Below the pieces are notes generated by a model. The model ran no database searches. It was not told the DNA's origin and saw only the letters and a list, made by a program, of their open reading frames with translations. A program made the translations under genes and the position numbers. From contig CBFFRP010000231.1 in the NCBI GenBank assembly GCA_965644295.1, forward strand, positions 74,361 to 138,360: DNA of 64,000 nucleotides, read 5' to 3'. Positions 1 to 64,000 of this stretch are shown piece by piece (position 1 is the stretch's first letter; every line of letters starts with the position of its first letter). The DNA comes from Paraphysomonas bandaiensis (lineage: Eukaryota; Protista; Chrysophyceae).

Positions 1-338
1 AAAGCACATCTCACTCACATATCTCCAGAAGTAAGGTCTGTAATAGATCCCGCATCACTGATCACAATGGAGTCATCATCTTCATTAACAGCAAACACAA
101 CATCGTTATCAACAGGAATCTCTATATCCTTTAGATTACATAAGAGCTCAGGGCTGGCACATGAGGCCTCTGCAGTGTCACTGTCTTTGTCACTACGATC
201 CTCTTCACTTGTCGACTCACTGCTACTATGAGCAGGAAGGTTTTCATTAGGAATTGAGTCTAATAGAGAGAGAGGATTGTCTGCTATGGTTTGTAACTGG
301 AGTTGATGCTGTGTGTTGGAAGTGATTGAGAGGGACAT
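1..338 (-). CDS. 5' exon of an unknown gene with a Ser/Asp/Glu-rich low-complexity N-terminus; continues off the window
   Basis: ATG at 338 opens a frame of about 105 codons ending at a GTGAGT donor-like site near position 19; divergent from the YjjX gene across the TATG array. No recognisable domain. Confidence 0.45.
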
Positions 339-493
339 CACTGGTGACTCTGAGGAGGTGAAGCAGTGTGATATTGTGTGTGAGAGACATTATTGAGAGT
401 GTTATGGGTGGAGAAGAAGTATATACATCTAGGGCTTAAAGTGGTTAACAATATCTACAGATCTTTAGCACTGAACCCCCTCACTGCCTGCGG

Positions 494-1048
494 TGTATGT
501 ATGTATGTATGTATGTATGTATGTATGTATGTATGTACACTCTGTATGTATGTATGTATGTATGTATGTATGTATGTATGTATGTATGTATGTATGTATG
601 TGTGTATGTATGTATGTATGTATGTATGTATGTATGTATGTATGTATGTATGTATGTATGTATGTATGTATGTATGTATGTATGTATGTATGTATGTATG
701 TATGTATGTATGTATGTATGTATGTATGTATGTATGTATGTATGTATGTATGTATGTATGTATGTATGTATGTATGTATGTATGTATGTATGTATGTATG
801 TATGTATGTATGTATGTATGTATGTATGTATGTATGTATGTATGTATGTATGTATGTATGTATGTATGTATGTATGTATGTATGTATGTATGTATGTATG
901 TATGTATGTATGTATGTATGTATGTATGTATGTATGTATGTATGTAGTATGTATGTATGTATGTATGTATGTATGTATGTATGTATGTATGTATGTATGT
1001 ATGTATGTATGTATGTATGTATGTATGTATGTATGTATGTATGTATGT
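494..1048. repeat. (TATG)n microsatellite, about 550 bp, few interruptions
   Basis: Directly visible; it generates the artefactual MYVC/YIHT ORFs. Confidence 0.99.
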
Positions 1049-1103
1049 TGTGTTATATTCAAGTCATGTTGTCTCGTGTATCTATGCACAACATAGTAAG
1101 TTC

Positions 1104-1661
1104 ATGGATACAAAGCATATAATAGTTGTCGGGTCCACAAACCCCGTGAAGATTGAATCTACATCAATAGCAGTTCATCAATGCTTCAAAGACATTGTAA
1201 GTGATGTGGTGGGAGTGAGCTCACCCTCAGGTGTCAGTGATCAACCAGTAGGAGACGATGAGACTCGGCAAGGAGCTGAAAATCGAGCTAGACATGCTTA
1301 TGAGACCTATGAAAGGGACCATGGGACAAAACCTAAGTATGGTATTGGACTAGAAGGGGGTGTCGGATGGACCGCTGAGAAGAAACTTGAGTGCTTTGCA
1401 TGGGCGGCTGTATATGACGGGGAGAGATTTGGTACCGCGAAATCAGCTACATTCATTCTACCTAAAGCAATATCAGACCTTGTCGAATCTGGAGTTGAGC
1501 TTGGTGTCGCGGATGATATGGTTTTTAAGACAACAAATTCTAAACAGAAAGAAGGTACTATAGGTCATTTAACTAAAGGGGTCATTAGTCGCACACAGTA
1601 CTATACTCCTGTTGTGACATTAGCGTTTGTACCATTCATGTGGCCTGATATGTATGATTAG
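1104..1661 (+). CDS. yjjX: Non-canonical purine NTP phosphatase (inosine/xanthosine triphosphatase, YjjX family), intronless
   Basis: Family motifs GSTNPVK, SGVSDQP, ETRQGAENRA, GIGLEGG, ELGVADD, KQKEGTIGHLT.G.ISR..YY; true ATG at 1104, downstream of the microsatellite. Confidence 0.9.
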   Translation: MDTKHIIVVGSTNPVKIESTSIAVHQCFKDIVSDVVGVSSPSGVSDQPVGDDETRQGAENRARHAYETYERDHGTKPKYGIGLEGGVGWTAEKKLECFAWAAVYDGERFGTAKSATFILPKAISDLVESGVELGVADDMVFKTTNSKQKEGTIGHLTKGVISRTQYYTPVVTLAFVPFMWPDMYD

Positions 1662-2088
1662 TTTATGTAGTTATTAAATATAACCTATGAATGAGATCGC
1701 GATACACCTTTCTGCCGCATTGCCATGCGTGCCTAAATTGTAAACCAGTGTTAGGTAGATGTACGACTTACTATTAATTATCGTCATAGCATGATGTCGA
1801 ATATCAATTGAGGTGTATAGGTGATATTGTAGTGATATGAAGCGTACATACGTATATCTATGTGTGCAATCGTGGAAGCTGATCGACAATTTGATAAATG
1901 TCAAAATACAAAACACTATGGTGCACTGATGACTATTTTAAAAACTTCTGTAGGCGCTATAGAGTTGCTTATACTATGTTATTTTCTTATTAAATATTTG
2001 AGTTAGTGTAAAGGCACGCATGCACAAGCGGACGCTAGTTAGCAGTAAACTTTCTATTGACAATGAAACATAGTTTTGATTTTACATG

Positions 2089-2425
2089 CATCGGTGGGCC
2101 ACACTAGGTACCTATTGATACTTGAACTACCTATAGGTACTTCGTGCTTACCTATTAGGTATTTATCTCTTAGATACCTAGCTATAGATATTCCCACCGA
2201 CCCTGCCCATAGGTAGGTGCCTATTTCTCACCACCAATAGTTACCATAAAATCATACCTATAGCAATAGGCATCTCACCTACAGGTGGTCCTATAGGTGG
2301 TACTACCTAGATGCTAAAATGTACGTATAGGTACTAGACAAGTTCTTAATAAGTATCATGAGGTTTAATTAATTAAGTACCTATAGGAAGCTACCTATAG
2401 GCATTTTTTCTTAGGTCCACCGATG
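2089..2425. mobile_element. MITE-like element with 12-bp imperfect TIRs and an internal array of ACCTATAGGT-like palindromes
   Basis: CATCGGTGGGCC (2089-2100) and GGTCCACCGATG (2414-2425) are inverted with one mismatch; TG lies on both flanks; about 10 degenerate TACCTATAGG motifs inside; no ORF. Confidence 0.55.
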
Positions 2426-3387
2426 TGCCTAATGACAATGAAACCGGACAATAGGTTGTAAAAGTTGCCAAAGCGCTGCAATAACGGCATGGCGTAGAGA
2501 AAAGTGTTCGATTAGTTATTGCAGCCCAGGTAGACGCTCTCCAATTTTTTAGATGTAAAAAGTGAATATGGAGTGCTACATATTCAGTCATTAAAATAAC
2601 GAGATAAATCAGGTAGCCTGCCTGATATTAGAATAGACATCGTTAAGAAATCGAGTAATAGACACCAGCTAATGTTGCACTACACTCTTGTCTTGGGGTT
2701 AACATTGGGATGTGTTCACCTGCTTATATAAGTCTGAGGCACATATGCCTGTGAGCTGCATAGAATCTGCCAAGGTGGTGATTGTAGATAGTAATGAATC
2801 AAAATGGAAAGGAAAACACTCATGAAAGGGTCGTAAGTAGATTGAAGATCAGTGAGTGCATTGAATGGATATGTTGTAGCGTGTGTGCCCTAGAGAAGGG
2901 CTTCAGGAGGATTGACAGTCACTCTCCCATGATACGCATTCATAGGTATAGTGTGATGATTATCGTGGTCGGTGTACATGGCATGATGGTGTATTGGCAT
3001 ATGTCTATCTATCCAATCACAGCAGCAAGATTAGATCTACGGTTATCATTCAACCGGGACAGTGATCCGTAACTGTAGCCGTTTCCGGATGGGGTGTTTC
3101 AGCGATAGTTCGCCATCATAATAATATCATGGAATACAGTCAGAATACATGTCTGTAGGGATTAGGTCTGTACAATGTGAGGCTTACGTGTAGTTTCATA
3201 CATTAGTAGTAGTATGGATCTTACCTTACATTGCCTTCACATACATACATACATAACACCCTGTACAGCTATCTATCTATATATATATAGACCCATACCA
3301 CTCTTCTAACCCACAACACACTCACTAATCAAATCCAATCAAATCCATTATCAATCTCTCATATAATCAACTATTTCATATACTTCA

Positions 3388-5822
3388 ATGGAACGTGAAA
3401 GCTTTGTTTTAAGCTCTGATACTATCTTAAAAGAGGGTATACTATATAAACAACGAGATCACTTTAAAGGATGGCGTTCACGTTATTTTACTTTAGATAA
3501 TATATTTTTACATTATTATTTATCAAAAAATGATGATACTCCACGTAAAAGTATACAAATATGTAAAGGGGTTATTGTACGTGCAATTGAACCAAAGACT
3601 GTCAATGGACAGTTATATTATCCATTCGTTATATCTCATCCACGTACATCAACACATTATAAATTATCAACTGTATCAAGAAGTGATTGTGAGTCATGGA
3701 TACGTGCTCTTACTGATGTAGCGAATAGTAGTAAATCTACAGTTACTGAAATATATTCCAGTGAAGAGGATGGAAGGCGTAATGGATCATGTGATGGCAG
3801 TACTGAAAGCTTATTAGATGACAGTAGTGAAGATGAGGAAGAACCGTCATCTCCAACCTCTCCTGTGAGTAAAAAGAAAACTCTTCGAAATATCCCGGAT
3901 GGGCTCTCAGTTAAGATAGAAACAGCTGTGAGCACTCTCTTAGAGGGGAGCTCGGAGGATGATGATGGCTGGCAACCTATGTTTGAAAAGCCTGGAAGGG
4001 TAGTTGCTACTCGAAAAAGTGGAGCCGGAACAATATGTGTGCGTGGAGTAGCCGTTCTTCCTTACACGATTCCTGAGATATATAGTGTGCTTTCTGAGCG
4101 TCGCAAAGAACTGGACCCTCAGTTAAACACGTACACCAGGCTGAAATGGTTCTCCCGGCATACCGGTGTAGAATATCTAAGGTTTAAGCCTGTTTGGCCA
4201 ACGGCAGCGCGGGATTTCTGCAATCTCACTCATTGGCGTCTGTTGCGGGACGGCACCTTTATTACTCTCGGATTTAGTGAACCGTTCCCGATTTGCCCTG
4301 AAGAGAAAGGAGTGGTGCGTGCACAGCTCATCATCGGAGGATATGTAATGAAACCTGTAGCAGGAGGGACTCATGTTACTATTCTTGTTCAGGTATTGTG
4401 TTTTCTTTATGTTGTACGCGCGTTGTGACTGTTCTCGTGTTTGTTAGTCGGATTTACGTGGGACACTTCCTGCAAGTGTACAGAGCCTTGCGGCACAAAG
4501 TCAGCCCCTTGTCCTTCTCACTTTGCGCAAAGTTCTGGATAAGATTCATGATGGAAAATCTCGCAGTGATATTAGTCAGCCTGTAATCCCCAGTTATGAA
4601 GGTGGATAATATGCGTGACACTTGTAGCTCTAAAGCTAATAGGTTTATGATAGATATGATGGTTATTGTGGAAAGAAACGCTAATCCTGCCGTACCCTAT
4701 GAAGATGATGCTCCTCAGCGAAAATTAACTTTGTCACAACGTACTGTTGGAAGTGTGAACCCTGATCCTATGGTAAGTACCGTACTAATCCTTGTGTGTA
4801 TGAGTTGTACAATGAGAGTTTCATTGGTAATATATATCTGCACATTCGTAGGATACTAATAGGACCCCTCAGAATGTGCCTTCGGTTACTTCTCCGCAGA
4901 GTAATAATGAGAGCTCGACGATGTTTTACTTTATCTCAACACTTCTTATTTGTGTCGCGATATATTTTGCGATTGATGAGTAAGAATGTTATATGTTAAC
5001 CCATTTGTCTTACTATTGCAATATTATACAGAAATATAGGTGACAATATCACGTGGGGTCTATACATTGCTGCACTTCTGCTAGCGATGGAAGTGATGCT
5101 ACAGTCTCATCTCTACCAGCCATCACGCAGGGTTAGTTTGCGTTGAATGAGTTGTTCCACAGGTAATATCTGTGCAGGTATACTCGACCCCCTCTCGCGT
5201 TACCCCAGGAAACTTTTTTTTTAGATTCCGCATTGATAGTCCAAGGCGAAGTAGTTCGGGTACTATGAGTCACGTTATCGTAAAAGCGCTGGCAAAAGCA
5301 ATCGAAGATTGTGGACTCAATGGACATGTTATTTTTGGGAAATTTTACCCTCTTCGCAGCGCCGGTGTTGATATCTCAGTCAGCGCAGACATAGATGCAG
5401 GCTCATCAACCATGGTTACGGTGCGCAGCGCGAATTCCATGACAGCTGAGGGAATCGCTGCAGATATTGGTAGTAAAACTGCAGCTAGCAGAAATTCTGC
5501 CGAAGCAATGAGTTCATTGCTACCTTTCACTTTTGCATTGATATGGCAGCTATTTGCTTTATTTTCTAACAAGTATGGTTTGCGCTTGTCAATATTTGAA
5601 GACGCTTTTCCCAATGGGGTAGGAACAGTATTTGTTACAGATTCTCAAGAAAATGATATAGTGGTTTCTTTGGTACCAAATACGGGGGAGCTGTCAACAC
5701 CCATTGCTGTAATTATTGATGGGAACGAAGCTACATTGACAGTTAACTCTCGTGCTGCTTCGATCAAGGAGGGAAAACGACTAGTACTACGGTTTAAAGA
5801 ATTATTGAGACAGTCCAACTGA
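3388..5822 (+). CDS. PH domain + START lipid-binding domain + 2 predicted TM helices + degenerate 2-oxoacid-dehydrogenase E2 acyltransferase-like domain (5 introns)
   Basis: PH: KEGILYKQRDHFKGWRSRYFTL...CESWIRAL. START: WPTAARDF, GVVRA, SDLRGTLP. Five GT-AG introns splice in frame into 5178-5822 (HVIVKALAKAI, LNGHVIFGKFY, VDISV, LTVNSRAASIKEGKRLVLRFKELL). Confidence 0.8.
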
Positions 5823-6811
5823 ATCTTGTATGCATGCCAGTGAAAAGGCTGATGGAAACGGTGGTATGAGCGATTGCTAGTCACACTGAAACCGCTTCAC
5901 TTTTCATGATTATTGCCGCTTAATTGGTATATCTATTTTTGTGCAGATCAGCCAAGAAATTTACTAAATAATAACTATTATTATTATTGCGATTTAGTCA
6001 ATGTTGCTGAATATGAGAATGATGTTAACGTATGTCACATTAGTCAACAATTACTACATATTACATATATATATTGCGTATACATATACTGTGCGTTGCT
6101 TTGTCTCATCTTTTCTGATTTGTGCTATAATAGCCTATTTGTGTTCAATGATTGTCACTCATTTCCGCTTTTAGTTATTCCTAAAGTCTCTTTTTGTCTT
6201 CTTCAAAGAATAATACCGTACGTTACTCTTGCTGTGCAATCAGCTGTAGACCACAATCTTCCCGTCTTCCACGTTTGTGCCCTTTACTACGACCGGGAGA
6301 ATAATGAAGCAATTAATTCACAGATTTTTCGTTGGTCCTATACATTGTACCACAGATACCTACACGCTACACCATAATCTTGAACTCCATAGGAATAGGA
6401 CTCGTGGCCTCTAGATTAAAATGATGGCTTTCTTGCAGGCTGGGACAAGTCTTTTCTAAAACAGGCTTTAAGACCCCCTGTATCAGAGCCAGCCCTAAAC
6501 AAAGTCGGATTCGCATGTCAAGTTATGACACAATTGGATGATTTACTAAGTTAACTGGACGTGTATTCACTCATGAATCTTATTATAAAATTAGGGAAGA
6601 TTATAATAAATATAATACACAATATATCACGTTATCTCTACTACCACTCATTTCTAGTACGACCTTATATCGTCATTATCTTCTCGTATGGTCAATATAT
6701 ATTCAGTTCTCATTACTTCTCATAATACAGTTAACCACTATTGTATTCTCCAGTAACCGTCATAATTCCAATATCTTAAAATTACAGCTTTTAATTGCCT
6801 AAACAGCAAAA

Positions 6812-7322
6812 CTCAACATCGCACCTTTTTGTAGTGTTCTGGGGAATAAGTACCGGAGAGATTTCTTCGGGAAACTAACGTCAGCCGCAAACATAGATAG
6901 CAAATAACGTTCTGCCCACTCCTAGCCAAATGCTTATGTGGTACAAGTGACACTAATAAGTGTCACTTGTGTAGACGTCTTTCGGCTCCGACTTATAAAC
7001 AGATAAACAGGCAGCCGGGAATGGGTCCACCTGAAGGGTAACCAGGGTGTTGGACTGCTTGCTGAAGTCAAGCATAGGCTGTTTACATTAAGGACTCCAA
7101 AATCTTGAAGTCAGCAGATGTCAGGTATATCAACATTCTGCTTGCTCACTGCGTTTGCTTTGAGTGACAGAGCGAAAGTGCTTGCACTTGGTGTGACATA
7201 AAAGCAGCTTTCGTAATGTTAAATAGTAGGATACCAGAGTCAAGCACTAGTTAGTTAAATTGCAATACTAAATTAGTTCAGACTCTTAAACGCCTGTTGC
7301 TACTAACAAGACATTCACTACT
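6812..7322. repeat. Dispersed repeat, copy 1 (probable decayed mobile element)
   Basis: Colinear similarity to 27422-27880 (e.g. ataagtaccgg, gggaaactaac, gctgaagtcaagcat, gttaaatagtaggata, agttagttaaattg); perfect 12-bp hairpin at 6943-6970. Confidence 0.8.
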
Positions 7323-8012
7323 AGTACTTGAAAACTACTTCCAAGTCAGGAGATAACTATTTCTAACATAAATTGTACTGCTTTTAGATCAAAATATTAG
7401 GCTACAACTAACTCCTACGTACGTACTTGTAGCTAGTTGAGGCTACCCTGCATTCTATGTAGCAATGAAATACAGAATCTACAAGACTACAACAATTAGT
7501 GTAGATACTAAGCACAAATAAACTGAAAATAGAGTAGCTGTTAAAGATATGATTTGTAATTTGTAGAACAAAATAGTAGTGTTGGTGATTACAACCACAG
7601 TGATACAACATTATAATTTCACTATCTCTCTTGACGTAATTCAGTCAATACTGTGCTACTACAAGTATAATTTAATACAAAGTTAGATACAAGGCTTACA
7701 TACTTATAGAAACTTGATTTTGTATCGTACTTACGCCTATTCTGAGTGTAATAGTAGTGCGGTGTTAAAACTGATTTCATATCACCAATAAAAAATGTTA
7801 TTATGCAGCTATGCATTCATTTCCACCACTGGCTTAAAACAGCTTAAAACATTGTAATTGCGAAGAGCCACTGTTTATTTACACATTTACTCAGATCACA
7901 CCTTTCTATAGTGTATCCTGATACGTTTCAACCAGTATAATCATTCTCCTCGAGCGAAAAAGAAAGAGTTCAGAGCACTATCGCTGAGATTTTCTCGAGA
8001 AAAACTACATGG

Positions 8013-8974
8013 TTACAACTGTCTAGTACAGATCTCATATATTTGAGATCCCAAGGCCATCCCACAAGCCACTCGTGCTGTACCCCATCCAACACGTAGC
8101 TGTTGTTGAAGATATCTAACTCTATAAAACATATTTTTCTCTAACTTGGCATTCTGCCACAATTCCACTAATACTTCACTAGCAGTTTTATGCTTCACCC
8201 AAGGAGGGGTCGCATAATGCATGTTCCTCACATAGTTTAGTGGACTTGACAATAGAGTGGCGAAAAAGCCAGCCAGCATGTTGACACCAAATTTATTGTG
8301 AGTGCTCTCCTTGTTCTGTAATCCGTGTCGCATGACAGCAAAGCAACCACCAAATACCATGTCTCGTGATACAGTTGCGAACGTACCCGCCACAAACGGA
8401 CGGGCACCTCCATGGCAATATAACTTCTTGGCTGTTGCAAAGAAGTTTTCTCGCTCACACTCATCAATTCCCCACGTGTGGTACTGAATATAACATATTA
8501 CAAAGCAAACTGGTAATAAATATGCGGACCAAACCATATACTAAGACATTGGTATACTTGACACTAAAATGCACATATACACAATATGCACAGCAAAATA
8601 AAATGATTACACACAAATACCTTTATCGCAGCCAATGGATTCAATGCTAAACCATTAATCGCTCCAGCACAATTTCCAGCAAGTAAAGAGATCCAATGAT
8701 GACTTATATGTGTATTGCATAATATATATTCGAAAAACATCATAAAGTTTTCCTCTAATGGAAAGTATAAACCAGCAGAGAAAGAGCGTTGAAATATCGT
8801 CTGTGACAAACCAGTAAATGGATACCTGAAGTTTTCTAATACTAAAAATGGACGACATTCTTTAACTGATAAGTATAGAGCTCTATCCCATGGATTGAAT
8901 ATAGCAGCTTGAATAACTCCACTCACAAGACCACAGCCAAATAAACGCATCTTTGACCGCTCATGAGGGGACAT
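8013..8974 (-). CDS. Mitochondrial carrier (SLC25) family protein, 2 exons
   Basis: Three carrier repeats with Px(D/E)xx(K/R)-like signatures NPWDRA, NPLAAIK, SPLNYVR; one GT-AG intron joins AIK to YHTWG in frame. Confidence 0.85.
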
Positions 8975-9230
8975 GATATGCAATAGATAAGGAACAGCTA
9001 TAGAAAGAGATAGGCTGATTAATAGGAGAATATGAGGTTATCTATTATAGGGCCATGCCTGTTGTTTAATTGGCCATATTGTGGTATGCTATACTATGAA
9101 TGTACACAGCAGTGCACTCCTTTCCAAACAACAGTCATTAGCACCTTCCTATTCGCACTATACATATGTCACAGCTGGTAAATTATTTGATTTTATATTA
9201 TAATAATTCTTCTAGACACTCACCAACAAA

Positions 9231-9324
9231 TCCTTGTTAGTATAGTGGTCAGTATACCCGCCTGTCAAGCGTCCTGTGATCTCTCAGATCGCGGGAGACC
9301 GGGGTTCGATTCCCCGACAAGGAA
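9231..9324 (+). tRNA. tRNA-Asp(GTC) with 22-nt intron (9268-9289), copy 1
   Basis: Acceptor stem TCCTTGT/ACAAGGA, D-arm TAGTATAGTGGTCAGTATA, anticodon stem CCCGC/GCGGG with loop CT-GTC-A|C, T-loop GGTTCGATTCC; intron at the canonical 37/38 site; upstream CAA and downstream T-run. Confidence 0.95.
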
Positions 9325-9434
9325 TTTCCTACACTTTTGTTTTTTTCATAATTTTTTCTCCGTAGCAATTTTATATGTAAGATTACTACATAAACATATA
9401 TATATCCAAAAAAACATGCATCGTCATCAGCAAA

Positions 9435-9528
9435 TCCTTGTTAGTATAGTGGTCAGTATACCCGCCTGTCAAGCGTCCTGTGATCTCTCAGATCGCGGGA
9501 GACCGGGGTTCGATTCCCCGACAAGGAA
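9435..9528 (+). tRNA. tRNA-Asp(GTC) with 22-nt intron, copy 2 (identical)
   Basis: Identical to copy 1 including the intron; followed by an oligo-T Pol III terminator at about 9537-9546. Confidence 0.95.
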
Positions 9529-10249
9529 TTTCATACTTTTTTTTTTGTCTTTGTCAATGATTTTATGCCTCCATATATGCAGAGTACAGTATTATACAGA
9601 TATATAGGTGCATTAATGCAATATTATTCGAGATTTAATATGTCCTCTTTGCCAGAATGTTTTGTTTCAGCATGTCATGTGCATGGATAGTATATATAAT
9701 TTCAAGCAGATTGATGCTTGTGCTCAAATTATTGACATGCAGAAAGTGTGCTCAACTTAAATTATACGTAGTACTGCAACATTAACCTGTACTGGACTGC
9801 TGTCAACAACGTATCACAGTTTCATGGTTTCCATATCCAGATATTTGAACGGCTGTTGTAAAGTACAGTATGAGGACATCCACATCTGTGTATATACTGC
9901 TGTATTTTTATGTATACCTATTTCCTACACTATATTTCAGCACACAAAATACATACAATATACAGTGTATATCCAGTCACTTTTTAAAATCTATATGGCC
10001 GTATCGCTCGTATCGCACCTGACATCACTCACTCAATCTCATATATAATGAAGTGAAGTGACTTCACACTTCATGTAATTGATACTTATAAGATGCTTCT
10101 ATTGCCTTAACTTAACTTTAATATACCTGTACGGGCTAGACCGGAAAGTGAAGTTCTATATATTTGATCAGTTCATTAACATCAGGATATCACTGTATAC
10201 ACTATCATAGTAATCAAACAGTGAATCCATTAGATATTATCATTAAATA

Positions 10250-13200
10250 ATGTTAAGTGGAAAGAAACTAGCTGTTACTGAAACACACTTATCGTATTCC
10301 AAATACGCGCGTGAATTTCGTAGAGCATTATTAAAACGAGAGAAATCACATGAAGGAGCCAAGTCACTATTGAAATCTTTATTTAATGAGATGGATAAAG
10401 ATGGTGATGGAATCGTTACAGACTCTGAATTACGTATGTTTATTAAATCTGTTCATTCATCTCATTCAATTGAAGACAAAGATGTTGAAAGTAATACAGA
10501 GAAGTTTACGAATATACTCTTACAGCAGATAGATATTAATCATGATGGGACTGTTTCTTATAATGATTTAGCAGAGTTTTTATGGCCGAAACATGAGAGT
10601 ACTCGTGAAGTGGGTATTGTATTGGAAGTGGTTCGTGATGCATTGGTAAATACTATTGGTCACAAACTCATTTCTGCTGCTTCGAATCCGGAGTGTCATG
10701 CCAACGATTGCTTTGCTCTTTTAGAAGCTTTCTCCAAAGCAACTGGGGTGCATATGTTGCGCGGTAAGTTGGTAGAAGTACACTCTCTTAAGAGGGCTCT
10801 GCACAAGTTGGTGGGAGCTAATGCACTTTCGGACTATGAGATCGAACAACTTATTCATGCTATGGATGCGAATGGTGATGGCGTTATCTCTCCTAAGGAA
10901 TTCAGAGAGTGGCTCTTCCTTCCTCCGCATGCTACCACCCCCAAGGGGAAAGATCCACCTGAGAAAGTTTGGGACAGTGACAATCAAATGGAGAATGAAG
11001 GGCGAAAAACTGAAGTTGTGACAATGACCATGCAAGAGATGGATCAGGTCGACTCTGAGGAGCGGTTCAGAGAGATTAAAGAACAGCTGGATATGCTTGA
11101 AGATAATTCAGACAGCGATATGTCAGGTTCTATTCGATGAATTATTCCTCTAACTCTGTGAAATGATATGTTTGATTTCCGCAGGTCACTGTCTTGACGT
11201 GAATTTATCGTACAGTGATGCCGAGGCAGAGGTGATGGAAATAGTTAGAACTTTCCGTTTCGTAATCCTGTTTTGTAGGTTGATTCTGATATAGCCCACC
11301 CTGCGGTGGAATCCCCTTCCCGCCCTGTTAATCGGACCGAATCTCACGATTTGAGCATATCGGGAGACCTGAATGCATCGTATGCGGAGGAGCAGGATCT
11401 CGAGGAACTGAAGATGTATAAGTGGTAAGCTTAGCTCTAGCTTGTGTATGAGAATGCCTCACTGGAAAACAGGAAGGATGATAGCGACACTGTTCAACGG
11501 TTGATGAAGACGTTAACACAGCGCAATGCCGAGTACCGAAGTCTTGAAATGAGATTTAACCACGTGAAGTTACAAAACGATGCACTTGTGCAACAGGAAC
11601 GGCAGCTCCGAGATGACCTCAGCAGACTCGAGTTCGAAAGTGCCGTGGCAGAAGAGAACAATATGCTACTGGAGGTACTTATACAGTGTAACTGTTGTAC
11701 GTGTATTGAGGGTGTGCATTGGTTTGGGAGTTTGTACCTCTATTCGAAGCATAATGTAATAAGTTGTACTGCGACATGTCCTTTCAGGAAAAACTGCGCA
11801 CAATCACGAGTTTCGAGCACAAATCACAGGATGGGCCGGGTGCAGAAAGCAGCAGCCTACAGGCTCTGCGAGGCGACTTGCTGAGTGCCGCCTCTAGACG
11901 GGTAATGTTTGGGCGTGTGTACAATTTAATAGGATGTGACGTTGGGTTTCATTTGTTCTAGATTGCGGAACTTGAGAATGATATGAGTTCTTTAAGGGAG
12001 AGGACAGAGAGGCGTGAGCAGCAGCTAGAAGAAGAAGCCCTGAACGCAAGGTCTGAGTGCGAGGCGTATAAAGAGGAGGCAGAAGGGTTAACAGAGCAGC
12101 TGGCACAACGCACAGTTCTTTATGCAGCACAAGAAAGACGGTTTCACTCCGAACAAAGAGCATGGTCGACTCGACGAGACTCTCAGGCTGACGAAATCAT
12201 TCATCTTCGAGCACGTGTGCAGCAACTAGAATCACAATGTTCACAGCTCGATCGGGAGCGAATCAACACAATTATGGAATTAAAAGAGTCGCAAGCCGTG
12301 CTAACAGATCTACGTGAGGCTTATGAGTCTGACAGATCCCGACTACTAGAGAGCGAGCAGGAGTTGTCAGTGGCGTTGGGCATGAACCAGTCACTGCAGG
12401 ATACCGTTAATCGTCTTCGTGGGGCCGATGTGGAGGATATTGAACGAGATATGGCTCGAGAAGTGGAGGAAATACGCGCTTCAGCTCAGCGGAGAGAAGA
12501 AGACTTGCGGGTGCAACTTGAGGAAGCACGAGAGTTGCTGCAAAGGGAGGGCTTGCGGATGAACGCTCTAGCGGACGAGAATAGTACTCTGAGGAGGCGT
12601 GTAGAGGAGGTAGAAGACTTGCTTCGGGATATAAAAGACTACTCTGGTTTTGGAATATCGAACGACGAAAATCGAGTGAATGATACCAGAGTGAGAGATG
12701 TCAATCAGAGTGGGGTTGCAGTTGTTAGCGATATCAGCAACACCAAAAGTCATACCATGAACACTTCGGACGACGGAATCCAGATTGGTAGTCCTATAAA
12801 GGCGAACAGCTCTGATTATAGAGAGAATGAACAAAACCAATCGGTAAAAGTCGAAAAAGGCTACTCCCTCAGCTCTGTGTTTTGGAAAATGAAAGTAAAT
12901 AATAGTGGAGAAGCGGACACAGTGAGTGACATTAGCGATGTACACAGTATGAGCAGTCCTGGGCGCCGCGTGACTAACTCAAGGGTCGACCAGTACAGAC
13001 ATGTGCCGTCATCTCACAGTGATCACAGAGATGGGGAGACAGAAAGTAGGGTGCACTCATTACTGCTGCGCGATCTAATTGAAATTATTCTTCACACACA
13101 TTTAACCCCAACGAAGACAAGTTTTACTGATATCAGTAGAAGTCGTGATACGCTGTCGCCACTCCACAAGGCTCTCACACGTTATATTCTTGGTGTGAAG

Positions 13201-16200
13201 GCTCCGCGATACTCGTCCTCGCGTGATTATTCTACTCTGGAATCTTGTGACGACTTTCCTCTGACAGACGAAGAGAACAGGGCCATAGAACGGCTCCTGC
13301 ACGCCATACGAAGGTTCACTGCAGATATCCCTGAGGCGATACTGAGTGATGCACGTACTCGAGTATCCCAATCGAGTGGAGTGGACAGTTGGGCAGTGCT
13401 ACGTGACCGCATTTTGAGCGCATATTATCCCCCAGAGCCACACAATTCCCAATGTAGATCTGAGCATGGAGTTAGTGAGGCTTTCTTGATTGGAGATGGG
13501 GAGAATTCCTGCGAGGAACATACTCACGATGCAAGCTTGCAGTCTCTACGGGATCAAATCACGTCTCTACAAGAAGCTCTGCGTTCATCTGAAAATAGTA
13601 TCGTTGAATTATCTGATGAGCGAGATGCTCTTGTTGAGGAACTGATGCAGGTGAGGTTAAATTTATCGGCTGCTCAATCCACAAGAGAACAAGCATCAAA
13701 CAGGGTAAATGCACTTGAAACGCAAGTTACTCTGTTACAGAGGGACCTGGAGATAGCAAAGAAAGAGAATGGAGATGTTGAACGCCTTGAATCCAAATTG
13801 AAGTCTGCTGAGGATGAGGTTAGAGCTGAGCGAGAGCTTGTTGCTAACCTTCAAGAGGAAAATCATAAATTAGCTGATACAGTGCAAACACAGTTGCAGG
13901 AGATATCTACTCTTGAAGCAGAGATCAGTAAACACACATCTACGCTTAACGATGTGAGATGCGAGTTAGAAAGTGTGAAACACAGCAGTCAAACTATAGC
14001 CAGTGAGAAGTCTGCTTTAGTTGAAGAGATTACAGGATTGAAGCAGCATCTAGAGTCGGAAACGAGTGACTTAAAGCTTCAACTAGAAAATATGCAGTCC
14101 GAGCTAAACGCAGCCCTTGAGAGCAGAGAGAAGTATATAGAAGAGCAATGTGCCCCTCTTTTGACTGAAGTGCATGATCTGAAGAATGAAATTTCGCCAC
14201 TGCGCTCTGAATTGGAGGCGAAGGTGGCTTCATTACATGAAATTGAGCTTCAGTATGAAAAATCTCAACATCGAGAAAGAAAGATGTCAGAAGAGATGGA
14301 TGTTCTCGTGGACGAGGTCCGCCGCCTCAGTTCTGCAGAGAAGGAATTTGAAAAGGTTCGGAACGAAAGAGAAAATTTGCGGGCACAGTTAGAGAATATT
14401 CAGATGGAGCATGCAAGCAAGTTGGATGAAAATGCTAAACATGTTGCCGAGGAGCGGGAAGTATTGGTAGCTGAGCTTAAAAAAGCTAAAAATGTCCTTG
14501 TATCAATGAATGTACTAAAAGAAGAGAGGGACTATTTGTCGGAGAAGCTGAAATCAACTGAGGATGTGTGTAACGAGGTGTCATCTAGACTGGAGGGTGT
14601 TGAACTCGAAAAATCGCACCTCTTGCATAGTATTGAATCACTTAAGCGGAAGTTGCTCTCATCTACTGGGTCAGACAGTGCTTCACCAGCGGGAGCTACG
14701 AAGGATAACAGCGTCGTTTGGAGTAACGAGAAAGCCCGACTGGTTAGTCATATTGAGTCATTGGAGGCCGCGGATAAAGAGAAGTCAGAACAAATTGTCC
14801 TTCTTGAAACTGAAAAGGATGAAATGTCTGACAAACTGCGTTCATTTGAAGAGCTATTTGCAGAAGCTTCTGTAAAAATAGAGGCAGCTAAAGATGAAAG
14901 GGCGCGACTGCTCAATAAAATAGAGCGCCTTGATACCTGCGTTATGTCATTAGAATCTGAGAGAGATAGCTCAGAGTGTACGATTGACGAATCAGTGATC
15001 AGCAGACTCACACAGGAAAATTGTACTTTGCGTGATGAAATCGAAAGCTTACGTGCAGGCTGTAAAGATATCGACGAAAAGAACGATACTCTGTTAGCTG
15101 AATTAAATTCATTGAGATATCATAATGCTGACTTGTTAGCGAAACAAAACCAAGCAGAGGATGGTAATTCCATTAGCAACCCACGGATTTCGCAATCACG
15201 CTGGGAGTTCGATATTCAATCTGCGTACAGTCGCTTACAGGAGCTGAAAAGTGTTCATACTCACATCATCTGTACCGTGTCGGCGTTACAAATACAGCTG
15301 AAGGAAAAAGATGTGTCTAGTGATATTGCAACCACGAAAGCTGATTCCGAAGCACTCGAAAATCAGTGTCCAGAACATAGTGAAATACTTGCTATTGATG
15401 TTTCAGCATCACACAACGATATTAGCGATTCGTGTACTTATATTTCGTCGACAGAAGAGTCTCTAGCGTCATTACTTACATTGGTTGATGCTTTCCGAGC
15501 AGATTTGGATGTGGTGGTAGACATGTTTGAATCTCTTACCAGTACCACTTCCCCTCACCAAGACGAATGGGCATCAAATGCTACAAAACTGGGATCAGAA
15601 GGATTGTCTCCATCCTCTAAGTTTGCTCCGGGGGCTGCGAAGAGTATTCGGGCACTAGCGAAGGAACGGGATGCGTTGGAGACTAGTCTTTCTTTGATGC
15701 AGAAGGAGGTCAATGAGATGCGGTCTGATTTGATGAGGGTAAATGTGGAGAGGGACAGGTTACAACGTATCGTTGAAATGACACGTCTCGAAAAAAATGC
15801 ATCCGAAGAGAAAGTGAAGGAGCTGGAAGAGCAAGTAAGTGAGCTGAAGGACAATGTAGAAGCATTGTCGAGCAGGAATGATGCTCTAAAAGAATGCATA
15901 AAGGAGATAGACGTCGACAGAGATGACGTCATATCACGGCATGAGACTGAGAAGCAGAAAATTGTAAATGACATGACGGCAATGATAGAGCTGGTTCAGG
16001 ACGAGAGGGATGACCTTTCTCAGAGGCTGTCTGCTGCAGAGGCGAAGTATGAAGATTCTACTCTGACCGTATCAAACTTTAGGAAAAGAGAAGAAGAGTT
16101 AACTTCGGAAATTGAAAGTCTTAAAGAACAGCTTGCGAATTGCGCTGATAGTAGCACAGGCGAAGCTCTATCAGATGTGGTGAAATCACTGGAGGCACGA

Positions 16201-18861
16201 AATGAAGAAGTGGTTGCTGAGTTTAGTGCACTTGAGCAGGAGCGTGATCGTATGATGGACGAGATTGAGCGACTCGCTATGGAGTATTCGAAGAAAGTGA
16301 AAACCATTGAGATGGAGAAGGGTGAGATATGGAATGAAGTTGTTCAGCTGGAGAAAAAGAATAAAGAAGCCGCTGGTGATATTCAGATTTTGGAAAAGAC
16401 TAATCATTCCCTGTCCAGCAAGTTGGAGGCAGTTGAGATGGAATTGGTTGAGATGACGAGCAAATATGACGAATGTACAGTCCTGATCAATACTCTTCAG
16501 GATGAAACCACTGCTCTTACACGGCAGCTTCGAAGCGGTTGGACTCGTCAGTTGGAGGACGATAGTGCATCTCGTATTGCGCAGCTGCAAGAAGAACTGG
16601 CGGTTTCGAAAGAATCCATCTTGACAATACGACGAGAGAGAGATGATGCTTTGTCAAAGCTTGAACAGAAGAACAGCGAACTGGAATCTATGAATACTCA
16701 GTTGATGTTATTAACGAAGGATAAGACTGAGCTTTCTACACAATTGGAGGCAAAGAATTCTGAGACTAATGCGTATGTCTCAGAGGTGGAGAAGCTGAAA
16801 TCAAACATATCGACATTACAAGCAGAAAAAGCGGCGATGAAAATAACGTGTGACCATCTGTCCGAAGACTTGGAAGAAGTCGCTCTGGAGCGCGACTCAG
16901 TTCAAGAACAACTATTATTGCTCCAAGAAAATAAGCCAGAGAAAAATCAATCAGGCGCTAACGCAGAGGATATACATTCCCTGAAGAAAGAGCTTGAAAA
17001 TATGAAAAGTAAATACACAGTGGCTTTGGATAGCAAATCTAAATACGAAGTGGAGATTGTAAGACTTCAAGATGAAAGTCAACGTCTTCGCACTCGCTTA
17101 GATGCATTGAATGCTGAGAAGCGTACTCTAGCTCAGGAGAGTGTTAATACACCTTCTGGTTGGGTGAAAGAGAAGAGAGAATACGAGGAATTATTGTCTG
17201 AAAAAACGTCTACTATAGAGGTGTTAAAAGGAGAGTTAGAGGGTGTCACAGGTGAGCATACTGTCGCTCTAATTTAATTATCTTATATGTGGTTGTCTTG
17301 CAGCACACTGGAGGGCAGAAATGTCAGCCGCTGTGGAACATGTAAGAAACTTTTGATTTTAATTCGTGTTTATCATGAGTTACATATAGGTGAAGAGAAA
17401 GAGCGCTGAGGAGAGTACCGTAATGAAAGAAAGATTGACACATTCTTTTCATGAAGAAGTATCGGTAAGCGAGTTGTTGCGAATTTCGAATAAAATTTTG
17501 ATGACAAATGGGGTAGTCTCTGCAGAGTCACATTTCCCGACTCACATCTGAATTGGAAGACCAGCGTAGCGAATTTGAGCGGAACCAGATGACTAGCCGC
17601 ACCACGTTGCTTGACAGAGAAAATAAAATCACTGAGCTTCAAAACAAGTTGCTGGATGCTGAAAATTGTCTTCGTGAGGCAGAAAACAAGCACAGAGAAA
17701 AAGAGAGGGCGTTAACAGAAGAAATTCAATCAAGGTATCGTGAAGAACATAATGCAGAGAAACGTCGATTGGAAACCTCGGCCAAACACGCTCTTGAGGA
17801 GAGGGTACAGACAGTTGTTGCAGAGTACAAAATTGAACGCGATATTATGCAACGGACGATACTTGAGAAGAACCAAACGATTGCCGAGATGACGGCAGAG
17901 ATGAAGGGGTATGCTCAAAAATTACAAGACAAATGGAAAGAGGTGAGACAGTAGTGGCATACATTGTGCCCTTATGTTGATGAATGGTATTTAGGCTCGT
18001 CGTTCATTGAAGGAAAAGTATTCGAAACGTGTTGACGACGTTAAGAAACACTGCGACCAGGAAATTCGAGCTTTAGTTGCAATGGTGAAGGCTGAGTGTG
18101 AAGATATTTTCCAAGAGGTTGAGAAGGCTTCTCACCAGGATTCTCGTTTTGGAGAACAGGGCAGTCAGGGGTTTACCTATAGCCACACCTCTAAGAGTTC
18201 ACCGAGCCAACGCTACCATGACCACAGTTTTAACGACCACTCATCTCACTCACACTCGAAGTATACGTTTCAACCGGAAAAACGGGAAACGAGTACACGC
18301 AGCAGTGTGACTTCTCAACGAAGTGGAGTCGTGTTTCAACCTGAGATGCTTAGTCCCGAGGAGACACAAGATTTGTTGCGTTCCATACTAAATCGCTCTG
18401 CAGTTACCAGTGTCTCCGTTCATAGAAGTGGTGCTGACGTTGGTGAAGTTCACGTGTACCCTAATCACTCCCCTCATCGCCAAGGTGTAAATGACAGTGA
18501 TGACAGCCTCGATCATCTCTCCGACCTCCAACGTGAAGGACGTTTCAGTGGAGGCGGCCGTAGTACCAGTGTATGGGGAGTTGCTGAGAGCATATCAACG
18601 GAGTCGTCACGACCCCCTCCTCCGCCTGATGTACGATCTCCTCAATCGCGAACACATCATCCTCCTCCAACGGCCTCAGAGTCACCCACTATTAACTCTG
18701 ATAACCAGCGCATATCCAGAGGTCGCGGGAAAAGTTCGCAGTCAACAGAAAGTAAGAACCATTCGGAGACGTTTGTGTCACGGAGTAGTGAAGTTGCTAC
18801 AGCAATCGGAAGAGCCAGAATGGAGAGGATGGTCGAAAAGTTAGATGCGTTTGTGAAATGA
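10250..18861 (+). CDS. Very large (about 2,600 aa) EF-hand + long coiled-coil protein (about 9 introns, one exon of about 5.3 kb)
   Basis: EF-hand loops DKDGDGIVTDSE, DINHDGTVSYND, DANGDGVISPKE; E/K/L/Q-rich heptad sequence over more than 1,700 aa; ORFs at 10250, 11444, 11764, 11983, 17553 and 18007 join in frame through short GT-AG introns. Confidence 0.8.
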
Positions 18862-19305
18862 ATAATGCAATAATATTCATGTTGTGTGTGCTCTAATAAT
18901 AGGGTAGTTATTCCAAAGTTTGCCAAAAGGAACTGGGTATTTGTCGACCCGTAAGGTGTGAGATGACGATAGGCAGCAACTACAAATAGATATAGTGTAT
19001 TGGATAGTAGTGCAGAGCTGTAGTGGATTGTAGGAATGATTTTATGTTTTAACGAGGTAAATTAGAGCATGGCTGGCTACTTAGACTAATTGAGATACCA
19101 GAGTCTCTAACTCTGGTTCTGCTAACCCAAACTATAAGATGCCAACAGCTCTAATCTGTACTTCACTTGCTGTGGCAACGGAATGATCCTGTCCCTCTAA
19201 CATTATCCTTAGAGTCCTTCTTCCTGTCTCGAGCTTAAAAGGATATTGTACCTCAACATCAGATCCCTCCTCCACAACAAGAATCAATATGATTAAATAT
19301 ATGTC

Positions 19306-20103
19306 TACAGCTACTGGCTAACTACAAGCAACTTCTTCAGTAAGGATATTGCATCTTATTAATATACTACCTACGATTCCATGGCCACACTCCACCACGG
19401 GATAGAGGAAGCAAGGAACAGTGGAGTTTGTCAGAATCTAAGTAGGACTGCTTACCGATGCCAGGTGTGTGATAGACTCACTGGTCCACAAATGCTTACT
19501 GCTGGAGGGATTTGTTTCTACTGCTCGTTTAACCTGCATCGATTGCAAGGACCAAGCGAATGCGCTGGAAATCCAAGAAGGTCAATGCCATTGTTGCCGA
19601 ATCAGGAGAGGGGTGTCCGGGCTACTGAGGGGGAGGTATACAGTCTACAGGCGCCCTAGATATGAGTGTCATGTTAGGCTACAGAAGGCTGCGACCTCTA
19701 AATGTTCCTCTTGCATAAGAAGGAACCTAAGATTAGGGATCCAATGGATTTGAAGATTCATAGAAACTCTGCACCAATTAGGAGAGAGGAGGAGGTTGCA
19801 CACCACCCAATAGTCCAAGCAACAGTTTGCCGCTTATATATCTGAGTCTCTACAGCACTCGGAGCGACAGATATATAGGACATGTACCGCCAATGAGGTA
19901 ATGGATCGTTTCAAGGACCACTTCTAAAAACAGAATCGGATAGCAAAGAAGACTTTTGCTACCGTTATATCCCAATTTTCTCAATTAGTATTGGATCGAT
20001 AAACGAGATTACAGCTACTGGCTAGCTACAAGCAACTTCTACGCTAAGGAAATTACATCTTATTGTCAACTATTAGTAATTTACTACCTACAATTTCATG
20101 GTC
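19306..20103 (+). mobile_element. Degenerate element: direct repeats of about 80-95 bp flanking frameshifted Cys-rich (CxxC) coding remnants
   Basis: tacagctactggcta.ctacaagcaacttct...taagga.att.catcttatt...tactacctac.att.catgg at 19306-19386 and 20010-20103; internal overlapping ORFs with CQVC, CFYC, CIDC, CHCC, CSSC. Confidence 0.5.
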
Positions 20104-21444
20104 AACGGAATGACCTTCATTTGCTATACCGATGTATCAGTCTAAACACTGTAGATGATAATAACTCATCATCAGTGTATAAGGGAATATGTGCATTTAG
20201 TATTTCATTATAGTCGATGCGAAATACATCTCGTTCAAATGCGTTTGTATGTGCGAGAAGACTTGCTATAGTATAAACACAATACAATACATTCAGGACA
20301 ACATAGGATACGTAAAGTACAACTGCATCACTGATAGCTCCGCAATACACAGCAGCTATTGGCCTGGATATGAACTGTAAATTGTAAATATATTCAATCA
20401 TTGTTCTCATCATCTTTTTTATATCTAGTCTTCATTATACATCTGTTATATCTTTATCTGTTTCTGCTATACCCTTGCATATATCCACAATGAGCTTGTC
20501 TTATCATTGTCATGTTAATCAGTAGATCTTGATTCATTGGTTGATATTAATAATAATTGTATCATTTCGAACATATAATATGTACAAAGCTAAACATATA
20601 TACATTATAAATCTCGTAGTATAAAATAACCCGATAGCTGCTTATTTCATAATTGACTTTAATCAGACTTAGTGTTACGTCTTTTTCTCTGTTGCTCTAC
20701 GTTTTCGTTACTATTTTACTTCCTAGAAACAGTCAGGCACATATGTCTGCAAAAAGTAAAGTCTGGTCTCATATAGAAAATATATATGAACATCATACCT
20801 ATCGCTCACCAACCTACGCTTAACAATGCCACATCTTTACAAGTATAGTACTCATTGGTTGAGTCTCCTTTGCATATATATAGGTATTATTGTATTATCT
20901 ACATATAGCAGCATTGCTATTGCAACTTACTTAGTATTAGGGTTAGATATATCATGAACTGAATTAATAATTTTATCTGTTGAAGATACTTGATCATCAT
21001 TGCCAGTTATACTTCTAACTATTCCGTTGTGTGCGATAGTTATATAGTTATGTTCTGAATTATTATTCACTTATCTACATTACTGTGTTCATCAATCACA
21101 TTATGCTCTAATAATCACAACATTATTCTTACTATTACTAAGCTTAAATCTGCATTCTTAGTCAGCATGGCTTCTGTTATAACTCGACGATTACGATATA
21201 CCCCTATACTGGACATACTAATACTACATACGACATATATAGTTTTCTGAACGAATGTTTTAGCAACAAATTTACAACTGCAATGCGCTCATTTTCTGTA
21301 TTGAGCCACAAGACCACGAGGTGTGTGTTTACTACTTCACAGCAACAAAAAATCATGGATAGAGTTGTATACACTGACTTTACAAATACTACAGTGGCAT
21401 GAACTAAAATCAAAAATACGGTGCACGAAGCCATCACTCCCAAT

Positions 21445-22582
21445 TTACACGTCAACTCCCCCATCACTCTTCAGTGGCAACAGTTCCGACTCTTGAAGAG
21501 TTCGTTTCTTATTTTTCCTGTAAAACCCCGTGTATTATTCATATATTCCAACATAGTGCCACAACATACCGTCGAGCTTTCCGTTGGACTGCGCGGTCCT
21601 GCGTGCCCTCAGTATTGGATGACTGTGAGGACTTGATAGCTGTAGATATTAGAAGCTCAAGGGATAAGACCAATACTTCCGACCAGTGCTTGAAAAAGAT
21701 ATAGTTGTTCCAGTATTTATCGGATACCATAACAAAAAAACTTCTTTGTTCTGAAATAGGCACATAATAATTGCTAGAACAAGATCACGACATGCAACAA
21801 TCACCTGTCCAGAGAACAATTAGCAGAATAGCGATAAAGAGCTCGATGACCAGCCGCATCACGAAGAACATGTTGGCAGCAACAGTTATGGCTAAAATGC
21901 GCCGCACCTGAGGTCGCGTGCTATTCGCATTAATCACACCGATGGTCGTAAGTACAACCCTGATCTTACTGGAGAACATTGTCATTGCGATGAGAGTTGC
22001 AACTGAGGTCAGAGCAAATAAGACCGCATCATACAGAATCATTGCTTCTGAATTGTACACCCGACAGAGGAATAACACAATATTAAGACTCTGTACACAG
22101 AACAAGAACAACATTGTCAATGCAAATGTCTCCATAGGCCCTCTGCGTCTCCTGCCTGTACGAGGATGCCGTGCAACTGCTTGTCTTTTATCTAATAAAT
22201 AACTTGTCTCTGGACTTGTAGGATGTCCAACTTTCTGTAACATATGAGCCCAATAACATACTATTAATAGAAATACAGCATATAAACATAAGCTTCCAAA
22301 TGCACACATGATCTCTGATATCATTATTCCCATCCACCCATTGGATTCAAAGGCAATGACGGGGATAGGTACGTATGTTCCTTCTAATACATTAGATGGT
22401 ATAAAAAACCATATTGAACGTATGATTGCAGTAAGTGTGATGGTTGTATAGAAGAGTGTGATGACTTTCCCTCCACCTTTAGGTGAGAAGTAGATGATGG
22501 TACGCCATAGTGAGAAGCATGTGATTAGAAGATAAGCTATAGCGAGAATGAGATCTTGTGTGAGTTGTTGATGAGTTTCCAT
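21445..22582 (-). CDS. Multi-pass membrane protein, TOM1/THH1 (DUF1084)-like, 3 exons
   Basis: ATG at 22582 (METHQQ); about 7 hydrophobic segments, AIIRSIWF, FLLIVCYWAH, VRRILAITV...FFVMR, HWSEV; two GT-AG introns splice in frame to TAA at 21445. Confidence 0.7.
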
Positions 22583-22855
22583 TGGATTGGAGAGTGATGG
22601 AGGTGGGAGAGGTGGGGGATGAGTATGTATTGAGACTGAGAGTGTGTTTGTGTGTTGATATGTATGTGCAGTACACTGTCCTCTATACGTACAGAGTATG
22701 TATATGTGCTGCTGAATACGTGTATGTGTACATATATATATGTGTATGTATGTACTGCATTGTATGTTGAGAAGTGTTCTATTTGAAGTACTGTATACCG
22801 GTATACATATGTACAGTTTACTCGCCGTCCTGTCCCTACTCGCCGTCCCTACAAC

Positions 22856-22961
22856 TACATACATACATACATACATACATACATACATACATACATACAT
22901 ACATACATACATACATACATACATACATACATACATACATACATACATACATACATACATA
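22856..22961. repeat. (CATA)n microsatellite, i.e. TATG on the minus strand
   Basis: Directly visible. Confidence 0.99.
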
Positions 22962-23941
22962 GCGGAGGTCAGTACTGTCGAACTATTCCAGTTCTTTGGC
23001 GGAAATTGATCAACGAAGCCCATAATAAGTGAATGAAAAACAAAGGAGATTTTCTCTCACTGGGATCTGTAATACAGTGTACGCATCTGAGAAATATTGT
23101 TTCGCAGATCTCAGTGATAGAAAATCCCCTTTGTTTTTCCCACTCTTAGTATGGGCTTCATTGTTTAGGTATCCTCCAAAGAACTGGTTTGTGTCTATCC
23201 TCTCAATGATAGGCTGACGAATGAATCATCAACAAATGCGTGCAAGAAAAGGAAACTTATTGTACATACAGCTGCTAACCAGATGAATCACAATTCAAGT
23301 TCTTATTGAAGTCTTTGAGACTAATGCACTGAACGTATGCAATGATACGAAAGAAATAGCGGATATGGCCAAAATATATGATACACAACAGGAATATATC
23401 ACGAAACGTAATGACAGTAGAACGTTAGTTTTCTGTAAATGATAGTATAGAGACTTGTATTTCATCGTAACTCTAGTGAACCGCTCTTATAGAGTGTTTG
23501 TATTGGTTAGTTGAAAGTGAAGCCCGGCAGCTAAATTACATGACGCTGTTTTATTGGTAGCAAATACGATATTTAATAAACGATTGATGTCGGTCAAACA
23601 TATAACTAACTAATGTCACACTCCTCTGAGTATGAGAAAATGCAAGATTTTCGTACCCAATATATCAATATATTCTACGTCCATCGAACACAGCTAACCT
23701 GCATTATATTATCAGAAAGAAAACGGGATGCCATGTATAACATTCCAACTAGTAATTTTTACACTTATATTTTTACATCGTAACAAAAAATTAAATGCTA
23801 CCCCCTCATGCTCACCGCACAACAATGAATCTTGCGCATTGCTTTCCAAAGCTATAATGCTGCATTCTAATCTGAAAACTTATAGTCAGTCCTAAGTACT
23901 GCTGTACAGAAACACCAAATAAAATAGACCATTGAAAACAC

Positions 23942-24945
23942 CTAAAGGGTCGATGCCCTTATTATCCTAGAATCAATTAAGGTGGATCTATACGAAAAAA
24001 ACTCTGCCACATCATGCTGCTGGACATTCGTCGTGAAGTCTAACAGTCTATTATCCGGTTGATACCGAGATCCTAACAATTTATCAGCTCCTCTATCTAG
24101 CTGTTTCCATGCCTTTGCTCTCCTTCCTGCTAGAGGTTGAAGCAAGGGAGCCCCTCCAGTCTGTCGCAGCAGCACATTACGATTGGCACAGCAAATAGTG
24201 TGTATGGATATCCTGGTAAAATCTGGTACCATAACAGCCGGGTCCTCTTGACCAGAGGACTGGCAGTCAGACGCTGGTTTTAGTAGAGAGGAGTCATCAA
24301 TATACTTCGTGCGTACGGGTGCTAACAAGCTGATGACATCAATATGATGACAGTCAGGGTCAAGCACGGCATACACAGATTCTCCTTTTCTCACTGCGAC
24401 AAACATATTTAAGGATATTAAACTGTATTTGAAATTAACTTACAAATCGTAAAGTAAGCTTTGGTAGATTCGTTAAATACATCTGATCCACTTTCTAGAA
24501 CTTTAACTGCGGTCGGACAGTCTTCATCGTTGGTTAATTCAAAGTAGCCATTTAGGTGTGCAATGCCACTGAACTCGTTCTTTAGTCTTGTTCGTCCCAT
24601 GCTGTGATCATACAAACTACCAGCGTACAGTTTCACCGCCTTCACACGAGTGGACCGTCTGTGAATCGTCTCCTTCTTTCGGTCAGGGTCAAGATATTCT
24701 TTGACGAGCACCAGACGCAATCTCTCACCAGGTGTTTCTCCGCATCTACAGTGCAGACACAATGGGTACTCATCAGCTGTACTCTCCATTGTCATAAACA
24801 CTTCCGGCGAATCAGTAATAGTGGAACGGCGCTTCTGCAATTCTGAAGATATATACGAACCGGATGGAGCACATTTATTACAATGAATTCCTATACTCAT
24901 AGCAGTTATAAAGGAGGCATATGACAGTCTTACATACCTCCACAA
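23942..24945 (-). CDS. Hypothetical protein or element-derived coding remnant (two adjacent ORFs)
   Basis: Two consecutive 150-175 aa minus-strand ORFs with protein-like composition, CxxC-type motifs and a QQHDVAEFF segment; no confident family. Confidence 0.35.
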
Positions 24946-25736
24946 TTTCTACAGTGATGTTTCCATCTTAAAAATGAAAACTTCTTCTTACATATCCGAC
25001 AATGATTAAAGTCTTTATCTTTATCCCAACATACAGTAAATAAATGACAGAGATTTTCCCTTTTATCTCTGTTATATTTGCCGCGATATGCATCTAGAGT
25101 GGACATGATTGTCCTCTATATATAAATACTGATATATCCCTTAAGTAACACTATCTCATAGTAAGAGTATTCAGATACAATATACCTCAAACAAAGGAAT
25201 GAAATAGATGATACATACACTATCTTATATTGAGTATCGTATATATGAGGGCATGAATTCTCTCATACTTTAATGGTGAGTTGAGCGATAGATATGAGCG
25301 AAGATGTACATACATACATGTCTATGTAAATGGTATACACTGTACTTTACTCTATGGACTACACTACAAAAAATCTAGAAATCTATATATACACTGTATA
25401 CTGCTGTATACCGGGTATCTAAGAATCACTATATTTCGAAAATCCAGTGTTTTGAGTGGAAACTGGATTCCAGAAGAGGCGCGGATTTTACGTTTTATAT
25501 AGTATTTTATTCCAAAATCCCGCGCTTTTTAGGCTTGAACAGATATCTCGGTATATATATACGAAGTACATACAGCAGCATACAGCAGTAGATATATGTA
25601 GAGTATGTGTTCGTACATGCTGGTGTGTACACACTGATGTCCATCCAGCATCCATCATACTGCATATCTAAACAAGTTAAGCAGTTCATGAGTTAGTATT
25701 CCTTCATTCCACTCATTATCATAATAACTAACATAA

Positions 25737-26942
25737 ATGATAACCAACATACACACTGATCTATCAGATTCACTTAATAGCTTCGATGAAATGAATCTAT
25801 CTGATGGTTTGTTAAGAGGCCTCTACTCATATGGTTATGAATACCCCACACATATACAGGCGATATCTATAATGAGTATCTTGAAGGGACATGATGTTAT
25901 TATTCATAGCAAGACATGTACGTTTATTCCTATATATAATATTCATATAGTTATCATACAGATGTATTCAGGTGGAGCAACTACAGCATTAATACTCAGT
26001 ATACTGCAATATATAGATACCAAATCATTAAATTGTCAAGCAATATTACTCACCCCTTCCAATGAACATTCTCTAGTTGTGACGGGACTTACAAATTCAT
26101 TGGGAGAGTTCTTATGCCTGAAAGTGGATACCTGTATTGAAGGATCAGATGATATATCTGATGGAGTGCAGGTGCTAGTAGGAACACCAGCAAGGGTGTA
26201 TCATAAGGTATCTAATGGAGATATAGATGTGGAAGCTGTAGGAATGTTTTGCTTAGATCATGCAGCTGAAATAACCCTTGATTATACAGCTGAGGTTGTG
26301 GACACCTTCCAATTAATATCACGACATCATCCTGTTCAATGTATCATTGTCACAGATGAACTGTCCATGACTCCTGAAGTACACACTGTAACCCAAACTA
26401 TCATGACGGATTCAATCGTCATAAAACCAGAGAGACCTAAAACAATTTATCATTTTTACCATCTATGCGAAAGAATTAGGATGTGTGACGTTGTATGTGA
26501 TTTCTGCGATAAATACGCCACCAAAGAGACTGTTATAAATACGGTCATATACTGCAACTCCAAGGAGAAGGCAGAACAGCTTTTAGACCAAATGAAACAG
26601 ATGGAGCTGACATTCACCGTCTCTATCATACACGGAGATATAAAAATCAGCGAGAGGCAAAGGGTTTTGGCGGAGCTGAATTCTCGTGTAACACATGTTG
26701 TAATCACCACAGACCTACTCTCCTGCGGGATGGAATTCCACGACTGGCAACTGGTAGTCCACTATGGAGTTCCAAGTTACAAAGAAAATTATATCCGTCG
26801 TTTGAGTTGTAGTCGATATTCAAAGGAATCAGTCTCAGTCTGTGTTCTGACACAGGATGAGGTTAAGAGTCTCCAAGATATAGAAAATTTTTATAACATT
26901 GCATTGGAAGATTTGCCGGATGATATTACTTATCTACTGTAA
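25737..26942 (+). CDS. Highly divergent eIF4A-like DEAD-box protein, probably catalytically dead; one likely in-frame 54-nt intron
   Basis: SFDEMNL..GLLRGLYSYGYEYP..IQ, GTPARV, VIYCN, HGD....ER, ITTDLL, ENYI, LQDIENFY..LEDLP match eIF4A; motifs I, II, III and VI are degenerate. Confidence 0.85.
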   Translation: MITNIHTDLSDSLNSFDEMNLSDGLLRGLYSYGYEYPTHIQAISIMSILKGHDVIIHSKTCTFIPIYNIHIVIIQMYSGGATTALILSILQYIDTKSLNCQAILLTPSNEHSLVVTGLTNSLGEFLCLKVDTCIEGSDDISDGVQVLVGTPARVYHKVSNGDIDVEAVGMFCLDHAAEITLDYTAEVVDTFQLISRHHPVQCIIVTDELSMTPEVHTVTQTIMTDSIVIKPERPKTIYHFYHLCERIRMCDVVCDFCDKYATKETVINTVIYCNSKEKAEQLLDQMKQMELTFTVSIIHGDIKISERQRVLAELNSRVTHVVITTDLLSCGMEFHDWQLVVHYGVPSYKENYIRRLSCSRYSKESVSVCVLTQDEVKSLQDIENFYNIALEDLPDDITYLL

Positions 26943-27421
26943 ATATTGTATAAATCAACTGTGAGTGTTATGGAAGGCTAATTTCATGATGTCTTACGTT
27001 AGTACTTGATAGCAAGTACTTGTGATTTGTGGTGTGTTTGACGGCTATAAGTAGCTGCGTTCAATCGTCGTGCACAAGCAGTACCTACATTCATCATATA
27101 TTGGCCATGTTACATTGCAATCCAAAGCTAACGGAGTGGGTTTTCCTCTGTATATTTACCTCTCTAGTTCTGACTAGTATTTTAGAACAATAACTTATTG
27201 TGAAGAAGATGCAACTATTTCTTCCGGCGCTGTTGCTTGTTTCGTGATTACCACTATACATTGAACTCACATCAGTAAAATAAAACCAAACAATGAATCA
27301 AGATTTTTCTACTATTATTTGTTGGTGTCGACGTCGCATTAGATCAGCACTGAGCTTTATATGAAGTATAATAGGCAATCACATACCCAAAACTACAGCA
27401 AGTATAGTACTAATTGGTCCT

Positions 27422-27975
27422 CTCAACAAAGTCGGACTTGCATCTTCTTGTCGTGTTCTGGGTGATAAGTACCGGAAATATTTCTCCGGGAAACTAACAT
27501 AAGTCGTAAACATAGAGAGCAGATAACGCTGTGCCACTCATAGCCCAATGCTTGTGTGGTACAAGGGACACTACTATAAGTGTCACTTGCGTAAACTGTA
27601 AACGTCTTTAGGTCCTGACGAATAAAAATGCATCCGGGAATGGGCCCACCTAAAGGGCATCCGAGTTTAAGCTTCCTGCTGAAGTCAAGCATTCGGGCTA
27701 GTTCACCTTAAGAACAGAGAGCGGAAGTGGTTGCACCTTGGTGCTTGCGGTGACGCACAAGCAACTTTAGTAGCGTTAAAATAGTAGGATATCAGAGTTA
27801 AGCACAAGTTAGTTAAATTGTTTTGCTACATTAATTCTGACTCTTACGCACCTATTGCTAATAATAAGACTTTAACTACTGTTAAATCATAGGATCTCAG
27901 AGTTTAGTACTAGTTAGTTAAATTGCAATGCTAAGTTTATTCTGACTTAACGCCTATTGTTAATAATAAGACCTT
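27422..27975. repeat. Dispersed repeat, copy 2, with a duplicated 3' tail
   Basis: Colinear with 6812-7322; the agttagttaaattg...cctattg.taataataagac segment occurs twice (about 27808-27871 and 27912-27972). Confidence 0.8.
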
Positions 27976-28504
27976 TACTCTCTAAATATTATAAGAAAGA
28001 AAGGTTGTTGAAAAACGGGTTAGAACAGATATGTCACCATCAGCAGGCATTTATACTGGCGTCAGAACTAGTCCATATTTCCCACTATGGGCGGCGAGGT
28101 ATGCTATGTAGTCCGACTACACGCAATTTCGAATTTCGAAATTTTCGAATGACGGCTGGTGGGCGAGCAATTATGCTATAACACAGCACAACACCCTAAG
28201 CAATGCTTTATGCGTTAAATTAGTTTAGGTATTGAACAAAATTTGGGGAAACTTTCATTGAAGTGTATTTATTTATATGAAAAACTCTAAACAAAATTTG
28301 TATATCAAATATCGCAAGGGTAGGGTAGAATTAACCATGCGTATATCCTACGAGAGAAACAGCAATAACATTAACTGCAGGCAGGGTAAATGTCCATAGA
28401 TACGAGGACATTGCATACACGACATTTGTACCAAAAGTATCATAACAGTATGCAATGTTACATTTATAATATCTATCGCTATTAACAGGGCAGCAGCTCT
28501 TGAT

Positions 28505-29551
28505 CTAATTTCCATATGGGTTGCTAGGGAAATACTGATATGAAGTCACATCCGCCTCTGACTCAGTTCCGCAATTCTGAACGCATGGAGATTGATCCGA
28601 ATCAACTGGAGGTGATATAAGACCCGACTCGAGGTCAGCAATTGTATGGCAACGTCGTAATAAGGCTGGATCCGCTATTTTAATCATACAAATGCGAGTC
28701 TGAAACCTGTTGTGTAGGCTAGCTAGAAGATTCCTGTAGTTCACCCATCTAAAAGAGAAGTCAGTACAAGGAAAAAACACATGGAATCAATACAAGACAC
28801 TAACTTCTTTGATGTGAAGAAAAAGGCAAGCTTCTCTCCATCCATCTGATACTCTGCGTCAAGAACGTCCATATCCACATTACGTTTAGCGATGATTTCT
28901 CTGCAATCTTCTAGGGCCACTCGTTCGGCACATAGCTTGTATTGAAATGACACAAGTTCATCAGGACTGGCCAGGCCAATGATGTATCCCGGAGTCTCGC
29001 CATTCAATGAAGGTAGGTAAGGTTGGCTATTAACATTCTCTATGATGACACCAATATTTCTTCCAAACTTTGTATCTGCGACAACAATGTCCCCAGTATT
29101 ATATACTGCAACTGTGTTATCCGGCACAGTCATAACTTCGATCAATCGTTTAAAACGGACCTGTGCCTAATATGAGTGTACTATATGTCATATGCAAGTA
29201 TCATTAACTAACCGTGTAGATGGTTTTCGGATATTGAATAGAAGGTTCACTTGAAGATATGTCACCAATATCATGGTCTGAAGGTGCAGAAAATGCTTGA
29301 AGAAGACGATACTCTTCTTCATTCAGCTTAAACATGGATGTGTCTGGATATGAAGATGCTATAGCATGAGGTGAATATCTGTGTTTGAGTTCACTACAGA
29401 GTTGTTGTAAGTAGAAGATTGTATCAGGATTATGACTATGAGATGTAGTAGATGTTTGATTATCCTGATATTCATCATGAGAAGAGTCATGTGATCTACG
29501 GAGATCTGATATCACTTGTTGCAATCCAAGATGATCACTGTGGCTACCCAT
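28505..29551 (-). CDS. PSP1 C-terminal domain protein (YaaT/RicT-like domain), 3 exons
   Basis: VRFKR, GDIVVAD..FG..IG, MDVLDAEYQMDGEKLAFFFTS, WVNYRNLL..L...FQTRICM match the PSP1 consensus (DAEYQFD..KL.FYF, VDFRELV, F.TRIWM). Confidence 0.8.
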
Positions 29552-29823
29552 ATTGAAGATCAGTAATGATTACACAGATATAATGATGAAGTATATGAAT
29601 AAATGAATGTACGAGTAATGCATGGAATTCTAAGTGACTATAAGCGTACATATCTATATGTCCACAATACTGTGAGGGAATATAAAAGTACTGGCTCTAA
29701 ATATACTCATACGATAGAAGATTATTCTTCAAGACGAAGTCCGGATGAAGTTTAGATCACCTTGTACAGAGTGACGATTGGAGAGAGATAATGACGGTGC
29801 CATCCCGTAAACGACTGTATTTT

Positions 29824-30557
29824 TATGTATGTATGTATGTATGTATGTATGTATGTATGTATGTATGTATGTATGTATGTATTTTTATGTATGTATGTAT
29901 GTATGTATGTATGTATGTATGTATGTATGTATGTATGTATGTATGTATGTATGTATGTATGTATGTATGTATGTATGTATGTATGTATGTATGTATGTAT
30001 GTATGTATGTATGTATGTATGTATGTATGTATGTATGTATGTATGTATGTATGTATGTATGTACAGTATGTATGTATGTATGTATGTATGTATGTATGTA
30101 TGTATGTATGTATGTATGTATGTATGTATGTATGTATGTATGTATGTATGTATGTATGTATGTATGTATGTATGTATGTATGTATGTATGTATGTATGTA
30201 TGTATGTACAGTATGTATGTATGTATGTATGTATGTATGTATGTATGTATGTATGTATGTATGTATGTATGTATGTATGTATGTATGTACAGTATGTATG
30301 TATGTATGTATGTATGTATGTATGTATGTATGTATGTATGTATGTATGTATGTATGTATGTATGTATGTATGTATGTATGTATGTATGTATGTATGTATG
30401 TATGTATGTATGTATGTATGTATGTATGTATGTATGTATGTATGTATGTATGTATGTATGTATGTATGTATGTATGTATGTATGTATGTATGTATGTATG
30501 TATGTATGTATGTATGTATGTATGTATGTATGTATGTATGTGTGTGTGTGTGTGTGT
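29824..30557. repeat. (TATG)n microsatellite, about 720 bp, with recurrent TACAG interruptions, ending in (TG)n
   Basis: Directly visible; TACAG variants near 30062, 30207 and 30288. Confidence 0.99.
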
Positions 30558-30627
30558 TTGCTATGAAGTATGTTTAAGTTCTTGTATATATATATATATG
30601 TATATATGTGTATGTGTATATTCAAAT

Positions 30628-31608
30628 ATGAATGACAATTTCTCAGATATGATAAAAATCATCGACACCCTCTACGACAGGAAAGACGCATGTACGCCCT
30701 CTTTCTCTCCTCACATATCTCTCACTATCCTACACAGATATCTTCAGAAAGCCCGTCCACTGGCAACGAGATGGGCTATGGCACTACCCTCAAGTAGTTA
30801 AACGACCTATGGATTTACAAACTGTTAAGGTTATCTATTATATTATTATATAATATATCATGTATTATATATAGGAGAATATAATGGGACATAAGTACAT
30901 TGATGTTGAAGAGGTGGCGAATGATATTAGACAAATATGGATTAATTGCATGTTATTCAATCGTGTAAGTGTTATTATAGAGAAGTAATGATAAGCTGTA
31001 GTGATGAGGTGTAATGAAATGGTTTAGAATGGTCACTACTATTACAATTTGGCATCGAATTTAGCAAAGGAATTTGAAAGCCTATATGACCAGGTAAGTG
31101 AGTGTGTTGTTGGCATTTGTCAGAGCAGTGAAAAAATATTCAGGTTAAGAATGAGCGCAACATACGTGGAAATTATTTCAACAAAGTTCCTACTTATGAG
31201 GACAAATTACGATTTGACACATTACTACTGGACCTAGGTGTTGTGTCCGAATACCATAACTAGCATTATAAACGATACCTACAGGCTCAGAAGAACTAGG
31301 GCGGATACTAGAATATATTGAAACCAATTGTCCGGATGCTCTTAGTGCGGTGAGTAGTGGTTTTTGTTATTGCGGAACAGGTGAGCACTCTGACTGATTG
31401 TTTAGGCGCAGGACAAGTCCCCATCTGTTGAACTTAATATCGACGCTATTCCGCCATGTGAATTCCACAAGGTCATTGTAGCGAGCACTACCATTTGTCT
31501 TATAAGTGTTTATTACAGTTGTTGAAGCGTTTAAATGCATCCCATAGTTCTAAAAGGAGGGCTGATAGGTCTAGTGCGAAAAACCACAAAAAGCGACGTG
31601 CATCATGA
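30628..31608 (+). CDS. Small bromodomain + extra-terminal (ET/NET) domain protein (BET/GTE-like), 7 introns
   Basis: Spliced: IFRKPVHW..GLWHYPQVVKRPMDLQTVK, DIRQIWINCMLFN (acetyl-lysine-binding Asn present), then ET: EDKLRF..LLDLGSEELGRILEYI...VELNIDAI; basic C-terminal tail. Missed by the ORF track. Confidence 0.85.
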
Positions 31609-32928
31609 TCGTCTGATGTACACCATACATTGTGATAGAATCTGTTTTATTTTGAAGAGAATAAAGCAATGAAAGTGCCTATTGCATTAGACTATTAAAT
31701 TTGTTTGTTTGTATTGTACATAGTTAAACTTTGTGCCAATATAATATTTTTGGTTACTGTATACTCTTCATTTATTCGTTATTAAGTTCACATCTCATCA
31801 CTGGTTCGTGTTCAAGATTTAACCGCTTCATTGCTTCACTACACCTGTTTTAATTCAATTATCTTACTAGTACTGAGGGCACTTTTGGCACTTGAAGAAT
31901 TATATAAACTATAAACCTTAAATAATACAAGCAAGTGTGATATACACAAATATGATAATGTCAACGACAACAAAAAGACTCGCGCGACAACAATTTTTCA
32001 CATGCATTATCACATTTACGTACACATTTCAATACCTCGCAGTTGCTATTTCCTCAACATCGTTCTGAGAGAGGGGTACTTTTTAGCTTTTTAGTAGCTA
32101 TTGTTAAAGAACAGTACTTTGATTTTTCTGTTGTTTTCTTAGTGTTAACCTGGCAACTGGCAACTGGCAACACCTATTCCTGCTAACAGCAGTCAGGCTA
32201 CAAAGAGCTATACAATCTAAATATTAGATTTCTAACGTCATGAGGATAAGCTTAAGAAACAGCAACAGCTTATTGCTAATCGTAAGACATTCACTTCTTA
32301 ATACTTAAGCCTTAATTTAACCTAGGAATAAGAGATTCATCCCTTGTCAAGATATAAAACTCGGGAGTTTTGCCTTTGTTTCAAAATTTTGAGCTCGGGA
32401 TGATATAGCCTCCCTATAACCCATTGTTAAATGTTAAACGCAACTATATGTTTCTATAAAATAAGTTTTGACATACTATTGCTAAATCGGAGGAACGGCT
32501 TTAAATATATTCACTATTTTACAATTCTATGTCCCTAAACTGGAATGCCGATGCATATAGAAAACACAAAACAATAACGTCTGTGATAAGCATATAGAAA
32601 GAAACTACAAACTAAATATTGTCAACATATAATTTTCATATGAAAGGTATCAGATTGCTCCAATCAGTTATTATCCACTCAACCTATATATATATTATCA
32701 TCGATCACTAGTGCTGAATACATCATACTGTGAAGTGTGAAGTTAAAGTAAATCAATCTAAAGTCAGTACGATGAATTTAATGAACGATTTTAAAAGTCA
32801 CAATCAGATGCAAAAACTAAAGCAGATATTAAAATGTACTGTCACTTACCTTGCCGTAAGTGATACAAGTAATCAAACATAACTGCTGAAAACTATTCCA
32901 AAAAATACAAGCTATCACACTACGCTAC

Positions 32929-35900
32929 TCATATACTTTGCAGTCGCTGGTGTAGAACTTCACTCACTAATTCAAGGGTTTTCGCATGTGTAATGTGGCT
33001 GTCTTCTACCATCGAGCGCAGAGTATCGTCAAGTGCATATTTTCTACATATAATAATTACAGGGAAGGAAATAGATACAGAATGCTTACAGGTAATAGTC
33101 ATCGATTTCCTTCCAGCAGCTGTGATTCATCAGCGCTATTGCAACCTTTAAGTACCTGTATACATATCTGTTTAGAATGCATAGCATCATAACATACGGG
33201 CTTACATTTGTCTAAGAAGCTCATTGTGCGATGGAACATCGGACTTGCTACCTTCCACAGGGCCGTCCAAACTGTCCACAACTGATACACGAGTAACCGC
33301 ATGTGAAACATATGCTGAGTCTTCGCTGCTATCACTCTGACTATCCGACTGACCGTCCGGCAGATTAGATATCTCGCGAATTATCATTTCCACGAGAACC
33401 TGAGGTAGTACACAAACTATTTTGAGCCTATCCAAAGTCTACAGTGTGGTACAGACCTTAATATCGTTCACATAAAAGAATCCTTCATATCCAGGGGCGG
33501 AGATAAGATCACAGCACAGCTTAAGGCAAGGTAGGGCTTCTGGCACATCATGTTCAGGATATCCAATATCATTTAGAAGATGCATCAGTCCTTCAGATAC
33601 ATTAATATTGCTGGAGTCATCTTCAAACTGAAGGCTGGCACACAACTCAGCGACCTGATTAAAAACAGTGAAAACTAAAGCGGCTGTTGGGTACTAAAGC
33701 TTCTACCTCAGTAGACCCTGCATTTATTTGCGCTGGTAAATGCCAGTTCACAGCAGCCACTGTCTTGATGCAGAGTAAGTAGGAGTCCTCTTTCATATGA
33801 TCGCTAGAGAAAAGTAGCTCCGCAAGCATGGAGAGGAATTTGTCAGTGGTTGGGTGGGCTGTGCACTGAGGCTGTGTGCCACTACTATCTACGTTCTGTA
33901 CCTGCGCCCGTCGTGCTCGAAATTCATCCCCCAATAGTCTAGTGGGCACACGAAACATCTGGAATAGCATCAGTAGCCAAATCGCAACAGTTGTTGCGGA
34001 ATCAGTGCTACCCTCCATGTAGCAGCTCCCTCTTTCTTCGTTCTCCACAGCATCGTACTCCTCCATATGCTCCATATTAAAGTCTTTGATATCACGCTCA
34101 TCAAACCCTGCATAAGGAACATTCGGTCTGGCATCTGGAGGCATCGCGACGAGGGTTTTAATTCGACCCACGGCAGAGCCCATCACTGCGACCATATGAT
34201 CTGCAGAGTTAGATAGTTGGCAATAATCACGCCACAACTTTGGATGAGCCATGGTACCGTAAGCCAGGCAGCGAGCAGCGCCATCTCTCAACAAAGGATG
34301 AACCCTAGTGAAATAAAGTTAGTTTATATTACGAACCTATAAGCGGAACAGGTGGTACAACACAGAACAGCATAGTGGAAAACTACAGCAGAGAAAAAGG
34401 ACTCACGATTCGTGCATAAAAAGAAGAAGGTAGGACATGAGGATACCATCCTGGGCGTGAAAAGCAATGGTCCATTCCTCCTCAGTCCCAGCAGTCTCAA
34501 GACAAAACTGAAGCACCTGAGCAACAGTCAACACTCTAATACAATCAGTATTATAATTCCCTTACCTCAAGTTTTCTGCAGCTCACGCGATTCCAAACCC
34601 CTGAGAGCAAGAGACGCTTCTCACGTTTCGTTGGAGGATCAAATAACATAATCCTATTGAGCTCACTCAGCAGCTCTTCACCTTCATCAAGTTGAAAGCC
34701 GATAATCTCCAAGTCTAACTCTGTGTCTACATCATCCGCTTCTGACCACTCATCAGTTGGGCTGTCGTTATCTTCTACATTTCTCGGTTGCATAGTACTG
34801 CAGCCATACCCAGATGCATCAGTATAGTCGGTACCTTCCTCAACACTAGATGCCTCCGGCTCATATACAGGTTCTATATTCTGAGGCTGTGCTGAACTAT
34901 AACCATACCCAGATGCATCAGTATAGTCAGTACCTTCCTCAACACTAGATGCCTCCGGCTCATATACAGGTTCTATATTCTGAGGCTGTGCTGAACTATA
35001 ACCATACCCAGATGCATCAGTATAGTCGGTACCTTCCTCAACACTAGATGCCTCCGGCTCATATACAGGTTCTATATTCTGAGGCTGTGCTGAACTATAA
35101 CCATACCCAGATGCATCAGTATAGTCGGTACCTTCCTCAACACTAGATGCCTCCGGCTCATATACAGGTTCTATATTCTGAGGCTGTGCTGTACTATAAC
35201 CATACCCAGATGCATCAGTATAGTCAGTACCTTCCTCAACACTAGATGCCTCCGGCTCATATACAGGTTCTATATTCTGAGGCTGTGCTGTACTATAACC
35301 ATACCCAGATGCATCAGTATAGTCAGTACCTTCCTCAACACTAGATACCTCCGGCTCATATACAGGTTCTATATTCTGAGGCTGTGCTGTACTATAACCA
35401 TACCCAGATGCATCAGTATAGTCGGTACCTTCCTCAACACTAGATACCTCCGGTACATATACAGGTTCTATATTCTGAGGCTGTGCTGAACTATAACCAT
35501 ACCCAGATGCATCAGTATAGTCGGTACCTTCCTCAACACTAGATGCCTCCGGCTCATATACAGGTTCTATATTCTGAGGCTGTGCTGAACTATAACCATA
35601 CCCAGATGCATCAGTATAGTCGGTACCTTCCTCAACACTAGATACCTCCGGCTCATATACATGTTCTATATTCTGAGGCTGTGCTGAACTATAACCATAC
35701 CCAGATGCATCAGTATAGTCGGTACCTTCCTCAACACTAGATACCTCCGGCTCATATACATGTTCTATATTCTGAGGCTGTGCTGTACTATAACCATACC
35801 CAGATGCATCAGTATAGTGGACACCTTCTTCATTCTGATATTTCTGAATATTACTAACATCAGTGGTAGCCAATAAAGAGTTCGTTTGATAACTCTCAGT

Positions 35901-36113
35901 CACACATTCACCACCATTATAGTCACCATCATCATCATCAGCAGCAGTTGTAGTAATAGTATGATTATATATAGTATCATCTACTGTATCAGTATCTGAT
36001 ATATACTCGTCTGGTCTCTCCCACTGAGACACTCCCTGCTCCTCATCATAGAAATACTCATCACCATAATCTGTATAGTGTTTACTCCATGATGATTGAC
36101 GTGGACGGCTCAT
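32929..36113 (-). CDS. WW domain + 33-aa tandem repeats + SPIN90/Ldb17 (DUF2013)-like C-terminal domain
   Basis: WW: WSKHYTDYGDEYFYDEEQGVSQWERP. Spliced C-terminus: LLNDIGYP, FFYVNDIKVLVEMIIREISNL, LRQMYLKV, resembling the Ldb17/SPIN90 FYTNDLxVLxDIxIRxL and LRxxYL motifs. Confidence 0.7.
34776..35816 (-). repeat. Coding minisatellite, 99-bp unit x10.5 (YTDASGYGYSSAQPQNIEPVYEPEASSVEEGTD)
   Basis: Directly visible; near-identical in-frame units. Confidence 0.98.
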
Positions 36114-36304
36114 TCTAATAATTTAATATGAATGATATGAGAGATATACGTGTATGTGTCTGATAATACTGTAAGGACAGTATGGTGTCAGTGTTGCACG
36201 GTTTAATAGAGGGGTGTAGTAGAATTGAAGATCTGTTTGGTTCTATCAGTTGAAAATATACTGAGATGGAGTGTGTATGATAATAATATGGAGCTAATGG
36301 AGTC

Positions 36305-36367
36305 TATGTATGTATGATATGAGGGGGGGGGTATGTATGTATGTATGTATGTATGTATGTATGCATG
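36305..36367. repeat. Short (TATG)n tract interrupted by a G-run
   Basis: Directly visible, upstream of the WW-domain gene. Confidence 0.9.
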
Positions 36368-37412
36368 AAGTAGCTAACACTTTTTGTTCGTCATATACAC
36401 AGTACTGCTGTACATACATACATGTACCGTATATAGATATCTACCCCACCGGCGGCCTGTATATCACTATAGGCAGACAGATATCCACATAGGTACACAG
36501 TCATATAGCCCACTGCGGAATGTATTGTATAGAATGTACCGTATATATATAGTACTGCATTATACAGAGTATATACTGTTTGTATATATGGTACATTATA
36601 CCTCATCATCAGCAGATCTATCGAAGGAGAATCATTCATACCTACGGCGGGAATACATGTAACTGTATTGTACGCAGATCTAGTGTACATATCTAGATAT
36701 AAGATCTCACGTAACAGTTCGGGCAGCATTGGTCCAAATCGTTGCTGATTGCATCTGAAATGGTTAAGCTAGTAGATCTATAGCTCCCTATATTAATTTG
36801 TGCTTTATTGTTATGGTGATATTATATTATTTCACTCCGGCTTAGATATGTTAATAGCAGGTCCACATAAGCCTAAAGCGATAGCAAGAGGAGAGGGAGT
36901 CATGGTAGCTAATGGAAGACCACTAGAATCAACAGCTCCTACTTCGATGTTTACTTTTACAATATTCATTTAGTTGACATGCCCTAATATCTGAGAGAGC
37001 GGTCAATAATAGTTTGATAGCACACCACCACGAAGGAGGCCGGCTGAACCTGGTAAACGAATACCACCACCAGTCCTCGTTTCGGCATCAATAAGTAACT
37101 TTATATCTCAACGTTAATTTTAAATTAGTTATGCATATTTATTTATTGTATATCTTTCCTTCAGCGTGAAATACATTGCAGGTGGTTCCATATTATACCA
37201 TGTACTATGTAGTAACCATAATAACAAGGAATAAAATAAGGGGCAGCGTCAATAATTTTCAACAAATATGAAATGAGCACCGTACACAACTTGGGCTAAT
37301 GAATTGGTCTAATTTAACACAATTTTACATGATTGCTTGTTTCATGAGTAATAACATATTGTGGTGTTCGATGGGTGTGAAAATGAGGTAGAGGTCATGT
37401 AAACATACATTA

Positions 37413-39041
37413 TTATACATTACTAAATAAGCAATTGCTTAACGCAATATGTCTTTCGTATGCCGATCGATACGCATTTTTGGTTACTTCATCAGATGAT
37501 GGCGAAGAAATACTACTTATGACGTCTATATTTTCAGTTAGGTGCACCGAAACACTGCCAACAGGTACTGAAGACGCTACAGCAGCAGCTTGAGCAGCTG
37601 CCCCAATAGCAGCAGCATGTCCCACTATTGTTGATGCAGGCGTATGTACTGGTAGCTGAAATACATCTGCAACTATTTGTTTCCACAGCGAGTTATTAGC
37701 CCCTCCTCCTACAACCACAATACATCCGGCGGAAACGCAATCCGGGTTCAGATGAAGCATACGTTGGTAGCCTCTCATCAAGGCACAAGTAACGCCCTCT
37801 AGTGATGCTCTATACACAAGTCCATGTCGCTCTAGATACCCGTGACGTATTCCTATGATTGCCCCTGATGCACTTGGCCAATCCGGAGTTCGTTCGCCTC
37901 CCGGTGAAAAGTACGGAAGTATTGTGAGACCTTCACAACCAGGAGGTTCGTACGTCGCAATAGAAGTCATTTTTTCTACAGATATTTCCTTAGACAGTGC
38001 TTCAAGAATATCCTGTGGTACCATTGCACAGTTCTGCACACACACTAACGGCAGCCAGCAGCCAGTGGCATCCGCAAACGGTGCAACAACTCCAGTTGGA
38101 TCCACCACTGGGTCATTTGTTTTCATCATAACAGTGCCACTAGTACCTAATGACAACAAGAGTGGTAAGGAAGGAGAAGTAGTAGTAGCTTGGAGAAGAG
38201 AAGACACCCCTAACATTGTCATAGCATTATCTCCGCTTCCTGGAGCGATCAGGATTTCGTCCCAACTCGCGACACCTTCAGATGACGGTCCGAAGATTTC
38301 CTCCGCTACTTTAGGATCTACTTTTCCCAATGCACAATGAGCATCACTCAAGTGAGTAGGAAATTTGAAATGAAGGTCGGGATGAATGAAATCTAGTACA
38401 TTTCGATCTAATTGTCTGGAAGATGTGTCGAATGCTCCTGTCCCACTCGCATCACCACACTCCATAGCCCACACTGAGCCGCCAGAGAGATAAAAGTTTA
38501 TGTAATCGTGAGGAAGCATTACCTTTGCCGTGCGATGATAATTGTCAGGCTCGTTCTCGAGTAGCCATAGCAATTTCGGTGACGTATATCCGGGAGGAAC
38601 ATGTCGACCTGTTGTGACAAAAGTTCAACATCGTTAACTGTACAAAACAGACATACCTCCAAAGGAGCTAATTCGCTTAGCCTGATCAGATGATCTTGTA
38701 TCACACCACAGCATACATGGTCGAATGATCTGTCCATCTGAATCAACTGTGACGAGACCATGCTGCTGTCCAGACACACCAACGGCTCGAATTCGCCCTA
38801 CTAACTCCAAATCATCACCCACTGCATTCTTCACTGATTCTTTCAGTGCATTTATCCATACACAAGGGTCTTGTTCAGCATATCCCTCTATTCCACCACT
38901 CTCAATCTTCATAGAGCTACTATGACCATATCGCACTACTGTAACTCCTGTTGAGTCATCTAGCTCACATATTGCACACTTTACACTCTGTGTACCAATA
39001 TCAAACCCTATGTATAATGGTGAGCGTTGAGTACTCATCAT
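37413..39041 (-). CDS. xylB: Xylulokinase (FGGY family, bacterial XylB-type), 2 exons
   Basis: IGFDIGTQSVK, AEQDP..W, GVSGQQHG, LWCDTRS, GYTSPKLLW, LPHDYI, GDASGTG, GDN, SLGTSG, GERTP, GGGA...LW.QIVADV; one GT-AG intron of about 48 nt. Confidence 0.88.
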
Positions 39042-39402
39042 AGTGCAAACAGCAGGCAATAATGAGTGCAATATCTGTAGATCAAGAGCTATATGTATAC
39101 TTAACAGATTATATGTGCATATATATGATGATGCACATGGACTGCATACTGCTGTCTCATACATTTACCATATAGAGTAGACATTGCAATATACTGAAAA
39201 CATGTGACTGTAGAAGATACGAATCTTATTAGGATATGGTTGTGTATGTACTGCTGTATATTCTGTATGCAGAGAGGATACATACATGCATACATGCATA
39301 CATGCATACATACATACATGCATGTACTCATGTACTCGTATCTATCTATATATAAGCAATCACAGTGATATCTTTAGCATTCCATACAATTCAATCACTT
39401 TA

Positions 39403-42400
39403 ATGTCTATTCTTTCATATCTTCTTATCTCTACATCTCTTTGGTTTACATCAGGTGTGACAGTAGTGTGTCCAGGCGCTAGTTCATCATCATGTAAATG
39501 CCAACAAACGGATGGCAATCTAACGTGTCCGACTGGATTTTACTGTCCCGGATACAGTCCCAGTCAAATACAAGATAATATAGAGGCTATTACAGCAGCA
39601 AATTGTACTGTCAGATCATCTGATGGAGAACTGCAGTGTCCATGCACGCCAGGTACACATATACGCATACGCACACACATATATATACACTCATGTATAT
39701 GCAGAGCATGTATATATAAATATCCTCAATCATATGTCCTCACATGCTCTATGAAAGGGTTTTACTGTCCAGAGAACACTCTCACTCCATCGTATTGCTG
39801 TAAAGGGGTAAGTTATTTTGTATTTATTTATTTTTAAAGTAATAGTGTTCATTATGAAGCACTTCTGTGAAACCCCATCAGTGATAGAGGAATGCAAAGA
39901 AGGATACTTCTGTAAAACTGGATATGTGGAGGGCCTGAAGTGCGACAGTAAAGCGAGTTGCCCGGCTGGGTCGGAGGACTCAAATAGGAGCGGTGCTCTT
40001 ATCGGTATATTAATCATAGCTATTATCCTCTACATTGCCTTCTTGGTCAAATACTACATTGAGTCGAAAGTGAAGGAGGCCAAAAATTTGATGCTTATAC
40101 ACGCCAAAGAGGGAGAAACAGAAAACAATAGTGAAGTGGCAGTTGTAGAGGAATTGTCTCCTGCAGCAGTTGATCGCATGAGCCTCGTGGAGGGTGCTCG
40201 TCCGCTTGTTCGACAACGATCGCGCCGCTCCAAGGAATCAGAAAGTTCACCGACGAAACATGAATCAGCTCACACTTCACCGAGTCAAATGTCCATGTCA
40301 TCCACCGAAGATGCAACAGAGGGGAGAGGAAGAAGTAGTGACCAGGATATGACATATCTAATAGAATTCAACGACGTGGGCCTCATACTTCCTTCTGGAG
40401 TTCAAATCATGAAGGGTGTGACTGGACAATTCAAGCCCAAGAGACTTTGTGCTATAATGGGGCCGTCTGGGGCAGGGTATGATTTTATTAATTGGTTTGT
40501 TTTGTCTTGGTAATAGGTTTATAATAGCAAGACAACCATAATTAATCTCGTTACCGGAAAGGCGGCCAAAACTGAGGGCATCATAAAGGTAAATGGAGAG
40601 GAAGTTGATGACTTGTCCAGGTCAGTTATGAGTTATTCTGTATTCATCTGCTTTCACCTGACGGGACAAATACGCATTAATGCAGATGGAAAAAGTTAGT
40701 TGGTTTTGTGCCTCAAGAAGATGTCATGATCAGACAGCTAACTGTAAGAGACAACATAGAGTTTTCTGCGTCTTACAGACTTCCAATCGAAATGAGCAAG
40801 AGTGAAAGAGATGCAGTAGTCAACGACACTCTTCTGTCCCTGGGTATTGATCACGTCCAGCACTCTGTAATTGGTATGGGTGCTTCATGTTCTAATATCT
40901 ACTTCACGTATTCCGTTTACTAGGTGACGAGCGAGAGAGAGGTATATCTGGTGGGCAAAGAAAAAGGTGCAACTCGTATTCTTGTAAATATGATTTTCTC
41001 ATATTATGCTAGGGTTAATATTGGTATCGAGCTTGTCGCACTTCCTCGTGTACTCTTCTTGGTAAGTTCGTATTTTACTCGTGTACTTCGATGTCAATAT
41101 CCATGAACTTACGTATAGACTGTATATTGTGGTTTTAGGACGAGCCCACCAGTGGTTTGGATTCTACTTCATCAGCTGTTCTTGCAAGACAACTGAAAGA
41201 TATTGCCAATAAATCTGGTGTTACAATAGCTTCTGTTATTCATCAGCCATCCATCCAGGCTTTTCTAGAATTTGACGACTTGCTGCTGCTAGGCAAAGGT
41301 GGACAGGTGGTCTACCATGGCCCTATTAACGAGGCATCGGCATATTTCGAGGCGATAGGATTTACCCCTCAAGGATTAATAAACCCCGCGGACTTCTACT
41401 TGGATATTGCTAACGGGGCGGTAGATAGAGAGGGTGATCCGGACTTCACACCACCTGATTTGTTCAGATTTTGGGACAACAAGGTATACACATATTATGA
41501 AATTACCTTTTTAAAGGTTGTGTGATGGTGCAGATACATGGCCGCCCTCTAGATCAAAAGGAAGATCTTCCTGTTTCCGATGGTGGAGAGGAAAAGAACT
41601 CTGGTGGCTTGAATGACGTACTATTAAAGGATGCCGAGGGAGGGGAGCAGGTGTGTGTACGTGTAATTTTCCTATATTCTTGAAGTAGACCTATAGCGCA
41701 CTCGGGCCCGCACGACCACTGTGGTAGGAGGGCGAGCAAGCAGTGTAGCAGCTCATTCTCCACAGCATGCGGAAAAAGTGCACGCAGAACTCAATCCATT
41801 TCGCAGTGCTGCTACATTTTGTATTTTCTTACAGTCTATTGTTCTATTTTTTTGGGGTATCATAGCCAGCTTTTTAGATGACATAAAAGGTGTGCTGATT
41901 CAAGCGTTCAAAGATATAACAAGAACAGATAGTATCAGAAATACACCTGGATTTCTGGGACAATTGTACGTCTGCATCATCCGGGCTTTTAAACAGAAGT
42001 ATCGCCGTTTTGGTGCTTTTTTGAGTCAGATGTTGATTCACTTGGGGGTTGCTCTGGTGGTATCGTCTGTTTCCACTGATCTTCAGTATGTGGGCCCTCT
42101 TCCAGATGTTGTGTGTGGCACTGTGACGAGAGATTTGCATGACTCCTGTACATCGCCATTGGTTGATAGTTATCAAGGAACGGCAAATTTTCTGGTGTTT
42201 GGAACTATATTTGCCGCAATATCCATCTCGACAGGAACGTTCAGTAACGAACAAGTAAACTACTGGCGTGAAACAGCAGCTGGGCTCAAGACAATCCCAT
42301 ATTTTATAGCTAAGTGGCTTGTCGAGGTTCCTAATATTGTTTTGGCTGCTGTTTTCTTTTGGCTGGCATTTCAAATTCGATTTCCAAATACAGGCACTTC

Positions 42401-42845
42401 CGGTGACTTGTACGAACTATTCTTCGCTATGTACTGGTGGGCTTGGTCACTCGGATTCTTTTTGTCCTCAATTGCTTCGCCGAAGAATGTGTTTTTAACT
42501 GGAGTATTATTTGCGTTACTATATGCTGTGGGGTTTTCTGGTGCTAATCCTACTATTAATGAGATTCGAGATCTGCCAGACAGCATTCGCTGGTTGTGGC
42601 GTATATCTGGAACCCGGTGGGCCTTAGAAGCCTTTTATGTATCTCAAGTCAAGTACTATGAAACTGTTCCCACTGGCCCCCTCGATGGTGAAGATTACAT
42701 GAATGTTGATGCTGGACTTGACCAAATTGGTTATAATATCGACAATTTTAATTATGATATTGCAGCTCTGATGTGGAATGGGTTCGGCTATGGAATCACT
42801 GCAATGGTTATAATGATGTTTACAAATCGAGATAAGAAAAAGTAA
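39403..42845 (+). CDS. ABCG half-transporter with N-terminal signal peptide and Cys-rich extracellular domain (ADP1 / plant ABCG24-28-like architecture)
   Basis: Hydrophobic N-terminus, GFYCP repeats, a TM segment, Walker A GPSGAGKTT, signature ISGGQRKR, Walker B LFLDEPTSGLD, IHQP and an ABC-2 TMD; all joined by GT-AG introns. Confidence 0.92.
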
Positions 42846-43390
42846 ATGATCATAACTGATTGCAATGCGTCATGAATGTATGAGTGTACTGTTGATGACT
42901 TCTATGTTCTGATGACGAAATGAATGAGTTGCATTAATTTAAAATGAAAATTCAAGTCGATGTTCGAGATATAGTTTTTTTGCCATCTCTGAATAAAATA
43001 ACAGTTCATTTAAATCACAGCAACAAAACTACTATAGTACAATAGTAAAGAATAAGCAATGTACAGCTATAGTTTTTACATTTTCAACATTCTTGCTGAA
43101 AGTGGAGATAGATATTTTCACTGATATGAGGCAACATTGTTTAGTGATCATTAACCGTCGACGGTTGACCTTGATATACTTTGAATGCCCAGGTAATTGA
43201 TTTATGTGCCAAACGTGATTTATATCAGTGTAAACACCTCCTAGTTTCAACGAGTATATTTCGAAATCAATGCAAATCATCAAATCATCTTGCGAAGCAA
43301 CATATACCTAGCAACTATCTCATGATTATTTACGCGCCCTTATATTGTAATATAAGCTATCGAAAATATATGTGTACTAACTAACACTTA

Positions 43391-46300
43391 TCAAAAACGA
43401 AAGGATTTTGACATCAAACTAACTTTTCCAAAGCTTCTCGTACTGTTGTTCAATGAGTGCGTGCCATCATCAATATCAGGAGAAATATTATTTCCTCCAT
43501 TTTCAACCCCACACTCTGCTTCATCTATGCCGAATTCTTCTGACGGGGCATACAAATTTCCATTACTTGAACTTCCTATGGTGATGTGATCATAAGCCAA
43601 ATCTGATGGCACCTGATGAGGTTCCAATTGGTCTACTAGAGGAAAATACTTTTGGACATCAGACTTCTTTATTCTATGTGACCGTAACTGAGCTTGTGTG
43701 AGGTCCTTGCGGGATAATATGCCAGTGACCTGATCATACAGAAGTGACAAAGCGTAGAATACATAGAAAATGTAGACACCTTGCAGTCAGAGTCAATAAC
43801 TATGAGATGCCGCAGTCCGAGAGTCCGAAACATTCTAAATACAAGTAATCATGTCATCAGGAAAAGTCATCATAGATGCATACCTGAAAGCCTTCTGCAC
43901 TGATGCTGACTCCAGTATAACATACGGGGAAGGGTCCATATATCGCCTGAAGTCCATCCAGAGAGACAGACTGCTTTCCTCCACTTGAAGTGAGTCTGTA
44001 CCGGAATTTTATTAGAAGTAACACACCATGGAATATTCTTTAATAATCAAAAAACGCGGTAGAACAAAAAAAACAAATAACATATAAAGCGCAATATCGA
44101 AAACACTGCTGTACCTATCGATATGACACTATTAACCGGGGGAGGTTGTAGAGGCTTAACTTGAACAGGGCACAAAGTCACAGCTTCCTTGTATATCTCA
44201 TCCGTGCTGTGTAATGGGACAGAGAAAATAGACGATTGCAACATACGACAGAGAGTAGACCGGTCAATAGATCCCTTCAACTGGCCAGTATCACCTGTTG
44301 GTGTTGCACCTGACGTTAATTGAACAACAAGCAATCTCTACTACTTACTAAGGATAGGAAAAAGGTTATGCGAGGTGGACTGCTAGGATGTGAGCGCAAT
44401 GATTGCAAAGAGTACTGTATATCACACACCTGAAGCGTCTCATACACATTTCCCACTCTCTCAAGGCTTCTAAGAAAAACAACTGGCTTGGCCATAAACT
44501 CTGTAGAATATTCAATAGAGTAGTTAACACAGAGGTCTTGATAGCAATCTCTAGTCACCAGTAACAGGAAAGAAATTTACAAGCCCCATATCAGTCATTG
44601 ACTCAGGCAGCCAAGGCAAATCACGTAGCACAACCAGACGGTTATAAAGGCCAGTTGTCAGCATATCGCCGATATACTTCGCCGCCAGCAGTGAGAGCAT
44701 TATTGGCAAGACATACTATTGACAACGTAGAACCACTTAAATAGAAGGTGCAAGACATATTGTCGCCTACTCACCTGTAAGTTTCCGGTTGCTTCCACCA
44801 TCATAACTGTAAGAGAAATAGTGTTGCGGCACACGCCCCCTATCATAGCAGCCGCTCCAACTAGGGCGTATGTACCTGAATCAGATATCTCTGTGTATAT
44901 GCACCATAAAACGAGCTCTGCTATATGGGTGACAATACTACCTTCAAAGTACTGCTGCAGTACGTGACCTATCAGTCGGCCCATCACAGCTCCAGATACT
45001 AGGCAACTCACGAATACTCCCTAACAAATATTAGTGTATCATAAAAAAACATATATACACAAACCGCTGCAGCCATAATTCCGCATGTGGCACACGCGAG
45101 AATATAGTAGGGTAAAAATACAACCAGCAGTGAGCCTATGCCACAACACATTAGCTAAATCGGAGTCAAGGAAATATTAAGTTCTATACCAGTGTCGAAT
45201 GTGTGCGAGGACATGTGTTCACGGAAATGAAACAGAAATCTACAAATTAACATGACGTTGGAGACAACAGCGCATGTATTTCGCATTACTTTATAGCAGT
45301 ATTCGAGTCCACGTAGAAGAGTGAAGCCACCTGATTATACTGATTTGCAGGACAGTCGAACTGCACCAGACGGCTGATGAGCGTCTGCATGCATTAAATT
45401 TAAAGAAAGTACGTCATCTAAAAGCAAGCAATAGGCAACTCACTTTCTCATCTGAGGTGTATCCACTCATGTCTGTCGGCATATCGGAGCAGACGTGCCA
45501 TATCAGCGGCACCTGTCAACCACAACCGTTGTCAACACATATATATACCTATATATAAGTGGCGGGATACCGTGAAAGTCATCCACGCAGTAAGGGAAGA
45601 TATGATGAGGATCTCAATGAATCGCTTGCGACTGTCATTAAGCATGTATCTCTGCACATTCGGCAATTTGTCACAGGTTTACATTCCAACATATATATAT
45701 CTACTTTTCGCCAATCCGCCAGAATACCATTGAAATGCACAAATAGCGCTCCTAGTACTCCTCCTGACACCATGATTATAAAAGAGATATAGTAGCAATT
45801 TATTCATTCAAACATACCGAGACACCCCATCAGGAAGAAGAGAGTCAGCTCTATAAGAAAATATGGGTACCTGTCTCCGACAAGCATAACCTGCAGCCAT
45901 AAAACACGTCATTACGAAAGAACATTAGTGTGGTTATTGGGAACCTCAGAAAACTTTCCAAAAGAGAAGTTAGACGTCATGTCCTCACCATCGATGCGGA
46001 GAGCTCGGTCCATGATTATAACTGCAGAAGATGTTGCGTCGTACGTGGTATGATCTGTGGTCACGAAAAACGTACCTGTTAAGAGAGTGATACAGGAGCA
46101 AAAGAACGCCCGCCAGGTCATCTTTGTAGACCAGAAGGACGCTCCTTCTTCAAGAATAAAAAGCACCCCACCTACAAAGCTGTGAGAGATATTCATGCAT
46201 ACATACGCTATCTCACCTATGGGGGCTCGAAAGGCAGCTGCAATACCTGCAGCAGCCCCATAGGTTACGAAATCTCTAGAGTCGGCGTCGTTTCTCAGAG

Positions 46301-47190
46301 AATTAAATGTTGTCCAATCCGTAGCGCCACCCAGTACAACGTCTGCATACCATTTCGAAATCGCTGCCCCGATGATAGCACCCACATGAACCATTGGGCC
46401 CTCCGGCCCAGCAAATAGCCCTGTATATACCACACATAATGAATCAATATAGCGGCCCAAGCCTCAGAATCACACACCGCTGGCAACTGTGAAGATAACG
46501 GATCCACACTTAGCAAACAGAGTCCGTAAGCGCACTACCTTTTCCATCTGGACTCCATTGAGGTAGCTGAATCTAGTGTCAACGATATACTTTTTATGGA
46601 ATACAACCAATGTACCTTTTGATCTCTGGGATTCCCGAGCCTAATGCCGCTGGCTCATAATAGACAAAAAGAAACGATACTGTAGAAAACACAAGGGCTA
46701 TAAGAAAATGCCAACAAAATGCAACTCCCCATCTGCCAGAATACATGTATCTGGTAATGATGTCGTTTTTTAAGTTAACAAGAGTAATTGTGGACATGTG
46801 AATGCCAACTCCAAAAAGAGCGCACAAAATTCCAGTCATTGTAATTAAAGACCATCGAAATACAGCTCGCTTCTTGTTGACTGAAAAGTAAACGCCTTTA
46901 TCGTAATTAGATTCTCGAATAGCGTGCTGTTAATACCATGATATTAACACACAGTCACCATACAGAGAGATACGTACCTTCTTCCACTCACTGCTCTCTA
47001 CTGTATCATAATCTAATGACTCCTCATGTCTTGACTCCCATTTCTTGAAACGAGTATCTATAAAACACGATAATTAGTGATATAATAATAAAATCCTATG
47101 CTATATATACATACATTTCGATCCATGTCGATACCGTAAAGGTGATTCATTAAACTCTTTTTGGAAGTAATCTCGCCATAATGATGGCAT
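43391..47190 (-). CDS. CLC chloride channel / Cl-/H+ exchanger (CLC-6/7-like) with CBS domains, many introns
   Basis: GSGIPE, GPEGPMVH (gating Glu), GAAAGIAAAFRAPIGGVLFILEE, YALVGAAA, TISLTVMMVEATG, GLY, GILSRKDL; ATG at 47190. Confidence 0.92.
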
Positions 47191-47782
47191 TTCCTTTTAT
47201 CTGATAGTGATATCAGTCTCCCTGTATCACTTTACCGCCTATAGTCTCATGTAATGAATATATAGTTAATATTTCATTGTTTACACTGATTTCTAAGTAA
47301 GGAAGTTTAAATTTTATCAATCCACTGAAAACTAATATGAAAAACATCAATTTTCATGAAGGAAAGGTTACCAAAACCCGTATTTTCTGAAGAATACTCC
47401 ATTGGGTGATAATTTCGGGATATTGATATAAATAGCACAACCAAATTTTCGTGTAAAAATGTCTGATATTTCCACATCTTACGATTCAGAAATTCTCAGT
47501 TTTAGTTTTCAGGATTTTTTTCTGGGATTTTAGTGCAAGAAATTTCAATGAAGTGAAGTGAGATGATTGAACCAGTAATATTATATAAAAAGTGCTACAA
47601 GAGCGTTAATTTGTGCAGAGTGTTTGAAGTGAACTCTTTTCATAGAATCTTCAGACACTTCATCTACTACCAACACACTGTCATATATATATGCGTATAT
47701 ACATATATATTCATAGAGATTCATATCAAATCAAGTACAGTCTACTATATATAATCTCCAGTGAATATAATCAGTAAACAAT

Positions 47783-50700
47783 ATGGAATTTCCACCATCT
47801 CCAGTGGAGAGTATCCGACAATGGGCAACAGATCGAATGCGTAAGCGTTGCTTTGAGTTTAACGAAGGGACAATGAAAGATAAGGCTCATCTAGGACTAA
47901 AAGGTTTAACATAATTAAACTACATATACACATATATCATGAACTTGTTATTGTCAGGGGCATGTTTATGTGAACTTTCAAAGTAAGATTTTCATACGAG
48001 ATACTGTGGTAACCTGTAGTCAGGCTTGGTCTTCCTGTTCCACCTGGATTTATTATATCCTCTGGTGAATACTTACTCCATCGATGATTTGATATATTAC
48101 AAATATATAGAAACTTGTTCAGACTTCTTTAAAGGGAATCAGTCCATGCCTGCTCATCTGATGGATTGCTGTCGAATGTCCATTAAGAGTATAGAGAGTG
48201 TTACCGGAAAGACTTTTGGTGTAACACCTGATTCAACTAAGGAATCGATGCCACTTCTGTTGTCTATTCGTGCTAGTGCTGCTGTGGATATGCCAAGGTG
48301 CATATATGCTTACAGTATAGTTACACTGATTACCATGTACCGTGTAGCATGATGGACTCAGTGCTGAATCTGGGGATCAATGAGGAAGTGGTTCGGAAGA
48401 TCATAACAGTTACTGGAAACCCACGGTTCGCTTTTGATGTACAGCGCCGATTTCTTCAGCAATATGGGACGGTTGTCTTGAAAGTACCAAAGAGCCATTA
48501 CAGTGATATTGTATATGAGGCAAAGGCACACGACGGAGTTGCTTTTGATTGCGACTTGTCGTACGAAGCACTGAAGAATATTGTGGATGAGTTCCTCAAA
48601 ATTACCGATGTGCCCCATGATCCGATGGAGCAATTTCGAAGAGCTGTCGAAGCGATATTTTGCTCCTGGTACTCTCCAAGGTATGGTTCCAGTCTGGATG
48701 TTCGTTCGTCATAGTATTGGTAGGGCTATGAAGTATCGTGATGTCAACAGCATTGGCGAAAATTTGGGTACTGCTATTGTAGTCCAGGTGAGATATTCTT
48801 GTTGTCATAGTAAGACGTAAGAAACTGTTTTTCAGAACATGGTATTTGGTAATATCAATGCCCAGTCGTGTACGGGGAGAGTTTTCAGTCGTGATCCTAA
48901 TACGGGTGCAAACTGCATCTACGGTACTTCTATATGGCGGTGTATATATGAGACATAAGCTGTAATTCCAGGAGAATTTGTGTGTCAGGCGGAAGGGGAT
49001 AACGTATCTGAAGGCTTAGATCAGCAACCCAAGATGATAGAGGTATGACCACATGTTAGCGTATGCTTAATGAGTCAAGAGAGTTTGTGCTTCTCTATAA
49101 CTGAGCAGGAAATGGAATCATATTTGCCAGAGGTTTATCGAGAAATCCTTCGCATTTCACAAGTGATTGAGCAATTTTTTGGAGACGCACAGGCGAGTCC
49201 ATAATGTTCACCATATATGCGCATTTTCTCTTCTTGAAAGGAGTAATCGCTGCTATGTATTGAGTGAACTCCTCCCGATTACTCAGTTCCTTTTACAGTA
49301 TACTCCGTCAAAGAATATGTGTAATGTTTGGACATAGGAAATTGAGTTTACGGTACAGAGCGGAGTACTCTTTATATTGGAGACAGTGAATGCCCGCCGC
49401 TCTCCAGAGGTATATCTACAATATACCGTCGACTATATATTGCAGCTCATGCACCGCAGGCTAATGTTAAAATTGCCGTAGATATGGTACAAAACTTGCA
49501 GCTAACGGTAATACGGTGTGATGTTCTGTACGTTATATAAATTTTATCCAGGAACGTGAGGCGCTGATGCGAGTGGACCCAAAGATGGTTATTTTAAAAC
49601 TACGCCATAGCCTATCTGACCCCCCTGCAAAATGCAGATGTCTTACTTCACCCATCCACAGATCGACCCCCAACTGAGTATGTGCTTTTTTTCTTCCAGC
49701 TTCTAAATAATAGCTTGTTGTAGTCACAAGCGAGGATTTGGTCCTGGGACATGGAATTCCTACTACGTCGGGTGCCGTTTCTGGCCTGGCTGTATTCAAT
49801 GAAGATGACGTAGTACGACTAAGCAGAGAGGGGAAATCGACTATTTTGGTAGACAAGTTGCGTACGTATCTCCATTAATTGCTAAAAATGGTATAGATTC
49901 GCAACGAGTCTTCTGCTGACGACATCCTAGCTATAAATGTGTCCAATGGTGTGCTCACAATGCACGGAGGTTCAGTGCTCTTGTCGAGTTGCTTGTGTAT
50001 AATTTCTACTCAGGGGTAACAAGCGTAGCCCACGAACTTGCAAGATCCATGGGGAAAACCGCAATTTCAGGTGAATTTTGGCAAACGAACATTTGCATCC
50101 GTTATGTGTATGTACATGTATGTACAGCTGCCTCCAACTGCGGTATGGAGCTGGATCTTGAAGGTGAGTGTGTATACGACAGTGAAGGAGAGGTATGTAT
50201 CCGAAAGGAACAGGTATGGACTTGTGTTACTGCCAAAACAATTTAAAAATAAGTCAGGAAATAACTCTTGATGGCTCCACTGGAAAAATTCTTAACGGAT
50301 GCAGTGCAACGGTGCCTATAGGTGAAGTAGAAGTCTGCATAATATTCAAATATAATACTTCAATAGGAGCCAAGTTGGCTTTTAAGTCCCTAACGAATTG
50401 GGCAGACCAGTACCGACGGTAAATAGCTACTCGTAGTTGGCATTGTTATAGTATACTTATCAGGATGTCTCTATATGCCACTGTCGACTCTGCTGCTGAG
50501 GCGTTCAAGGTGGCAAGTTGTACCTATACGATATTATAGTCAACAGTAGTATTAGGCAATTGAGCTACGTCCTGACGGAATTGGACTGTTTCAGTAAGAT
50601 GTACTAGCATTTATATCTACAAATGTGTTGATGGTTTCGTCAGAACGGAGACAATATTTCAGGATACAAAGTGTCATGATCTAGCAAATTTGTATTTTTT

Positions 50701-52411
50701 ATCATCTTCCAAGTGAGTAGAAAGTCACATTTGTTTCCATTGTTTGATGGAAGCAGATCTATGAAAGAGGACAGCTTGTATAAACTAGAAAGAATACATC
50801 GACAGAAACTGATGGAGGTGAAACACTGATAATAGAAAGAATTGAAACTGATTTCTTGACAGGTGTTTCAGTTATTTCCTAACCGAGTTGTATCTGTGAG
50901 GCAAGCAGATAAAATCATGGCTTAGATATATATATTTATATTTGGTATTGCCAGACTTCTTGATTCTTCAATTAACTGCTTCCTTGGTATTTTCGGTGCG
51001 GAGTGAATTTCGAAGGATAAGATAAGAACTTAATAGCGTATTTGGGCAGGGGAGAGAAATGCACCCAAAGACTCATCTTCCGCCAAGCTTCATGAGTTAG
51101 AAGAAATAAACCCAGCAATTGGTGTCCGGGGCTGTAGGTCACTTCCCGCGATGTTGTAATTTGTCCATATAACACTATATTACTTTGCAGAAGAGCAATA
51201 ATGAACCCAGACTTTCTTGCCATGCAGATCCGTGCAATGATAAGTGCGTTCACAGGAATGGTACATTAGCTGTGACTTATTCGTTTGCGTTCAGAGGCCG
51301 CAATAGACGTGAAGACTGAATTAAAACCCGTGAATCTAGAAATTCTAGTTCCAATGTTAACCTCCGAGCACGAGGTAAGAAGTTCACATATTTCGCTTCA
51401 CGTTTTTTATCAAATCAAGTAGCTGGATTCTATTATTAAAAACATCAACGCCACTGTATACGAGGTAATGCGTATATTATGTTAGAATGTTACTGTTAAA
51501 CATCCTTTATAGGTGTTCGATGCAGAAGGTGCAACTGTTGAGTATCGTATCGGTGCAGTTATTGAGGTAATTGCAGTCATATGAAGCACAACACACACAG
51601 TATGGTGATTATAACATACAGACTCCGCGAGCATGCCTATGCGCCAACAAGATTGCTAGAACAGTAAGTTTATGACTTTTTCTTAATTGTGTATATTATA
51701 TATTTGTAGGAAGGACTGTCTTTTGTCGTCTTTGGACTGGACCGACTGACCGAGCTTACTTGCGGACTCTCAAGGTACATATTTTCAAGTAGCGGGAGAA
51801 GGGTCGATAACGTAACTGCTATTTTAATAAGAGCCGATACTGAAGCCATGATATCCACTTATAATGTCAAGGGAATTATTCACAAGGGTTCGTTAATAGT
51901 TGTTAACTTATTTGAAAAATAATACATACTTGTCTATGAAATACAGACCCCTTCTGCGCCCTGGACACGCATGGTGTAGGCGTTCTATTGACTGCAGGAG
52001 TAAACTTAGTTCGGTGCGAATATACCTTTAACATGTTTGGTCGTGAATCTTGAATTGCAGCAAAGGAGCGGCCAGCATGCCGATTGGAGTGTTTGGATGT
52101 CAGTGTGGCCACAAAAAAACTGTGAACTACTTTGATAAGCTTAATTTGGACTTTGTAAGTTATCATTTTTATATTTTAACAATACATGCTTATTTTATGC
52201 TAGATAATCAGTTCGATTAGCCACCTCCCCGCTGTTAAGATTTGCTGTGCACAGGCTTACATCACATCGATGAAAGGTCTTTAATGTCAAACTCTATGAT
52301 TGTCGATTACACTCAGTTGTATATTTCACGTTAGAATTTAAGCAGACTTGGATCGAAGAATCTCAGGAAGATTTCCAAGAGGATTTTGCTTCCCATCCTT
52401 TCTTAATTTGA
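47783..52411 (+). CDS. Full-length pyruvate phosphate dikinase (PPDK)-like protein with substituted catalytic residues; about 36 introns (2 GC-AG)
   Basis: Spliced translation: GLKGACL, LGLPVPPGFII, PLLLSIR..AAVDMPSMMDSVLNLG, GTAIVVQNMVFGN, SRDPNTG, IEFTVQSG, GGVTSVAH, ITLDGSTG, WADQYRR, GIGLF, VRLLD, NPAIGVRGCR, IETPRA, DPF..LD..GVG; open to TGA at 52411. Confidence 0.9.
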
Positions 52412-53639
52412 AGATTTGAAAGAGTGAATTGAATCGGGCATATACTTTATTTCGCACCGTATTTTTGCCATTTAGTATTCGTTTAATTTGTTTTTGATTT
52501 GAATATGCTTTTGGCTACGTTAGTTTAGTTTGTTTTTAATTGAATTTTATCATCAATGACGAGTTATATATATATACTATCAATATACACTCCTCTCTAC
52601 TCAGTTGTGCCAGCTTTGAGCAGCATGCTGGTTTAAGGAATACAAGGGTGAAACCGTGATTATACATTATACCAATTGACGAAATTATTATATATCTTAG
52701 TATACTACCAATATTTCGCTGAGCCTATGCATATCAAATCAACTACAGCAGAATATGCCATTCATGGATCAAACATAAGAATCTCCTAGCTTCTTCAAAT
52801 GTGTAGATATCCAAGTCCAAAAGTCACGAGCTTACGAACTTCTCCAAATGTACATAAAGTCTATAATTCCATTGGAATCAAAATGGCATATATACTTGAG
52901 TATTTATTCTCAATGGAATTGTAGCACAAAGAAACTCTCGCGGCAGTTAATTAATCGCATTGTTCTCACTTGATACCCATTCGATGGTGCTTTGGCTCAT
53001 ACTGTTGTCATGGAAGTATTCCTCTATCCATATATCGTTCAATATGCATGGGCTCGTAGCTCTATTGTTGTCTCCTGTCAGGTGTGTACACTGACGTACA
53101 ATGAGGATACTATACGGATACTGCTGTATACTCACAGCAACACACTGGCCTACTCTTCTGCTGTACTGTTGTCGGGTTTTCGTTCCTAGACAGGCAGTTC
53201 TTTTTATATCCTCACAGCAGAGTTGTGAGTATGATGGACTCACTCGACAATTATAGCTTTCTATTATCCATACGGTGTGAACCTTATCAAGGTTTCATAC
53301 TGCAATACAATAAAAATTGATCCGAAGTCTGTTCCAATCTTTTTTTGTGTGTGCGGAGGATCGAACCTCACTTCTGTTACAGTTCTTTTTTGTATTCTCA
53401 TTATCTATAAAAAACACCCATATTTTCTTATATTCAACATTTTATCAGGTTTTCGACAACTACAATCCAGTAATATGGTATTTCTAATAATAAAGGGGGT
53501 TTTCTAGTCAATTCTTGGGCAGTTTGGTAAGTACATTGTACATATGATGCCATCACAGTGATATCCCATCATTAAACTAGAATTGCATTTCACGACAAGG
53601 GATTTAACATAATCTTTCTATTCTTTATTCTGTAATATT

Positions 53640-54034
53640 ATGTCAAAGTTTTTCTCTGTAGCTGCTGGCTTGTCAGGAGCTGTTGCAATAGGGCTTGGTG
53701 CATATGGAGCTCACGGAATCAAACATATGAATGAGAGCTACAGAGATACATGGAAGGTACACTCTCTATTTTTGAAGTACTCATTATTCATTTCATATGA
53801 CAGATTGCTTCACTTTATCATCTTGTACACTCAGTGGCTCTAGCTGGAGTGGCAGTAAATTTGCATGGCAGAAAAAGACAAGTGTGCGGCACACTGTTTT
53901 TGACCGGAATAGTGTTATTTTGTGGCTCGTGTTACACGGTTTCATTCCTTGAAGAAAGAAAACCGTACAGCTATGTGGCACCATACGGTGGAATTAGTTT
54001 GATGTTGGGGTGGCTAGCATTTGCTTTTCTTTAG
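53640..54034 (+). CDS. TMEM256 / DUF423 (YgdD-like) small membrane protein, 2 exons
   Basis: GAVAIGLGAYGAHG, W+IASLYHLVH, GIVLFCGSCY, APYGGISLMLGW. Confidence 0.9.
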
Positions 54035-54131
54035 CTCACTGAATTTCGCTGTACTACTTTCTTGTAATTAGTAATAAGAATATTGTTAAAACTAACGCTG
54101 TACCAAATGTGTTAAACATAAAAACTCATTG

Positions 54132-55998
54132 TCACCTTTTATCATCCGAGTATACACCAGGGGCTACAAATGTATCGTAAAATTATATACAATGGCTTAA
54201 TTGCTAAAAATAACGCTATATATAGACTAACTTATCTAGGCAGATCATCATTTCGGGAGTATAAATATGATGAAAAGACACACTATAAGAGGAGCAGCAT
54301 CTATCTCCTGTGGAATATTGGTCCACCATACGGGGAAACCACTCCTCTGAAGCATCAAACTCTTCCTGAGGATTAAGTGGGTGGAAGGTTTCGAGTCCAT
54401 CGACAGGGTGAGTCGTGGAGGTCGGGGTGATGCCCGCCTAATTTAGGGTGGTCAGTACAACATTTAAACAGTTGGGGTAAAAACTCACCTCGAGAAGGCA
54501 CCTGCCTACCATAAGGTCTTCCATACTACAGTATATATCCGGTAGACATCGAGATGATACACCGGATGGAGGATAGAGAAGATCGTACAGTGTCGCAACA
54601 GCTGCTCGGTTTAGGACGTATCCCGATCCTCCTGAGTGAAAGGACACGTACGCATTCGCATGAACTAGTCTACCGAGATACAAAGGTGTACCTACAATGC
54701 AGCACGTTACAACCACCACACAAAATCATTAATAATATACCAGTCATAGAAGTCGTATTTTTTAATCGAAGGAGACCCTTGAGGTTATCAACATGTACGT
54801 AGAGATCGTCTCCTCCCAATACAAAGAAATCGTACTCATCTATCAGGTCAGAAAGTGCAACCGTAGACCATATAAGTTGTGCCTTGTTCCACATCTTATC
54901 ATAAGATTCCGTCCAATGGTTCGAGCCTTCTTCGAAGAAAAGGTTGTACACAAAATCCATGGATATAGCTCCCAAAGAATCGTCTGTGTGATCAGAGAAG
55001 GCCAGAAACCCATCGCAGCGCCGACCCCACGAGTCCGTAATAGATTCCAGAGCAGCAGACTTAGAACTGAGAGTATAAATCATGCAAAGAACAGTTAGAT
55101 TAGATTCAGCAGGGGGGAAAGTTTGTTGAGACTGAACAACTCCAGCACCATCCACGCCAAATAAATCCTTGACTTTATCCCTACACTCCGACTGCGTGAC
55201 GGATTCTCTTATCGCTCCAACCTTCTTCAAGCTCACCGCTCGTGCAAGTTCACTGATATATAAGCGGTCTGAGAGTGGCATTTCATTGTTGCACAGTTCT
55301 TCCTTCGTGGAACGCTGATGCCGCCTCCAGATGCAGGAGCTACCTGCCACCACGCAGTAAGAGGGCGACTGAGTATATGACCGCTTCGCCCGCACATCGG
55401 ATCGAAAAGCACTGACAACTGCTTCACGTTCACCATCTTCAATAACATCCTTGTATTCGATCGGCCGAATGCCAGATGCCGCTAACATGTGATACAATGC
55501 ATCCGAAGTCATGTGATCCGCAGATATAAGATCCGCAGCAAAGACAATAGTGAATGGAGGGTTGGGGACAATCTGAAGCACGTACAAAAGAAAAGAGTAC
55601 GATGCAAAGAATATTTCCTTTCCGACTAGAACCACGTCACTATGTGATATTCGGTCTATGACTACGTCAATACCATTCAACGAAGTGGCATCTTGATATA
55701 ATGTGGCCACGCGGGCATGGTCCGCCGACACAATATGCTGATAATGCAACGGATTCAAGAGCACTGGAATAGTCTGAACTTTACTCTGGTCGCATATGTC
55801 ATATACACTTTCAACTTCATCTTTCTCCGTTATTATCGTATATTCTACATCAGTTGCTGTGCTCAGACAAACTAAAGAACGTAAAGAGCTGATATCAGCA
55901 GTTGATATGGACGGCTGAACTACTAGAATAGAGAGAGGGTGTGTAACAGCTGGGAAAACAAGCTGAGCAAACAGCAATAGTTCAATTAATTTCTTCAT
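54132..55998 (-). CDS. GT31 glycosyltransferase (core-1 beta-1,3-galactosyltransferase-like) with a signal peptide and N-terminal extension
   Basis: VLCMIYT, DSWGRRCD, DFFVLGGDDLYVHVDNL, PLYLGR, SGGSGYVL, EDLMVGRCL, ETFHP, CCS..SVSFH. Confidence 0.85.
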
Positions 55999-56541
55999 TC
56001 AATGCTCAGAATCTAATCAGCCAAATGGGATGGGACACAATCAGCCATACGCCACAGATGCACCATATATAATCACATCCAAAGCCAGGACTATCAACCC
56101 CATGTGATTAACACTTTATGACAAATATTGATGTATCCAACTTGGTAATACCATGATCTGACATGTGCTCCATTATGTTGGATTACTTTATCATGATGGA
56201 TGCATGATTATATGCACTTGCCAATCCACTCAACTGCCGGTACTGTAGAGTGTAACAATATACAATATACACGATTATACGTTGAGTACACTATACGGCG
56301 GTATACAGCAATAAAAAGTGTGTACTGAAAATACATTGTACTGAAATACGTCTATATACTCTACTGGAATACATCCATAGAAAGAAGTGGAAGAGCGAAG
56401 TGTGTCTTGATATATCCTCATCTTAATATACATACACAGACAGTATCATCTTACAGTACTTCTCATACACAATTCATTGTCCTCATATCAGTATCTACTT
56501 AACTAATACAAGAGTTTGGTTATATAGTAATACCATATACA

Positions 56542-58702
56542 ATGCCAAGTAAGAACAGTCAAATGATTAAAGATGGAAAACGTTTACCTCTCTCTGGTAG
56601 TTCAGTGGTAATGCATTTCTTATTTACTCTTGTGGTATTAGTACCTTTACTTACTGTAATACTTATACCACTTGCTGTTATCTTTACGGCATTGAATTTC
56701 ATTAAAGGATTAATCCTTCCTAAAAAAAATCGATCCAAAGATAACGAACATGTCGATCACACAGGCTCAGATGAATGGAAGAGTAATGTATCAGGTTCCA
56801 GAAGAGATTTTGATTTGGTAAGTTATGAAAATGTATGTATATATGATATTAATAGTGATTATAGGTGCTATTTGGGGCGACTGGGTTCACCGGACGTCTC
56901 GCTGCACTTTATATTGCTCGGCAGTACGGAAGCAAGCAATTTCGTTGGGCCATTGCAGGCCGACGCAAGGAGGGTCTTGAAAAGATCAGAGAAGAATTGG
57001 CTAACATCGACCCGACTTTAACAGATTTATCGCTGGTACTTTTTCAATTATGTATTGTTGTAACGTCGTAGGTATTAATTTCATATTCAGATAATAGCGG
57101 ATTCATCGAAACCAGCGACATTGCAAGATATGGCGCGGTGCACTCGTGTTGTCATCACCACCACAGGCCCTTTTGATCGCTATGGCAGTGACTTGGTGAG
57201 GATGTGTGCAGAAAGTGGTACCCATTACGCGGATATCACTGGTGAGACCGACTGGGTGCGCAAAATGATTGACCGGTACGACGACAAAGCTCGGGCTACA
57301 GGCGCGCGCATTGTGCACTTCTGTGGCCATGACTGTGTACCTTGGGACTTGACGGGTAAACCCTATACGATCAATTGTCATAAGAAAGTTTGACGTGTGT
57401 TGCAGTTATGGAGTGTGCCAACGCCCTAAAGAAATCTGGAGAGACTCTCACTGAAGTATGTGTGATTTAGACTGTGTCGCACTTGTCAAAGTTTGATTCT
57501 CTGCAGGTGAAATGTTTCGATGAAATAAATGCAGGCCCTTCTGGTGGGACTATGGAAACTGTCTTTCATTCGCTAGATAATAGGGAAAAAGTTAAGACTG
57601 GTCTCGGATTCGACCCCATGCTTAAAACACTCCTTGGAACTGTATCAACCTCAAAGACGGTATGTGCTAAAGATGTCTTCACCTATATGCACTTGTGGAT
57701 TGCTTTAATTATATCAGAGTGTTATGTTAGGCTTTAACGCACTGTTTTTAGGTCGTAAAAAACCCAATGTCGCTTGGATATGCGAAGGAGGTTCAGGTAT
57801 GAAAACTAGATATATTGGAGTGTGTGTAGGCGGGACTCATATATACCAATGTCAACGCATGCATTAACATATTAACCTCTATAGTCTTGGGTTGGACCCT
57901 TCTTGATGGCCATGGTTAATGGTAACTGCGTGCGTCGATCGAATGCGGTCAATAACTATGGCCCTTCTATCAAGTATAGGTGCGGGGATGTCTTCCTCCT
58001 ACATGCATGTGATGTGATAATTTGTCGCAGTGAGGCAACGGTGTACCCGTCATTCATGGCCGGCTTTGTTACAATTGCAAACTTATTGGTTTTGGGATGT
58101 TCGTTAGCGGTCCCCCCTCTTCAGTGGTTACTGAGGAAGGTATCGTCTCCGTGATAGTGCATTTGTTGGAATATATAGTTTGTAATGCGCCATGAAGTGC
58201 CACTGAAGAGTCTGTGTTTTTGGTTTGATTGTTGTGTCATGTATAGTACTTTTTGCCAGCGCCTGGACAAGGTCCATCTGAAAAATCTATGGACGAAGGT
58301 GCGTAATCTCTATCACAGATTTATTATATATCCGACGTATCATGGGCTTAGGGTTTCTGAACGTCACGGCATATGCGCGAGGGTCTATGGGCGGAACGGT
58401 CAAATCTGAAATGTACTTCCCGACTGATCCAGGGTACCGTGACACTGTGAGTTGAGAATTTCATTCTGATTTGTATCCTCTATGTAAAAATTATATCTCA
58501 TACTGTGTACTAGGGTCGTATGCTAGTTGAGTCAGGCCTCGCCCTTGCATTGAATGAAGATGATATTGCCTGTCCGGGGGGAGTCTTCACCCCTGCAGCA
58601 AGCATTGGGTCCGTGCTCCTGAAACGCCTTCAGGCCACTGGAACGATATTCACAGTCGATATTAACCCCGCCACAGACTCCAAGAAAAGCAAAAACGCGT
58701 AA
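56542..58702 (+). CDS. Saccharopine dehydrogenase-like oxidoreductase (SCCPDH / trans-acting enoyl reductase family) with an N-terminal TM segment, multi-exon
   Basis: FDLVLFGATGFTG, WAIAGR, GPF..YG, THYADITGE, CGHDCVPWDL, SGGT, DPGYRDT..MLVESGLAL, GGVFTPA. Confidence 0.9.
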
Positions 58703-58996
58703 ATGAAGTTTCGTCGTTGAAACTAATTAAAGTCCAGGATGCTAACTATAACTATGCACTTGTGTGCGATATCTATGAACAGAAATGCATACCCTGTAAT
58801 AAGCAAATTTTAATATTAAATCCCGTACATATTCTTTTTAACATCAATTATTGAAAAATTATCGAAAATTGAAGTTTAAGGTAAGCAAATTGATGTTGAG
58901 ACATCATGAGATTGTCTATAACATATGAACATCTCATATATTATATATGGAAAGATATTTCGAGTTAAAAATATATTCATCTCTATGCTGCAAAAT

Positions 58997-61900
58997 ACTA
59001 ATAATTTGTTACAATCCAGGCGTGCAGTTTTGTTGAGCGGACGGTATATGGGTATATGGTATGTAGATACCGCGTCAGCCCCATAGTGTTTTACTCTTGC
59101 ACGGGTCATGGTGAGACAATGACAGTCTGTTTCGATGAGGTAACTTGCAACACTATCTGTCATCGATATTGTATTTGCGAATTTATTTTTATATATACTG
59201 CATTGCCATCAGCCCAACTCTTCTCTTTGATGTTTAGTTGGGGGCTAGTTATAATGCAACAATATGTGATGGCTCATCACACAAAATGTGTGTTGGGTCC
59301 TATATCATGCGTGGTTACCATCATCTGGCTGTCAGCATCAGTGATAGTTAGATATACGTATCACGCACATTCACGTGGTAGCATTAAAAGCCAATGTTTA
59401 GTGTTTATATGCTGTGTGATGTACTAATCATTTGTTACAATCTAGGCGTGCAGTTTTGTTGAGCGGACGGTATATGAGATTACGTTTGTTGCCTGGAGCA
59501 GAGAAACGATGAGTCTGTAGTATGTGATGTAGCTATATGGTATGTAGATACCGCGTCAGCCCCATAGTGTTTTACTCTTGCACGGGTCATGGTGAGACAA
59601 TGACAGTCTGTTTCGATGAGGTAACTTGCAACACTATCTGTCATAGATATTGTATTTGCGAATTTATTTTTATATATACTGCATTGCCATCAGCCCAACT
59701 CTTCTCTTTGATGTTTAGTTGGGGGCTAGTTATAATGCAACAATATGTGATGGCTCATCACACAAAATGTGTGTTGGGTCCTATATCATGCGTGGTTACC
59801 ATCATCTGGCTGTCAGCATCAGTGATAGTTAGATATACGTATCACGCACATTCACGTGGTAGCATAAAAAGCCAATGTTTAGTGTTTATATGCTGTGTGA
59901 TGTACTAATCATTTGTTACAATCTAGGCGTGCAGTTTTGTTGAGCGGACGGTATATGAGATTACGTTTGTTGCCTGGAGCAGAGAAACGATGAGTCTGTA
60001 GTATGTGATGTAGCTATATGGTATGTAGATACCGCGTCAGCCCCATAGTGTTTTACTCTTGCACGGGTTATGGTGAGACAATGACAGTCTGTTTCGATGA
60101 GGTAACTTGCAACACTATCTGTCATGGATATTGTATTTGTGAATTTATTTTTATATATACTGCATTGCCATCAGCCCAACTCTTCTCTTTGATGTTTAGT
60201 TGGGGGCTAGTTATAATGCAACAATATGTGATGGCTCATCACACAAAATGTGTGTTGGATCTTATATCATGCGTGGTTACCATCATCTGGCTGTCAGCAT
60301 CAGTGATAGTTAGATATACGTATCACGCACATTCACGTGGTAGCATTAAAAGCCAATGTTTAGTGTTTATATGCTGTGTGATGTACTAATCATTTGTTAC
60401 AATCTAGGCGTGCAGTTTTGTTGAGCGGACGGTATATGAGATTACGTTTGTTGCCTGGAGCAGAGAAACGATGAGTCTGTAGTATGTGATGTAGCTATAT
60501 GGTATGTAGATACCGCGTCAGCCCCATAGTGTTTTACTCTTGCACGGGTTATGGTGAGACAATGACAGTCTGTTTCGATGAGGTAACTTGCAACACTATC
60601 TGTCATGGATATTGTATTTGTGAATTTATTTTTATATATACTGCATTGCCATCAGCCCAACTCTTCTCTTTGATGTTTAGTTGGGGGCTAGTTATAATGC
60701 AACAATATGTGATGGCTCATCACACAAAATGTGTGTTGGATCTTATATCATGCGTGGTTACCATCATCTGGCTGTCAGCATCAGTGATAGTTAGATATAC
60801 GTATCACGCACATTCACGTGGTAGCATTAAAAGCCAATGTTTAGTGTTTATATGCTGTGTGATGTACTAATCATTTGTTACAATCTAGGCGTGCAGTTTT
60901 GTTGAGCGGACGGTATATGAGATTACGTTTGTTGCCTGGAGCAGAGAAACGATGAGTCTGTAGTATGTGATGTAGCTATATGGTATGTAGATACCGCGTC
61001 AGCCCCATAGTGTTTTACTCTTGCACGGGTTATGGTGAGACAATGACAGTCTGTTTCGATGAGGTAACTTGCAACACTATCTGTCATGGATATTGTATTT
61101 GTGAATTTATTTTTATATATACTGCATTGCCATCAGCCCAACTCTTCTCTTTGATGTTTAGTTGGGGGCTAGTTATAATGCAACAATATGTGATGGCTCA
61201 TCACACAAAATGTGTGTTGGGTCCTATATCATGCGTGGTTACCATCATCTGGCTGTCAGCATCAGTGATAGTTAGATATACGTATCACGCACATTCACGT
61301 GGTAGCATTAAAAGCCAATGTTTAGTGTTTATATGCTGTGTGATGTACTAATCATTTGTTACAATCTAGGCGTGCAGTTTTGTTGAGCGGGCGGTATATG
61401 AGATTACGTTTGTTGCCTGGAGCAGAGAAACGATGAGTCTGTAGTATGTGATGTAGCTATATGGTATGTAGATACCGCGTCAGCCCCATAGTGTTTTACT
61501 CTTGCACGGGTTATGGTGAGACAATGACAGTCTGTTTCGATGAGGTAACTTGCAACACTATCTGTCATGGATATTGTATTTGTGAATTTATTTTTATATA
61601 TACTGCATTGCCATCAGCCCAACTCTTCTCTTTGATGTTTAGTTGGGGGCTAGTTATAATGCAACAATATGTGATGGCTCATCACACAAAATGTGTGTTG
61701 GGTCCTATATCATGCGTGGTTACCATCATCTGGCTGTCAGCATCAGTGATAGTTAGATATACGTATCACGCACATTCACGTGGTAGCATTAAAAGCCAAT
61801 GTTTAGTGTTTATATGCTGTGTGATGTACTAATCATTTGTTACAATCTAGGCGTGCAGTTTTGTTGAGCGGACGGTATATGAGATTACGTTTGTTGCCTG

Positions 61901-63968
61901 GAGCAGAGAAAAGATGAGTCTGTAGTATGTGGTGTAGCTATATGGTATGTAGATACCGCGTCAGCCCCATAGTGTTTTACTCTTGCACGGGTTATGGTGA
62001 GACAATGACAGTCTGTTTCGATGAGGTAACTTGCAACACTATCTGTCATGGATATTGTATTTGTGAATTTATTTTTATATATACTGCATTGCCATCAGCC
62101 CAACTCTTCTCTTTGATGTTTAGTTGGGGGCTAGTTATAATGCAACAATATGTGATGGCTCATCACACAAAATGTGTGTTGGGTCCTATATCATGCGTGG
62201 TTACCATCATCTGGCTGTCAGCATCAGTGATAGTTAGATATACGTATCACGCACATTCACGTGGTAGCATTAAAAGCCAATGTTTAGTGTTTATATGCTG
62301 TGTGATGTACTAATCATTTGTTACAATCTAGGCGTGCAGTTTTGTTGAGCGGACGGTATATGAGATTACGTTTGTTGCCTGGAGCAGAGAAACGATGAGT
62401 CTGTAGTATGTGGTGTAGCTATATGGTATGTAGATACCGCGTCAGCCCCATAGTGTTTTACTCTTGCACGGGTTATGGTGAGACAATGACAGTCTGTTTC
62501 GATGAGGTAACTTGCAACACTATCTGTCATGGATATTGTATTTGTGAATTTATTTTTATATATACTGCATTGCCATCAGCCCAACTCTTCTCTTTGATGT
62601 TTAGTTGGGGGCTAGTTATAATGCAACAATATGTGATGGCTCATCACACAAAATGTGTGTTGGGTCCTATATCATGCGTGGTTACCATCATCTGGCTGTC
62701 AGCATCAGTGATAGTTAGATATACGTATCACGCACATTCACGTGGTAGCATTAAAAGCCAATGTTTAGTGTTTATATGCTGTGTGATGTACTAATCATTT
62801 GTTACAATCTAGGCGTGCAGTTTTGTTGAGCGGACGGTATATGAGATTACGTTTGTTGCCTGGAGCAGAGAAACGATGAGTCTGTAGTATGTGATGTAGC
62901 TATATGGTATGTAGATACCGCGTCAGCCCCATAGTGTTTTACTCTTGCACGGGTTATGGTGAGACAATGACAGTCTGTTTCGATGAGGTAACTTGCAACA
63001 CTATCTGTCATGGATATTGTATTTGTGAATTTATTTTTATATATACTGCATTGCCATCAGCCCAACTCTTCTCTTTGATGTTTAGTTGGGGGCTAGTTAT
63101 AATGCAACAATATGTGATGGCTCATCACACAAAATGTGTGTTGGGTCCTATATCATGCGTGGTTACCATCATCTGGCTGTCAGCATCAGTGATAGTTAGA
63201 TATACGTATCACGCACATTCACGTGGTAGCATAAAAAGCCAATGTTTAGTGTTTATATGCTGTGTGATGTACTAATCATTTGTTACAATCTAGGCGTGCA
63301 GTTTTGTTGAGCGGACGGTATATGAGATTACGTTTGTTGCCTGGAGCAGAGAAACGATGAGTCTGTAGTATGTGATGTAGCTATATGGTATGTAGATACC
63401 GCGTCAGCCCCATAGTGTTTTACTCTTGCACGGGTTATGGTGAGACAATGACAGTCTGTTTCGATGAGGTAACTTGCAACACTATCTGTCATGGATATTG
63501 TATTTGTGAATTTATTTTTATATATACTGCATTGCCATCAGCCCAACTCTTCTCTTTGATGTTTAGTTGGGGGCTAGTTATAATGCAACAATATGTGATG
63601 GCTCATCACACAAAATGTGTGTTGGGTCCTATATCATGCGTGGTCACCATCATCTGGCTGTCAGCATCAGTGATAGTTAGATATACGTATCACGCACATT
63701 CACGTGGTAGCATAAAAAGCCAATGTTTAGTGTTTATATGCTGTGTGATGTACTAATCATTTGTTACAATCTAGGCGTGCAGTTTTGTTGAGCGGACGGT
63801 ATATGAGATTACGTTTGTTGCCTGGAGCAGAGAAACGATGAGTCTGTAGTATGTGGTGTAGCTATATGGTATGTAGATACCGCGTCAGCCCCATAGTGTT
63901 TTACTCTTGCACGGGTTATGGTGAGACAATGACAGTCTGTTTCGATGAGGTAACTTGCAACACTATCT
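58997..63968. repeat. Tandem array of a 481-bp unit, about 10.3 near-identical copies
   Basis: Equivalent positions recur every 481 bp (59056, 59537, 60018 ... 63385, 63866); the left edge carries an internal deletion; unique sequence resumes at about 63969. Confidence 0.98.
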
Positions 63969-64000
63969 ACTTGCCGGTCCAGGACGTAAAGCATTTTGTC

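Follow-up and report, generated by a model that had tools for sequence, protein, structure and literature searches.

Introduction

Pyruvate, phosphate dikinase (PPDK, EC 2.7.9.1) is a textbook swivelling-domain enzyme, and to our knowledge all characterised PPDKs depend on a phospho-histidine. The canonical enzymes, represented by structures from C. symbiosum (1KBL/1DIK), maize (1VBG), Flaveria (5JVJ) and T. brucei (2X0S), consist of an ATP-grasp domain, a swivelling phospho-His domain and a PEP/pyruvate barrel. His-mediated phosphotransfer defines the family, and dimers of PPDK form through the barrel domain (PMC5556012). Literature searches on PPDK pseudoenzymes, 'PPDK-like' proteins, axonemal PPDK and stramenopile paralogs found no natural, selectively maintained His-less PPDK homolog.

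Here we describe a PPDK-like gene in a 64,000-nucleotide stretch of DNA (the window) from the chrysophyte Paraphysomonas bandaiensis. Its product has the three domains of canonical PPDK in the same order, and is probably a PPDK-derived pseudoenzyme of 893 residues, which has kept the PPDK fold and lost the dikinase reaction, has been maintained for a long time, and works by binding rather than by phosphotransfer.

Results

Gene structure and transcription

The gene was modelled from the genomic sequence and cDNA junctions as 36 exons and 35 introns, with the following features.

47783-52284 (+): coding sequence of 893 codons, from cDNA junctions; stop codon TAA at 52282-52284
47783-47903, 47958-47982, 48024-48064, 48111-48297, 48348-48680, 48724-48787, 48836-48923, 48972-49042, 49109-49192, 49338-49409, 49460-49507, 49552-49587 (+): coding exons 1-12
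49638-49677, 49724-49848, 49897-49969, 50014-50070, 50128-50213, 50258-50321, 50367-50418, 50464-50509, 50556-50593, 50644-50712, 50757-50817, 50863-50900 (+): coding exons 13-24
50955-50995, 51050-51137, 51191-51243, 51295-51374, 51423-51464, 51513-51566, 51622-51663, 51710-51774, 51832-51887, 51947-52013, 52061-52154, 52204-52284 (+): coding exons 25-36
49193-49337 (+): GC-AG intron of 145 nt, the longest of the gene
50901-50954 (+): second GC-AG intron; the neighbouring exons encode SVRLLDSS, with Arg617 retained
52155-52203 (+): last intron, from cDNA
47725-52562 (+): transcribed region, the extent of public cDNA contig L101 (JGI sample 3300017004), by blastn
48065-48110 (+): 46-nt GT-AG intron kept in L101; with it in place, the frame ends after 69 codons
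51858-51867 (+): 10 nt present in the genome and missing from both transcript assemblies; the RNA frame is shifted and meets a stop at 51977-51979

All 35 introns (33 GT-AG and 2 GC-AG) have intact ends in the genome, and the frame remains open through all exons, as an earlier sequence-only reading of this DNA had stated. That reading counted about 36 introns instead of 35, and set the end of the gene at 52411 with an extra terminal intron, where the cDNA places the stop codon directly in the exon following 52155-52203. Neither a broken genomic frame nor broken splice sites, either of which would mark a pseudogene, were found.

Alignment of L101 with the genome gave 37 blastn blocks, 36 at 100% identity and one 3'-UTR block at 99.7%; L101 and two proteins derived from RNA, P0158 and P0280, are identical in sequence to the exons of the gene. 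The exon-identical public cDNA contig proves that the gene is transcribed and spliced. The cDNA backs 34 of the 35 proposed introns, while the 35th (48065-48110) was assigned from frame, GT-AG ends and homology: its position lies within continuous coding sequence in the paralog L092, so that excision restores both homology and frame.

This sole cDNA of the gene carries one retained intron and a 10-nt loss, either of which truncates the protein. Such defects would be expected of a recently disabled gene, either a pseudogene that is still transcribed or a null allele in the transcriptome strain, with a genomic frame that has yet to decay; the frameshifting deletion occurs in both public transcript assemblies and takes away about the last 88 residues, and the 46-nt intron is retained in the cDNA contig. 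Against this, all 893 codons stay open in the genome with GT/GC-AG ends at 35/35 introns, and the genomic version with the 10 nt retains frame and homology (YNVKGIIHK, compared with YNAQGIIHK in the sister paralog). Intron retention is also seen in a cDNA contig of another paralog, C162, but is absent from a second assembly of C162, which has an uninterrupted frame of 817 residues closed by a stop codon; retention thus varies between assemblies or isoforms. With these observations, and with no sign of accelerated evolution compared with the sister paralog (see below), recent disabling is unlikely, and a maintained pseudoenzyme is the better account of the gene.

Homology, domains and fold

The transcript-derived protein matches the solved C. 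symbiosum PPDK with an E-value of 2e-137, well outside chance similarity, and one exon alone gives 2e-24. Identity to canonical PPDK is approximately 33-34% over about 720 residues. Three Pfam matches exceed their gathering scores, namely PPDK_N (PF01326, 74.9 bits), the PEP-utilizers mobile domain (PF00391, 40.0 bits) and PEP-utilizers_C (PF02896, 117.9 bits), in agreement with the three domains recognised earlier from the sequence. An AlphaFold model of the protein (pLDDT 83.8) aligns to 1KBL with a TMq of 0.85, and by these scores the protein has the three-domain PPDK architecture. The structures matched by the model include the mutant entries 1JDE (K22A) and 2DIK (R337A). Among the columns conserved to at least 95% across 59 bacterial PPDKs, the protein retains 142 of 228. 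The TIGR01828 equivalog model, which has a cut-off of 843 bits, gave 618 bits for P0158, a protein short of about 120 residues at the N terminus and 88 at the C terminus.

A search of a protein atlas returned ordinary bacterial PPDK clusters only. The 35 spliceosomal introns of the gene, and the chrysophyte origin of its closest full-length relatives with a known source, led us to reject contamination by bacterial DNA and recent horizontal transfer.

Catalytic and ligand residues

The domain and motif positions are as follows.

47783-49409 (+): N-terminal ATP-grasp (PPDK_N) domain, EIEF...LETV
47894-47903 and 47958-47959 (+): GLKG, Lys22 retained
48263-48277 (+): SIRAS, Arg92 retained
49377-49388 (+): LETV, Gln335 replaced by Glu and Arg337 by Val
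49966-49969 and 50014-50045 (+): phosphocarrier loop GGVTSVAHELAR
50014-50070 (+): exon with the degenerate phosphocarrier loop G-V-T-S-V-A-H-E-L-A-R
50577-50593 and 50644-50653 (+): GIGLFQTET, interrupted by intron 50594-50643; PEP-site Arg561 replaced by Gln
51731-51754 (+): FGLDRLTE, Asn768-Asp769 (PEP phosphate and Mg ligands) replaced by Asp-Arg
52086-52109 (+): GVFGCQCG, Cys831 (proton donor) replaced by Phe and the next Glu by Cys

The readings and coordinates given in the sequence-only reading for GLKG, SIRAS, LETV, GGVTSVAHELAR, GIGLFQTET, FGLDRLTE and GVFGCQCG were all correct. At the position of the catalytic phospho-His (G-G-M-T-S-H loop, His455 in C. symbiosum), both the genome and the RNA-derived proteins have Val474 (GTA, 50025-50027), and a His (His476, CAC, 50031-50033) lies two residues on. 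Because P0158 and P0280 carry the same loop as the genome, no editing or alternative splicing restores the TSH motif, whose restoration would have overturned the earlier interpretation. With the phosphocarrier His replaced by Val, no residue is left to ferry the phosphoryl group from one site to the other, and the protein, judged by its sequence, cannot carry out His-mediated phosphotransfer.

In the PEP/pyruvate site, Arg561/Arg617/Glu745/Asn768/Asp769/Cys831 reads Gln/Arg/Glu/Asp/Arg/Phe, with only Arg617 and Glu745 kept. The ATP/Pi site, in which the roles of Lys22, Arg92, Asp321, Glu323, Gln335 and Arg337 were reportedly established by mutant studies of the C. symbiosum enzyme, retains Lys22, Arg92 and Glu323, while Asp321 and Gln335 are replaced by Glu and Arg337 by Val. 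The gene product is, on its sequence, a clear enzyme homolog in which catalytic residues are replaced. Retention of Lys22, Arg92, Glu323, Glu745 and Arg617 means that some ligand binding, or even unforeseen chemistry, is possible.

Paralogs and a counterpart in another organism

Genome-wide Pfam searches lacked the sensitivity needed for a gene of this structure (the locus escaped PF01326, and PF02896 gave zero matches), and single-exon queries were used instead. Queried with an exon of the PPDK-like gene or with a canonical PPDK from a chrysophyte, the genome yielded 11 PPDK-derived loci, which form one clade (SH-aLRT 96). Four are full-length, none with the His or Cys, and seven consist of the ATP-grasp domain only, without the central and C-terminal domains, a form confirmed by cDNA (L102) for one of them. 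Retroposition as the source of the copies was ruled out by their common intron positions.

A full-length homolog (L104) was found on a contig of another organism. It has 34 introns, 29 at positions common to the PPDK-like gene, and reads LETV, GGITSAAAEIAR, FDMDRLTE and GMFGNQCG at the diagnostic motifs. Both genes adjoin the same ClC gene, which lies in the window as follows.

43610-47190 (-): ClC chloride-channel gene, divergent neighbour of the PPDK-like gene and not part of it; gene order conserved with L104

L104 thus carries the same substitutions as the PPDK-like gene; orthologs of this kind are what the sequence-only reading had suggested looking for in relatives. L104 and a further sequence, L106, nest within the catalytically dead clade with support of 100.

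Glu at position 335 and Glu at profile position 276 are found in 11/11 copies; positions 768-769 read Asp/Glu-Arg in the PPDK-like gene, its sister C149, C162 and L104. Since these replacements are conserved, the two former active sites look remodelled and not decayed.

The same comparison bears on whether the protein has kept an enzymatic role with altered chemistry, using His476 or another nucleophile of the G-G-x-T-S loop as carrier, or running a different reaction with the ATP-grasp domain alone. The predicted fold is intact, the swivelling central domain included, the five ligand residues Lys22, Arg92, Glu323, Glu745 and Arg617 are kept, and the four full-length paralogs and L104 all have G-G-x-T-S in the loop. 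However, the shifted His suggested earlier as a substitute carrier is unique to this copy, the equivalent residue being Pro in the sister paralog and Ala in the two other full-length paralogs and L104, and because it is not conserved this idea was rejected. Furthermore, Arg337, Gln335, Arg561, Asn768, Asp769 and Cys831 are gone together from both partial-reaction sites, and the ATP-phosphate and PEP/Mg sites are lost. A Ser or Thr phosphoester is not known to act as a high-energy carrier. An altered enzyme is therefore very unlikely, and loss of catalysis remains the preferred reading.

Canonical PPDK and its regulator

The Thr equivalent to regulatory Thr453 is retained in all full-length copies, and the T-S-x loop might thus serve as a decoy substrate for PDRP, the PPDK regulatory kinase. 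PPDK dimerises via its barrel domain (PMC5556012), which makes mixed dimers with an active PPDK, and hence a regulatory partner, conceivable. Both roles had been proposed from the sequence. However, no canonical PPDK was found among the 11 loci in the 62.6-Mb assembly with either the gene's own exon or the canonical chrysophyte PPDK as query, at a search sensitivity lowered by exons of about 20 codons. The T-S-H-A..R His-loop motif was likewise unmatched in the 62.6 Mb, compared with 4 control hits, and PDRP (PF03618) gave no match in the assembly, at a sensitivity limited by the tiny exons. The dead clade appears to comprise the sole PPDK-type genes of the genome. A regulatory partner or decoy is thus disfavoured and very unlikely. 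A metabolite-sensor role, also proposed earlier, is possible, though both ligand sites are remodelled.

Selection and age

The PPDK-like gene and its sister paralog C149 share 70% identity and 34 of 35 intron positions, with a pN of 0.171 and a pS of 0.835. Nonsynonymous change is thus far below synonymous change, as would be expected of a functional gene, although dS is saturated, so that omega is bounded only and the test would not register function that was lost very recently. Comparison with L104 gave a pN of 0.34 and a pS of 0.79. A relative-rate test against C149 yielded 60 vs 51 changes (p 0.45), indicating equal rates with no acceleration, which also argues against recent disabling. 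These substitution patterns point to purifying selection, with conservation across species. The dead state is older than the duplications, and was already present when the lineage separated from that of at least one other organism. The intact ORF and splice sites, transcription, low pN, equal rate and L104 homolog together uphold the central proposal of the sequence-only reading, that this is a retained non-catalytic paralog and not a decaying pseudogene.

Discussion

With eleven copies in the genome and a same-position counterpart elsewhere, the PPDK fold seems to have been reused for a probably non-enzymatic job. The pseudoenzyme would act through binding instead of phosphotransfer, and its former active sites are probably Mg-ATP and Mg-PEP sites no longer. 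We favour, as a best guess, a scaffold or conformational switch whose barrel still mediates dimerisation. It may assemble with its paralogs, both the full-length and the ATP-grasp-only ones, or have another ligand. Regulation of an active PPDK is not part of this proposal because none was found in the genome.

A broader and more tentative scenario, which we regard as possible but not probable, is that this stramenopile lineage did not simply lose the ancestral PPDK but turned it into a non-catalytic family (four three-domain and seven ATP-grasp copies, with counterparts elsewhere), rebuilding the sites in a conserved way and reusing the swivelling machine as a ligand- or partner-controlled switch or scaffold. 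If true, such a multigene family would represent a new use of the swivelling-domain machine, in which the ATP-grasp-only copies could dock on the His-less central domain.

The locus offers a dead form of PPDK in a marine single-celled eukaryote that is expressed, old, present in eleven copies and common to at least one other organism, and thus a tractable case of how a large three-domain phosphotransfer machine is used after phosphotransfer is lost. Related database entries are already named 'pyruvate, phosphate dikinase', and annotation pipelines naming such genes in this way would introduce a false PEP-pyruvate-PPi step into metabolic models of protists.

Unlike canonical PPDK, which it resembles in architecture, the protein is without the phosphocarrier His, Cys831, Asn768/Asp769, Arg561, Arg337 and Gln335. 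PEP synthase, PTS enzyme I and rifampin phosphotransferase have the swivelling His domain in common with it, as well as the barrel or the ATP-grasp domain, but their similarity is far weaker (E 1e-30 or worse, TM <=0.27), and all need the His that is missing here. Public protist data also contain the degenerate PPDK-like proteins P0154, from the chrysophyte Ochromonas sp. CCMP1393, and the transcript-sized P0213, P0020 and P0044, which are full-length and likewise without the carrier-loop His; those of known source are eukaryotic, and no description of the four was found in the literature. They lie outside the clade of the PPDK-like gene and are degenerate differently: P0154 has a complete PEP site (GTNDLT, GVCGEH) and is missing only the His and Gln335.

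The PGK-like and GAPDH-like proteins of the Trypanosoma brucei flagellum are non-catalytic paralogs of glycolytic enzymes. Their flagellar occurrence is described in PMC4106842. They differ from the PPDK-like protein in fold and lineage, and nothing points to a flagellar location for the latter. Like them, however, the PPDK-like protein is a paralog of a central-metabolism enzyme that has been retained past the loss of catalysis.

Gene model and transcripts

The eukaryotic assembly comprises 62.6 Mb in 669 contigs, and genes in the window have very short exons separated by introns of about 48 nt. The largest exon of the PPDK-like gene (48348-48680) alone matches residues 101-218 of C. symbiosum PPDK with an E of 2e-24. 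A search of public protein collections with this exon, followed by a word search with a paralog's transcript protein, recovered P0158, a 746-residue MMETSP transcript ORF. P0280, its cluster mate, has 791 residues and is encoded on a contig of 3015 nt (cDNA L101) from JGI sample 3300017004. P0158 is identical to the window at 740 of 746 residues and spans 30 introns. L101 aligns to window 47725-52562 in 37 blocks, 36 of them at 100% identity and one, in the 3'-UTR, at 99.7%. This alignment showed 34 introns spliced with exact junctions, and 2 of the gene's 35 introns are of the GC-AG type. A terminal intron and a gene end at 52411, proposed in the sequence-only reading, proved wrong, since the cDNA runs continuous and unspliced across 52204-52480.

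Introns of note in the PPDK-like gene, from L101 cDNA junctions or, for 48065-48110, from frame, intron ends and homology
49193-49337, plus strand: GC-AG intron
50901-50954, plus strand: GC-AG intron
48065-48110, plus strand: GT-AG intron kept in L101, whose removal opens the genomic frame

With 48065-48110 removed, the genomic frame holds 893 open codons, from the ATG at 47783 (the first of the cDNA) to the TAA at 52282-52284. In L101, retention of this intron stops the frame after 69 codons. In addition, 10 nt present in the genome at 51858-51867 are missing from both public transcript assemblies; their ends (CT..GT) are not spliceosomal, and their loss in RNA causes a frameshift with a stop at 51977-51979. 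Both features would be expected of a recently disabled gene. The open genomic frame argues against this, as does the rate of replacement reported below, and we consider recent disablement unlikely. The genomic version of the 10-nt region preserves frame and homology (YNVKGIIHK, compared with YNAQGIIHK in the sister paralog C149), and the difference may reflect allelic variation, something that happens to the RNA, or an artefact. Intron retention in cDNA is not peculiar to this gene: L103, the JGI cDNA of the paralog C162, keeps an intron of 54 nt, whereas C162 as assembled by MMETSP has it removed and reads in a clean frame to the stop with 817/817 residues identical. Assembled cDNAs of P. bandaiensis often keep single introns, and, as the comparison of L103 with L092 shows, the JGI and MMETSP assemblies of one gene disagree on the introns removed.

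Catalytic residues

Residues were compared by alignment to solved PPDK and to a profile from 59 bacterial PPDKs, using C. symbiosum numbering. Roles of PPDK residues other than the phospho-His are those known from C. symbiosum mutant work. All motifs quoted in the sequence-only reading were found in place: LQTR reads LETV, GIGLCRTEH reads GIGLFQTET, FGTNDLTQ reads FGLDRLTE and GICGEHG reads GVFGCQCG, with GLKG, SIRAS and the carrier-loop Thr-Ser retained.

Residues of the PPDK-like protein, from the alignment to solved PPDK and the profile, with codons from the genomic sequence
His455: Val (codon GTA, 50025-50027, plus strand)
Two residues later: His (codon CAC, 50031-50033, plus strand)
Cys831: Phe
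Asn768-Asp769: Asp-Arg
Arg561: Gln
Arg337: Val
Gln335: Glu
Asp321: Glu
Lys22, Arg92, Glu323, Arg617, Glu745, Thr453: unchanged

The RNA-derived proteins read G-G-V-T-S-V-A-H in the carrier loop, so neither editing nor splicing brings T-S-H back. Among columns conserved in at least 95% of bacterial PPDKs, 142/228 are retained, indicating that the losses concentrate on the chemistry rather than being evenly spread.

A PPDK-derived family in the genome

The large exon, used as a genome query, matched 11 PPDK-type loci, and a canonical chrysophyte PPDK as query returned the same 11 and no others. Gene models and substitution counts for the paralogs were obtained by spliced alignment and our own script. 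Four loci are full-length (the PPDK-like gene, C149, C162 and C349, in that order hereafter), none with the carrier His: the residues after T-S are VAH, AAP, AGA and RAA, the Cys831 position holds Phe, Phe, Ser and Ser, and the Asn-Asp pair is DR, DR, ER and DH. Gln335 is missing in all four.

In the other seven genes (contigs C132, C352, C238, C19, C77, C204 and C151; loci L093, L094 and L096-L100), spliced alignment covers only the ATP-grasp domain, and the 7 kb downstream contain no sequence similar to the central or barrel domains. C132 is transcribed, its cDNA L102 closing the frame shortly past this domain. Arg337 is retained in several of the seven; all have Asp321 replaced by Tyr/Phe and Gln335 by Glu/Asp. 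The latter change is common to all 11 loci, together with a hydrophobic residue replacing the second glycine in GGKG and Glu at profile position 276, and an N-domain tree places all 11 in one clade (SH-aLRT 96).

Against C149, the PPDK-like gene shows 70% identity, pN 0.171 and pS 0.835 (saturated), a contrast that recurs in all three domains. It shares 34 of 35 intron positions with C149, 25 with C162 and 23 with C349, so the copies came from duplication, at the DNA level, of a gene that was intron-rich beforehand. When C162 or C349 serves as the outgroup, unique replacements number 60 in the PPDK-like gene and 51 in C149 (p 0.45); the gene is decaying no faster than its sister.

Homologs in other organisms

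Short database matches were traced to exons on genomic contigs of other sequencing runs. A full-length homolog lies on L104 (run ERR14369873); it has 34 introns, of which 29 are at shared positions, and is 50% identical to the PPDK-like gene (pN 0.34, pS 0.79). Orthologs with the same substitutions had been suggested as a check, and the L104 homolog shows these substitutions, reading GLKG, LETV, GGITSAAAEIAR, FDMDRLTE and GMFGNQCG. It adjoins the same divergently oriented ClC gene; the neighbours of the PPDK-like gene are unrelated to PPDK.

Neighbouring features in the window
About 39818-42845, plus strand: ABCG-type transporter, upstream of the PPDK-like gene
43610-47190, minus strand: ClC chloride-channel gene, collinear with L104:224-3998, 60-92% identity per exon
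54670-55998, minus strand: 442-codon ORF

The ClC gene is much better conserved between window and L104 than the PPDK-like gene. Elsewhere in the window, two identical 123-codon ORFs (59056-59427 and 59537-59908, plus strand) begin 481 nt apart, which suggests tandem duplication.

In the full-length tree, L104 and the partial homolog L106 nest within the clade of dead copies, after the C349 branch (support 100), which dates the loss of catalysis to before the duplications and before these organisms split. An unusual enzyme using the His two residues after the lost phospho-His position had also been proposed. The PPDK-like gene encodes that His, but neither L104 nor C149, C162 or C349 has it, which makes such an enzyme very unlikely.

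Among full-length homologs whose source is known, the closest come from the chrysophytes Epipyxis, Mallomonas and Ochromonas. A 955-residue PPDK homolog from Ochromonas sp. CCMP1393 (P0154/P0023, MMETSP0005) has a carrier loop without His (GGRDTYGAEIMR), Glu at Gln335 and a complete PEP site, and falls outside the clade of the PPDK-like gene. P0213, P0020 and P0044, from transcript-sized contigs, are further full-length homologs without the His. In another organism, L105:1500-13500 (ENA contig ctg6402_2x_l, sample ERZ25074135) holds two PPDK-like genes head to head with complementary degeneracy: the plus-strand copy retains GSKG, LQTR, His and Cys, with IDSSRLSQ as Asn-Asp motif, and the minus-strand copy has LETG at Gln335/Arg337 and retains His, GTNDLTQ and GVCGDH. 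The two genes may have subfunctionalised, each covering half of one reaction.

Searches for canonical PPDK and its regulatory protein

A canonical PPDK, sought as suggested in the sequence-only reading, was not found in the assembly by exon, C-terminal-half or motif searches, whose sensitivity is lowered by the tiny exons. The canonical C-terminal half matched only C349, C162 and a single weak, unrelated site, and missed the PPDK-like gene itself. The degenerate DNA pattern for T-S-H-A-x-x-x-x-R gave 0 genome matches (4 for the reversed control), and PF03618, the PPDK regulatory protein family, gave none, both negatives being weakened by tiny exons. That the protein partners an active PPDK system or acts as its decoy is thus highly improbable, within the limits of these searches.

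Predicted structure and proposed function

P0158 was folded with AlphaFold2 from an alignment of 30 sequences; this model covers the 893-residue protein except for its N-terminal 121 and C-terminal 88 residues. Mean pLDDT was 83.8 and pTM 0.71, with pLDDT <50 only in the frame-shifted tail and in a loop that follows the Arg617 strand; the top Foldseek match was 1KBL (TMq 0.85). Single exons or the public proteins P0158, P0151 and P0059 were the input to the database, family and fold analyses, and the joined 893-residue model served only for alignment, trees and substitution counts.

Several of the replacements are conserved, and several make the former ATP-phosphate site more negatively charged or place Arg at a former Mg-ligand position. 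On this basis both former pockets were probably rebuilt rather than abandoned, and the protein would work through binding, possibly as a barrel-mediated dimer, perhaps jointly with its paralogs.

Literature searches turned up no account of PPDK paralogs that naturally lack the His, and some related public database entries are labelled simply 'pyruvate,orthophosphate dikinase'. In PPDK, this His is established to shuttle the phosphoryl group between two distant sites (PMC5556012); the PPDK-like gene fits a long-maintained pseudoenzyme, with a PPDK fold that would no longer be able to move that group.
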